Shown here piece by piece: positions 1 through 64,000 of a stretch of DNA of 64,000 nucleotides (its first letter is position 1; each line of letters starts with the position of its first letter). The stretch comes from Octopus vulgaris. Lineage: Eukaryota. The position numbers were made by a program, and so were the translations under genes. The notes under the pieces are model-generated. The model was given only the letters and a program-made list of their open reading frames with translations, was not told the origin of the DNA and did not search any database. The stretch is taken from the NCBI GenBank assembly GCA_951406725.2, contig OX597818.1, positions 125,984,001-126,048,000 on the forward strand, given 5' to 3'.

Positions 1-9
1 ATATATATG

Positions 10-85
<76 letters not shown>

Positions 86-142
86 CACGCATATATAAAC
101 GTATACATACACACATACATATGTATACATGTGCACACACAC

Positions 143-193
<51 letters not shown>

Positions 194-887
194 CGTATAT
201 GTGTGCGTGTGTATGCGTCTGTGTGTGTGTGTACGTGCAAGTGTATATGCAACTAATTTATATATGAATGCAACTGCAAGCATATGCATACTTCTATATT
301 CTGACATTTACGCGTGCTCTATGTTAAGTGCAGGCGTGCTTGTGGCATATGTACGCCATCTCTTCTTTCTCTCTCTCATTCCCTCTCTGTCTCTTTCTCT
401 CTCTCTCTCACATACTCTCTCTGTCACTCCTCCCTCTCTTTCTCTCTTCCTTTTGCCTTAATCTCTATATCACAGCGCTACTTTGCCTCCTTATTTCTGC
501 ATCTCTGATCCCAAACCCTCCCCTCTGCTTCCATATTCTACCCAACTCCTTCATGCCATACATCGTTAATGAACAGCTTCCAACATTTCCTGTAGCCACT
601 TCTCTGTTAAAATTCTTCATGCCTTCATTTTTCTTCGGATTGCCTTTGTTATGAAGCACCCCCCCCACTATCGAATAAAACATTCGAAAACACGTGTATA
701 CACATATATACACAAGTCTATCAATACTCCTGCATTTATATCCTTCCACATGCATAAATATGCATAAATAAACACATGCACTGCTTATAATTACAAACGT
801 ATCTACATGTATATACGCATACATAAAAGCATACAAACACATTCACTACATAAATATATACACGCAGAGATAACTTACATGCATAAA

Positions 888-960
<73 letters not shown>

Positions 961-1037
961 TATACATACATATATAAAATATTAAATACACACACACATA
1001 TATATATATATATATACATACATACATATATAAAATA

Positions 1038-1080
<43 letters not shown>

Positions 1081-1832
1081 CATAGACACACACACACAGG
1101 CGCGCACGTACCCTGCCCAACACATGTTTGCAATAAAGGAATTCCACGCTAATAATATTAGATAAATCCATTAAACCTGCGAATCTAACACAAACAATAG
1201 CAGCAGCAGCGGCAGAAGAAGCAGCAGCAGCAACAATGTTGATAATAGCAACATCAACAACTACAACAACATTGAGAAGAATAGCAACACCGCTGACAAT
1301 AACATTAACCACAACAATAGCATTAACAACAACAGCAAAGATGAAGATGAAGGAGACGACCAAAGAAGGTAGGTAGACGACGATGAAAGTGAATAACTGT
1401 TAGCAGAAGCTACTACAACAACAATAACAACAATAGCAACGATGGTAGCAGTATCAAAAAAGCACATTTCGCGGCTTTCTTTTTGTTCTTTTTTTTTATA
1501 ACCCATTTCTCAAGAATAAAAGCTTCGGGAATGAAAATTGTGAAATAAACAAGAATTGCATCAACAGCAACATTGCCATTAACGACGTTCAATATCAACG
1601 ACGACCACGGCGACACTGACATTAACAACAAGAGGAATATCAATAATAATAAAACCACGAATATTCCAGCACCATGGTCAACAACAAGATAAGACAACGA
1701 AGGAGCATCCACCACGCGGTCGTTCAACTTTGAAGAAACAAGTGCCAAATCTGCCTTAAATTACAGCCAACCATCTTTGAAAAAGACGTATTGGATAAAG
1801 TAGTCTTTCACAACATCCTAGAATTATTCATA

Positions 1833-2212
1833 TCTATTGAATAAAAACCGTTCTGTCTGTGTGTGTGTCTTCTAGGATCTCGGGCATCCTCCATCCAATT
1901 GCGCTCAAATTTGATATGAAGATACCGACGGTATCAGGGCGTGTAAACTCTTGAAACAATTACAAAAATCGATTCCAGGTGAAAATGCGATCGATAAAGC
2001 CGTGGGAACGTGCACTTTAACGCGCAAGTACATCAGCTGTTGCAATCGATACAACGCTTACGCGAGAAAAATGTACGTGCAGTTTGCGCCAAAAAAGCCG
2101 GCTAGCTTGAAATAATGCCACAAAATGGGACGGTCAGAAAGTTGTTTTGAGAAAATTTTATTTAAATGCTTGACTACTCAGCACCGTCCATTGGACGGGG
2201 GCGTTTTGCTCG
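1833..2212 (+). mobile_element. Non-autonomous Helitron-like element
   Basis: Starts A|TCTATTGAATAAAA followed by short (GTCT)/(GT) repeats; ends with hairpin CCGTCCA-T-TGGACGG, then CTCG|T (degenerate CTRR). Confidence 0.55.
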
Positions 2213-2254
2213 TATATATATATGTATATATATATATATATATATATCTACGTG

Positions 2255-2395
2255 AATTATTTTTGAGTAAACACTATCTGGGAGAGTTTTCTAATAGTAG
2301 AAGAAATGGCCCCAAAAAAACTTTTTTGGCTGCTATTTCTAAAGGTTTCAGTACGTGGTAAAGTAAATTATTTTACTGAACCCTAATTATATAAC

Positions 2396-2433
<38 letters not shown>

Positions 2434-2575
2434 CAGCCTGCGTCGTTTGGTTTTTAAGTGCTTTGGTTTTACTGGGATCTCCTTTTAAGTAGAAAGAATA
2501 GCCAAAACTTTTTGACTGCTATTTCTAAATTCGGTGTGTAGTGAGGCAAATCGTTGCTAAACCCTTAATTACTTA
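2255..2575 (+). mobile_element. Two short PLE-type 3' tail fragments between (TA)n tracts
   Basis: TTTTTGGCTGCTATTTCTAA...TTCAGTACGTGGTAAAGTAAATTATTTTACTGAACCC resembles 59272-59335 of the 545-bp unit; the second fragment resembles 12128-12190. Confidence 0.55.
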
Positions 2576-2616
<41 letters not shown>

Positions 2617-3911
2617 TTTCTTAAACTCCACCGTTCTTAGATAGTACATCGTCGAAACGTCGACATTTTTTATATTTCAGAGAACTCCGGTTTGATCTCA
2701 GCCCGGTCATGTTGATGTGTGTCCTGCTTTGAGCGATTTGTGCATCATTGTTCACGCTGAAGGCTTTTTCTTCTGCTCATATCTTCCTTTTGTTACACCC
2801 CGCAACAGTCTACCACCTCTCTCTTATCCCCATTTACTCCCTATCGGCACAAAGTGATGTGGTGTAACTTCTCGTTGTGGTCTCCGATCTGTAGTCCTGG
2901 AACTAAGGTGGGTTTTGCGACCATCTTCGGACCTGCAAACAGTGTTACTACACATACTGTACTGCTGGAAGAACAACGTCAGGGACCTGCTATTGTTGCT
3001 AAGGATTCTACATCTAATTGCAGATCTCTTTCGCTCTTGTTCTTCATCTTTCTCTTCTATCTTCCCCTTTTTATCTAATTTTCCACCCCTTTATGTGTGT
3101 ATCTTCCTTATGTTTGTGCGTCGTTGAGTCTGTCTTTATCCCTCTCATCACCCTTTGGCAACTGATGTTGGTGTGTTTACATCCACGTAACTTAGCAGTT
3201 CGGCAAAAGACACCAAAAAATAAGTACCGGGCTATAAAAAATAAATTCTAAGGACGATTTGTTCTACAAAAATTCTTCAAGGTGGTGCTGCAGCATGGCC
3301 GCAGTCATATGGCCGAAACAAGTAAAAGAATAAAAGAATATCTTAAAATAATTTCTAAAGTATGCACAGGGCCAGCAATGGCGTGGGTCAGGGGAGTTAT
3401 TTCGTCGGGACCATCGATACCAGTACTTGAATGGCACTTTATATTATCGATCCCGAAAGGATATGAAATGCAAAGTTGACTGCGATGGAATTTGAAATTT
3501 TGTTCGACACACTATCAATTCTAACATCAAGGACATTGCCATGCAAAAACATACTATGATCTTCATTCACTAGAAAAAGTTAAAAATATCATGTGACGAA
3601 CAATAGAATCTCTTTTTTTATATATAAACGGCGTCAATGATTCTATAATATTTTTAGACCATCTCTTCAGTTAAATTTAAAACTATTAATATATATATAT
3701 TCCTCACCTACACCTTACATAACGAGTCAGTCACACGCACTCACCTTTTGTTTCTCTCTCCTTTCCTTATCTTTCTTTCTTTCTTTTTCCTTCTTTCTTC
3801 TTTCTTTCTTTTACTCTCCCTCCCCACTTTCTTTCTCTTTCTATTTACACATTCAATAGGGATGCGTTTGTGTGTGAATGCATGCATATATATATATATA
3901 TATATACTTTG

Positions 3912-4134
3912 TTTTAAGCAGCAGAAAATTCAACAAAATCTGTTACTCTGAGTTTCTCGTTGCCGTTCATCAGACAGTTTTTTCTAGCAAAAACTGTCTG
4001 ATGAACGGCAACGAGAAACTCAGAGTAACAGATTTTGTTGAATTTTCTGCTGCTTAAAATAAAGCATATTACTCTACCACTGGTATTTGAGTACTCTTTT
4101 TTTCCACCTTGTTTCACATTTATGTGTTTACTCC

Positions 4135-4137
<3 letters not shown>
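3912..4137. mobile_element. Palindromic non-autonomous PLE terminal-repeat insertion carrying HHRs
   Basis: Perfect ~71-bp inverted repeat (3912-3982 / 3989-4059) plus a ~78-nt one-sided tail, flanked by (TA)n. Confidence 0.75.
3994..4031 (+). ncRNA. Minimal type I hammerhead ribozyme (mirror copy at 3940-3977, minus strand)
   Basis: CTGT-CTGATGA-a-CG(GCAA)CG-a-GAAA-CTC(A)GAG-TA^ACAG: stem I CTGT/ACAG, canonical core, GUA site, quasi-palindromic stem III. Confidence 0.85.
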
Positions 4138-4169
<32 letters not shown>

Positions 4170-4410
4170 TATCAGTAATTTTTTTATTATAATATATATA
4201 TATTAATATATATACAATATATGTGTGTATGTCTACATATATATGTATGTCTGTATGTGTGTACGTTTATATATAAATATTTGCAAGTGTATGTGTGTGT
4301 ACATGTGTTTAGATAAACGTATATACATAATACATTATGTCTATTTATATACATCTATATATAAACATGAATATATTATATATAATACATAGATACACAC
4401 ACACACACAC

Positions 4411-4462
<52 letters not shown>

Positions 4463-4521
4463 TGCTATTAAGTTAGACATGGCCTGGGCCAATAATGGTC
4501 GAATCCTATCAAAGTATCAAA

Positions 4522-4561
<40 letters not shown>

Positions 4562-4678
4562 ACACACACTTATATAGGGAGAGAAAGTGAAACAAAACAG
4601 AGAGGCAGATAGTGAGGGAAGCAACTCAACAGATTCATACGTAATTGTAGATATCGGAACACAAGAGGTACTTAGGTC

Positions 4679-4720
<42 letters not shown>

Positions 4721-4730
4721 CAAACACACA

Positions 4731-4762
<32 letters not shown>

Positions 4763-5253
4763 AACAAACACATACACACGCATACATACATGCATACATA
4801 CATATATATATACATATGCATATGTAAATGTGTGTACATATATGTGTGTGTGTGCGCGTGTGTGTGTGTGTGTGTGTGAACACTCGAAAGCTGAAACAGC
4901 CTCTTTATTGTCCTTATCAAAATGTCAGCTATAGTGAAGTCGTTGCTATTTTCGTTTTTAACTCTTCTGAACTTTATTATTATTATTACTACTATTTTAA
5001 TTTTTTCTACGAAGTACAGACTGCTTACGGCCGAGTGAACGGAAGAAGCGGACAACCAAAGTAAAGGTTGACGGTTCGTACGTTGTTATCGTTATAAGCA
5101 TGTAATTTCTCATTTGTTCAGTCAACAGAAGTACCACATGTTGCGAAGGCTTTTTCCCAACCACTTCTAATCTTCGAAAACCCTGTAAAGCCGACAATTG
5201 TTACAGTTGTTACATCTGCTGTTGTTGTTGGTGGTGATGGTGCTAGTGTTTTT

Positions 5254-5300
<47 letters not shown>

Positions 5301-5779
5301 GGTGTTGCTGCTGCTGTTGTTGTTGTTGTGGCTGCCTTTTGTTGTTCTTAATACGGATCAAGCCAGACATGATTAAACTCAACTATAACGTGGCCACAGA
5401 GAGCCAAATCGAAACCAAATCTATCGCAAATGATACCATTCCTTTTGACACAGTGTGTACTTGTACTCGTTGCTTGACCTAACATATCGTCAAGTTTATG
5501 ATTAAATATGTTCCAAACGTAACTACAGCCTAAACTCTCGTAAATGATACCATTCTTACAGGCACAGGGTGTCGAATTGTAGTTCTAATACGTTGGGCGG
5601 TTTAACACCGCCCAACGTATTAGAACGTTGTGACTAGGCCAGGGCACACCGTTCCCTGCCTAGGCCAGGGGATTCATTCTTTTAATGGATTTCTATATTG
5701 CTGCAAGCATGTGGCCAGGTTAACGATGTGAGGCTAATTTTCTGCTTTCCTTGCAGTAGTCATGAAAACTCAGAAAATA

Positions 5780-7063
5780 TCAGGTCATTCTATAAGTTTT
5801 GTCTGATTTTACCTTTTTTAAAATTGAATGAAATTTAATAATATTTCAGAATATCTAATATAATGAAAAATTATTTTTATGCATTTGTGTACATTTAAAC
5901 TAATCAAATATTATTTTACAGAATAATAGAATTAAAATTTCTTTGATTAAAACCCTTTCTAACATGGGAGTATCTAAAGAGAATTTGAGGCACATAATAC
6001 TTTATGAGTACAAAAACAAGAAACTCTGCAACCGAAGCGACTCGAAACACACTCAGTTTATGGGAAAGAATGCTTGAATGAAAGAACTTGCAGAAGATGG
6101 TTTCCAAAATTCAGAAGTGGAGATTTCAGCATTTAAGATGAAGACGAACAGGACGTCCAGTTGAGTTTGATGATAAGCTCCTTGAGGCATTACATGAAGT
6201 AAATCCTGCATTATCAGTTGAAGAATTGGCAATAAAGCTTAGTTCAAACCATACAACTGTTCATCATCATCTTCAAAAAAACTTGGAAAGGTTCCTAAAC
6301 TTGGAAAATAGGTGCCTCATGAATTGTCCGAAAGCAACAGCAAATCCCGAGTTGACATCTGCTATTCTTTCCATTCTCACAAACTCATTTCACCCTTTTT
6401 GAATAGACTTGTGACTGGTGACGAAAGATGGATGTTCTATCAAAATGTTAAACATCGTAAACAGTGGCTTGGTGAAAGGGAAAAGCTCAACCACAACCGA
6501 GAAAGGAACTTCATAGGAAAAAGGTTCTTCTCTCCATCTAGTGGGATTGCAAAGGAGCAATTCACTTTGAATTGTTACCACCTAATGCAACAATCAATGC
6601 TCAAGTCTACTGTCAGCAATTAGAGGGTTTGAACCAAACTTTGAAGAAGAAAAAACGCTTTATTGAATCGAAAAGAGTGATCTTTCATCAGGACAATGCG
6701 CGACCCCGCACTGCGAAGATCAGATCACAGAAGATCGAAGAGCTTTGTTGGGAAAAAATGCTTCATCCACCTTATTCTCTCAACCTTGTTCCTTCAGTCT
6801 ACCATTTGTTTCGTAGTTTACAGAATCATTTGGGGGACATAACTTTCGCAAGCCAGGAGGAGGTCGAAACTGATATTTCAGAGTTCTTCGCCTTGAAACC
6901 AAAAGAGTTTTACATTGATAGGATTAAAAAGCTTGAAAATAAATAGAAGGAAGTCATAAATAATTAGGGCAAGTACATTGATGATTAAATGTCAATTAAA
7001 TATAACATTTGATCACTTGTTTTCTTTATTCAAAATTCAGACAGAACTTATGGGATGAAATGA
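5780..7063 (+). mobile_element. Full-length decayed mariner (Tc1/mariner) DNA transposon
   Basis: Imperfect TIRs CAGGTCATTCTATAAGTTTTGTCTGA and TCAGACAGAACTTATGGGATGAAATG; ~1.28 kb; transposase remnants inside. Confidence 0.9.
5964..6988 (+). pseudogene. Mariner transposase pseudogene with stops and frameshifts
   Basis: Motifs VPHEL, LVTGDERW, HQDNARP and HPPYSLNLVPSVYHLF are spread over different frames. Confidence 0.9.
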
Positions 7064-7479
7064 GAGATCGTGTATGCTGCTTTTATTTCACTAGAGAAGC
7101 GATTAAAAACAAAATAGAGACAAAATGTCCAATGTGTCTTTATTATATGGTAGGGTGTTGTTTCTGGAAGATCTTGTTGCTATTTCTAGCAGTTCTAAAT
7201 AACCATGCAGAAGCTCTTTCACTGAGTCGCTTTCTGATTGGCCTCGTTTGCTTTGCTGGCTCGATTATGTCGAGCTCAACCTCACTTGAGGCCTGGCAGT
7301 AGCAAAGGTTATCTTCTGTGTAGAGATTTGATAAGTCTATAGCTTTTATGCTTAAAAATAAAATACCAAGACGAAAACATATTTCTTTTTTCTATATTTA
7401 CTTCATGATTCATTCCGCTAACAAAAAATTAAATATATTCAAATTCATAAACTTATCTAGTTATATATATATGTGGTTC

Positions 7480-8830
7480 AAAATTGCATAAAAAAAAAAA
7501 AGAAAAACATAACACAGAGAGACAGAGATAGGTTAGGTAACAACAAACAGGTTTGACGCTCAGAAAAAGTGAAAGGGTCTTTGACGTTTCGAACCTACGC
7601 TCTTCTGCAGGAAGGAATGAGGAAAGCATAACAATGGAGAGAAGAAAAAGCAAGAAGAGATATTTAAAAAAGCAACAAAAAAAACAACAACCCTGTCTGG
7701 ATTGACGGTTTCACTTGTTGAATTGACAGGAAGGATATGGTTGGTGGCAAGGAAGCAAGGGAGGCAACAATAACCAGGCTAAAGTGTGTGCGTGTGTAAA
7801 TGCATGTGTATTGGCAAGCGTGTGTGTATGTGTGTACAGATAAGTTTGTGTGTGAATGCGAAGATTGTATAAGCATGTGTACGTGTAAGTATGAGAGTGT
7901 GCGTTTGTATGAGTGTGTGGAGCGATGTGTTTGTGTATTTATGTTATGCCTGTGTGTTGACGCACGTACATGTATATGTGTGCAAGAGCGTTTGTATGTG
8001 TGTGAGGCTATCTGACGTATGTGTGGGTATGTATGTGAGTTCATCTGGATTGACTGCAAGGTGGAATAGGGGTGACGGGAGGTAGGGTTGGGCGGTGTTC
8101 GGTGCTGATGTGTGGAGTGGGAAACAGTGGGAAGGAATGTGTGTGCGTGCGCGTGTGCGTGTGCACGCGCGCGCGTATGTGCATGCGCATATGAGTGTGT
8201 GTTGTACGTATATGCTGTAGAGGCATCATCGTGTGTGTGGATTGGATACTGAATATAAAGGAGTAGAGAAGACATGGAGGTAGAGCAGGAGGGGTAGTGG
8301 AAGGTGGGAGGTGTGTGCTATATGTAAATGTGCGCAGAGGAAGGTTTGGATGGGGAGTCGTGATGAACTGAGATTATAAGGAGCTGAGTAATGAAGCGAG
8401 AAAATATTTCCTGCTCTGAACGGAGGTGGAAGTCCGGGTTGGCCCCTAAGCAAGGCCGGTCCGAAACAGACAGATGTTCTAGCGAATGACCGGTCGAGCG
8501 GGAGTGGTGTGAGTGCAGGGTGTCATTGCTGAGTCTGATGACCCGTAGATGTTCGGCAAACCGATCATCTAATGCTGGCCAGTTTGTCCCATGTACAGGT
8601 AATGACAGAGCAAAGGATACAGTTGATTACATAGCTTGAGATGCAGGTGAATGATGTAGTAGGGGCAGTGATGGGTGCCGGTGAGGATATTGGTGTTGGA
8701 GAGTTAGGAGCAGGTGCGGCAGTGTGGGTGAGAGCAAGCGGATGCACGGTCAACATATCGGGCAGGGGTGAAGTTGGTTTGGATAATGGTGGGGACTATC
8801 CAAGTTGGGTGAAGTGGCAAGCCATGGCCG
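7480..8830 (-). mobile_element. Decayed 3' part of a Penelope-like element (GIY-YIG remnant plus terminal repeat)
   Basis: Minus-strand 8530-8650 reads FTCISSYVINCILC then, after a frameshift, YMGQTGQH...DRFAEHLR, resembling a GIY-YIG domain; an HHR-like motif lies downstream at 7579-7614. Confidence 0.65.
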
Positions 8831-8838
8831 TCAACATA

Positions 8839-8894
<56 letters not shown>

Positions 8895-8899
<5 letters not shown>

Positions 8900-9100
8900 A
8901 ATCCAAACAAGAAAGCACAAAAAACACAACAACGCGAGGACGTGGAACAAATATAGTATTATTGGACGCTCAGGAAAGAGGGAAAGAAGGAGGGTGTAAC
9001 GTTTCGAGCGGAGCTCTTCGTCGGAAACATAGGAGAAGGAAAGATCCAGAGAAGGGAAGACAGAGGAAAAAAATCGCCAACGGTACACACGAGGTCACAT
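8895..9100 (-). mobile_element. PLE terminal-repeat fragment with degenerate minimal HHR (8995-9028)
   Basis: Minus strand CCGACGA-A-GAGC(TCC)GCTC-GAAA-CG-TT; stem I imperfect. Confidence 0.5.
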
Positions 9101-10847
9101 TTGTATGTATGTATGTATGTATAAATATATACAATATAAATTAGGGATAAAACCACTATTATGCAACTCAAACAGTGATAGACATAAACCAAAACATAAA
9201 TAACAAATATATATATTTTTATAAAACGTATAACTAGATCTCAAAAAGTATAATACGAATGCATGTATATATGTATGTGTGTGCATGTCTTTGTGTTATT
9301 CAGACTGTTATCTACGGGTATTGGTTTAGATTTTTAGATTATGCCTCTCGTAAGCTAGCAGTGCGGTAAAAGTTATCAATAAAATAGGTACCTGACTTAC
9401 AAAAGAATAAGTACTGGGGTGATTTGTGGGACTAAACTGATGACAGTGGCACTGAAGCAATAGTTACAGTGCAATAACTAAAACTGAAGAACACACGCAC
9501 ACGTGTGTGTGTGTGTGTCCGTGTGTCCGTCCGACTATATATATCCTACGGACAGAGGAATTAAGATGTGAACAGATGTTCTTGTTTTGAGCGTTAATGG
9601 AATATTTTTTTATCAGTAAGCTCGCATTAACTGTACGTAACGCCCCTATGATTAAAATAGCTGCATTGCGAAATATTTGTAGAAAATAAAATGAAAATAA
9701 CACCAATGATTCATTATATATTACTTTTTCTACTATTACGAAATGTTCTACCTGAAGTATAATCCTCTTCCGTACTGAATCATACAATAGTGAAATTATA
9801 AAGCTGCACGTGTTTCTACAAAGTTTATGGATGTAGGTTCGATAGTAAACTGTAATATGTATGGAAATGTATTGTATAAGATGTTTCAAGTTTCAACAAT
9901 GATAACATAAAATAGCTTACATAAATGTACTTATAGAAAATGCATAAATATTTGATTATATGATTACAAGGCATTCTGTAATTGATGTAATGTAGAAAAT
10001 ACTTTGATGCATATTGGTTTGAATAAGATTTCGTTGATTGTCAAAAGTGGTGTCAGTGGATAATGCCTTGAGTAAACGGAAACAACGTTAACATACGTTT
10101 TGTAATAAAGGTTACGGCGAATTGATTTCTCAATCAGCTTAACGTGTCGTGTTTGTTTTTTAAATTCTGGTAGAGAGATGAAAAAAATATAGAGAGAAAA
10201 AGACTGTTTTCACTTCGACCTGATAACGTTATATCGGGCCAACGCTACATCGCGTCTGCCAAAGATGTGATCCATCTATGAACATTTACATGTATGTTTG
10301 TATGTATTGAGTGAATGATTGTGCAACATGTGTATGTGCGTATGTTTTCCTTTTTAGATAATAATCGATAGCTACAATCGTTAAAAGAGTATATATTAAA
10401 TATTCCCACAAGGTCATCAATATTATTCCATAGTTACGGTTGTTGAAAGCGCAAAACTTAAACTTGATTCATTACGGTAAAGTTTTCCATTACATCTTCG
10501 ATATTCTTTAGTTGTGGTTTTTGGAAGAATAAGACTGAAAGTATTGCATTATTTTAAATATTTCGAATACGTTATCAATTTTATTTCACAGTTATGCTTG
10601 TTTAAAAAGTAACACCCGAACACATACAGTGATAAGTAGAATACGTATGATTTCTTACAAGCAAATGACCGCATACATTCTTGGAGTGGAGACATAGTCG
10701 ATCATATGGACCCAAGTACTAAGTAATATATACTTTGATGAGACCAAGAAGGAGGAAAGGCCAATATAACTTCGTTGTCATGTTGAGGTGTCATTAAACA
10801 TCTCAATGCGTATTTTTCTAATCTTCTACTGATCGAACCGATGTCAA

Positions 10848-11150
10848 GACGCGTGGTTAGGATATTCGACTCACGATGGTAGGGTCGTGAGTTCGATTCC
10901 CGACGATGCGTTGTGTCCACAAGCAAAACACTTTAGTTCTCGCTGCTCCACTTCACTCAACTGGCAAAAATAAGTTGTGCCTGTAAATTCAAAGGGTTAG
11001 TCTTATAGCACTCTGTTTCACTCTGAATTTCTCTGTGAACTACGTTAAGAGAGTCTGTGTCCGTGGAGTTCTCAGCCACTTGCACGTTAATTCCACGAGC
11101 AAGCTGTTCCGTTGATTGGCTGGAACACTCGTTGTTGTAACCGACGAAGT
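10848..11150 (+). mobile_element. tRNA-derived SINE
   Basis: A-box-like GCGTGGTTAGG and B-box GAGTTCGATTCCC; the 3' part recurs at ~42430-42510. Confidence 0.65.
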
Positions 11151-11487
11151 TTCAGACCAAAGATGGTTCCAACTAATATAGGAGCACACAGGAAAATAAC
11201 CATCCATAATTTAGGAAAAACAACGAGCGTATATATCTTAATATATTTTTGATAAAGACAAGATATATCGTATGTACGTGGATACAGACACACACATATA
11301 CACACATACACGCACAGACGAACGCGCGTGCGAGCACACACACACACACATGTAGACAGAACCGTTATGATTTGCAGGTCTTGATGTAGATTACGTTGTT
11401 TATTTGAAGAGAATGTATCATTTAAACGATAGAGGGGCCCATGAATAACATATATATATATATATATATATATTATGCGGGTGTGTA

Positions 11488-11537
<50 letters not shown>

Positions 11538-11589
11538 TAAATAAAACATATGCATATCCTACCTCTACATGTACATATACACGCATATA

Positions 11590-11765
11590 TGAGTACAGGA
11601 CACCAAAAAGACGTCGAACACAATGAGAAACGAAAACATAGACACAAACCCAAGGAACTGGACATTTTTTTAAAACAACAAAAAAATAGAGTACAGGACA
11701 ATTAACACAAAGAAAAAACCCCTTCTTCAGTCGCTATGGTTTCATCTACTCTACGTTTCGAAGGT
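11590..11765 (-). mobile_element. PLE-type terminal-repeat fragment (family also at 31425-31633 and 32090-32253)
   Basis: Shared GAGTACAGGACACC...GAACACAA.GAGAAACGAAAACATA end next to (TA)n and a CTGA(A/T)GAAG.GG core. Confidence 0.55.
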
Positions 11766-11837
11766 GATCATTACAGATACAGCGTAAAGAATTATTGATT
11801 TAATAAATTGATAAATAGTAGTTTTCGGTATGGAAAA

Positions 11838-12250
11838 GAATCATATTCGGTAAAAACTTATACAAAAAGTTTTTTTTTTATATATAATTATAACAATAAT
11901 TAAGCGTTTAGCAACAAGTTGCTTCACCACATACCGAAAATTTTGAAATAGCAGCCAAAAGAATATTATGTTGACAAAGGAAATGAATTTTTATAATTCT
12001 AATCCATAAACGCCTCCATAATTAATCGAAGACTGTTTAATTTCATTCTGTTTCTTCTTTTTACCTATGTGAGTTACAACTATTGTTATCTGTGGAGACA
12101 TATTTTGTAGAAAAAAGAAATAGCGGTCTTTTGGCTGCTATTTGTAAATTTTCGGTATGTGGTGAAGCAACTTGTTGCTAAACGCTTAATTATTGTTATA
12201 ATTATATATATAAAAAACTTTAAATTTTTTTATCGAATATGATTCTTTGT
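11838..12250. repeat. Imperfect inverted repeat, ~125-bp arms
   Basis: 11838-11963 is the reverse complement of ~12128-12250 and includes AAATAGCAGCCAAAA. Confidence 0.8.
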
Positions 12251-12439
12251 TGCTAAACCCTCATATATATATATATATATATAAAATAAATATAAGAGAG
12301 TGGTCACTATATTAATCACTCTAGCACCAGTTAATCCAAAAGGTTTCAACCACGAAGATACATGTTTCCCATGAAAGCCAGTACGACTGTTAGCTCACAC
12401 GGACAGGGCAAATAAAAAATAACAAAAATACAGATTATT

Positions 12440-12515
12440 TTGGGACAATTGTTTCGCTATTAATGAATTAAATGTAACATTACTTACAATAATCCATTTG
12501 TAGCTCTTCAGCCAA
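12440..12515 (-). ncRNA. Type I hammerhead ribozyme, 533-bp unit
   Basis: Reverse complement of the motif at 14733-14808. Confidence 0.88.
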
Positions 12516-12972
12516 GACTATCTGGATGAAATCCACTCAATCACACGCCAGATTTTACCATAACGATAAATACGCGTGCGGTTCAATTGATTACATCGGA
12601 CGTTATAATTCAAATGCCCCAACCAACAGCGCGCCAAACTCACACGGAAAACAAATACAGCATTTAGAAATAAATGCAGCATAATTATAATTAATTAATA
12701 AGGGTGAGAGAATTAGATACTAATTTAATAGTATATTTATTCCACACCAAGTGGCCTAGTGCTACGAGAAACCTGGATTATTATAATATTTTATAACATA
12801 TTATAATATTTTCACAAAATAAATATAAGAGAGTGGTCACTATATTAATCACTCTAGCACCAGTTAATCCAAAAGGTTTCAACCACGAAGATACATGTTT
12901 CCCATGAAAGCCAGTACGACTGTTAGCTCACACGGACAGGGCAAATAAAAAATAACAAAAATACAGATTATT

Positions 12973-13048
12973 TTGGGACAATTGTTTCGCTATTAATGAA
13001 TTAAATGTAACATTACTTACAATAATCCATTTGTAGCTCTTCAGCCAA
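12973..13048 (-). ncRNA. Type I hammerhead ribozyme, 533-bp unit
   Basis: Same motif, +533. Confidence 0.88.
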
Positions 13049-13505
13049 GACTATCTGGATGAAATCCACTCAATCACACGCCAGATTTTACCATAACGAT
13101 AAATACGCGTGCGGTTCAATTGATTACATCGGACGTTATAATTCAAATGCCCCAACCAACAGCGCGCCAAACTCACACGGAAAACAAATACAGCATTTAG
13201 AAATAAATGCAGCATAATTATAATTAATTAATAAGGGTGAGAGAATTAGATACTAATTTAATAGTATATTTATTCCACACCAAGTGGCCTAGTGCTACGA
13301 GAAACCTGGATTATTATAATATTTTATAACATATTATAATATTTTCACAAAATAAATATAAGAGAGTGGTCACTATATTAATCACTCTAGCACCAGTTAA
13401 TCCAAAAGGTTTCAACCACGAAGATACATGTTTCCCATGAAAGCCAGTACGACTGTTAGCTCACACGGACAGGGCAAATAAAAAATAACAAAAATACAGA
13501 TTATT

Positions 13506-13581
13506 TTGGGACAATTGTTTCGCTATTAATGAATTAAATGTAACATTACTTACAATAATCCATTTGTAGCTCTTCAGCCAA
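13506..13581 (-). ncRNA. Type I hammerhead ribozyme, 533-bp unit
   Basis: Same motif, +533. Confidence 0.88.
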
Positions 13582-14038
13582 GACTATCTGGATGAAATCC
13601 ACTCAATCACACGCCAGATTTTACCATAACGATAAATACGCGTGCGGTTCAATTGATTACATCGGACGTTATAATTCAAATGCCCCAACCAACAGCGCGC
13701 CAAACTCACACGGAAAACAAATACAGCATTTAGAAATAAATGTAGCATAATTATAATTAATTAATAAGGGTGAGAGAATTAGATACTAATTTAATAGTAT
13801 ATTTATTCCACACCAAGTGGCCTAGTGCTACGAGAAACCTGGATTATTATAATATTTTATAACATATTATAATATTTTCACAAAATAAATATAAGAGAGT
13901 GGTCACTATATTAATCACTCTAGCACCAGTTAATCCAAAAGGTTTCAACCACGAAGATACATGTTTCCCATGAAAGCCAGTACGACTGTTAGCTCACACG
14001 GACAGGGCAAATAAAAAATAACAAAAATACAGATTATT

Positions 14039-14114
14039 TTGGGACAATTGTTTCGCTATTAATGAATTAAATGTAACATTACTTACAATAATCCATTTGT
14101 AGCTCTTCAGCCAA
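14039..14114 (-). ncRNA. Type I hammerhead ribozyme, 533-bp unit
   Basis: Same motif, +533. Confidence 0.88.
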
Positions 14115-14732
14115 GACTATCTGGATGAAATCCACTCAATCACACGCCAGATTTTACCATAACGATAAATACGCGTGCGGTTCAATTGATTACATCGGAC
14201 GTTATAATTCAAATGCCCCAACCAACAGCGCGCCAAACTCACACGGAAAACAAATACAGCATTTAGAAATAAATGCAGCATAATTATAATTAATTAATAA
14301 GGGTGAGAGAATTAGATACTAATTTAATAGTATATTTATTCCACACCAAGTGGCCTAGTGCTACGAGAAACCTGGATTATTATAATATTTTATAACATAT
14401 TATAATATTTTCACAAAATAAATATAAGAGAGTGGTCACTATATTAATCACTCTAGCACCAGTTAATCCAAAAGGTTTCAACCACGAAGATACATGTTTC
14501 CCATGAAAGCCAGTACGACTGTTAGCTCACACGGACAGGGCAAATAAAAAATAACAAAAATACAGATTATTTATTTATTTCTAAATGCTGTATTTGTTTT
14601 CCGTGTGAGTTTGGCGCGCTGTTGGTTGGGGCATTTGAATTATAACGTCCGATGTAATCAATTGAACCGCACGCGTATTTATCGTTATGGTAAAATCTGG
14701 CGTGTGATTGAGTGGATTTCATCCAGATAGTC

Positions 14733-14808
14733 TTGGCTGAAGAGCTACAAATGGATTATTGTAAGTAATGTTACATTTAATTCATTAATAGCGAAACAAT
14801 TGTCCCAA
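14733..14808 (+). ncRNA. Type I hammerhead ribozyme, 533-bp unit
   Basis: TTGG-CTGAAGA-GCTA...TAGC-GAAA-CAATTG-TC^CCAA. Stem I extends via CAGAT/ATCTG; stem II extends via AATGGATTA/TAATTCATT and TGTAA/TTACA; palindromic stem III ACAATTGT; GUC cleavage after 14804. Confidence 0.9.
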
Positions 14809-15265
14809 AATAATCTGTATTTTTGTTATTTTTTATTTGCCCTGTCCGTGTGAGCTAACAGTCGTACTGGCTTTCATGGGAAACATGTATCTTCGTGGTT
14901 GAAACCTTTTGGATTAACTGGTGCTAGAGTGATTAATATAGTGACCACTCTCTTATATTTATTTTGTGAAAATATTATAATATGTTATAAAATATTATAA
15001 TAATCCAGGTTTCTCGTAGCACTAGGCCACTTGGTGTGGAATAAATATACTATTAAATTAGTATCTAATTCTCTCACCCTTATTAATTAATTATAATTAT
15101 GCTGCATTTATTTCTAAATGCTGTATTTGTTTTCCGTGTGAGTTTGGCGCGCTGTTGGTTGGGGCATTTGAATTATAACGTCCGATGTAATCAATTGAAC
15201 CGCACGCGTATTTATCGTTATGGTAAAATCTGGCGTGTGATTGAGTGGATTTCATCCAGATAGTC

Positions 15266-15341
15266 TTGGCTGAAGAGCTACAAATGGATTATTGTAAGTA
15301 ATGTTACATTTAATTCATTAATAGCGAAACAATTGTCCCAA
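15266..15341 (+). ncRNA. Type I hammerhead ribozyme, 533-bp unit
   Basis: Same motif, +533. Confidence 0.88.
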
Positions 15342-15799
15342 AATAATCTGTATTTTTGTTATTTTTTATTTGCCCTGTCCGTGTGAGCTAACAGTCGTAC
15401 TGGCTTTCATGGGAAACATGTATTTTTCGTGGTTGAAACCTTTTGGATTAACTGGTGCTAGAGTGATTAATATAGTGACCACTCTCTTATATTTATTTTG
15501 TGAAAATATTATAATATGTTATAAAATATTATAATAATCCAGGTTTCTCGTAGCACTAGGCCACTTGGTGTGGAATAAATATACTATTAAATTAGTATCT
15601 AATTCTCTCACCCTTATTAATTAATTATAATTATGCTGCATTTATTTCTAAATGCTGTATTTGTTTTCCGTGTGAGTTTGGCGCGCTGTTGGTTGGGGCA
15701 TTTGAATTATAACGTCCGATGTAATCAATTGAACCGCACGCGTATTTATCGTTATGGTAAAATCTGGCGTGTGATTGAGTGGATTTCATCCAGATAGTC

Positions 15800-15875
15800 T
15801 TGGCTGAAGAGCTACAAATGGATTATTGTAAGTAATGTTACATTTAATTCATTAATAGCGAAACAATTGTCCCAA
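15800..15875 (+). ncRNA. Type I hammerhead ribozyme, 533-bp unit
   Basis: Same motif, +534 (1-nt insertion near 15424). Confidence 0.88.
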
Positions 15876-16152
15876 AATAATCTGTATTTTTGTTATTTTT
15901 TATTTGCCCTGTCCGTGTGAGCTAACAGTCGTACTGGCTTTCATGGGAAACATGTATGGTTGAAACCTTTTGGATTAACTGGTGCTAGAGTGATTAATAT
16001 AGTGACCACTCTCTTATATTTATTTTGTGAAAATATTATAATATGTTATAAAATATTATAATAATCCAGGTTTCTCGTAGCACTAGGCCACTTGGTGTGG
16101 AATAAATATACTATTAAATTAGTATCTAATTCTCTCACCCTTATTAATTAAT

Positions 16153-16248
<96 letters not shown>

Positions 16249-16792
16249 ATGTATGTATGTATGTATGTATGTATGTATGTATGTATGTATGTATGTATGT
16301 GTATAGGTGTGTATGTGTGTGTGCATATGTGTGCACGTGGTGTGTCTATGTGCGTATGTATGTACATACATGCATGTATATATATATATACTGATACACA
16401 ATCCATCGTCACGCACTGATGCTTTACCAACCATTCTTTCGTAAAGTATTAAAGACATTTTACAAAGCCATATTCAGCCTATTTCATATGAGAATGAGAA
16501 ATCTTTTGATTACGAAGTTTTCATATGCCATAAATCTTAGCGTTTAATTAATGAAATGCTCCCTCACCTTGAAAACTCACCTTTTATCTTTTCTGAGGTT
16601 TTTTTCGTTGTTTGTTTTGTGTTTTGTTCTGAAAACGGATTGCCTTGTATCATCTGTATTTTTGTCAATGTGTTTGTGTGAGTGTGTGCGTGTGTGTGCA
16701 CATCTATGTGATGTGTGTGTGTGTACGTATATATATATATGTATGTGTGTATATGTATGCACATATATACAAACATATATATGTATATATAT

Positions 16793-16851
<59 letters not shown>

Positions 16852-16893
16852 TATGTGTGTGTGTAAGTATATATATTTGTACGTTTGTGTATG

Positions 16894-16927
<34 letters not shown>

Positions 16928-17509
16928 TGTATGTATGAACGCACATACAATTTTAATTGAGCTGTAGAAATAATCACACGTCACTGAAGTGTAGCGATGG
17001 ATGATAAATTTTGAAAAGATTATTAAAGACGTTTCAGAGATCATACTCAGCTATCTGAAGTGAGAATAAGGAATCCTTTGATTATGAAGATTTCAAATGC
17101 CATAAATCATATCATTTAATTAATAAAAATGCTCCCTTCCCAAGCAAAATCACCTTTTGTCTTAATGCTATTTCAATTGCGTTCACCGATTTTTATCTTT
17201 TAAAGGCCGGCAAGTTTTCGTAATACTAGTAAGTAGAATAATACGTAGAATAATACACTCACTAGTATTACGAAAACTTGCCGGCTTATATCGAGGCTCA
17301 AATTTTGCCCTGATATTTCACATAGGTGTGTAGGGTATTGAAACCCCACACCCAAGTGCGAGAAAACGTGTTTCTCGTTTTTGTAAGTCACTACCGCAAC
17401 AATGGCGTCTCATTCCAATAAATAAAACAGTGTGCTTATAAAACATTTTCGCTAAAGAGGTTTTACTTCAGTCATAAAACACGACATCGTACATTCCACG
17501 ATCCTTTAC

Positions 17510-17720
17510 TTTTTGAGTCAACAGACTGCGACTATGCGGAGGCACCGCCTTGAAGAATTTTAACCTCAAGAATCGAACCCAGTACAATTTTTTAAAAGCC
17601 TGATACCTATTCTATCGTTCCCATTTGCCGAACCACTATGTTATGGAGACATAAACTCATCAACACTGATTGTCAATCGGTGGTTCGGTGGCGGGAGACA
17701 AACAGTGACACAAATGCACT
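17510..17720 (-). mobile_element. 3' half of a common SINE
   Basis: Similar to 57860-58050 (GACTGCGGCCATGCTGGAGCACCGCCTT...TTTGCCGAACCGCTAAG). Confidence 0.6.
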
Positions 17721-17798
17721 CATATATACATCTGTATTTAAGTATGTGTGTGCGTGTATACATGTGTATATGTATGTGTGTGTATGTATGTATGAATG

Positions 17799-17849
<51 letters not shown>

Positions 17850-17853
<4 letters not shown>

Positions 17854-18042
17854 CGCCATGATAGATCGCTAGCCACTACTCATACTTTATTTTCTCTCCT
17901 TGTTTCTTTCTGTGTTCCTTTCTGTGGAAGAGCGTAGGCTCGAAACGTTAAAGACTTTTTCACTTCCCGAGTTTTATACTAATACATCTGTTTCTTGTCT
18001 ACACTATATGTCTTCGACGTTTGTTTTTTGTGAATTCTCCCT
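17850..18042 (+). mobile_element. PLE terminal-repeat fragment with variant minimal HHR (17918-17953)
   Basis: CTTT-CTGTGGA-A-GAGC(GTAG)GCTC-GAAA-CG-TT^AAAG between (TA)n tracts; related to the ~7480-7620 and 42615-42780 fragments. Confidence 0.55.
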
Positions 18043-18079
18043 ATATATATATATACACGCGCGCACACAGACACGCAAG

Positions 18080-18890
18080 AGGGTAGGCTGGAGATTTCAT
18101 AAGCTATGACTATGAAGGTGTGCTGCTAGAGCTGTGAAATCTTGCATGTATTCGTTTTAGCTTTTCTTGTTAATAATTGCATTGTATACTGCCATGTAAA
18201 CTGACATCTAACTGTTCAAAGAACACTTCAGAAGTTACTGGTAATCACTTCTCTAGAAAATCGACAAAATTTGACATCACGGTGTTATGAAGTACCTGCA
18301 GGGAAAGGGTTTTGACACCCAAGCACAATCATTCTGACATAGTTGCTATATCAGGCGATGACGATCGAGCTTTATCAACAGTGCAAAAGTGAGCAGTTGA
18401 ATTTAGCAGGAGAAGAGAGACTCTATAAGATGACCCAGCGTCTAGACGTCTTACAACTGCCACTACTGAAGAAAACATTGATTATATTCACCACATGGTG
18501 ATGGATGACAGGCGATTGATTACAAAACAAATAGTCAATGTTATTAGCATATTCGTTAAGAGAGTTGAGAATATTCTGCAAAATGAGCGAATGTTTCTGC
18601 TCAGTGTGTGTCACATTTTCTGAGACCTGACCAAAAACACACACAGTTGATCAAATCACGATAAAATCTGACATTGTTGGAAGCATGTCCAGCTGGTTTG
18701 CGTGAACGTGTGCTTACCTAGAATGAGTGCTCGCTTCGTCACTTTAAGCCAGAGGCAAAGAGACAATCCATGCAGTGGAAACATCTCAAATCACCTGATC
18801 CAAAGAAAGCCAACGTCATCTCATCAGCAAAGAAAGAGATGCAAAAGGCATTGTGTTTATTAATTATCTTTATGAAAAAGTTATAAACGA
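18080..18890 (+). mobile_element. Decayed mariner transposase fragment
   Basis: Remnant translations DDPASRRLTTATTEENID, MVMDDRRLIT and FKPEAKRQSMQWKHLKSPDPKKA match the mariner HTH and catalytic N-terminal region. Confidence 0.75.
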
Positions 18891-18902
18891 TTTCGCTTAA
18901 GC

Positions 18903-19060
18903 GAGGGCGTGGCTGTGTGGTATGAAGCTTGTTTACCAACCACATGGTTCCGGGTTCAGTTCCACTGCATAGCACTTTGGGCAAGTGTTTTCTACTATAA
19001 CATCGGGCCGACCGAAGCCTTGTGAATGAATTTGGTAGACGGAAACTGAAAGAAGCACAT
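18903..19060 (+). mobile_element. tRNA-derived SINE 5' half
   Basis: GTGGCTGTGTGGTA...GGTTCCGGGTTCAGTTCCAC...CTTTGGGCAAGTG...GGTAGACGGAAACTGAAAGAAGC. Confidence 0.8.
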
Positions 19061-19084
19061 CAGAATTATATATATATATATATA

Positions 19085-19166
<82 letters not shown>

Positions 19167-19167
<1 letters not shown>

Positions 19168-19317
19168 GACAGGCTTCTTTCAGTTTCCGTCTACCAAATC
19201 CACTCACAAAGCATTGGTCGGCCCGGGGCTATAGCAGAAGACACTTGCCCAAGAGGCCACGCAGTGGGACTGAACCCGGAACCATGTGGCTGGTTAGCAA
19301 GCTACTATACCACACAA

Positions 19318-19318
<1 letters not shown>
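19167..19318 (-). mobile_element. tRNA-derived SINE 5' half, opposite orientation
   Basis: Reverse-complement relative of 18903-19060. Confidence 0.8.
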
Positions 19319-19393
<75 letters not shown>

Positions 19394-19578
19394 AGAAAAT
19401 GGAGAAACAAATTTAGTTTGTTCATCAACTTACGGATATTATAATGTTAGATTATTTATTCATTTTACAAATGAGAACATTAAAAGCATACAAGATATTA
19501 TATAAATCAATACATAAGATAATAATACAAATACAGATTTTAAAAGTCACATTATAAATTATTGAAATCCAGAAATTA

Positions 19579-19717
19579 CTTCTTACAGCTGTTTCAGCCT
19601 TTGGTCAAAAGTGAATCTAATTTTCATTGCCTATAGATGTCAACATACTAGGGTTGTAGGCATTTAAAAAAATATAATACTTATATCTTAAAAGAACCAT
19701 AAGTCTCTTCAGAGGTT
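19579..19717 (-). ncRNA. Degenerate type I hammerhead with a long stem II insert
   Basis: Minus strand CT-CTGAAGA-GACTT...~100 nt...AAGGC-T-GAAA-CAGCTG-TA^AG; palindromic stem III; stems I and II eroded. Confidence 0.5.
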
Positions 19718-20545
19718 ATAATTAACTTTAAAGTTATAGTAATAATATTAATATACTAAACATGCTGCACATGTTACTTAATATATACAAACAAATAAAC
19801 AATAAAGTATCCAAATATACATATACATATAAATATACATATACATATACATACATATATATGTATATACGTATTTTATATGTATATATATATATACATA
19901 TAAAAATACGTATATACATATATATACATACATAAGCAAAGCGTACAAACTATTCACATGCGCAAAATACATTAATGAACACCATTGAACAATATATTAC
20001 ATTGGATATGCCATGTTTGGTAATGTAATTCAACATAGTCCCTAAAACATTATGGGATAGATACGGCTGTAATAACTCCCACCATAGTATTATTCTATCA
20101 ATGCTGAGCTGGAGTTAAACAAAACTGCCTTCTCAAAACAATATTAGGAAAATGTGGGAAGAAGAAAATAATGAAAGCATAAAATATATTTATGTATACG
20201 ATTAGTCTATACATAGAAAGGCTGAAGAATGCGATATCTGAAGCACAGAGAAACCAGAGAAACTTCATGAATAGACCAGTCTTTTGTCTTGCTTCTATAG
20301 TAATCTCTCTCTCTCACTCTCTTTCTCCAGTGCAAACACACAAACACACACACACATACACACGCACGCACAGATGCCAATACACATATACAAACAATGT
20401 ATATACATGCTTTATAAGTATATGATATACATTGTATATCTATATATCATGTATATGTACATATATACATACACATACGCATATTTACGCGCATGCGCAC
20501 ACGTCACACTCATTCATGGACATACACGCATAAACTGACACAGAC

Positions 20546-20626
<81 letters not shown>

Positions 20627-22180
20627 TGGTGAAGAGAAAGTGGATTTCCAGTCTGATTTTAGTTGATATATCGCAGTAGTTGATATATCGCATTTTCCCT
20701 TACACACAAAAACGCTCATATTTGTGTGTGCAAAAATGCTCCTATGTATGTGTGCATGTGTGTGTTCGTTTATAAGCGCGTGATTATGTGTCGTTACGAA
20801 CGTATACACAGAGAGTGGCGTAAACATACTGTAACAGTTAGTGCTCATCACTCCTCTGTTCATCATACAATTTAGCCTTTATTGCCCAAGCGTGGTTGAA
20901 TCATAAGCCATTACAATGATTCGGAGGGTCAAAGTGTTGACTTTTGCCACTAATTTGCGGCATTGTTGCAGGAACTAATGATATTAGTGGAGTCAATTTC
21001 TGTTCTAATCACTTTTAGAATGTTTCAGAACCTCCTCACTGGTACTTTTGCTAACAGCCCTTTAGATAAAGGCTTTATTGTAATTCTTAATGCTCTAGTT
21101 TCTTGTATAAGTGTTTAAATTGTGTTACTGGCTCTTTCATTATATTCACACAAATATATTTGCAACGTGATCGATGTATTGTTAAAAGAAATATGGTTAC
21201 AAAATGTCAATAGGTACTTTTATTTTGGTCAACTTCAAAAGTACATACTTTCTTTCTTTTTTTTTTCAAGAGAATATTTACTATAACATAATGTTTCTTG
21301 GTTATATTTCTAGCAAAAATAGTTTCTCCTAGTCTCTAGCAATATATTACTTACATCAGTTGCGTAATTACAGCTCCATAAGTCATTTAACAATACCTTG
21401 TTGCCAGTTATTTTCTCGAACCTCTGTCGGTCAACTTTGACCATGTATATGCATGCGCTGGCCTAGACAGGGCTGGCAAGTCTCCCCTTTCAACGCCATC
21501 GAGGTCGTCTAAATCAAAGACTGCTACTTGAAAGCCAATACAGCACGGCACTAGTATTGTTGCCGGAGTTGCTGTCAGAAAGGGGGCACAGACCTGTAAT
21601 AGATATCGCAAGGTATCTAATCAGATCCTCTTACTGTTCAACCAAGATAACGCACATTATAGTAAGACAGCAAATCTACCTATCTACGATGAGAAATAAA
21701 GGGATGTCGCAAATCTAAACCTTCTAAATTCACAAACTATATGGAGTGGGAGAAATCCAGAGTTAATCCTCGTCACCGGAATTTTAACAAAAAAATCAAA
21801 GGCGATTATCCACTAAATAATCATACTTTTTCCACATTTTTTGTTTTTTCACAAAAAACCTTCTTGATTACTTCCTTCGTAATCCCGAAAATCATCATGA
21901 CCAATGGTCTAGCCGTTTCACCGTGAAGAGGAAAGAGACAGACAGACGGAGAGATAGACGGACGTAACACCCATTATAGTAAGATGTTAATTGATTAATT
22001 TATATCCATTTAAATTCTACCTTTTCTTACTTTATAATATATTTACAATGTACCTATTTATATTGAAGAGATATTTCTCAACAATATAAGGTATTAAACC
22101 AGAGTAACTTGGATCAAATCATCCTTTTAAGAGATTAATATATCATCGCGGTTACTGACTATATATAACTATATATATAT

Positions 22181-22513
22181 TGGTAAAAACGGTAAGATAA
22201 CAAAAGAAAGAAAGAGACCTCAATATTATGTAAATAGAGGAAATTTATCTGAAAAAATAATATGTGACAATTATTCGGTAGCCAAGATAAAACTCTGAGT
22301 TTCGGATGCCGAGGTGGAAATCCACAACACCATCTCTTCGGTTATCTGGCCATCTGAAAAACGCTATGAAAAAAGACCGTTATACAAAGGTCTTTTTCAT
22401 AGCGTTTTTCAGATGGCCAGATAACCAAGAGATGGTGTGGTGGATTTCCACCTCGGCATCCGAAACTCAGACTTTTATCTTGGCTACCGAATAATTGTCA
22501 CATATTATTTTAC

Positions 22514-22589
<76 letters not shown>

Positions 22590-22735
22590 GTAATATGTGA
22601 CAATTATTCAGTAGCCAAGATAAAACTCTGAGTTTCGGATGTGGAAATCCACGCCACCAACTCTTCAGTTATCCGGCCATCGTAAAATTGCTATGAAAAA
22701 TGACCGTTAAACAAAGGGAAATTACTGTGTGATTG
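22181..22735. mobile_element. Three terminal-repeat fragments of the Naiad-like PLE family, two forming a head-to-head palindrome
   Basis: High similarity to 44697-44915. HHRs at 22285-22347 (-), ~22419-22480 (+, mutated) and 22618-22674 (-, canonical CTGAAGA core). Confidence 0.85.
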
Positions 22736-22834
22736 ACCGCTATTAAGACAAAAGAGCTATTTAAATGACTGCTAAGTGAGGGGAGGGAGTAAAAGTAAGG
22801 AGGTAAAATATATATATATATACATATATATATT

Positions 22835-22914
<80 letters not shown>

Positions 22915-22915
22915 C

Positions 22916-22967
<52 letters not shown>

Positions 22968-25789
22968 ATATATGTATATATATATATACTATGCACACAC
23001 ACATATTCCATTGTTTCGACGTTTCACTGTCCAATGACTCTATTGCTATTGGTCTAGTTATTCATCCGTAAAATTGGAGGTATTTTATATATCGTAGTTA
23101 ACTGAATTTATTCACTGTTTATTCGTTCTCATTGACTATTGATCACAATAAATATGGTGACTGGATGACTGTAACAGAAATGTGTTAATAGGTTCCTTTT
23201 GTGAAGCATCTACGCATTTAAACATTGGTAGTTCTTACCAGATATTGATTCCAAGTTGATTTTGTTATTGTAATTGTTGTTGTTGTTTGTAACTACGTTT
23301 TTATGGTTATTTTATACTTACGTTAACTCACATGGACCATACCTGTCTCCAAAAGGCATTCCAAATGTCGTCTTGTCTTTTGTATTCGGGCGTAGTGTAT
23401 CTAGGACTACATCACCCACTACGTTATCCATTTCAAGACAACCTTCTTAGATTTCAGGGACATTTCGTAAGGTGATTTACTGGTATATGTTGTTATTAGT
23501 GTTGTTCATATTGTTATTTAGTCTTAGAGTATATATGACTTATGATCAAAAATATTTCGTTCACTGTCGGCTCGTTTTTAAGATCTACCGTTATGTTGTA
23601 CAAAGTATCCTTTATTTAACACACTAGAGTTTGATTTGATGAATATTTGCCTGCTACCTCTTGAGGAGCTCCTCTTGAAGAGCTCCTTCGGTGTTGCAAG
23701 TTATTTATATGCAAGAGCGAGTATGCCTCCAAAACGTTCCGATTGGCTGGTTGTTGTTACTTTTGCTGTTTAGCAAACCTATCTGGCAAGCCAATGATCG
23801 AAGGTGCAGCTTATCGAGATTTTTCTTTATGCTTAGGTAGGAGCATTCTAGTTAATTTTTTTCCTTAGTTAGTAGTATGGTTCGACTTGTAACTTGAGAG
23901 AGATTTTGCTCTTATTGCTCTCAAATTCGAGGCAACCACCTCGTTGGTTTCATTCAGCTTGATATTTGTAGTAGTTGCAAAGTCAACTAACGGAAGACTG
24001 CATTTGAAATATAGTTTATTAAAGACTTAAGACATATATAGCCGTAAAGGTTAGCTGCCCAAAGAGGTAAAGATTTCTTCCAAAATCAAGAAGAATACTT
24101 ATGGACAACTACTTCGAATCCTGAAGCTCCTCTACTCAGATTATAATTTCACATTTATACCAATAATTATCAATGTGTTTCGTTTTGTCAATAAATATCT
24201 GAAAATCTCAAAAAGCTAGAATTTTCAATGAAAACAAGATCGGCTTATACACATTTTATAAATACAATCTGCAAGGGAAACACAAAAAATATAAAAAACT
24301 TTTCTAAAGTTCAACATGTAACACTTATCATTGTTGTTACAAAATTCCAACGATGCAATTTTGTTCTTCTGTTACAAACCTGTTCCCCCCTTCGAGGAAG
24401 AATCCTAATGAATATAAAAAGAAAAGGAATATAAATACATATTCTTAAGATCTAAAGAGCAAGATAAAATGAGTTAATGTACAAAATAAACTAGTATTTA
24501 AAAATGCAGCGTACGATGTTGTACAAAACAGAAGGAAAGTCACGTCTTTAATTAAATACCCTGGAAAAAAAACTTGCTAATACACATACATATTAAAACG
24601 ATGAGACATATTACAATTGACTACATACACACACTAATCATACATCAATACAAGTGCATACACACATACATTCTCATGTATATACATACTGTGTGTGTGT
24701 ACTTGTGTATGTGGACGCATGTGGTTATATGTAGGCATTTAAATGTGATTATATCTTTACCAACATAATACACGCTTTGATTCCCATCAGTAATTTTATG
24801 ATACATTTTTCCTTCTGAAATTGTTACTTGGAAATGTATAGTGTTTAAACTCGCTCTTCATATGAAAAACATTAATTACCTATTAACTTATCATTTGTAC
24901 ACAACCACACAGATTCATATGTGTATATATCTTCTATATCCATGTATACATAAACACGCAGATATATATGTATATACATATATGCACATATACATATATC
25001 TGTGTACGTATATTTATATTTATGCGTATTTATACGTATGTGTGTATTTATGTATGTATGTGTGTATGTACATAAGTGTGTGTGTATGTCTGTATGTATG
25101 TAACTGTGTATGTATGTGTGTATGTGTGTATATATATATATGTATGTTTGTATGTACATATGTATGTGTGTGTATGTGTGTGTGTGTGTATATCTGTCTG
25201 TGTGTAATTATGTATGCATTTTGTATGTAGGTTTGCATGAATTTATACAAACACACTTATATGTATGTATGTATTTATATGTATGTGTGTGTATATATAT
25301 ATATATTTGTATACATAAGTACGTACACGTATTTAATATACATGCCTATACATACATATATACATACATGTATGAATGTATGTATGTATAGGCATGTATA
25401 TTAGATCCGTATACGTACTTGTGTATACAAATATATATATACACATACATACATACATACATACATACATACATACATACATACATACATACATACATAC
25501 ATACATACATACATACATACATAATTTCATACGAGAGTACAGGTTTGTATGTACATATATGGACGTCACAAACAGTAGGATATAAAAAGAGGTCGAGCGA
25601 AAGATACGTACACATGAATATACTTTTAGCTGTCCACCATCCCCTGTCGTTATGCCACTAAACACGAGTAAAAAATAAAAGAATCCATTTTACACTACAA
25701 TCCAGAAGTCTATTTTCCCATTTTACCCAAAACCGGAGCATTACGAAATCGTAAATCTAGATGTACCCTGTATCAGAACACATTTATTA

Positions 25790-25863
<74 letters not shown>

Positions 25864-25903
25864 GGTTCTTTCTTTCTACCTGTCTTTCGCTCTGCATCTA
25901 TGC

Positions 25904-25930
<27 letters not shown>

Positions 25931-25935
<5 letters not shown>

Positions 25936-26381
25936 GATATAGTGTATATTTATACACATAAGGAATCCACACTTAGGGTGCGATTCAACACATTAGATAG
26001 CCACAAAAATAATAGATAAAATTCGACAGGAATACATTTGGAAATGAAAAACATTTACCATTTAATACCACGGAGAAAAATTTGAAATTTGAAAAGTTAC
26101 TTCGTATAAACAGTAGACAGGTAGCAGTACTTGTCTTCTGTCTTATATGTTTTAACCCCTGGTTGGACCTCGCCGAAGAAGATCAGACCTTGCGAGTTCC
26201 CCCGACTCGCTCAAAGAAGATCAAAAACCAAATTTGGTCCGGGGTATTAAACGATAAATGTTTTTCATTTCCAAATTTGTTCCTGTCGAATTTTATCCAT
26301 TATTTTTGTGGTTATCTAATGTGTTGAATCTCACCCTAAGTGTGGATTCCTTATGTGTATAAATATACACTATATCGTATA
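25931..26381. mobile_element. Inverted-repeat PLE-type insertion with decayed HHR (26167-26245, +)
   Basis: ~125-bp arms at 25933-26057 and 26255-26381; ACCTCG-CCGAAGA-a-GATC...GATC-a-[A]AAA-CCAAATTTGG-TC^CGGGGT, with G12 mutated. Confidence 0.65.
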
Positions 26382-26497
26382 ACTAATATATAGTCTTCTT
26401 GACTAATTTTTTTGCACGTTAGACCACTGGAAATGTAAATTTTGATTGAATATTTTAAATTTAATTAAATTCCATTTCCCTTTTGTTATGATTAAAC

Positions 26498-26541
<44 letters not shown>

Positions 26542-26852
26542 AGTATGTACGTATGTATGTACGTATGTATGTATGTATGTATGTATGTATGTATGTATGT
26601 ATGTATGTATGTATACTTAGACAGCGTTAGCCCAAGCCATGTCTAATGATAGCACAACTTGGAAAACACAGATGTTTCATATCAGTCGTTGTTTGGGCAC
26701 CATAAGCCATTCAAGTTGAGAGTTATTGTTTGCAGTGATATAGTCGGTGTTAGGTAGTTTATCTGGAATTCGTTGGAGATATTCGCCCAGGAACTACATA
26801 CATACATACATACATACATACATACATACATACATACATACATACATACATA

Positions 26853-27930
26853 CGAGAAACCTAGTTTCAATATGGCTAGACTACAGAAAGCCGTTGACTC
26901 TGTTCCCACCCCACGGATGCTAGAAGCCCTTCAACTTGCTAAAGTTCCAGTGAGAATTGTCAAAGCCATTGGTGACCTGACTTCATCGTGGGCCACCATC
27001 TTGAAATTAAACAGAAAGAGTAACTGTATTATAACCGACAGAATACAGTACTGCAAAGGCATATTCAAAGGAGACAGCCTCTCTGTGATGTTGTTTATAC
27101 TTTCTGTAAACTCCTTGTCATTCATGTTAAGGAAGTCTGAAGGATATCTCACTGGTTCACAAGAAAACAGAAATACCAAAATTACACAATGTTTCTTTGT
27201 CCGAAAATGTCATCATAGTTTTATCTACCGATGAGACAAGGCGTGGTAGCTAGGACACTCTATAATGAAATCCGTCGGAAGGGTAATCCCGAGGACAAAG
27301 AAATAAGAACTCACAATATAGTAAAGGCCATAGCCACTCATAATAAAAAGGAATAAGGGGGGAATGTACAAGTGAAGACTTCAATAAAATATAAGCACAA
27401 CAGACCTGATATAATGATTTTGGGATAGAGAAGAGAAACTGTGCACAGTTGTGGAAATTAGCTACCCAGTAGATGTTAACATAAAGCTGAAGATCACTAA
27501 AAAAGAGAACACCTATGCTGAACTATTGAGAAATCTGCAGTTACTCTATCCAGATTACAAGTTCAGATTTATACCTGTAATTATTGAGGCCCTGGGATAT
27601 GTAGCACACTGCCTAAATACAAATCTTGAGAAATTAGGCTTCTCAAAACCAGAAAGGAGAAAGCTAATTCAAAGACTACAGATCCAGTCCATCACTGGAA
27701 CTGTAAAATTCTGTAAAATTTTCCAGAAGTTTATCATTTAAAAGATATATGAGCATGTCTAGATATGCAACTATATGCATGAGAATACACATAAAATATA
27801 CAAATCGGTACATACATACATACATACGTTGATGATGTTAAAATTGCAATAAAGGAGCCTTAGATCTAGGTTAGTTAGAAACCGGTTCTTTCTCTATTGG
27901 CAAGAAATCTTGAAATAAACTGAATTGTAA
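26853..27930 (+). mobile_element. Decayed non-LTR retrotransposon, RT plus restriction-like endonuclease (R4/Dong-like), in (TACA)n
   Basis: KAVDSVP and GIFKGDSLSVMLF (RT); HNRPDI and EISYP...KENTYAEL...FIPVII.ALG (RLE); internally deleted. Confidence 0.8.
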
Positions 27931-28014
27931 CATACACACATACATACATACATACATACATACATACATACATACATACATACACACATGCATACATACA
28001 CACTCACGCACACA

Positions 28015-28061
<47 letters not shown>

Positions 28062-28283
28062 ATATACACTCTATTTTACTGAAACCGAAAGAACTTCATG
28101 GTCTAATTTTGTCCGAATTACTGATTTATTATTACTGTCTGACGAACGTTTACATGAAAGTGAGTAATATTTTGTGAAAAATGTTTTCAGCTTCAGTTTA
28201 AAACAATAATACTCAATTACCAAAGGTATTTGGGTACTGTTGTTTCTTCCTTGTTTTGCACCTATGTGCTTACCTGTGTCTGA

Positions 28284-28336
<53 letters not shown>

Positions 28337-29816
28337 TATCTATACACACATACACATGCACCAGATTATTGGTTTTATCGGAACGGCGAGATCTCGTTAA
28401 AAAATGGCGCTGGCTTCTTGTGCCTTGCTACAAATTTTGGGGATTAATGCCCAAGCCTAACTTATTGGTAGTACTGTTTCTCTCAGTATCTAAGTAGGTC
28501 AGTTCAACTACCATAGGGTCGCATAGAACAGTTGTACACTCAGAATACCTTACTGAAATATTCTTGGGCTACTTTCAGTGTGTTTTGTTATTTTTATCGT
28601 CTGTACGCGTATGATGTATTCATTTCTCCCTTTATTATTTAACAGGCGCTCATTGAGGGGTACCATGCGAGACACAAAGATCATTGCGACGGACCTTATG
28701 TCGTCCATTTAACACGGATCCTGTCACTGTTCATGTAGAAGTTATCCGTGGTACTTAGTGTGTCCATCTCTGGCGTTCATACTTTTCGAAGTCTGTTAAA
28801 GTAATGTATGTATGTATGTATGTATGTATGTATGTATGTATGTATGTATGTATGTATGTATGTATGAAACAAGACCCAGAAAAATGTTATTTTTAAGCTC
28901 TGGTTTACACTCGTTATCGAACCGACGACCATCGCGAATGTATGCGTGTATATATGCTTACATATATTTACGTATAATGCATGTATGCATACATGTATGT
29001 ACGTATATAGGTATGTATGTATGTATGTATGTATGTATGTATGTATGTATGTATGTATGTATGTATGCATGTATGTATGCATGTATGTATGTATGTATTT
29101 ATGTATGTATGTAGGTAGGTAGGTAGGTAGGTAGGTAGGTAGGTAGCCGTTGGGTAGGTATGCTTACCTTGAAGTTCTGTTTAAGTTAAGTCCTCCATTA
29201 AATTCAAGCCGGTCATTAAAATGTCACGAAACTTTCTTTGATACAAGACACTCCTAGGGAATTATGAACATGCGAGTATGAGCTAATGTGTGCATAAATA
29301 TAAAGAACTCTGTAGGTGTACTTGTACACATGTAAGGGGCGTATGCACCCTTTTAATTCGCGTGTGCATGTTTGTGTGTGAGTGTGTGTAAGTGAGAACA
29401 ATTGCTCTGTATTTACGTGTGTAAATGACAATATATAATGTGCAGATTATATCATTGTGCACATATGTTCGTTTTATTGAGAAATTTCAGGAGACATCAA
29501 TCCGATGATATTTCAGTCTGCAGTTGAAATAGTTTCCGGTCATTTTGCTGATGTCTATCACTGGATATTTGTGTATAGGTACTTAAAGGTTGACATACGT
29601 GTTATACTTATGTATATCACTATAATCCAATGATGTTCAGATTTCTCATCAGCCAGTCTTATGGGTAATGAGACGGCTAACATCTAGCATGGCGAAGCAA
29701 TCAGCATTATAAATTTACTCTCCTTTTCAAAGAATTTGAGAAAAAGATATCAAAGAGAGGGGGAGAGAGGGGAGACAAACAGACAGATGGGCAGACAAGC
29801 GGGCAGAGAAAGAGAC

Positions 29817-29863
<47 letters not shown>

Positions 29864-29982
29864 AAAAAAGAAAGAAGGAAAAAAGATATGAGAAAGCTAG
29901 ATGGGATATGTGGAGAGAATATTGTCATCAATTGTTAGGATACGATCTTGATGTGTGTTGGAATTAACATTAACTGAAGAAA

Positions 29983-30180
29983 GGGCGGTCAACTGGCAGA
30001 AGAATGCTTAGCGGCATTTCGTCTGTCTTTGCATTTTGAGTTCAAATTCCGCTGAGTTCGGCTTTGCCTTTCGTTCATTTGGGGTCAATAAAATAAGTAC
30101 CAGTTGAGCACTGGAGTCCATCTAATCGACTAAGTCTCTTCCCGAAATTTCTGGCCTTGTGCCAAAATTTGAAGCCAACA
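29983..30180 (+). mobile_element. tRNA-derived SINE with Nin-like central domain
   Basis: GAGTTCAAATTCCGC...CTTTGCCTTTC.TTC.TTTGGGGTC.ATAAAATAAGTACCAG. Confidence 0.75.
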
Positions 30181-30683
30181 TTAACTGAAGGCTAGATGTA
30201 TATGAAACGATCGCAAATAACCGAAAGCAGCTAAGTATCACGTTCATAGTACAGCGGATTATATAACATTTAACCTGTATTGCTCTTTGAATAGGAACCC
30301 CGTAGTCTCTATTTAAAGGGTTACAATGTTCATATAGTTAGTTCAACGCTGTAAAACACTTCGTTAATGTAAAACTAATGAAAAGCTAACTTCAAAAATC
30401 TTCGGCGAGTATAATTTGGGAAATTATGGCTTCAGTAAATAACACTCACCCCAGGGACACTGAATGAAGACAAAATATTCAGTGCTATCTTGATAAGCCA
30501 CTTCATTGCAGAACACAAAGAAAAATCTGAATATGCTAGACTGAAGTGAATAGTTGAACTCTAGTTAAATTTCTTTAACCATGACATCTACACGTATGTA
30601 TTTACTCACACATATATGTGTGTCTCTGTGTGGCAATGACTTTATATATTATTCTTCATACATAATGTATACAAACTATTATT

Positions 30684-30726
<43 letters not shown>

Positions 30727-30761
30727 TCATGCATATATATGTATATATATGTATATATATG

Positions 30762-30816
<55 letters not shown>

Positions 30817-31155
30817 CAATTATAAATAATTATATATATGTGTGTATTCATGCATTGATTAACGTAGTTAAATAAGATGTTATGTAATTAGAAATTGACT
30901 TCAATACAGCTTGACAGTCACAAACGACCACAGCGGATGAACTCACGTCCACATAGACATAGATGATACCCACACTCACCTAAACAAACGCACATACACA
31001 AACTTATTAAATAGAACGAGCACGACACCACTTATTCCAATTATTAAATGTGTGCAAATGAGTGCTTTGATGTACTCTCTCTGTGTCTCTGTCTCTGTCT
31101 GTCTGTCTGTCTCTCTCTCTTTCTCTTACTCTGTATATCTATATCTATATATATA

Positions 31156-31207
<52 letters not shown>

Positions 31208-31424
31208 CTTTCTTCTGTCTTCCGCAAGTCGATCTTCAAGAAAGCGTTCCAACGAATTTTTCCACCGTCTAGGCCTAAAAAAAGCCCTTATTGTTGGTTT
31301 CCTTGTCCTGTTTTTATTCTTTATGTGTATTGTTTTTTTTTCTTCATTTGTATTGCTTTTACGTCCTGTTCTTGTCACTTTTTTTACCCCTCTGCAAAAG
31401 AATTTTATTTAATTCATTTTGCAG

Positions 31425-31629
31425 GAAGGATTGTTTCAGCCGGATCGTGTTCTGCCCTTACCTTCGAAACACGCATTGAATCGAAACAGGGGCAGCTGAT
31501 GAAGAGGAATATTCCTTGTATTTTTTGTCTTGTACGCTGTTTTTTCGTTGTTAAAAAAAGTCCGTTTCCTTGTTTGATTTTATGTTTTCGTTTCTCGTTG
31601 TGTTCTACGTTTATTTGTGGTGTCCTGTA

Positions 31630-31633
<4 letters not shown>
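31425..31633 (+). mobile_element. PLE-type terminal-repeat fragment with scrambled-order HHR-like motif
   Basis: Same family as 11590-11765 (-) and 32090-32253; ends at (TA)n. Confidence 0.55.
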
Positions 31634-31691
<58 letters not shown>

Positions 31692-31907
31692 TGTATATAT
31701 ACATCTAAACTTAGATAAACTTAGATATGTTTCGACCAAAGATTGGTCCAGGCCATGTCTAACTTAATAGCACCACCTGATTATGTAGGTATAGATGTAG
31801 GTATGTGCATATATTTATGTATGTATGCATATGTTTTATTTATTAAATTGTTATTATTTGATTGAACGCCTCGCGTTGTTTTCTTATTCTCCAACTAAGT
31901 TTTTATT

Positions 31908-31980
<73 letters not shown>

Positions 31981-32331
31981 GAGCAATCTTCAGCTGCATA
32001 AAAATATAGAATTTAGTTAAATTCCAAGGATTCATTTGTATAGTTTTTCTATTAACCAAAATCACAAAGAGGATAACTTCTCCTCTTTGTTTCGAAGAGC
32101 CGAACAGGGGCAACTGAAGAAGGGGAATATTCCTTGTGTTGTATGTCTTGTACTCTGATTTTTTCGTTGTTTGAAAAAAAGTTTGTTTCCATGTTCTTGT
32201 TTTTATGTTTTCGTTTCTTATTGTGTTCGACGTTTTTTTGGTGTCCTGTACCCATATATGCATGTATATATACATATAGATGTAGGTATGTACATATATG
32301 TATGTATACATGCATATGTTTTATATATTAT

Positions 32332-32409
<78 letters not shown>

Positions 32410-33378
32410 TATATGTATGTATGTATGTTTGCATGTATGCATTGTATAATTGTATATACACTCAAAAGTATTTATGTGAATGTGTGTGTGTATGCATGTG
32501 TGTGTGTGTGCGCGCGTGCGTTGACAGCTAGTTGATAAGCAAACAAGTATGTCATAGTGAAAACTAGACTGGCTTTAAACAGCTGATATTCACCGTGAAA
32601 GATGACACAAAAATACATTTATAAACGTTCCATGTATATACGTATACATACATACATACATACATATATATATATATATACACGCATGTACATTTACATG
32701 TTTGAAGACACATATATATGTGTATGTGTGTGTGTGTGTTTGTACATGTGTACAGAATAAAATACGAAATAGGCGTTCGTTATGGGTGGTGTGTAGAAAG
32801 GGAATCTTAATATGATTAGGTTGTGGCAGAGAATAACAAGATAGCGAGATGAACATAAGACCGTCGGTGCCACACATTTGGCGTGTAATTAACATAGCTT
32901 GTCCATATAATAGTTTATCATGCTGGTGTATGGCACTGTGTGAGAGAATACGTATTTGTGTGTGTGTGTGTGTGAGTGGTATAGATATTTCGTATGATTC
33001 GTTGGTAGTCGTGTGTAATAATTGTAAAGTATGGCATAATGTAATATTCAGTTATATATGGCTACGCTGTATCGTCGTTGTTGTGTTGCGCTTATTAAGT
33101 ACACATGCGATGAAAGACAATCCAAACATAAACATCTTGACAGTGGCGTGGATTTGGTTGCTATTTCTAGCATCTTGTGCGATCAGATAGAAGCATCATC
33201 GTGGGCTCGTAATGTAGTGTGGTACGATATAAATGTGTGTGTGTGTACGAGTGTGCGCGCGTGCAAGTGTGTGCACTTGTGTGTGTATGTGTATGTGCAT
33301 GTGTGTGCCTACGTGTGTGTATGTGTGTGTGTGTGTGTATACCTGTGTGTGTTTGTGTGTGTGTGCATGTGTGTGCCT

Positions 33379-33410
<32 letters not shown>

Positions 33411-33855
33411 ATGCATAGACATTGTGTTACTATTTTGTTTCTGAACGTAAATTTCCGTCCTATATATATTTATTTTGTTGTGTATTTTCTGTAATGTCTT
33501 CGTGTGTCCATCTCCTCAATGATGTTATTTATATCCCTGGTGCAACCAGAGAAAGAGTATTATGGACTTTAAACGTGCGAAACTTCTGACTTTAAACGCG
33601 CGAAACTACCCTTGTAATCTGGATTTCCACGTCTTATAAGAGGATTTCTTTTCTATCGTTCTACTAATCATTTTCATGTTCTATTTTGAATATTCTGGTT
33701 TGATCGTAGATGGATTAAGTATGCTATAGTGTTGTATCATGTCATTTTGGAAATGGCGTGATTTAATTTATCCATAAGTCATGCCTCCTCGATTCATCTA
33801 TTCTCAAAGTTGCATGGGATTGAACCTATTACATACTGGATAAAAATATATTAAA

Positions 33856-34222
33856 AACAAGAGAACTCAGATAGTGCAAACCTCCGCCAAGGTAACACCA
33901 ACGTTCTCTCAGCGATTAGCCAGAGATGATTTTTTTAAATGAGAATATCTTAAATAAACTCGACTACTCTCACAAGCGAGAATACTAAAAATGAACCTGA
34001 CCGCTCTCAAAAATTAAGTAAAAATCCAGAAAAATAATCCAGAATCCTTGTCCGGTACCGGATCGATCCCAAAATCTAATTAGCTCGTGCCGGTCACGAC
34101 GCCAAACATCCCTGAAAGCTACATCCATTCTGTGCATTTTGAGATATCTTGTCCACGGTCAAACAGACAAACAAACGCGACTGAAGACAGTACCGCCGCC
34201 TTCGTGAAAACGGAGGTAGTAA
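33856..34222 (+). mobile_element. Helentron-associated (HINE/DINE-like) non-autonomous element
   Basis: Subterminal ACCTCCG / CGGAGGT inverted motif, short ACAG/ACAA repeats and a 3' hairpin. Confidence 0.4.
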
Positions 34223-34508
34223 AAATTATTCCAGTATGAGATTTAACGGTGGTTTTTTAGTGATTGCAACTATTACGAGGGAGGAAATCATTTCATAGTT
34301 CGAGGCAGAAGGAGAAGTTTAAAATTTAAGCATAGAATTACCATAATGTGTATCTGTTTATTAGAAAGTTTCTAAGAATTTTTAGCTGGTGATTATCATG
34401 TGTGACACTCTTTTATTCTTTTCTGATATCGTCAGTCTGCTTGGCCTATGGCTTATTAATTAAATATTACTTTACGAAGTACAACATTTTGTGAAGGATT
34501 TAATATAT

Positions 34509-36783
34509 AAACAACAACAACAACAAAAACAACAACAACAACAACAAGAACAAGAAGAAGAAGAAGAAGAAGAAGAAGAAGAAGAACAACAACAACAACA
34601 ACAACACGAACAACAACAAGAACAACAACAACAAGAACAAGAACAACAAGAACAACAAGAACAACAACAAGAATTAACAACTAGAACAACAACAACAACA
34701 AGAACAACAACAACAACAAGAACAAGAACAACAACAAGAACAAGAACAACAAGAACAAGAACAAGAGCAAGAAGAAGAAGAAGAACAACAACAACAACAA
34801 CAACACGAACAACAACAAGAACAACAACAACAAGAACAAGAACAACAAGAACAACAAGAACAACAACAAGAATTAACAACTAGAACAAGAACAACAACAA
34901 GAACAGCAAGACCAACAAGAACAACAACAAAAACAACAACAACAGCAACAACAAGAACAACAACAACAACAAGAAAAAGAATAATAATAATAATAATAAC
35001 AACAACAACAACAACAACAACAAAAAACAGTAAGAACAACAACAAGAACAACAACAAGAACAACAACAAGAACAACGACAACAACATTAACTACAAGAAC
35101 AACAACAACAAGAACAAAACAAGAACAAGAACAAGAACAAGAAGAACAACAACAACAAGAACAACAACAACAACCACCAGAACAAGAACAACGACAACAA
35201 CATTAACTACAAGAACAACAAGAACAACAAGAACAACAACAACAACAAGAACAACAACAACAACAAGAACAAGAACAACAACAAAACAACAACAACAACA
35301 ATAAGAAGAACAACAAGAACAAGAACAACAACAGAAACAACAAGAACAAGAACAACAACAACAACAAAAACAAGAACAGCAAGAACAAGAACAAGAACAA
35401 CAACAAAAAGGACAACAACAACAACAAGAACAACAACAAGAACAGCAACAAGAACAACAAGAACAACAAGAACAACAAGAACAACAAGAACAACAACAAG
35501 AATTAACAACTAGAACAAGAACAACAACAAGAACAGCAAGACCAACAAGAACAACAACAAAAACAACAAGAACAAGAACAACAACAACAACAAAAACAAG
35601 AACAGCAAGAACAAGAACAAGAACAACAACAAAAAGGACAACAACAACAACAAGAACAACAACAAGAACAACAACAAGAACAACAACAACAACAAGAACA
35701 ACAAGAACAACAACAACAACAACAAGAACAACAACAAGAACAACAAGAACAACACCAAGAACAACAAGAACAAGAACAACATCAACAACAACAACAACAA
35801 CAAAAACAACAACAGGAAGAACAAGAAGAAGAAGAAGAAGAACAACAACAACAATAAGAACAAGAACAACAACAGCAACAACAACAAGAGCAACAACAAG
35901 AACAAGAAGAAGAAGAAGAACAAGAACAAGTACAAGAACAACAACAACAACAACAAGAACAAGAATAACAACAAGAACAAGAACTACAAGAACAAGAACA
36001 AGGACAAGAACAACAAGAACAAGAACAACAACAACAAGAACAAGAACAACAACAAAAACAACAACAACAACAAAAAGAACAACAACTACAACAACAACAA
36101 GAACTAAAACAACAAGAACAAGAACAAGAACAAGAAGAACAACAACAACAAAAACAACAACAACAAGAACAACAAGAACAACAACAGGAACCACAAGAAC
36201 AACAACAACAACAACAACACCAACAAGAATAACAAGAACAACAAGAAGAACAGCAACAACAACAACAACATAAAGAACAACAACAACAACAACAACAAGA
36301 CCAACAAGAACAACAAAAACAACAACAGCAACAGTAACAAGAACAAGAACAACTACAAGAACAACAACAACAATAAGAGCAAGAACATGAACAAGAAGAA
36401 GAACAACAACAACAAGAACAAGAACAACAACAACAACAACAACAAGTACAAGAACAACAAGAACAACAACAAGAACAACAAGAACAACAAGAATAAGAAG
36501 TAGAACAACAACAAGAACAAAGACAAGAAGAAGAAGAAGAAGAAGAAGAAGAAGAAGAAGAAGAAGAAGAAAAAGAAGAAGAAAAAGAAGAAGAAGAAGA
36601 GGGAGAAGAGGAAGCAGAAGAAGAAGAAGAAGAAAAAGAAGAAGAAGAAGAAGAAGAAGAAAAAAGAAGAAGAAGAAGAAGAAGGAGAAGGAGAAGGAGA
36701 AGAAGAAGAAGAAGATGAAGATGAAGAAGAAGAGAAAGTAGTGGAAGAAGAAGAAGAAGAAGAAGAAGAGAAAGTAGAGGAAG

Positions 36784-36815
<32 letters not shown>

Positions 36816-36853
36816 GAGAAAGTAGAGGAAGAAGAATGAGAAGAAGAAGAAGA
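34509..36853 (+). repeat. 2.3-kb (CAA/GAA)n compound low-complexity repeat
   Basis: Nearly T-free triplet tract grading from CAA-rich to GAA-rich, with a recurring GAATTAACAACTAGAACAA marker. Confidence 0.95.
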
Positions 36854-38760
36854 ATTTTATTTTTCAGTATTAATCATGACATTAGATAGGTAGTCAGAGG
36901 CATATTATTTGAAAGTATACAGGATGTTCGCGGTTGGAGTGCTTTTGATGATAGATCAACTTAATGAGAGCAATATAGCAACAACATCGCTACAACGTAA
37001 TAAATATACAACTGCACATCACATTATGCCATACGTTTGAATTATCATTCACGACTTCCACCAACATCACCCAACAGATCATCATATCAAAGCTCGAAAT
37101 TATATGAAATACAGTTTGTCTTGTTAATTTTTTTTATATATAAACTGAAATAGCAGTAAGTAGGATAAGCAAATAATTTAGTTATTATTAGAATAATGTT
37201 CTACATATTTCAAAATTCTAATTTTCTATTTGTACGTAGGTAAATCCAACACTAGAAACCGAAATATCTCATCTCTCTATGCCCTAAGCACAAGGGGTTT
37301 TTTTTTATGATTAGTCCGGGTCTGGATAGTGAGATGGCGAAATACATCAAGCCAAAAGGTATAGAGATAACCATTAAGGCAGAGGTTTCGTCATTGATTC
37401 TTATGCTGGTGGTGGTGGTGGTGATGGGTGAGGCTGTCTCACAAACAGTATAGGCCCCCAAAGTAAGGCAATGCACTGGGGGATCTTATAAGCACACCCA
37501 TAGCATACCTAAATTATAATTAGGCCTCTTGATCTGCCAGGCTCCAGGACAACTTTCCAGTTTGAGTCCACATCTTGACTGCTTTGGTGGTGAGAATGGA
37601 GAGTGAGGGTCGAAAAGCATGTTATGGTGGTGTATAGAGTGTTGTGCATGAGTTGTTATTGTAATTCAGAATTGTAAGGTACTGTAGAGTCTCTAGTGGT
37701 GTGGTACTCAGTGAATGCATTACGTGCTACCAGTTGGTTTATTGGCGTTGAGAATGATCCGCTGGAATACTTGGGCATTACAAGACTCACGTCGTGTTCT
37801 GTTTTGGTCAGGAGTTGGGATATGAGCTCAGAATGCACAGAGGCGGAATATATTATATAAGATATTCTCTTCGATACCCTAATATTACACAACTCCACGA
37901 CTTTGACTGGCACTTCATTTATCAAGCTTAAAGAAATGAGTGACAAAGTTGACCGAGGCAGAATTTGAACTCAGACTCATATAACCGGAACAAATAAAAC
38001 AAGGCTGTAACGACTCTGCCAAATCAACAAAATGGAACTGATAAGTACGAGAATTAATTAATAGATTAATTTAATCATTTATTTATTTATTTATGCTATT
38101 TTAGCGCTTGGTCAACCCTGTTTGAATAGATCTATCATCCAACGGACCTATATTCCAACAGTGATCATCTCGACATTTTCGTGAGGTAGAGTTGGATACG
38201 GAGAATATAAAACTATATTATCTAATGTATCCTTCCACTTTTTAAAACTATATAGTGGGATTTGGGGTAGGTTAAGCTGCCATTTCTAGCAGACCGAACG
38301 ACATGTATCTACAAGTAAACTGCATATACATGAGGTGCACATGATGCATTTACATAAACCGGAGCACAATGAAAGATCTAGAACGGTTCGTGATAAAGGT
38401 AATTATTTACCCACGGGTACTTCCCTTTGTCTATAACACAAGTTGTATACCCATGTCAGCGAGTTCACCTACCTTTCCTTATCCCTGTTCTGACCCGGTA
38501 ATATGATGTGGTGTTGAATTGCTGCTGTTACGCTCATACACCTTATCACTTCCCTCTAAATAAATTTACATCCCTCAAATTTACGTCCTATTTCATTTGT
38601 CACGACCATCATTATGCACTAACTCGTCACTTGACCTGCTAGAACTAACAGCCAAATTTCTCTAAAATTACACTCCACAGTCTTAGAACAGAACAAAAAA
38701 AATTAAGTAATGTATTGAATAATGTGATGTTAGCTACACGATATCTAAAAAAACAAGTAA

Positions 38761-38990
38761 GGTGGCGAGCTGGCAGAAACGTTAGCACGCCGGGCGAAAT
38801 GCTTAGCGGTATTTCGTCTGCGTTACGTTGTGAGTTCAAATTCCGCCGAGGTTGACTTTGCCTTTCATCCTTTCGGGGTCGATAAATTAAGTACCAGTTA
38901 CGCACTAGAGTCGATGTAATCGACTTAATACCTATGTCTGTCCTTGTTTATCCCCTTTGTGTTTAGCCCCTTGTGGGTAATAAAGAAATA
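38761..38990 (+). mobile_element. tRNA-derived SINE with Nin-like domain
   Basis: GGCGAGCTGGCAGAAACGTTAGC...GAGTTCAAATTCCGCCGAGG..GACTTTGCCTTTCATCCTTTCGGGGTCGATAAA. Confidence 0.85.
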
Positions 38991-39941
38991 TATATCTAAA
39001 AAAAACAAATTCAGGATATAGACGAGTTGGTCACGACTGGAAATCCATTTAATAATATGCCTGCTCGATCACCGCTTACCTTGGGCTAAACAACAGCGAC
39101 AAGGAGAAGAAGAACAAGAACAACAACAACGTAACTCTGGAAAACATTGATGATCATCCCTGTTATTTACTTTACTCCTGGGGAGTAAATGAGCGACATG
39201 GTGCGCAATAGGAGTTGCTGTAATTTCTACCGAACTACCAAGACGTATGAATTCCAACATTGTTTACACAACCCATCTCCTTAGGGATCCGACTCTTATT
39301 TTTACATTACTCCTTTTATTTTTGTTGATGTTGTTGTTATTGTTATTGTGGCTTTTCATATTTAATTATATATATATATATATATATGGTTTTGTTTTGT
39401 TTTCCTTTTTGTCGTTTTACCCAAATGAGCATTTACATCAGATGTTCCCTTTCTTATCCTTATGCCCTAACTTACCACCACCTTCATAGAAGAAGGAAAA
39501 TAATAGCTGTCTCCTTAACGCTGTTGGGCTTTCCACTAATGGATTCTAACTTGTTTGCCATAGTAATATAGTAAAAACATACGGAGGAGGCAGGCGTTTC
39601 ACACTGGATCGTCTTCAACTCATTTCGTCGCTGAAGGCCAGATTTAAACGTATATGTGTACGTATGTGTTACAATCAAGCGACATAGAGTACGTGTGTGT
39701 GTGTGTGTGTGTGCATGTGTGTGAGTTTGTGTGGTATTAAAGTGGAAATTCTTGGCATCTCAAATGTGATACAGGTTTGTGTGTGCATGTATTTATGCGC
39801 GTCAGTGCGTGTATGTGTCTGTACACTAAACATACACACGTTCGCATGTACACACAAGTCAAAGGTTTGTTAATATAGTCGGGTATATTTACATGTGCCT
39901 ATAAACGCATATTAATACATGTATATATGTATATACACACT

Positions 39942-39986
<45 letters not shown>

Positions 39987-41656
39987 TTTACATATACATA
40001 TATATGTGTGTGAATGTGTGAGCATATATATATATATGTATATATATACATATATATATATAAATATATACATATGTACATATATATATACATACATACA
40101 TACATACATACATACATACAGATACACAGTGATAGAGATATATGTATACATGTATGTATATTGGATGTTGAAACGGAAGAAATGTTCTAAACACATTTAG
40201 ATATTTAGTAGTAAACTTTTATTTATTTGCACAAATATTGTTTCAGAAACCGTGATAACGAGTAAATGCATCATTAGGATTAAAACAATATACATATCAT
40301 GTGTGTATGTATGCATGTATGTTTGCTTCCACAACTATGCAAGAATTTTTATATATATATATATATATATATACTAGAATTTCTGTCATTAGAAATTCTC
40401 AGATAGTAACAATCTACCTAAATTGGATTGGGAATGCCACAAGAAAACTTGTGTATGTCTTGTGCTGGGAGATGATTGATAGGAAGCTGTTTTGGTCTTG
40501 GTTTCTCATGAAAGAATATGTTACGTCTCAGTTGTTCTAAATATTTGTCTAAACGACGCACCACTAGTCATCGCATACATATTGGTTCAAATGTGCGTAG
40601 AAATAGAAGCGTATACACATGCATATATAGATACATACATAAATACATGCATGCATACATACATACATACATACATACATACATACATACATACATACAT
40701 ACATACATACATACATACATACATACATACATACAATACATGCATACATACATACATACGTACAATACATGCATACATACCATCGTCGTCGGCATTAACT
40801 CGTATCCGTGTACATGATGTTGATAAGCCACACAAATGGCGAAAAATCGATGTCCATTGCTCCAGAATAGGATTTGGGACGAGTTGTCTCAACTGTCTAT
40901 GAATTTCATGTGTTTTAATACTTGGCGCTTTGAGAAAGTCATCTCCACTGCGTTATTTGTAGCCCACCGGCGAACAAGCAGGGCAAATACTTTGGCTTCT
41001 AATTCATACACACATGGATACATATATCTTAAAACATGAATGTTCAGGTTTCTATGCGTGAATGTGTAAATGTGAAACATAGTAAGGAAAGACAAAAGAC
41101 AAGGATATTAAGTTCCGATCGTAGAGCATATTTCTACACTTGTCGCCGGTTGAGGGCATTGCTCTATTATACCGGTTCTTAAACCTAAGATGCAGCATTG
41201 TTTTAAGGTGTTCCAGAAAGTATCGAGTGAGAAGTTGGCTGCTTAAAAAGAATTGTTTTGTTTTTTTCTTTAGAAATACATATTTAAACCAGGTACAATA
41301 TTTATGTTTGAAACATGTTTTTCAAAATATCCTCTACCTGGATGAAAATATGGATAGAAAATTGAGTTGTCAGTGAGTAGAAACATGACTTATGTGCACC
41401 AAGGTTCACTGTAATTCCGTTAAATATGTGCATGTCTTCTTTGGTAATTTCCATAAAACTAATACATTTGGAGACACCAGTTCGCGCAGCAATAGTAATA
41501 CCAAAAAAGAAAATCTTGATCACCATCTTAATACAGCGTAATTTATCTTGAGAGGATCTATGTAAATTTCGATCGCAGTATAGCCGTGAAAATAGCAGAA
41601 AGATTGGGTAGTTTATCCTTAGAAAACAGAAAAAGGAAAACACGGTTTGCCAGCAA

Positions 41657-41727
41657 ACGGCTACTTGGATTCGAACCCACGCCCTTCAGATACCGGCTGA
41701 GTACTTTACCGTTAAGGTAAACGGTCC
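41657..41727 (-). other. tRNA-like sequence (SINE head or pseudo-tRNA)
   Basis: A-box-like TACCTTAACGG, anticodon-like arm TCAG-CCGGTAT-CTGA and B-box GGTTCGAATCC; acceptor stem poor. Confidence 0.5.
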
Positions 41728-41964
41728 AGTGACACCAAATTTAGTTCTAAATAATAACAGCTTTAGGAATGCGACAAAATTTTACAAACAAACTTCGGAA
41801 GCCTCGAATATATATATATTGCCCTTCATAAGCCAGTACGCCGAAATTTCGGTTTTACTCACCGCTTTTAATATAAAAGTATAAAACTTCTCTACACTTT
41901 AAAAATATTGAGTAATTCTTCAGTTTAATGTAAAATTGTTTTTTATCATTTTAACTCATCATAA

Positions 41965-42350
41965 GGCGGCGAGCTGGCAGAAATGTTAGCACGCCGGGCC
42001 AAATGCGTAGTCGTATTTCGTCTACCGTTACGTTCTGAGTTCAAATTCCGCCGTGGTCGACTTTGCCTTTCATCCCTTTCGAAATCGATAAATTAAGTAC
42101 CAGATCTGTATTGGGGTCGATCTAATCAACTGGCCCCCTCCCCCAAAATTTCTAGCCTTGTGCCTAAAGTAGAAAAGAATCGTTATTACGAAATATAAAT
42201 GCTTTGTGGCATTTCGTCAACCGTAGTTGACTTTGTATTTCATTCTATCGGGGTCGACAAATTAATTACCAGTCAAGCAGTGGGCTCGATAAAATCGACT
42301 AGACTCCTCCTCCAAAATTTCAGGCATTGTACCTATTTGTAGAAATTATT
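41965..42350 (+). mobile_element. Nin-like SINE plus a partial tandem copy
   Basis: Same family as 38761-38990. Confidence 0.8.
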
Positions 42351-42541
42351 ATGACTTGTTATAAAACAAACATTATCGACTTAATCCGTTTGTGTGTCCT
42401 AGTTTGTCCCCTCTGTGTGTAGACAAGTTAATTCACGTTAATTTCACGAGCAAGCTGTTCCGTTGATCGGATCAACTGGAACTCTCGTCGTCGTAACTGA
42501 TGGAGTACACGTTTTATAATACACACACATACACACACACA

Positions 42542-42609
<68 letters not shown>

Positions 42610-42614
42610 CATAT

Positions 42615-42780
42615 AGTTCAAATTTACAGAAAAACAAAAAACGAAGACAGGTGTATAAACAACAAGCAGGTATATTAGTTTGACTCCCGGGAAGGTGAGA
42701 AAGTCCTTCACGTTTCGAGCCTACGCTCTTCAACAAAAGGAGCATGAGGAAATAAACAGATAGAGAATAAAAAAACTTTA
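42615..42780 (-). mobile_element. PLE terminal-repeat fragment with variant minimal HHR (42705-42740)
   Basis: Minus strand CCTT-TTGTTGA-A-GAGC(GTAG)GCTC-GAAA-CG-TG-AAGG. Confidence 0.5.
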
Positions 42781-42848
42781 TATATATACACACACACAAT
42801 TATATATAAAAAAATAGAATTTAGATTCATTTGAATTAGGTACTTAAA

Positions 42849-43630
42849 TTGAGGCATCTTGTTTGGACGATATTATTTGCACACTTCAACAATATTAAGT
42901 GAGTATCAAACTCTACATAGAATTCTTTTCCACCCGACATTCATGCAGTGTATGCAGATGGCACGAGCGAACTTAGTGAATAAATCCGCTTTTGTTTGTT
43001 CACTCATGTACTTTATATAAAGATACTTTCCAAATATTTCCAAAGTGCAGATTCCACAGTAGGTGAGTAAAATATTGAGGCATCTTGTTTGGACGATATT
43101 ATTTGCACACTTCAACAATATTAAGTGAGTATCAAACTCTACATAGAATTCTTTTCCACCCGACATTCATGCAGTGTATGCAGATGGCACGAGCGAACTT
43201 AGTGAATAAATCCGCTTTTGTTTGTTCACTCATGTACTTTATATAAAGATACTTTCCAAATATTTCCAAAGTGCAGATTCCACAGTAGGTGAGTAAAATA
43301 TAAATGACTCGCAAAAATCTATAAGTGTAAATTCATTACGGCGTTTCGAGTGACTCCGTTAATTTATCAATGAAAGCATTACATCATTACAAAGAAAACC
43401 GTTCTCATCAGATGAACCGCATAGACCTCAAGCATAATAGACAAGTTAGATATTTAAACATATTCATATCATCAATAGAGAACAAATATTTACAATGATT
43501 TCGCTCTCTAAATTTTTGGGGCTATCTATTGATGATATAAATACGTTTAAATATGTAACATGTCCTTTATGTTTGCGGTCTATGTGGTTCATCTGATGAG
43601 AACGGTTTTCTTTGTAATGATGTAATGATT
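42849..43630. mobile_element. PLE-type insertion: ~227-bp tandem duplication, an HHR and an inverted repeat
   Basis: TTGAGGCATCTTG... occurs at 42849 and 43075; 43377-43490 is inverted at ~43515-43630. Confidence 0.65.
43332..43416 (-). ncRNA. Type I hammerhead ribozyme
   Basis: Minus strand TTCAT-CTGATGA-GA...TC-GAAA-C(GCC)G-TA^ATGAA; 5-bp stem I, canonical core, short stem II base. Confidence 0.7.
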
Positions 43631-43732
43631 TAATTGATCAATTACAGGAATTTACACTTGTACACCTTTGTTACTCATTTATATTTTACACACACACACA
43701 CATTCAAACATATATATACATATATGTGTATG

Positions 43733-43798
<66 letters not shown>

Positions 43799-43968
43799 CA
43801 TATCTTAAATTGCAAAGATAATCGGGAACTCGACTGAGGAAAGAAAACTCCGAATGACCCGTCCTTGTTTTCTTTGTATCGTCTATATGGATGTTTTGTT
43901 GCCCCTTGTTTGTATTATCTAACTGTCTGTATGTTTTTGTTTTGCGTTCTCGTCCCATTTTGTATTAT

Positions 43969-44028
<60 letters not shown>

Positions 44029-44488
44029 CGCTTCCGTCTTCCAAATTCACTCGTAAGGCATTCATCACTCATGCCTATTGTAGAAGATACGTACCCAAGT
44101 TGTCCGTGGAACTGAAATCACTTGGTTGCAAATTGAACTCCTTCACCACACATCCATGCCTAAACTTTTCATACGGGATGCGCCACTCCTTTTTAATCAA
44201 TTTCTAATCGGCCACGACTTCAATATATTAGAGAATGGTTACTGTGTGGTTATAGAAATAGCGTCATTAGTTTGCATTTATATTTTTCTGTATCATCAGT
44301 CGCAACAACATGTATCCAAGTGTTTTGTTTATATTTACATCATTCCTAATTATCACTTTGATTTTGCATTTAATTCAATAAAAGTGTGTGAATTATATAA
44401 AATAAACGCGCAGGTGCCTCGCAGTCATTGTTACCGCATTGAATAAAGCACATGGCTTTTTCATAAATATTTATGTATAGGTACACAG

Positions 44489-44523
<35 letters not shown>

Positions 44524-44528
44524 ATATA

Positions 44529-44699
<171 letters not shown>

Positions 44700-44795
44700 A
44701 TAAAACGGTAAGATAACAAAAGAAAGAAAGGGACCTCAATATTATGTAAATAGAGGAAATTTATCTATACAATATGTTACATTACTCGGTAGTCA

Positions 44796-44858
44796 AGATA
44801 AAACTCTGAGTTTCAGATGCCGAAGTGGAAATCCACAACACCATCTCTTCGGTTATCT
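44796..44858 (-). ncRNA. Hammerhead ribozyme, inverted copy in the PLE 3' region
   Basis: Reverse complement of 47712-47774. Confidence 0.78.
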
Positions 44859-45721
44859 GGCTATTTGAAAACGTTATGAAAAAATACCGTTAAAAATGAA
44901 GGGAAATTACTCTGTTATAACTCTGCTTGCCTGCGTACTTATACATCGCTCGCATTTTTCGTCATAAAAATTATATAAAAATACATAAAAATATATAAAA
45001 ATATATAAAAATATATAAAATCTTCTTGGGACATAACACAGAAAGCATGTTCTATCCGTTTTCTTTAGGGGACCAAAAACGTAACAGAAATTTAGTCACA
45101 TGTGGGCATGATCCGAAAAGCTCTGTCCTTGTATTTAGACATGTGGTAGGGTCTAAGCTGCTTTTCCAGATAAGCCATCTCTCCATGTCGCATAAACCGC
45201 ACCTTCCGCTGCCGTTAGTGTAGGGCTTACATCTGGCCAAAATCTTCCATTGTATGTTATAATCGACACCTTTATCTCTTAAAGACCAAATATGATTGGA
45301 TAATTGTGTCGCTTTTCTTTTGTTCCAGTGCCTAAAGCTCAAAGTGTGGTTATTGAACCTGGCCTTGAAATTACCCTCTGTCAGGCCCACGTATTTCTTC
45401 GTCGAAACGGTGTCTTTAGTGGTTATAGAGTTTACGGTAGCTTCATATATGATGGTCTTGGACATGCAAGCTCCATTTAGCGGGCACAATTCTTTATTCC
45501 TGCATGAACAGCTATTTTCTTCTTGTGTTTTTTGTATGTTATGATTGATTATGTTTTTAAAATTGGTAGTTGAACTAAAACTAATTTTTAAATTGTGTCT
45601 ATTGAAGAGTTTCCTATAAGCATGGTTAACTGGAAAATGTCTATCTATCAGTGCTAGGAAATATTTACCTATATTGAAGGCCACCTCGGGTGAGTAAGGG
45701 GGCGTAAAACCGAAAAAAGCA

Positions 45722-47518
45722 CTTTTTTCGGATAAAACCAAGAACTTATACCTGGTAGATAACAGCAAATACACACAACTCTTACACAACAGCATCACTA
45801 ATAATTATACTAAGGCTAGGGCACAGACATATAACGAAATTAATAAAGAAGCTAGCGTCATCGCCGCTAAACTTAAATTAGATAAAAAAATAGAAACCCT
45901 CCCCCAAAAAGAGGCCTTTATTACTATTAAAGATCACAAAGAAAACTTCCTTTCCAACCCTAAATGTAGGCTTATCAACCCAGCCAAGTCAGAACTAGGG
46001 ATTATTAGCAAAGAAATTTTAGATAAAATAAATACGAAAATTAAGACCGATACTAGGCTAGTGCAATGGTCCAATAGTATAGAAGTCGTAGACTGGTTTA
46101 AAGCTATTAAGAATAAGAAAAAAGCGAGGTTTACACAATTCGATATTGTTGATTTTTATGCCTCTATCTCTAAAGAACTGCTAGATAAAGCCCTAATCTT
46201 CGCTAGTGACTTCATAGAAATTAGTACCAATGATAAGGATATAATCTTCCATGCTAGAAAGACATTACTTTTCAGTGAGAATGCAAAGTGGGTAAAAAAC
46301 ACCGACACGGAGGGCGCTTTCGATGTGAGCATGGGTTCATATGATGGGGCAGGCATCTGTGATCTAATTGGACTCTTTCTCCTAGATACCTTCGGTAAGA
46401 CATTCCCTAACGTACATTTCGCCATCTACAAAGATGATGCCCTCGCCTTAACAGCTAATACAAATGGACCAGCACAAGATCGTTTTAGGAAGGATATTAT
46501 CCAGTTAATGAAACACTTCGGACTTAGTATAACTATAGACACTAACCTGACGGTTGTCAATTTCTTAGACGTTTCCTTAGATCTTAATAATAATATTTAT
46601 AAGCCTTATAGGAAACCCAATGATAGACTAAGTTATATTAATGTAGGTTCATGCCATCCCCCTATAGTATCCAAAAATTTAGTTAAAAATATTAGTAAGA
46701 GGATTTCTAGCCTCTCATCTAATGAGGACATCTTCAATAGCGTTGCCCCAGTTTATAATAAAGCTTTAAAAGATAGTGGTTTTAGCGAAAAAATAAAATA
46801 TACACCTATCACCAGCCCAACAGTAAGGAAAAGGAATAATAGAAATAGGAAGGTCATCTGGTTTACGCCCCCTTACTCACCCGAGGTGGCCTTCAATATA
46901 GGTAAATATTTCCTAGCACTGATAGATAGACATTTTCCAGTTAACCATGCTTATAGGAAACTCTTCAATAGACACAATTTAAAAATTAGTTTTAGTTCAA
47001 CTACCAATTTTAAAAACATAATCAATCATAACATACAAAAAACACAAGAAGAAAATAGCTGTTCATGCAGGAATAAAGAATTGTGCCCGCTAAATGGAGC
47101 TTGCATGTCCAAGACCATCATATATGAAGCTACCGTAAACTCTATAACCACTAAAGACACCGTTTCGACGAAGAAATACGTGGGCCTGACAGAGGGTAAT
47201 TTCAAGGCCAGGTTCAATAACCACACTTTGAGCTTTAGGCACTGGAACAAAAGAAAAGCGACACAATTATCCAATCATATTTGGTCTTTAAGAGATAAAG
47301 GTGTCGATTATAACATACAATGGAAGATTTTGGCCAGATGTAAGCCCTACACTAACGGCAGCGGAAGGTGCGGTTTATGCGACATGGAGAGATGGCTTAT
47401 CTGGAAAAGCAGCTTAGACCCTACCACATGTCTAAATACAAGGACAGAGCTTTTCGGATCATGCCCACATGTGACTAAATTTCTGTTACGTTTTTGGTCC
47501 CCTAAAGAAAACGGATAG
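45722..47518 (+). CDS. PLE reverse transcriptase plus C-terminal GIY-YIG endonuclease (5'-truncated open frame, no true start)
   Basis: The frame is open upstream of the tracked 46061 start: SDKT, AFITIKDHK, CRLINPAKS, FDIVDFY, SMGS, YKDD, FLDV, CSC-x5-C-x5-C, IIY...YVG, RFNNH, CGLC. Confidence 0.9.
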   Translation, partial: LFSDKTKNLYLVDNSKYTQLLHNSITNNYTKARAQTYNEINKEASVIAAKLKLDKKIETLPQKEAFITIKDHKENFLSNPKCRLINPAKSELGIISKEILDKINTKIKTDTRLVQWSNSIEVVDWFKAIKNKKKARFTQFDIVDFYASISKELLDKALIFASDFIEISTNDKDIIFHARKTLLFSENAKWVKNTDTEGAFDVSMGSYDGAGICDLIGLFLLDTFGKTFPNVHFAIYKDDALALTANTNGPAQDRFRKDIIQLMKHFGLSITIDTNLTVVNFLDVSLDLNNNIYKPYRKPNDRLSYINVGSCHPPIVSKNLVKNISKRISSLSSNEDIFNSVAPVYNKALKDSGFSEKIKYTPITSPTVRKRNNRNRKVIWFTPPYSPEVAFNIGKYFLALIDRHFPVNHAYRKLFNRHNLKISFSSTTNFKNIINHNIQKTQEENSCSCRNKELCPLNGACMSKTIIYEATVNSITTKDTVSTKKYVGLTEGNFKARFNNHTLSFRHWNKRKATQLSNHIWSLRDKGVDYNIQWKILARCKPYTNGSGRCGLCDMERWLIWKSSLDPTTCLNTRTELFGSCPHVTKFLLRFWSPKENG

Positions 47519-47711
47519 AACATGCTTTCTGTGTTATGTCCCAAGAAGATTTTATATATTTTTATATATTTTTATATATTTTTATGTATTTTTATATAAT
47601 TTTTATGACGAAAAATGCGAGCGATGTATAAGTACGCAGGCAAGCAGAGTTATAACAGAGTAATTTCCCTTCATTTTTAACGGTATTTTTTCATAACGTT
47701 TTCAAATAGCC

Positions 47712-47774
47712 AGATAACCGAAGAGATGGTGTTGTGGATTTCCACTTCGGCATCTGAAACTCAGAGTTTTATCT
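47712..47774 (+). ncRNA. Type I hammerhead ribozyme in the PLE 3' terminal region (CCGAAGA core variant)
   Basis: AGATAA-CCGAAGA-GATG...CATC-t-GAAA-CTC(A)GAG-TT^TTATCT. Confidence 0.78.
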
Positions 47775-47796
47775 TGACTACCGAGTAATGTAACAT

Positions 47797-47847
<51 letters not shown>

Positions 47848-48940
47848 ATACACAAATAATACATATATATATATATTATTCACACATATGTTTGTATATG
47901 TATATACATACACACATGCACGCATACTTATATATACATGCTCATGTTCCTACACATCACTTGGAAGACGAATGTTAGTTTTCCATTGTGTGTGTTTGTG
48001 TGTGTGCATGTGTGTGTGCGTGCGCGCGCGCTGGTGTGTATGTGTGTGTGTGTGTGGTATGTGCGTGTGCGTTTAAATTTCTCTTTCAGAATCCCTCACC
48101 CTTTATGAAAAAATATTTATGGCAAGATAATATAAAACCAATAACTTATGTATGTATGTATGTATGTATGTATGTATGTATTTATGTACGTATGTATATG
48201 TTTATACATATGCGTCTGTATAAACAGAATATACAATTAAAAAGTCACGGACGCTATAGAAATTTAATCTGAAAGACAACTATGGAACCGGATGTGTACT
48301 AGCGAAACCAACTGAAAGTAAATAATTTGGATAACTACCACAAACATCACAAAACAATTAACAGACAATAAAAGACTAAATTGTTGATGGTTTCTTTGTC
48401 AGGGATTTTTTCTCATATTGTTGTTATTGTTTCACCGAGTTTTGTTTTGATTCTTTTTAAATATTTCGTTTTCGTTTTTCCTCATTATTTTTTATATCTG
48501 ATGTCCTTACATTTTTTATGTCAATCCTTTCTTTTCAATTTTTTTTCTCTGATAAAATTTCGCTTTCTTTCATAGTACAGCCCCTTGTAATTCTTACTTA
48601 TCTCTCTTTATCTCTTCCTTTAGTAAGCATTATCACTCTCTCTTCCTCCTCCTCCTCTCTCTCTCTATATATATATGTTTGTCTATATATGAACGCATAT
48701 ATATACATGTGTGTATTAGTATTTAGTTTCACTTCTAGATTTCTTGCCAATGTAGAAAAGCGGTCGTTTCTAACCCAAATCCAGAGCCCCTTCATTGGAA
48801 TTTCAACAATAACAAGAGAGTTTTTGAGCAACTTTTAAAAGATTTTACATATTTTGACAGTTCTACTGATATCTTGAATCTGTAGACATTTAATTAGCTT
48901 TCTTTTTTCCGGTTCTGAGAATCATATGAATGTGTGTGTC

Positions 48941-48987
<47 letters not shown>

Positions 48988-48994
48988 ATATGTA

Positions 48995-49175
<181 letters not shown>

Positions 49176-49761
49176 ATGGGGTGTGTATGTATGAATGTAG
49201 CTGCATAAGGATTTGAAGGAAGCCTTCCTATTCTCAAACAATACTGCAGTAACGGAGCTACTTCCTGATTTCATGATGTACTCTAATGTCGTGATAAAGA
49301 TAGCTCTGGCTGTTATGTTGACTATGCCTTAGAAGAAGCAATATGGAATGGACATCAACTGCAGTACTTATTTCACGTCTGCTGCAAAATGTAACAACGT
49401 TTTTGGGCGTGCCACGGAACATCAAGATCACAAACGAATCAACATCAATTGTAAAGTCGTAGGAAAAGTAAAAATAACTCACATGCACACATTCATATAT
49501 CTGTGTGTGTGTGAATGTGTGAGTGTGTATTTGTGCGTGTGTATGAGGACGCGTTACTTGCATATGTATAAATGCACACACACATTCACATTCACACACA
49601 CACACTCGTTTTTTAAAGTTCTTCAGTGAGAAAGGAGCTGGTTTCTAACAAATGTACAAAGCACCATCGGTTGAATGTAGACAACAAAGACAATGTCAAA
49701 TTCTGAGCTGGGGCAACGTGTTCCATATTTCTACTGTTCCGCTTACAGATTGTATTTGTAA

Positions 49762-50150
49762 CTAGCAGTATCGCCCGGCGTTGCTCGGGTTTGTAAGGGA
49801 AATAACTATAAAGCATTTTTAGAGAGTTATAGCCAAAAAATAGAAAAAAATGCATTAAAAATGGAAAAAATATGATGTTAATTTTTTTTTTAAATCGTTG
49901 ACTCATCGTAGACGTTTTTAGAGAGTTACTTCCCTTTAAAAAAATATGCCTTAAAATGGAAAAAAATGATGGTAAATTATTTTTAAAATCGTAGACTCAT
50001 CGTAGACGCGTGCTATTACTCAGAAGGGCTCGATATGAATCACGACTATAAGATACCCGGTTTTGGTTAAACTGCACCGCAAAATGTGGGAGTAGTTAGG
50101 AATCTAAATCGGAGTAGACAGACACACAACTTCACTTTTATATATAAAGA
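49762..50150 (-). mobile_element. Non-autonomous Helitron
   Basis: Minus strand A|TCTTTATATATAAAAG ... hairpin CCCGAGCAACGCCGGG ... CTAG|T. Confidence 0.8.
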
Positions 50151-50291
50151 TGTGCATTTTAGCTGGTTGACTTCTTGTTCTGAAATCTTAGCTTTCCTGC
50201 ATGCATTTCTCCGTGTTGTGTGACGCCCCCAGACGACGAGGTTTTCGTAGCTCACACAGCCACTGTGTAGTATTGCGATATAACACTCTGC

Positions 50292-50496
50292 TACGAGGAG
50301 ATGCTAAAAAGTTCATGGTTTTCGGTAAATGAAAATACAAGAGGATCAGTTAATTGTGATTTTATTCAGATTAATACACTTATTGCAACGTCCTTCAATT
50401 CTTTTCAAGCCCTATAAAAGTACTCTGAAGATTGGACCTCCAGCCAGGCCTTTCTATATATCCTTAAAGCCAGGAACATTTCAGCACCCCCTCGTA
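50292..50496. mobile_element. Mariner-derived MITE
   Basis: TA-flanked TIRs TACGAGGAGATGCTAAAAAGTTC and GAACATTTCAGCACCCCCTCGTA. Confidence 0.75.
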
Positions 50497-51009
50497 CACA
50501 CATATATTTTTTTCTTGTCCCCTATGTAGAAATTTATCAGTAAAATATCAGCAATGTATAACAGTTACAAATTGGCATGCTGCTGACGTAACCATATTGA
50601 ATTATCGTAATCGGGTGAAATGTTATTATTGTCTTTGCTAAAAACGAAAATAAGCAACTTTCGCGTGGTGAATCAGCCAGGCCTCTGTACGATAATGAAA
50701 TGTAGCAGTAATCATGGGTTCAAAAGTTAAATTATATCCAAGGTTCTGCGGCAGTTGTCTAAAAATGTCCTCTTTAATATACACTGATTATCGCTGAGAT
50801 GTTCACATCTGTCGAGCAGATGACTTCTACAACGGTGCATGTTAAATTACTTTTATCCCCAGTGGTTACATTGCAAATGTATGCGCGTTCAATATATATG
50901 CTTGTATGTGTATGTGTTATATATATGTGTGTATATGTCTGTGTACGTATGCATATACATATTTATATGTATGTATATATATATTTATGTATGTATGTAT
51001 ATATGTATG

Positions 51010-51072
<63 letters not shown>

Positions 51073-51410
51073 TTATATTTATATGTAGGCGTGCGTATGT
51101 ATATGCGTGCCTTGTATTATATTCTCTTTAAAATTCTTCGACAACTAAAAAGCCTGACTTATGTTAGGAAACAGGTCCCCACTTCGACAAAAATTTACGC
51201 GTATGTATTTATGAGAATATATGTAAGTTAATCTGTTTGTGTAAGCTTGAGTGTATATATCTATAGATGTATAAAGATTTGTGCGCATATATGCATACAT
51301 GTGTAAATAGCACCGATGCATATATATTTGTGCATTTGTGTGTGTGTGCGTTCGTATGCATATGCACATATGTAAATATATATATATATATATATACATA
51401 CACACACGCG

Positions 51411-51487
<77 letters not shown>

Positions 51488-53019
51488 AATATGTATGTAT
51501 GTATACGCACATACATACATACATAAACACTCATATGTATACAGAGAGAGACTCATAAACATACGCACACATATATATTTATATATATATAAGTATATGT
51601 ATATATGTGTAAGTATATATATATATATATATATACTTATATATATATGCGTGTGGGTATATAAGCATATATATTCACGTATATATATATATATATAAGC
51701 TTATATGCATATATATATATATGTACATATACGAAAACGCACACACGCATAGACCATTAACTGACTTAATAATAATTAGATAAAGCACGATAATCTAATT
51801 TGTAAGCCACTGTGAAGCATGGTACATGGTTACCTCCTTAAACTCTTAGTTCTGAGTATTTACTTGTTATTTCTCTTGGAGTCTTAACGTCTTCTCTACT
51901 TGACATTGTTATTTTGCTTTATTTTTTATTTGGTCTGTAGTATAACATTTTTGTTACACACATAGATGACGTCACCCTTCCAGCAATCACCCCCCCCCCC
52001 GCCCATCCCTCAATAATTTGAACCGTTTGATATTATTGGAGTTTTCCTCCCTGTTTGTTTTGTTTATATTTTGAATATTCCCTACAGAATATTTTTGCTT
52101 ACTAATTGTATGGCTAATAAATTTAGTTAATCGAAGTCTTTCAACTTCCTAAATTTTATATATGAAACGTTACCATATGTGAATTTGGTACACCTAGCAC
52201 TTCCCTGAGGTATTTTACTCGCTCACCACATGGCAGATATAACTCATGCTATTTGGCATCCTATTGGGATAGTTAACGGTATATGATATGGCATATTTAT
52301 GCTGAGTTTTCAATCGTTTTCTAGTCACTATTTCAAACATGGTACCTTATGTATAATGCCATTTTAAATGCTGCTTTCTGAGGAGCTCTGTTTCATAAAA
52401 AGTACAGATACAGTTGTGTTGTTACGAATTTCAATACAAAACCAGGTGATCCGACGTTCAATCGCTGTACGTTGGACAAGTGTTAGCCTATAGTCTAGCA
52501 AAGCCATTTGAATGAAATCTTTGTCGTCAGAAATTGTACGGATGCCCCTTCCATATGCATGTATGTATGTATGCATGTGTACATGCGCACATCACACACG
52601 CACGCACACATATTGAATCTTAGAGTAAATCTATATACTGACAGGTTGAAATTGACTTTAATGTAAACGATGGAGTAGTACTAATGATGAGCTTTAATTT
52701 CAAGCGAAATTGGCTTGACAATTTATTAACCACGCTCGTTATGGGGCGGTTAATTCCCCTGAGAATGCATAGACTTGTGCTATGTTTGTGGCTATGAGGG
52801 TATTTGACTCTTGATTTCTAGCATTGCGTGTGCTACAATGCACCCTTATTCATTATTAGGGATAAGTGAACTCTTTCTTTTCGATTTTATATTGCGTCTA
52901 GTCACCTTTATCATTTCATATATATGTGTGTATATGTGTAATTTTTTCAGTCTGCGGAGAAATAGCTAAAATTTGCTCTGTTTATAATTATACCATATGT
53001 TATATATATATATGCTTGA

Positions 53020-53749
53020 AAGTAACGTGTGTTCTTCGCATTGTCCATGACAGAGAAAGTTGAGTAGAGAGCCTGCATCAAATTTTACCAAAAGCTTCAC
53101 GATACCTGCTCAGAGGCCTACGCAAAGTTTTTAAAATGTTTTCATCGTTCTCGGTACAATCAAGGAGATTTTGTTCAAGAGAAACCCGAGTGTCATTTTG
53201 ATCAGCTGAAAGCAGTTTTGATACAAACTTGACAGACACGCATCCCATACCCAAATCTTCAGTGATGATGGACTGAACTGATCCGTAACTAATCTGCACG
53301 TCCTCTGATAACTCACGGATGGTGACTAGACGATCTCCCCTCACCGCTGCACGCACATCTGCTATGTTTTTCTCAGATTTACTGATTGCAGGTCTTCTAG
53401 AACGTTCGCCACTATCGACATTTTTTCGGCCACCTTGGAAACGTCTGAACGACTCGTACACTTGTGTGTAGCTCATACACTCCTCTCAATATACTTTCTG
53501 CAACTTTGCGCAGGCTTCTGAGCATGTATCGCCATGACAACTTTCTCTGTCATGGTCAATGCGACGATCACCCGTTACACACATTACTTCGAAGCACTGC
53601 TGTAAACAGCGAAAGTTGGCTACAACGTTAAAACGTTGTACACATGCACAGCAGGGTTCAAGGTCAATCTGTACCAAGCGGTTTTACTCTGCAAGCTTTA
53701 GCTTCGCTACTATGGCAATAGTCCAGATACTTATTGATCAGACCTAGTA
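53020..53749 (-). mobile_element. Mariner deletion derivative with inverted 5' segment
   Basis: ORF 53078-53476 resembles the mariner HTH region; TIR-like TACTAGGTCTGATCAATAAGTATCTGGAC; 53036-53130 mirrors ~53500-53565. Confidence 0.75.
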
Positions 53750-55876
53750 CATACATACATACATACATTCATACATACATACATACATACATACATACAT
53801 ACATACATACACACATACATACATACATACATACACAGGACACTCCTATCTTGATGAAGAACCTGCATAGATTAGTTGTTTATAGTAATCAAGTGTTTCC
53901 ACTGCATATTAATCCATTGCTACTATATTTTATTTACTCCGGAAGAAGAAATAGCAAAGTTTTCCCCGACAGTATTTGTAAAGTATTTTGTTCAATACTC
54001 TGTTAATTATTCTGGTAATTCTGTTAATTTTCTCTCTTACATTTTTCTGACCCCTTGCTATTAAAAGTGCCATCGTATGAAATAATATCCCAACTATAGA
54101 TTTTCAAGCCTGGTAAGCGAAGAGCAGCGTTGAAAGATACCGTCAAAATTTTTGTAGTGCATCTATGAAATTAATCATGCATCCGGTACAGATTAGTAAC
54201 CGGCATAATGAGCATAATGTGAAATAAATTTCACAATAACGATGCGAGAGAAATCTAATAATACACAATACAGCGAAATGATTTCATGCTATTTATTTCA
54301 TTTTACTAATACTATTTAGCATGGCTGATTTGTGAATCGTTAGGCGATCTATCATATGAGTCCCTGAAGCAATGAGTGATATGATATTAGGGAGAGATAT
54401 TTTCTAAGATTAAAGAAACGAAAGCATTTCTAAATTGCCGTAGTGAGATAAATATACCATAGTAATTAAGGTCTAGTATCAAACGTGTTAGAAATACGAT
54501 ATTAAAAAAGCATTTACACTGAGGTTGATGGGTTTCAAATTTAGAAACCTGCCAGCCCTAAGGAAATACAAAACTATACGAAATACTCGGGGGTACTTTA
54601 TGTATATATGCGCAAGCACGTGTGCGTGCGTGTGCCTGCGTGTGTGTGGGTGTGTTTAAGAGAGATAAGTATATGTAGCTTTTGTCTTTACGTCTTGGCT
54701 TGCATATATTTTTTGTCGTCGCCTGTTATGTTGTGTTCATCTATCATGTGTCTAGACTATATACATCTGGTCAATAACATAAAAGACGTTAAGTGTTTTA
54801 TAGAGAGCGCAGGATAAAACTACTTTGGGTGTTTTGGCTAAAGTACAAAAAACACACACATTTGTAAGTTATTATGCGGTGCCAGTCATGTTACTACATT
54901 AATGTTGTATAAAACTAATGGTTTATACACTGAAATGATAACGTGCGCGCGCGTATGTGTATTGTGTGCGTGCGTGCGTGTGCATGTTGGATCTCTGTCG
55001 CTCGGTGATAAGGATTCTGGTATCCGATCAATTGAGTTGCCCGCCCCTGGATTAACTTGTGTGTGGTTAAGCATTCACAAGAAAAATAGTTAGTCACGCA
55101 AATCAATCCTAATATTTGACTGCTATCCTATTTCATCGACTCCGACACGAGAATAAGTAAACATGGTCTTCGCAAAAGTTTTAATGTTGAAGATAAAGAA
55201 TCGGAACAAATATCGCAAGGCATTTTTTACGACTTATTATCAGTTCTGCCAATCCATTTCCTTCAATGAAAATGATGATGACGACGACGACGACGATGAT
55301 GATGATGATGATGATGATGATAATAATGATGATGATGATGATGATGATGACGATGGTGATGATGATCGTGACCATGATTATGATGTCTTTTATTCGCCGC
55401 CAGTGAGACGGAAGGGTCGAGGCAAAACACAGACTTAAAGTGTGGGGACTTAAATATTGTATCTTTTTCAAAAATAGTCTTGATTATCAGCTTTAAGCCT
55501 CTTGTAGTGTATATGATTTTTTCGTTTTTCAATATTAATATGTATACGCATAATTCTCCATGGCTTTTTTCTGATAGTGAACCTGTTCCGTTATATTCTA
55601 CTAGACACACGTGGCTTTGTTTACATTATATATCCTCTCGACCTGTTACTATCTCTTTAAACATATCCGTTAGATTTGTATTTTTATGTTATATTTTACT
55701 GCACACATAGACTTGTATACACATTGATATGTCTTTCTTTTTCTCTTTCGTCTCTCTCACTACAGTACTTATTCTATCGAATCCTTATTTCTGAACCGCT
55801 AAGTTACGGGAATGTAAACACACCAACATCGGTTGTGAAGCGATGGTGGGCGGACAAACACGATCACAGAAATACA

Positions 55877-55941
<65 letters not shown>

Positions 55942-56887
55942 AATTGGACCTGGGCGATCATTGTATTCTTTCTTGTCTTGAAGTTCACAGCCAAACGGCT
56001 GGGTGGATTCGCGTGGAAAAATGACACACATGTTGAGACGGGTGCATAGAGTGGAATGCAGTTTGTATCTTTTTCCTAAACCCCAGACTTACCGAGAAAA
56101 TCGATAAAAGCTTTTCTAATGGAATTTCCCTGTTTCTTTTCCGCCATTAAAACAACCAGTTGCTCACACAGCTGACATATACCATTTCGCTAGCAACAAG
56201 GTGAGTACAGGATGACAGTCAGCCAAAACTTTCGCTATGCTGTCTCTCTTCTGTCACCTCTTTGTGGGGTTAATAACCTTAATCTTTAGTTACAGTTTCT
56301 CATTCAAACTACATAATAGGCAGAATTGTCAGATTAAGGCAGTAGGGTGTTTTGAGGGAGATTTGGCTGCTATTTCTACCAGGCCTAGCTACCATGTAGA
56401 GGTCAGAACTTAATTTTCATTCACATATTTGCATTTCAAAAATTTAGCATATTCTGTTCCATAAATCAACTATCGTAAAAATACGCACACACGTCCATTT
56501 CATATATCTTCTTTCAATTTCTGTTCCCTGCAAATAAATTTTTTACGGATACAGCTGCTTACAAAAATAGCGATTAATGTATAAAATCTTTCTATGTTCA
56601 TAATTAAAACAATGATTTAATGATTATACAGAGGTCCAATAAAATAGCTATCAGAAACAGACTACGTAAAAATTCGTTCTTCACAACTTCTGAGGCTGTT
56701 TTATGACAAGGGCGGTGGGGTAGGAGTCAGGAAATTTTCATACAGCTGGAGGCTCCAATCGAAACAGGGAACCCGAAATGATAAGGTTGAGAAACGGTGT
56801 TATAGATTATGCCTAACCGAAAACGATCACAGCTACATCATCCAAACAGACCAGGTGAAACCGGACTTAGCTGCTAGTATGCATACA

Positions 56888-56931
<44 letters not shown>

Positions 56932-57747
56932 TATATATATGCATATATATATATACATAGATATATACAAATATACATACATATATATATAATAAATATA
57001 TATATATATATGTATATATACTAGATGAACAGCCCGTCGTTGCCGGGCAATTTTTACAATAGTATGCCTTCTATAAATTTTTCTTTATTCTATATCATAC
57101 CATGGAATATCGTCCCAGACAGATAGCCCTCTTAATCGGGACAGATTCGTGCAATTATTCGCAAAAATACTTCACTGTTTCACATGACATTATTCATTAA
57201 AACTTATTAAAACTTCAGAGGCTCTTACAAATTTGGTCGTCCTATGCTTTGCTTTCGTTTGTTTAATAATGATCCCTGCTTGTAATGATTTTGCATTCAT
57301 TTTGTGATAGACACGTTTCATGTAGAAAATGCTAACTTCCAAATCTTGACTTATGATTAGGTAAAATTGATTAAACTTTAAACCTCAGTAACACCTTTCT
57401 GCAATATTTCTGGAACAAATAAATAACAAAATGAAATTTAACTTGGAAAATTATTTCAATATATCAAATTTTTGAGATACCCAAAATGAGAGAAAAAATT
57501 ATTTCTAATAAAGATTCATCATAATCATAAAAAACAGTCAGAGCAATTAGAATATGAAAATAATTGTTGAAAAAATACGTTCTAGATATAAATTTATCTT
57601 AATCAAGTATATAAAAAAAATAGAAAGATGTTGAATTACAATTAGATTTAATAGAAAATTGGATTCAATAATTACATACATACATACATACATACATGTA
57701 TATATATACATATATATATACATATATATATACATACATATATATAC

Positions 57748-57778
<31 letters not shown>

Positions 57779-57849
57779 CATACATATATATACATATATA
57801 TACAGACATACATATATATACATGCATATATATATATATACTCTTTTAC

Positions 57850-58243
57850 TCTTTTACTCTTTTACTTGTTTCAGTCATTTGACTGCGGCCATGCTGGAGC
57901 ACCGCCTTTAGTCGAGCAACTCGACCCCGGGACTTATTCTTTGTAAGCCCAGTATTCTATCGGTCTCTTTTGCCGAACCGCTAAGTGACGGGGACATAAA
58001 CACACCAGTATCGGTTGTCAAGCAATTCTAAGGGGACAAACACAGACACACAAACACACACGCACACACACACATATATATATACATATATACGACGGGC
58101 TTCTTTCAGTTTCCGTCTACCAAATCCACTCACAAGGCTTTGGTCGGCCTGAGACTATAGTAGAAGACACTTGCCCAAGGTGCCACGCAGTGGGACTGAA
58201 CCCGGAACCATGAGGTTGGTAAGCAAGCTACTTACCACACAGC

Positions 58244-58246
<3 letters not shown>
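57850..58246 (-). mobile_element. Near full-length tRNA-derived SINE with internal microsatellite
   Basis: Head as at 18903, internal (GT)n, tail (GAGTAAAA)n on the minus strand; a related copy lies at ~62450-62900 (+). Confidence 0.85.
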
Positions 58247-58283
<37 letters not shown>

Positions 58284-58642
58284 CATACATACATACATAC
58301 ATACATACATACATACATACATACAAGCCTTGAAGCGGCCCCTCTGTCTGTCTCTTCTTTGTAGGGTCTTCCTTGTTGCTGTTACATATTGTGAAATTTT
58401 AAAATCACATCAAAATCTCCGAGCTTCTGAAATGTTAATAAGTTTTAAGGAATAACGTCATGTGAAACAGCAAAACAGATATGTAATTAATTTTAAAAAG
58501 AAAAAGGCTCTCAAGGAAGAGTTTTTGCGAAAAATTGAACAAATCTGTCTGGGAAGATATTCCATGGTCTGATATGGAATAAACTAAAATTTATATAAGG
58601 CATTCTAAAGTAAAATTTACCCGGCAACGACGGGTTGTTCAG

Positions 58643-58677
<35 letters not shown>

Positions 58678-58681
58678 ATAT

Positions 58682-58713
<32 letters not shown>

Positions 58714-58900
58714 TATATAAAAGGGCTTAGTAAAATAAATTACTTTGCCGCATACTGAACTCATTAGAAATAGCAGCCAAAAAACTTTTTTAAAGCTATT
58801 TCTAATACTTAAAGAAAATCTCTCTCATATATAGCGTTTGCTTAATTCAACTCACAAAAGTTTGGGGGTAAGGACATTAAAAAATCAAATGCTAAGGTTA

Positions 58901-58956
58901 TTTGAGAACGTACGTTTCAAGATTAGTCAAAACAACACTTCTATCTTCAGCTCAAA
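58901..58956 (-). ncRNA. Type I hammerhead ribozyme, 545-bp unit
   Basis: Reverse complement of 59643-59698. Confidence 0.82.
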
Positions 58957-59642
58957 AACTCCTTGGTTTGGATTTGGAAACACTGAAAGTAAGAACATAC
59001 CCTTTCGAAGATCCGCTCGTAACTAACAGTGCCAACAAACCCAAATAAGCAAGCGAAGAATTTCTGTTCTCCCCTTTCCACCAGCGTGGGTTAAAATCAT
59101 CAAACGCTATGCTTATTTCGGTAAAATCCGAAGCATTAACGTACGTTCTCAAATAACCTTAGCATTTGATTTTTTAATGTCCTTACCCCCAAACTTTTGT
59201 GAGTTGAATTAAGCAAACGCTATATATGAGAGAGATTTTCTTTAAGTATTAGAAATAGCTTTAAAAAAGTTTTTTGGCTGCTATTTCTAATGAGTTCAGT
59301 ATGCGGCAAAGTAATTTATTTTACTAAGCCCTTTTATATAATGTAATAATTTGAATTCGCCTTAAATGGTCCCTTTGCATACTGAACACTTGGTGAAATT
59401 GATTAATAATTAATTAATTTTACCCTCAATTGTTGAAATTATAATTAATCTCCCTCTAATTAATGCTTCGGATTTTACCGAAATAAGCATAGCGTTTGAT
59501 GATTTTAACCCACGCTGGTGGAAAGGGGAGAACAGAAATTCTTCGCTTGCTTATTTGGGTTTGTTGGCACTGTTAGTTACGAGCGGATCTTCGAAAGGGT
59601 ATGTTCTTACTTTCAGTGTTTCCAAATCCAAACCAAGGAGTT

Positions 59643-59698
59643 TTTGAGCTGAAGATAGAAGTGTTGTTTTGACTAATCTTGAAACGTACGTTCTCAAA
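59643..59698 (+). ncRNA. Type I hammerhead ribozyme, 545-bp unit
   Basis: TTTGAG-CTGAAGA-t-AGA...TCT-t-GAAA-CGTACG-TT^CTCAAA; 6-bp stem I, palindromic stem III. Confidence 0.82.
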
Positions 59699-59980
59699 TA
59701 ACCTTAGCCTTTGATTTTTTAATGTCCTTACCCCCAAACTTTTGTGAGTTGAATTAAGCAAACGCTATATATGAGAGAGATTTTCTTTAAGTATTAGAAA
59801 TAGCTTTAAAAAAGTTTTTTGGCTGCTATTTCTAATGAGTTCAGTATGCGGCAAAGTAATTTATTTTACTAAGCCCTTTTATATAATGTAATAATTTGAA
59901 TTCGCCTTAAATGGTCCCTTTGCATACTGAACACTTGGTGAAATTGATTAATAATTAATTAATTTTACCCTCAATTGTTG

Positions 59981-60043
<63 letters not shown>

Positions 60044-60219
60044 GTTGTATACTCTCAATCTAACAAGAACGTGACAGTAGGGGGTACACCACCGCTGTAT
60101 AGCCCTAGGAAGCATCGAACGCCTCCTGATAGCTTTGACATATTTTTTCCCTGTGTCCTTATATATATATATATATATATATTATATACAGATACATATA
60201 TACTACTTAAATATACTTA

Positions 60220-60289
<70 letters not shown>

Positions 60290-60341
60290 GATGTAGTACG
60301 AAACGATCGTACCAAATTACCGGAATCATTCTTGTTGCTTA

Positions 60342-60388
<47 letters not shown>

Positions 60389-60957
60389 GTATCTATGTAC
60401 GTACACATTCGTATTTACACCGGCTCAAATTGTTGAATAATATTTACAGAGTAAACGGGCTTTCTTTGTCGAGAACATTAAAGCAGACTTCTGTTATTCC
60501 AATATATATAACCAGATGTTAATTCGTGCTTATTTGTTCATGTGTTTTGTTTTAGAGTATCATACACCGTTTTATTGAAATTGACTTAACACTCATATCT
60601 ATAAATATAGGTATATATGAATGCTCAGATATATTTATAACTGTGTGAGTCTGTGTCAGTGTGTCTGTGTGTTTGTACATGGGCAGATATAATATATATA
60701 TATGTATATGTATTATAATATATGCGTGTATATATATGTGTGTGTACGTATGCGTGTGTACACATTGCTGTCCACAAATGAAAATGCTTATAAGTGTATT
60801 TATATGTAGATGTATATTTAATGTGCATATATATATGTATAACATTTACATATATGTAATGGCATATATATATATTTATATGCATATATATAAATATATA
60901 TATATATACATATATACACATTCATATACAAATGTACATATATACATATATATATGT

Positions 60958-61007
<50 letters not shown>

Positions 61008-61098
61008 TTGTTTATATATATATAGATTTGTGTTTATATATATGTATATATATGCATATATATATATGTATATATATATATATGTATATATTTATATA

Positions 61099-61135
<37 letters not shown>

Positions 61136-61622
61136 GTATATATATGTGTATATATATATATGTGTGTGTGTGTGTATGTGTTTGTGTGTGTGTGTGTGTT
61201 TCACAGGATTGCGTCAGTGAGGGTGCTGTAAGTTGGAGAAACATGTTCGGCCGTCATACAAATATGGCAAATATTCTCGCTTTCTCTCACACCTCACTTT
61301 GCCTCTCACACTTTCTTTATAACCTCCTCTGTCTATGTACGTACATATACATATTTTGAATATGCTCGTATATACCCACCTTTAATATATGTGTGTATGG
61401 ATCGATGTGTTTGTGCATGCGTGTGTGTGTGTGCGTATGTGTGTAGATATGCTTTCACATGTGCACGCATTATATTTAGCCCAATATGTACTTAATATGT
61501 ATTTTTCATGTAGATATACATACATTCCACGCATATATATTTGCATAAATGCACAAATGCATATGCATATATATATATATATATATATTCATACATACAT
61601 ATATATACACAAATATATATAC

Positions 61623-61673
<51 letters not shown>

Positions 61674-61720
61674 CACATATATGTATATATACATATGTAT
61701 ATATGTATATACACGCATAT

Positions 61721-61759
<39 letters not shown>

Positions 61760-62449
61760 CACGCATATATATATATATATGCATATATGTATAGGTATAT
61801 CTTTGTATATATACATATGTAGTTATATATATGTATATAGATAGATACATACATACATACATACATATATACACGCGCATATGTCGCCATACATACAAAG
61901 GCATTTACCCATAACTACTTACGTTCATTAATACAGCATACCATGTCGACAACTAAAACTGTTTATATAAAATATAGTGAAATATATATAAGAAAAATAG
62001 CAAACTGCAACGGCATCAAAAACAGAAACAACAACAACAACACCACAACCAACAACAACATAACAATTATTCAAAACATACACGATGTGAACGATAATGA
62101 CAAGACAAACAACAACGAGATGAAGACGTGACACACAAAATGGTGAAATTCAAAATAGCTTAACAAATAATGGATAACATTATTCGCCGTCTTATACTGC
62201 TTCAGTCCATATTCTTCTGTGTCATTCCTGTCTTTGCCTTCTGTTTTCTGTTATAACCATTTCACTGGAAGAGAGCATGTGGCTGTGTAAAGTATCTCGG
62301 TGTGTATTGTGTGTGTAATATGTGTGATGTTGTTTAGCCCTGGGTCGTAGCTGCCCTACAAGACGAATGACATTCCAGATTTGACGTTCATTTCTTTTAT
62401 CCTCTGAAAATCATGCCGGTGGGGGGAAATTTATTATAATCTATTTATG

Positions 62450-62616
62450 CAGTAAGAAGCTTGCTTCCCGCAACCATATGTATTCTGGTTCAGGCCTACA
62501 GCGTGGCACCTTGGACAAGTGTCTTCAATTATAGCCCCAAGCCGACCAGTGGCTTGTGAATGAATTTGGTAGACGGAAACTGAAAAAACTTCGTCGTGTG
62601 TATGTGTGAGAGTGTA

Positions 62617-62672
<56 letters not shown>

Positions 62673-62900
62673 GAGTGAGAGAGTGAGTGTATGTATGTGT
62701 GTGTGTCTTTGCATTTGTGTCTCTCTCCCCTCCGCTTGACAACCGGTGCAGGTTTGTTTACATGCCCGTCACCTAACGGTTCGGCAATAATGTCCGATAT
62801 AAGAAGTACCAAACTTATATTCAAAATAAGTAACAAAAATCCTTCACGAAGATGCCCAGCATGGCCGCCGTCCAATTATTGAAACAAGTAAAAGATAAAC
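62450..62900 (+). mobile_element. tRNA-derived SINE with internal microsatellite
   Basis: Diverged copy of the 57850-58246 family. Confidence 0.75.
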
Positions 62901-63369
62901 GATAAAAAATATTTTTTATATTATATAATACTCTCCTCGTTATTTATGCAATACTATCATACAATACTATACTTTTGTTACATATGTTTTATATTTCAGA
63001 AAAACACCACTAGTAAAAAATGTGTCCCCTAAATAGCACACTATAATTTGGCTTCTCCTTTCTTATCCGTCCAATCTTAGATCAACTACCCAGGTTCGTC
63101 TGGGCAGCTCTCGATATGAACGACACAGCAGCTGGCTGATCATCCTGGAATTCTCGAGCTTGCAGCAGTCAAATAGAGGAATAGTTCGGATGTTGTGGTT
63201 ATGAATATAGTTATGAAGTATATTAAGGCTTTTGTAGATGGGAAGTCTGAGGGATAGATAATATGGTAGAAAAGAGAACATTAAGAAGCCAGTTCTATAC
63301 ATACATATATATACACACCACTTTCAAGGTTATGTGTTTGCCATCCATGAACAGGAAATATTAACTAAA

Positions 63370-64000
63370 AACCTGATACACAGAAAAGACAGGGACACAG
63401 GAAAAGCAGTAAGATGTGACAACCGAAGCAGCCTTTGTGGAGTTAACACCAAAGATATTACCCACATCATAAGCAGTTCTTCGAAAATGTCATCGCGGTA
63501 TGAGACATGATGTAGCTAGGACACTGTACAACGAGATCCGACGAAAGGATAACCCCGAGGACAAAGAAATGAGAACTCACAGTATGGTGGAAGCCATAGC
63601 CACTCATAATAAAAATGAGTACTGAAGACCTCAATAAAAGTTAAGCACAACAGACCTGATATAATGATTTGGGATAAGGAAGAATAAATTGTACAGTTGT
63701 GAAAATCAGCTGCCCAGCGGATGTTAAAATAAAGCTGAAGATCAGTGAAAACGAGAACACCTACTGAGAAATCTACAGTTACTCCATCTAGATTACAAGT
63801 CCAGGTTTATACCTGTAATTATTGGTGCTGCCTAAATACCAATCTTGAGAAATTAGTCTTCTCAAAACTAGAATGGAGGAAACTGATTCGAAGACCCCAG
63901 ATCTAAGCCATCAATAGAAATATAAAAAATGTGTAAAACTTTCCAGAAGTTTATCATTTAAGTATATATGAACATGTCTAGATATGCAATATATGCATGA
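63370..64000 (+). mobile_element. Decayed R4/Dong-like LINE 3' (RLE) fragment
   Basis: 63483-64000 aligns by eye with 27202-27783. Confidence 0.8.

Follow-up and report, generated by a model that had tools for sequence, protein, structure and literature searches.

The 64,000-nt stretch of Octopus vulgaris DNA analysed here (the window) holds a 533-bp sequence that is repeated first in one orientation and then in the other, with a hammerhead ribozyme in the repeating unit. What is this element, and how did so regular an array come to lie between two (TA)n tracts? The original prediction read it as a single insertion of multimeric cDNA made from a unit-length RNA. Our analysis supports that reading and places the array as one insertion of a dispersed family.

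The array and its RNA

The array comprises 4.30 plus 2.97 units of 533 bp in two opposed arms (arm-to-arm identity, 98.6 to 99.6%; period, 533), with (TA)n on either side. Thus, measurement bore out the expected ~4.3 units followed by ~3 in the opposite orientation, as well as the (TA)n flanks. Unit position 1 is the first base 3′ of the cleavage site, window position 14805. The parts of the insertion are as follows.

12263..12282, no strand: left (TA)n target tract
12283..14572, minus strand: inverted arm, 2290 nt, 4.30 units
14572..14573, no strand: arm-arm junction, a head-to-head (5′ to 5′) joint of the two cDNA arms with no gap
14573..16155, plus strand: direct arm, 1583 nt, 2.97 units
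16156..16240, no strand: right (TA)n target tract

The left edge of the inverted arm, its 3′ end in the sense orientation, falls at unit position 161 (start site A, described below); the 5′ end of this arm lies at position 4. The direct arm begins at unit position 302, carries a 6-nt deletion in its third unit, and has its sense 3′ end at ~291 (start site B); three states occur at unit position 86-87 within the array. Tandem Repeats Finder overlooked the array because its period limit was 500. Pfam identified no host genes among the 20 open reading frames (ORFs) of the window.

A motif scan of the whole window on both strands, without a shuffle control, found exactly seven type I hammerheads. 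All lie within 12283..16155, where each of the seven passes through the relevant part of the unit carries one, and they are the same seven that had been predicted from a CUGAAGA core, a GUC site, and a palindromic stem III. They are listed from core to cleavage site.

12444..12511, minus strand: type I hammerhead, core at 12511, predicted cleavage after 12444
12977..13044, minus strand: type I hammerhead, core at 13044, predicted cleavage after 12977
13510..13577, minus strand: type I hammerhead, core at 13577, predicted cleavage after 13510
14043..14110, minus strand: type I hammerhead, core at 14110, predicted cleavage after 14043
14737..14804, plus strand: type I hammerhead, stem I spanning ~14730-14811, predicted cleavage after 14804
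15270..15337, plus strand: type I hammerhead, predicted cleavage after 15337
15804..15871, plus strand: type I hammerhead, predicted cleavage after 15871

Each has CUGAAGA, GAAA, and GUC. Stem II has a 4-bp base and a long extension beyond it, and the palindromic loop AAUU caps a stem III of 2 bp. Stem I has 4 perfect pairs, a C-A mismatch, and 2 more pairs in the window haplotype and is 7 bp long in the sister families. Rfam returned no match at gathering scores in the window, nor at E ≤ 10 in 14573-15700; the identification therefore rests on motif and covariation. In a comparison of 18 hammerheads drawn from five sister groups, pairing holds in 96.3% of cells, and 9 of 18 stem pairs change on both sides. 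None of 500 shuffles reached this covariation score, slid controls were 27 to 42% paired, and the core was invariant apart from its free position. Two unit copies, when cofolded, are predicted to adopt a double-hammerhead fold. Altogether, motif and covariation confirm the hammerheads as genuine, with self-cleavage as their predicted activity.

Cleavage at successive sites would release a monomer with the following features.

14805..15337, plus strand: cleavage-to-cleavage monomer, 533 nt, 33% G+C; predicted circular RNA
14883..14883, plus strand: unit A79, inside a long duplex; candidate A-to-I site
14925..14965, plus strand: hairpin followed by a CUUAU/U-rich tract; putative reverse-transcription start site A, unit position ~160
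14965..15095, plus strand: 131-nt tail between the start sites, with the CACUUGGUG motif and a hairpin; its 3′ limit is start site B, unit position ~291

The monomer is predicted to fold into a branched rod of −143.2 kcal/mol (z = −7.7 against 40 shuffles). Sister-family monomers gave z scores of −6.8, −6.2, and −5.0, and an old family B copy gave −1.7. In keeping with the claim that the unit has no ORF, no frame without a stop on the predicted circle is longer than 58 amino acids (sense) or 63 amino acids (antisense). The whole-unit fold covaries in 31 of 139 pairs, beyond the ribozyme itself, and the tail hairpin is common to all sister families; the RNA structure of the unit is under selection. 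As the hammerhead is still foldable in the predicted circle, the circle would need protection from self-cleavage.

A dispersed family with fixed ends

Searching the genome (2.80 Gb, 227 contigs) placed the unit on most large contigs and not at the window locus alone, as the original prediction had anticipated, with at least 215 matches at 91 to 100% identity among those listed (40 scored of 804 candidates). The hammerhead core had 814 exact matches and a two-motif tail pattern had 3,016, with 0 in the controls of both. Copies range from dimers to multimers of up to ~13 units in one arm. No ORF, including that of a reverse transcriptase (RT), was attached to the unit in the loci examined, and a tblastn search of these fetched loci with a Hydra protein found only unrelated neighboring fragments. 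At least five noncoding sister groups (493 to 545 bp) repeat the same layout, and the hammerhead-bearing sister families are 68 to 79% alike. The window holds another such element.

58709..59988, plus strand: second noncoding hammerhead element, distantly related, 545 bp, outside the 12283..16155 insertion

It has the same layout, with ends at its own unit positions 198 and 296. Arms have a median length of 1.9 units in the young family A and 0.7 in family C, which is more diverged; gradual lengthening of arrays at their loci would give the reverse.

These data support the assignment of the family to a known kind of element, a young, dispersed, noncoding non-LTR retrozyme. A classical satellite, with long arrays at few loci and register-free ends, was rejected on the short arrays, their spread, and their fixed ends, in agreement with the original view that this is not an ordinary satellite. 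A plant LTR retrozyme, judged by a type III hammerhead in LTRs, a PBS, a PPT, a 4-bp target-site duplication, and high G+C, was ruled out by the type I topology, the 33% G+C, and the lack of an LTR pair. The claim that the unit exceeds typical animal retrozymes in size did not hold, as a recent preprint (10.64898/2026.07.22.740005) gives 51 to 972 bp.

The ends of the insertions follow one rule. Thirty-nine of 63 loci are inverted, every one head-to-head, and 35 of the 36 complete inverted insertions combine one A end with one B end, none pairing like with like (35/35; binomial P = 3e-11). The 24 loci with a single arm all end at A or B, in 14 and 10 cases, respectively. Counted from the cleavage site, sites A and B lie ~160 and ~291 nt downstream, (TA)4 occurs within 40 nt of 94 of 102 A/B ends, a preference also seen in Hydra, Naiad, and Neptune Penelope-like elements (PLEs), and the sister families obey the same end rule in 8 of 8 cases. 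The arm-arm junctions show 0 to 6 nt of microhomology. A clear 14-nt target-site duplication was found in 1 of 69 loci (control mean, 0.07), with TA tracts masking any others. Two fixed start sites, one per arm, are the Penelope tail signature and are new relative to known retrozymes.

Since the inversion recurs under one rule at so many loci, and with different junctions, it does not stem from misassembly. Some arrays are error-rich (L069) and one (L038) ends at a contig end, as a collapsed or chimeric inversion might produce; nevertheless, the probability of an assembly artefact is negligible, for one inversion carries the 14-nt duplication and the unit-to-unit joint is present in contigs of four independent runs. 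This joint, which leads back 533 nt in runs none of which is recorded as RNA, is given likewise by a tandem array. The loose-end motif of one run (X1) had 0 exact matches in the genome.

The same footprint bears on whether the unit, immobile by itself, could have been left behind by truncated insertions and expanded at the DNA level, as an ordinary satellite or as the solo pseudo-LTR (pLTR) of a coding PLE. PLE pLTRs carry hammerheads of this kind (PMC4209133), Xenopus retrozymes match pLTRs (10.64898/2026.07.22.740005), and our partner comparison covered four coding families. We nonetheless regard this origin as highly improbable: the units close on themselves without an ORF remnant in the loci examined, the arms cross several whole units from fixed ends, and the sister groups repeat the layout with a whole unit that folds and covaries.

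Enzyme and template

A coding PLE in the same window served as a comparator.

44698..47811, plus strand: coding Hydra-clade PLE (RT plus GIY-YIG, with its own hammerhead), outside the 12283..16155 insertion

It has the same inverted layout, with the long end on the inverted arm and the short end on the direct arm. Its motifs (RWK, DKT, CxCx5C, CxxC, and CxH) are those of the Hydra clade, and an assignment to Naiad was rejected. Coding PLEs of this genome obeyed the end rule in 7 of 7 Hydra-like and 3 of 3 Neptune-like cases, which indicates that PLE machinery almost certainly moves the retrozyme. Their tails are ~70 nt (Hydra-like) and ~30 nt (Neptune-like) long, and in vitro work has shown a PLE tail to be the segment bounded by two RT start sites (PMC11167929). 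We are highly confident that the retrozyme is mobilized by a PLE through RNA.

PLE families were gathered by searching the genome with the Hydra protein, two flanking PLE fragments, and a Neptune-like fragment. The Hydra-protein search gave 38,589 first-look candidates, and the partner comparison covered four families, none of them Naiads. By blastn (word size, 7), the unit had no significant match to three intact coding PLE families and an old fourth, and blastn of the pLTR regions against families A, B, C, E, and F gave nothing beyond AT-rich noise. Words common to the window coding PLE pLTR and the unit were not significant. One strong blastn match, at L177, was on the opposite strand and in the flank. 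Intact PLE frames in this genome measure 717 and 899 amino acids (both Hydra-like) and 775 amino acids (Neptune-like). Two Hydra-like proteins had no Pfam match, and a protein homologue search found 523 relatives.

The template has to be read from the 5′ ends, the cleavage junctions, and the haplotypes. The 5′ ends (n = 101) were compatible with a uniform distribution (Kolmogorov-Smirnov P = 0.28) and did not pile up at the cleavage site (5/101 within 15 nt, 5.7 expected), and all 294 anchored cleavage junctions were free of indels. Arms exceeded one unit in 71 of 96 cases, and both did so in 18 of 39 inversions; these lengths are inflated, since 40 loci were chosen for containing a full unit. 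Arm lengths were weakly anticorrelated (rho = −0.38, P = 0.026, n = 35), probably because of this locus selection.

Among substitution-by-locus cases at 73 loci, 280 were fixed in every covering piece, 86 were confined to a single unit, and 13 were partial. Where an allele was present at least twice, the two arms shared it in 153 cases and a single arm held it in 4; 64 loci carried 36 haplotypes, and 6 private alleles were fixed through both arms. One haplotype running through all units and both arms fits one template per insertion. A single active source locus per germ cell would likewise give a haplotype common to both arms. Together, the homogeneous arrays, the absence of a 5′ pile-up, and the clean junctions fit rolling-circle copying of one circle, and we consider a circular monomer the likely template.

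Could multimers arise from cleaved linear monomers copied end to end by template jumping of the RT, with no covalent circle? A few 5′ ends lie at unit positions 1 to 14, that of the window left arm among them (5/101 versus 2.8 expected, P = 0.16). However, none of the 294 junctions has an indel, no haplotype switch occurs at the cleavage site even though dozens of haplotypes coexist, and an RT that jumped back to the molecule it had just copied would in effect be copying a circle. Template jumping is thus very unlikely. Were one linear RNA copied by classical twin priming, the 5′ end of the B arm would lie beside site A, whereas only 3 B arms, from a set picked by similarity, stop at 149 to 152.

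A weightier alternative retains the PLE and changes the template to an uncleaved linear multimer (or two transcripts of one locus, one per subunit), with unequal crossing-over and gene conversion later homogenizing and lengthening the arrays and the hammerhead cutting rarely or acting at another step. This alternative likewise predicts exact junctions and no 5′ pile-up, and local amplification from a pLTR is favored in the preprint (10.64898/2026.07.22.740005). DNA-level turnover is revealed by mosaics: at L051, L055, and L059, a private change common to adjacent units points to some local duplication or conversion, and nonadjacent mosaics (L148, 4/12; L139, 7/10 in the core; L136, L126, and L138) are among the cases that count against a circular template. 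Linear copying, however, only shortens arrays and should transmit mosaics, whereas nearly all haplotypes are fixed per locus, private alleles are fixed over both inverted arms in copies <2% diverged, the longer arrays belong to the younger family, and compensatory change keeps the hammerhead stems across the sister families. On balance, we judge a linear multimer unlikely, though a serious candidate.

Published in vitro work also counts against a circular template: in the one PLE tested, hammerhead cleavage was dispensable and the protein worked mainly on unprocessed RNA (PMC11167929), and 1 of 9 Xenopus retrozyme dimers cleaved (10.64898/2026.07.22.740005). With these data weighed in, we still think it probable that the element is a non-autonomous non-LTR retrozyme moved in trans by a PLE RT-endonuclease and copied from a circular monomer.

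By this rolling-circle model, the array would be transcribed on the hammerhead strand, for which the A>G pattern speaks, and the hammerheads, which probably dimerize by way of their palindromic stem III, would cut the transcript into 533-nt monomers that a host ligase may close into circles, as in known retrozymes. A PLE protein, probably a dimer, would bind the two-hairpin region and nick both (TA)n strands; a PLE protein nicks and extends both strands in vitro (PMC11167929). One cDNA would be primed at site A and the other at site B, in line with the fixed ends observed. Two polymerases would then travel in the same direction around one putative circle with strand displacement, each making 0.1 to 12 units and stopping anywhere, as the observed lengths, homogeneity, and scattered 5′ ends suggest. 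The cDNA 3′ ends may anneal through their microhomology and be filled in, giving the head-to-head inversion; if only one cDNA survived, repair would leave a single-arm array between TA tracts.

Unit A79 offers a view of the template population. In two RNA-like runs with different haplotypes, G accounts for 96% and 94% of the depth at this position. Among 73 genomic loci, 5 have G fixed across whole arrays, on four backgrounds; private fixed alleles showed no excess of A>G (1/8). If the mature RNA is ~95% edited at A79, this low genomic frequency means that most templates were unedited and hence differed from the bulk steady-state RNA of those two runs. A stricter version of the model, in which one PLE dimer drives two RTs around the same RNA circle, each from its own hairpin-marked start and each invariably on its own target strand, with the circle recognized by structure and not by pLTR homology and with A-to-I edits written back array-wide, is put forward only tentatively. 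Start-site use by the PLE studied in vitro, which showed no strand difference (PMC11167929), counts against strictly one start per strand.

Relation to known elements and implications

Metazoan non-LTR retrozymes of coral, Mytilus mussel, and axolotl (PMC7229834; review, PMC7761336) share with this family noncoding tandem units with a type I hammerhead in each, G+C below 45%, a 2-bp stem III with a tetraloop, and a stable predicted circle. For them, a PLE or a LINE was proposed to make tandem cDNA from the circle (PMC7229834; PMC7761336). There, circles were demonstrated and integration was hypothetical (PMC7229834), whereas here the circle is predicted and the integration footprint is explicit, with two starts, one per arm, head-to-head joints, and (TA)n. 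In its main text, PMC7229834 uses neither "inverted" nor "cephalopod". Vertebrate retrozymes (10.64898/2026.07.22.740005) have in common with ours a PLE link and unit size, with mostly <8 repeats. Their link to PLEs rests on co-occurrence together with homology to pLTRs, and local amplification is proposed for them; ours is a shared insertion signature, with no pLTR homologue among four PLE families. That preprint sampled 31 vertebrates, 3 insects, and 1 anthozoan, and no mollusc.

Hydra- and Neptune-clade PLEs (PMC8557442; PMC3846280; PMC11167929) likewise show partial tandems, an inverted 5′-truncated copy, a one-ended tail, (TA)n targets, and a hammerhead upstream of two RT start sites. Unlike them, the retrozyme has no ORF, both of its arms are multimeric, and its tail is 131 nt, compared with 30 to 40 nt in those papers. 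One listed element of this group, Hydra-1_Obim, is from Octopus bimaculoides. The Chlamys non-autonomous PLEs, such as MRC1, are also noncoding and are inserted in trans by a PLE as several copies joined head to tail (PMC8557442); they mostly lack a hammerhead and resemble the 3′ end of their partner, whereas the hammerhead here is conserved and no partner match appeared in four families. Cave-cricket pDo500, newt satellite 2, and schistosome SMalpha are hammerhead satellites with self-processing transcripts in the descriptions available. The pDo500 unit is ~500 bp. As far as those descriptions go, all three are satellites, in contrast to the short dispersed arrays with retrotransposition ends found here.

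What is new here is the insertion footprint, namely, two fixed sense 3′ ends, one per arm. It bears on how animal retrozymes re-enter the genome (PMC7229834) and on what the PLE hammerhead does (PMC8557442). One genome offers thousands of young copies with readable footprints and several intact candidate enzymes, and the 533-nt substrate is small enough for target-primed reverse transcription in vitro, so that the rolling-circle model and the one-start-per-strand rule are directly testable. The A79 pattern, at a candidate A-to-I site, points to a route by which RNA editing may become heritable in a repeat. If the model is true for coding PLEs too, then tandems, pseudo-LTRs, tails, and inversions would all follow from a hammerhead-made circular template, and the PLE hammerhead would gain its role.

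A non-LTR retrozyme family in the octopus genome

The 533-bp units lie in two arms that meet head to head, with a (TA)n tract at each outer side of the array:

12283-14572, minus strand: inverted arm, 4.30 units of the 533-bp repeat
14573-16155, plus strand: direct arm, 2.97 units of the 533-bp repeat
after 14043, 13510, 12977, and 12444, minus strand: hammerhead cut sites of the inverted arm (motif scan)
after 14804, 15337, and 15871, plus strand: hammerhead cut sites of the direct arm (motif scan)

By a strict motif scan of the 64 kb, type I hammerheads occur seven times, each within 12283-16155; the unit contains no frame longer than 63 aa. Thus, the original prediction of about 4.3 units plus about 3 inverted ones, with seven hammerheads, no ORF, and (TA)n flanks, was accurate. 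Rfam gave no match to the seven hammerheads. The unit, numbered from the first base 3' of the hammerhead cut, has a G+C content of 33% and a predicted circular fold of −143.2 kcal/mol; relative to 40 dinucleotide shuffles, its z score is −7.7, compared with −4.8 for the opposite strand. The three direct-arm units differ at unit position 86-87 (C, T plus an extra T, and a 6-nt deletion; region of 14891, 15424, and 15957).

The original prediction had proposed a genome-wide search for dispersed arrays. In the 2.80-Gb genome (227 contigs), this search with the unit, which belongs to family A, returned 804 candidates, and the 40 of them that were scored held 215 matches spread over most large contigs. 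The exact hammerhead pattern had 814 genomic matches, and a pattern of two conserved motifs of the tail (the stretch between two reverse transcriptase [RT] start sites) had 3,016, while both reversed-pattern controls had 0. Non-coding sister families, traced from loose contig ends and pattern-match lists, have units of 505, about 500 to 510, and 493 bp and are 68 to 79% alike where measured. Among 18 hammerheads, the core was invariant and stems I and II covaried: 96.3% of stem cells were paired, 9 of 18 pairs were altered on both sides, and the covariation score was reached by 0 of 500 shuffles, a count unusable as a probability because the sequences are related. The further-pair-types measure gave no excess over shuffles for these 18 hammerheads. 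In the consensus fold of nine whole units, 31 of 139 pairs were altered on both sides, and stem I paired across the cut site. A contig from run X20, labelled as another organism, spans the entire unit with 16 differences. Altogether, the predicted candidate is a real, young non-LTR retrozyme, a dispersed non-coding family with a covarying hammerhead and a further member of a class known from coral, mussel, and axolotl. Its unit, which had been judged larger than typical, is of ordinary size, since known retrozyme units reach 972 bp (preprint 10.64898/2026.07.22.740005). Two loci, L120 and L121 (G000:C1:205.7 and 206.4 Mb), are near-identical in opposite orientation, flanks included, and represent a segmental or assembly duplication.

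The window holds a second hammerhead element:

58709-59988: non-coding hammerhead element with a 545-bp period and an inverted two-end layout

The strict scan missed this element because a U-U pair stands at the start of its stem II. Its family, distant from family A, has 1,576 genomic pattern matches (control, 3), a palindromic stem III, a GUU site, and arrays of up to 13 units. The stretch 2275-2398 matches it at 79%, and a 128-bp inverted repeat (90%) at 11835-12248, directly left of the 533-bp array, has a short motif in common with it. Further unrelated type I hammerheads were also seen in locus flanks (L065:1036-1651, L120:439-540, L052:5957-6066, L062:4732-4821, L137:3461-3571, L044:5965-6066, and L116:3661-3764); most end in (TA)n, and the one in L065 forms an inverted pair in which one end is short and the other long. 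Many such hammerhead families seem to be present in the genome. Other features of the window are a degenerate array of 2.3 kb in which (AAC)n is followed by (AAG)n and that contains long open frames (34510-36854), a perfect two-copy tandem duplication of 226 bp (42848-43301), and a mariner-type transposase fragment (Pfam Transposase_1; 6542-6943).

Insertion ends and coding Penelope-like elements

We mapped 63 family A loci, comprising the window, 39 other scored loci (biased to full units), and 23 from the hammerhead pattern list. Judged by eye, sense 3' ends clustered at two places in the unit, about 157-161 (site A) and 288-293 (site B); since the alignments extend into TA, the end-classifying script binned the ends more widely. 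A hairpin and a CUUAU tract precede both sites, and (TA)4 adjoins 94 of 102 sense 3' ends. Inversions, every one head to head, were present at 39 of 63 loci: 35 joined A to B, 3 were cut by a gap or fetch edge, and 1 had an odd end. The 24 single-arm loci ended at A (14) or B (10). Junctions of the 39 inversions had a 0- to 6-nt overlap in 25 cases, a larger overlap in 5, and 1 to 18 added bases in 9, and a 14-nt target duplication was found at 1 of 69 loci. The pairing of A with B was kept in all 8 classifiable sister inversions (35 loci scanned).

Such strict two-start, one-per-arm ends are a signature of Penelope-like elements (PLEs). According to the available text of PMC11167929, the PLE tail is in vitro the interval between two RT start sites, and the protein, a predicted dimer, nicks and extends both strands; a tail at one end is described in the accessible parts of PMC8557442 and PMC3846280. 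The window itself holds a coding PLE:

44698-47811: 5'-truncated PLE copy with RT and GIY-YIG, an inverted 3' copy with tail, Hydra-clade motifs (as given in the part of PMC8557442 available), and its own hammerhead

Its two ends lie about 70 nt apart. The family has intact 717-aa frames, a 2,589-bp unit, and a CCGAAGA hammerhead core and is putatively active. Both outer ends were visible in 7 of its 30 fetched loci, pairing long with short in 7 of 7; a 775-aa family, Neptune-like as labelled from its motifs, did so in 3 of 3. The Neptune-like copy at L198 (G000:C3:5.856 Mb), with a 775-aa frame and a period of about 4,270 bp, is very young (at least 150 copies identical across 77 aa) and has a long frame upstream and a hammerhead-like motif whose core is CCGAAGA. 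A second Hydra-like family (L178 and L188; G000:C3:111.17 Mb), putatively active, has a frame of 899 aa in which a long Asn/Ser-rich insert precedes the endonuclease, a tandem period of about 3,624 bp, and its own hammerhead. The unit had no significant DNA match to these 717-, 775-, and 899-aa candidate partners or to one old decayed family. Given the PLE tail signature of the unit ends and the matching end rule of the coding PLEs, the retrozyme is almost certainly mobilized by PLE machinery.

The template of each insertion

Haplotypes were compared across 73 loci (the 63 mapped plus 10 from the tail-motif pattern list) on the basis of substitutions alone; indels, sites ≤3 nt from them, piece ends, pieces <60 nt, and error-rich L069 pieces were left out. 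Allele-by-locus cases were fixed in 280 instances, confined to a single unit in 86, and partial in 13; alleles present at least twice occurred in both arms in 153 cases and in one arm in 4. We found 36 haplotypes among 64 loci. That of the window, with four changes relative to the majority, runs continuously through both arms and is common to L036 only. Arms exceeded one unit in 71 of 96 cases, the longest reaching 11.6 units. The 101 5' ends fit a uniform spread with no part of the circle avoided, 5 lying near the hammerhead cut versus 5.7 expected, and all 294 cleavage junctions with intact anchors were equal in length.

PLE RTs are not known to have RNase H. One circular RNA would be copied several times over from two starts, and we infer that such copying accounts for the ends, homogeneity, and junctions. 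Were the template a linear RNA, arrays could only shorten and mosaics would be handed on, whereas RT jumps between cleaved monomers should leave scarred junctions and mixed haplotypes. One active source locus per germ cell likewise predicts matching arms. Counted against a circle are the 13 partial cases, the use of uncut RNA by an anole PLE, whose start sites lack strand bias (PMC11167929, available part), and the cleavage of only 1 of 9 Xenopus retrozyme dimers (preprint 10.64898/2026.07.22.740005, in the portion available); the dimer logic of palindromic stem III is treated in the accessible part of PMC4209133. Some partial cases were in adjacent units and some scattered over non-adjacent ones: in the long array of L148 (2005-9154), 247C occurred in 4 of 12 units, and in that of L139, a core U-to-C change occurred in 7 of 10 units across both arms. 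The partial cases may reflect conversion, local duplication, dimer templates, or consensus errors. On balance, the template is probably circular. Circle copying was proposed, as an untested model, in the accessible text of PMC7229834 and of PMC7761336; locus-wide homogeneity together with two-start ends is what this rolling-circle model would lead one to expect in the genome.

Candidate editing and related systems

In contigs of two runs that were guessed to be RNA, come from separate studies with different haplotypes, and have no matched DNA, position 14883 (unit A79) read G at a depth of 955.5 out of 992 in one and 49.9 out of 52.9 in the other; in run X15, G made up 2,848 of 1.12 million depth. 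Run X1 also had 6 to 14% G at 14858, 14866, 14889, and 14916, where no genomic unit has G (277 to 312 units). In the genome, G at A79 was found in 26 of 302 units. All of these units belong to 5 of the 73 loci, which represent four haplotype backgrounds and in which G was fixed or in 10 of 11 units; site 50 was likewise recurrent, on three backgrounds. A54, A79, and A85 lie inside a long duplex of the predicted fold. These data hint that the hammerhead strand is A-to-I edited and that edits are sometimes copied back to DNA, most templates being unedited at A79.

Vertebrate non-LTR retrozymes were linked to PLEs by co-occurrence and pseudo-LTR homology (preprint 10.64898/2026.07.22.740005, available part), whereas the octopus unit is linked by a shared end signature. 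Literature on octopus or cephalopods with retrozyme, Penelope, or hammerhead yielded no report of a cephalopod retrozyme; the accessible text and supplement of PMC8557442 give Naiad and Hydra elements for cephalopods and no retrozymes, and PMC10886601, as far as available, is a further topic match. Literature on rolling circle, tail, editing, and satellite yielded no report of the two-start footprint; the supplements of PMC7229834 and the preprint and Repbase entries may bear on its novelty. The value of the window's family lies in this footprint, which unites the strict two-start, one-per-arm PLE signature with locus-wide homogeneity.

Follow-up and report, generated by a model that had tools for sequence, protein, structure and literature searches.

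A young non-coding hammerhead retrozyme family in Octopus vulgaris with paired 3' ends, likely copied in trans by a Penelope-like enzyme

Results

A two-armed insertion in a (TA)n microsatellite

The window, a stretch of 64,000 nucleotides of the Octopus vulgaris genome (contig OX597818.1, positions 125,984,001 to 126,048,000), carries at 58709-59988 one insertion, in two arms, of a hammerhead repeat family that is young and non-coding. On the left it is bordered by (TG)n and then (TA)n of the target microsatellite (58646-58708) and on the right by (TA)n (59989-60038); the left flank is itself repetitive, and no target-site duplication is readable within the (TA)n flanks. Unit positions are numbered from the predicted hammerhead cut. 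The left arm (58709-59139, minus strand) is 431 bp or 0.79 unit long, is 5'-truncated at unit position 313 and has its 3' end at site A (unit ~198). The right arm (59138-59988, plus strand) is 851 bp or 1.56 units long, is 5'-truncated at unit position 536 and has its 3' end at site B (unit 296). The period of the right arm is 545 bp, with one difference in the 306 bases at which its copies overlap, and the left arm, read from 59139 to 58709, is identical to 59460-59890 at 429 of 431 positions. The arms meet at an inversion junction (59138-59139), where a 2-nt AA microhomology is common to both 5' ends.

Complete type I hammerhead motifs are present in the right arm (59635-59705, plus strand, predicted cut 59692/59693) and in the left arm (58894-58964, minus strand, predicted cut between 58907 and 58906; coordinates mirrored from 59635-59705 via the arm alignment). 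The right arm additionally begins with a hammerhead 3' half (59138-59160, plus strand) comprising the stem III palindrome, GUU and the 3' strand of stem I, with no core upstream, which places the start of the arm 10 nt upstream of the predicted cut (59147/59148). The predicted cut-to-cut monomer is 545 nt long (59148-59692, plus strand; 33% GC) and contains an end module (59295-59443) in which both site A and site B lie, a second copy of which is at 59840-59988. The locus thus holds two complete hammerheads on opposite strands and one 3' half, has no two consecutive complete hammerheads and, at 0.79 + 1.56 units, is not itself a multimer.

The preliminary description of this stretch had reported a 545-bp unit with one hammerhead, a head-to-head inversion, (TA)n flanks and near-identical copies, all of which agree with the arm alignments and motif matches; the AA microhomology and the right-arm start about 10 nt before the cut were also seen, at 59138-59139. 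Its term 'HHR multimer' applies to the family, in which arrays reach 8.3 units, and not to this locus. The start of the arm inside stem III, which it had singled out, does not recur: out of 69 arm 5' ends only six are found 12 nt or less from the cut, where 3.2 are expected (P ~0.10), and the position of the junction looks incidental.

Elsewhere in the window there is a perfect two-copy 226-bp tandem (42848-43301) and a 2.3-kb mixed (AAC)n/(AAG)n array (34510-36854).

The hammerhead motif

A type I hammerhead descriptor, composed with the motif already known and tolerating a mismatch at the stem II base, matches at 59649 (plus strand) and 58950 (minus strand) and in none of 3,000 dinucleotide-shuffled units. 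The motif consists of the core CUGAAGA, stem III ACGUACGU and a GUU triplet. Stem I is formed of a proximal and a distal 4-bp helix with an internal loop between them, stem II begins with a U.U pair, and stem III is 2 bp capped by a palindromic tetraloop. The core variant CUGAUGA is the commoner one in the family (62/121 and 80/97 motif copies in two samples), and in a set of 218 motif copies there is hardly any change in the stems, loop 2 is variable, and positions 7 and 17 are each U or A. In related families, stem I pairs are altered on both sides. A search with Rfam gave no hammerhead at the gathering score across the window and none at E<=10 in 58600-60100.

The active fold of the monomer is predicted to lie ~5.8 kcal/mol above the ensemble, and a duplex of the stem III palindrome is predicted at -12.2 kcal/mol. 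Hammerheads which work as dimers via a palindromic helix III have been described (PMC4209133), and the axolotl HHR_Amex2, which likewise has U.U at the base of helix II and a 2-bp helix III with a tetraloop, shows weak cleavage as a monomer and stronger cleavage when dimeric (PMC7229834). The predicted hammerhead activity of the 545-nt unit is likely; for the retrozyme dimers of Xenopus, eight of nine were uncut in vitro (10.64898/2026.07.22.740005).

The core of a ~555-bp sister family has U3-A8 in place of C3-G8 in seven of 11 descriptor matches and U3.G8 in the other four, and was seen in L182, L183, L184, L185, L193 and L195 near 1468. This is possibly a compensatory variant of the catalytic core, the 3-8 pair being backed by a rescue mutant (PMC11167929).

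Copy number, arrays and coding content

The genome (2.8 Gb, 227 contigs) is rich in (TA)n. A 20-mer from the hammerhead 3' half has 1,596 exact copies in it, compared with none for the control, and as the first 100 of these sit in 47 loci, the number of loci is estimated at ~750. Analysed here were the 39 best-matching loci and the window, together with 40 of the 47 loci just mentioned, chosen in their order on contig C1 (three of the 47 overlapped the best-match set). The units fall into two subfamilies, of 543-546 bp and 557-564 bp.

Arms that exceed one unit run on into the next, and the longest array has 8.3 units among the 39 best-matching loci and ~6 units among the 40 contig C1 loci. 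With 95 cut-to-cut units in 53 arms across the 80 loci, consecutive complete type I motifs are a trait of the family. Very young multi-unit arms are common, in copies that are 98-99% identical. The monomer is without a long ORF, the longest non-microsatellite stop-to-stop frame in the element being 77 aa, and it folds better than its shuffles (z ~ -5.9). No LTR organisation was found in the 80 loci.

Could the unit be only the pLTR, or 3' end, of an autonomous Penelope-like element (PLE), truncated and inverted? Its anatomy is identical to that of an autonomous element in the same window (44698-47811), and the pLTRs of PLEs do carry type I hammerheads (PMC4209133). When the window PLE protein was used as a single tblastn query, an ORF with RT and GIY-YIG joined to the repeat was found in 0 of 79 loci; the protein matched three of them, each time more than 1 kb off the array. 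A single query might fail to detect remote PLE clades, though the evidence from periodic read-through is independent of this test. Because arms continue into the next unit and no arm in the 79 loci enters a Penelope ORF, the unit is not simply a pLTR, and with arrays of six to eight ORF-less units this explanation is most improbable and already largely refuted. The 545-bp family is best read as a non-autonomous non-LTR retrozyme and not as the terminal repeat of a PLE. The claim of a multimer-forming ribozyme-repeat family is borne out by copy number, tandem read-through and arrays alike: the survey for longer arrays succeeded, that for linkage to an RT ORF gave none in 79 loci with one protein query, and the first of the cases named as fatal to the claim, a PLE terminal repeat with no multimers beyond a partial tandem, fails on the arrays of 6-8 units.

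In the 8.3-unit array (L050:2726-7234) two variants recur every four units, which may be a higher-order repeat, the trace of a tetrameric template or an assembly artefact.

Arrays might also have arisen after insertion, if monomers or short copies were inserted via a PLE and then grew by local DNA duplication. The period-4 pattern of L050 resembles block duplication, local growth also yields homogeneous arrays, and local amplification by unequal crossover is discussed by Li et al. 2026 (10.64898/2026.07.22.740005). However, most arms, even those of 1-2 units, extend past the unit boundary, in circular permutation with respect to their 3' ends, so the template was tandem or circular beforehand, and multi-unit arms are common in the very young, 98-99% identical copies. 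Growth by local duplication is accordingly quite an improbable origin for the arrays.

Two fixed 3' ends and scattered 5' ends

The 3' ends of arms fall at unit ~193-205 (site A) or at 296 (site B), followed by (TA)n; site B lies 98 nt beyond site A, and in the right arm of the window copy the two are at ~59340-59350 and 59443 respectively. Hand-reading of two-armed insertions showed one arm ending at each site in 24 of 25 cases in the best-match set and 28 of 29 in the contig C1 set (52/54 together), and both exceptions have one interrupted arm. Pairs of two A ends or two B ends were never seen. Stricter automatic typing, which overlooks ends whose TA tract is short, yielded A+B in 22/40 and 23/40 loci and, again, zero A+A or B+B. 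The best-match set is skewed to B-ended arms by the phase of the query, and the contig C1 set is free of this skew.

The 5' ends, on the other hand, are scattered, with a mild overall non-uniformity (Rayleigh p ~0.013, in a sample with duplicated loci and length bias). At 25 arm junctions there were overlaps of 1-6 nt (17), short inserts (6), one blunt joint and one 18-nt overlap. The insertions therefore bear the PLE signature of an inverted 5'-truncated arm, two 3' end sites (the tail) and a microsatellite target. The insertion anatomy that the preliminary description saw in common between the 545-bp family and a 533-bp family in the same window was found, and extends to the autonomous PLE, including the two-site end rule.

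A probable single template per insertion

At eight polymorphic sites of the 545 subfamily, differences were found in 3 of 162 comparisons across arms and 6 of 963 within an arm, as against 5,921 of 15,091 (39%) between loci; two of the three cross-arm differences come from L043, whose arms are separate insertions. Over whole units, substitutions average 1.0 within arms and 6.5 between loci in the 545 subfamily, and 1.4 and 26 in the ~560-bp subfamily. Because both arms carry one haplotype, it is likely that one RNA templates both.

Rare variants at positions that at least two copies cover (L043 and L056 excluded, arm ends trimmed) were fixed at the locus in 19 cases, 11 of them across both arms, occurred in one copy in 53 and in some copies in five. 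The 19 fixed variants fit a monomer template that was read repeatedly. Of the five partial variants, two are present in both arms and two have period 4, and these are what oligomeric templates, conversion or a later duplication would leave. A circular template is likely, and only likely, since fixed variants would also result from the copying of a linear source array with uniform units, and polishing of the assembly could exaggerate the similarity of units in an array. Contigs from four of 24 sequencing runs (type guessed) contain the unit with its end linked to its start, as a circle or a tandem array would alike; they reveal neither ends nor strand and hence count neither way.

The same family and the same PLE enzyme could instead have used an uncut linear or oligomeric RNA read through from a tandem locus, with the hammerhead weak or needed only now and then. 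This would suit L047, where each arm has a variant in its last unit but one, L041, where the variant is offset by one unit, and the period-2 and period-4 patterns of L039 and L050. The weak predicted monomer fold and the absence of a significant pile-up of 5' ends at the cut point the same way, and uncut RNA is the dominant substrate of the Anolis PLE (PMC11167929). The copying of linear arrays, however, only shortens them and should transmit differences from unit to unit, whereas 73 of the 80 within-arm variable sites are private to one locus and the ~560-bp subfamily has its 26 substitutions between loci set against 1.4 within arms. A linear template of this kind is possible, and we consider it unlikely.

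Probably related families and the end module

Around sites A and B, ~160 nt of the 545-bp unit can be aligned with the 533-bp unit at equal distance from the cut, with a score of 65 compared with 37.8 +/- 5.9 for shuffles, none of 200 of which reach it; the sequences are AT-rich, so this support is moderate. The two had been taken for independent RNAs, a view which this end module, common to both and in register, does not favour: it suggests that the families are probably related. The likeness to the 533-bp family is weaker than that to the ~555-bp sister family, which has the module at ~61%. The end-module hairpin is also found in ~525-bp relatives of the 533 family, and many copies of the 533 family also end at unit ~291.

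In the predicted structure, a helix (59295-59303/59378-59386) encloses site A and is followed by a hairpin (59392-59424) and then by site B. RNAalifold, applied to 14 copies from two families, likewise predicted a helix around site A and a hairpin ahead of site B. Two of the 28 module pairs change on both sides and several on one side; this apparent covariation represents two events from two lineages and is a hint rather than proof.

Several further copies were observed. A 533-bp hammerhead array occupies 12273-16158 of the window, with ~4 units on the minus and ~3 on the plus strand between (TA)n tracts; this family has a canonical stem II, a GUC site and 747 first-look candidates in the genome. 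Adjoining it is an old two-armed copy of the ~555-bp family (11771-12205), and at 2275-2398 a diverged (~79%) fragment of a 545-like unit ends at site A in (TA)n. At least eight more type I hammerhead families with a palindromic stem III happen to lie in the flanks of the loci, at L034 (which has a 525-bp tandem), L215, L068, L088, L095, L023, L186, L173, L123 and L138.

Autonomous Penelope-like elements in the window and genome

The element at 44698-47811 is a 5'-truncated, two-armed copy of an autonomous RT/GIY-YIG PLE with a 606-aa open frame, a CCGAAGA hammerhead and a ~70-nt tail. Its family, an active one, has 717-aa frames and at least 72 copies at >=99%, and in eight of nine fully visible pairs (30 loci) opposite arms end at two sites ~70 nt apart, matching the published PLE tail and two RT initiation sites (PMC8557442; PMC11167929). 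Another hammerhead of this family is at 22341 (minus strand). A second active PLE family, with 727-aa frames and ~150 scored copies, is represented by a short inverted pair of its terminal hammerhead region, the cores of which lie on opposite strands at 3973-3998. In both the 717-aa and the 727-aa protein the GIY-YIG domain is C-terminal and a cysteine-rich linker is present, a combination ascribed to Neptune and Nematis (PMC8557442); with Pfam, the window PLE protein gave a GIY-YIG match below threshold only (E 0.011).

As a source for the 545-bp family's partner, two active families and one old family were compared, from a genome with 38,584 first-look PLE candidates. The end module was not found in the 717-aa and 727-aa families by pairwise test or by eye, and a profile scan over the retrieved loci showed no match to it in these two or in the old, degraded family among the first and last rows listed. 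A 9-nt match between the window PLE tail and the 545 unit was dropped, being missing from most PLE copies. By analogy of the insertions, a PLE-like RT/GIY-YIG enzyme is likely to copy the 545 RNA in trans.

Discussion

A proposed cycle

We consider it fairly probable, taking the reading as a whole, that the 545-bp family is a young, non-coding non-LTR retrozyme, likely copied in trans by a PLE-like RT/GIY-YIG enzyme from a single, probably circular 545-nt RNA. Tandem copies would be transcribed, and we infer that their weak hammerheads would cleave in dimeric form, paired via the stem III palindrome, after which the monomer would be ligated into a circle. The PLE protein would then cut both strands of a (TA)n tract and prime the two DNA ends at different sites, A and B, in the structured module of the same RNA. 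Each cDNA would travel around the template for a random length, in effect by rolling-circle copying, and the two 5'-truncated cDNAs would be joined head to head by microhomology.

Against this cycle stand the lack of a module-bearing autonomous PLE among the families examined, the five partial variants, the weak monomer fold and the silence of Rfam, as well as the uncut Xenopus dimers (8/9; 10.64898/2026.07.22.740005) and, by analogy, the use of uncut RNA by the Anolis PLE (PMC11167929).

A broader idea is put forward tentatively, as rather unlikely to hold. The families of about 525, 533, 545, 555 and 560 nt may form a cephalopod-type clan of circular ribozyme RNAs, in which the conserved ~150-nt module would offer a Penelope RT dimer an origin with two sites, one subunit priming at A and the other at B of the same circle. 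The module's sequence would be independent of the resident autonomous PLEs, and it could act as a portable, structure-based cis-element writing any RNA circle into DNA as rolling-circle multimers.

Comparison with known systems

Literature searches on octopus, retrozymes, hammerheads and Penelope, which mostly did not extend to subscription journals or Repbase, found no publication on the 545-bp family. Like the metazoan non-LTR retrozymes (PMC7229834; 10.64898/2026.07.22.740005), it has a tandem unit that is non-coding, low in GC and equipped with a single type I hammerhead; its copies number in the hundreds to thousands, the monomer is well folded, and PLEs co-occur. The unit length of 545 nt compares with ~170-400 nt (PMC7229834) and 51-972 bp (10.64898/2026.07.22.740005). 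A point of difference is that most insertions of the family consist of two arms diverging within (TA)n, whose 3' ends are fixed and paired, an arrangement of which no description was found in the consulted parts of those two reports. Furthermore, 24 of 57 Xenopus families have a sequence match to a pLTR (10.64898/2026.07.22.740005), whereas none was found for the 545 family, whose cleavage and circles are predictions.

As in EN+ PLEs (PMC8557442; PMC11167929), insertions lie in (TA)n and include partial tandems and an inverted arm that is truncated at its 5' end, the 3' ends fall at two internal sites with a tail on just one of them, and the hammerhead is upstream of these ends. The family differs from EN+ PLEs in that the unit has no RT or endonuclease ORF and in the tail, which is 98 nt rather than 30-40 nt. 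The strict A+B pairing also contrasts with the in vitro results, in which start sites did not differ between strands (PMC11167929). Non-autonomous Chlamys PLEs such as MRC1 (PMC8557442) are likewise non-coding PLE dependants with multicopy head-to-tail insertions; these resemble their autonomous partner at the 3' end, whereas no such match was found for the 545 family in the PLE families examined, and the Chlamys clade is generally without canonical hammerheads (PMC8557442), whereas the 545 family has one.

As this class of element (PMC7229834; 10.64898/2026.07.22.740005), and likewise the tail and the inverted arm (PMC8557442; PMC11167929), have been published before, the gain is incremental. 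Mobilisation of animal retrozymes by PLEs has so far been argued from co-occurrence and pLTR similarity; here the insertions themselves show the PLE tail signature, a strict rule of one arm per site and one haplotype each. A small natural RNA and intact candidate enzymes coexist in one genome, and the origin of the inverted and tandem structures of PLEs, and the circle as a template, are thereby made testable in vitro.
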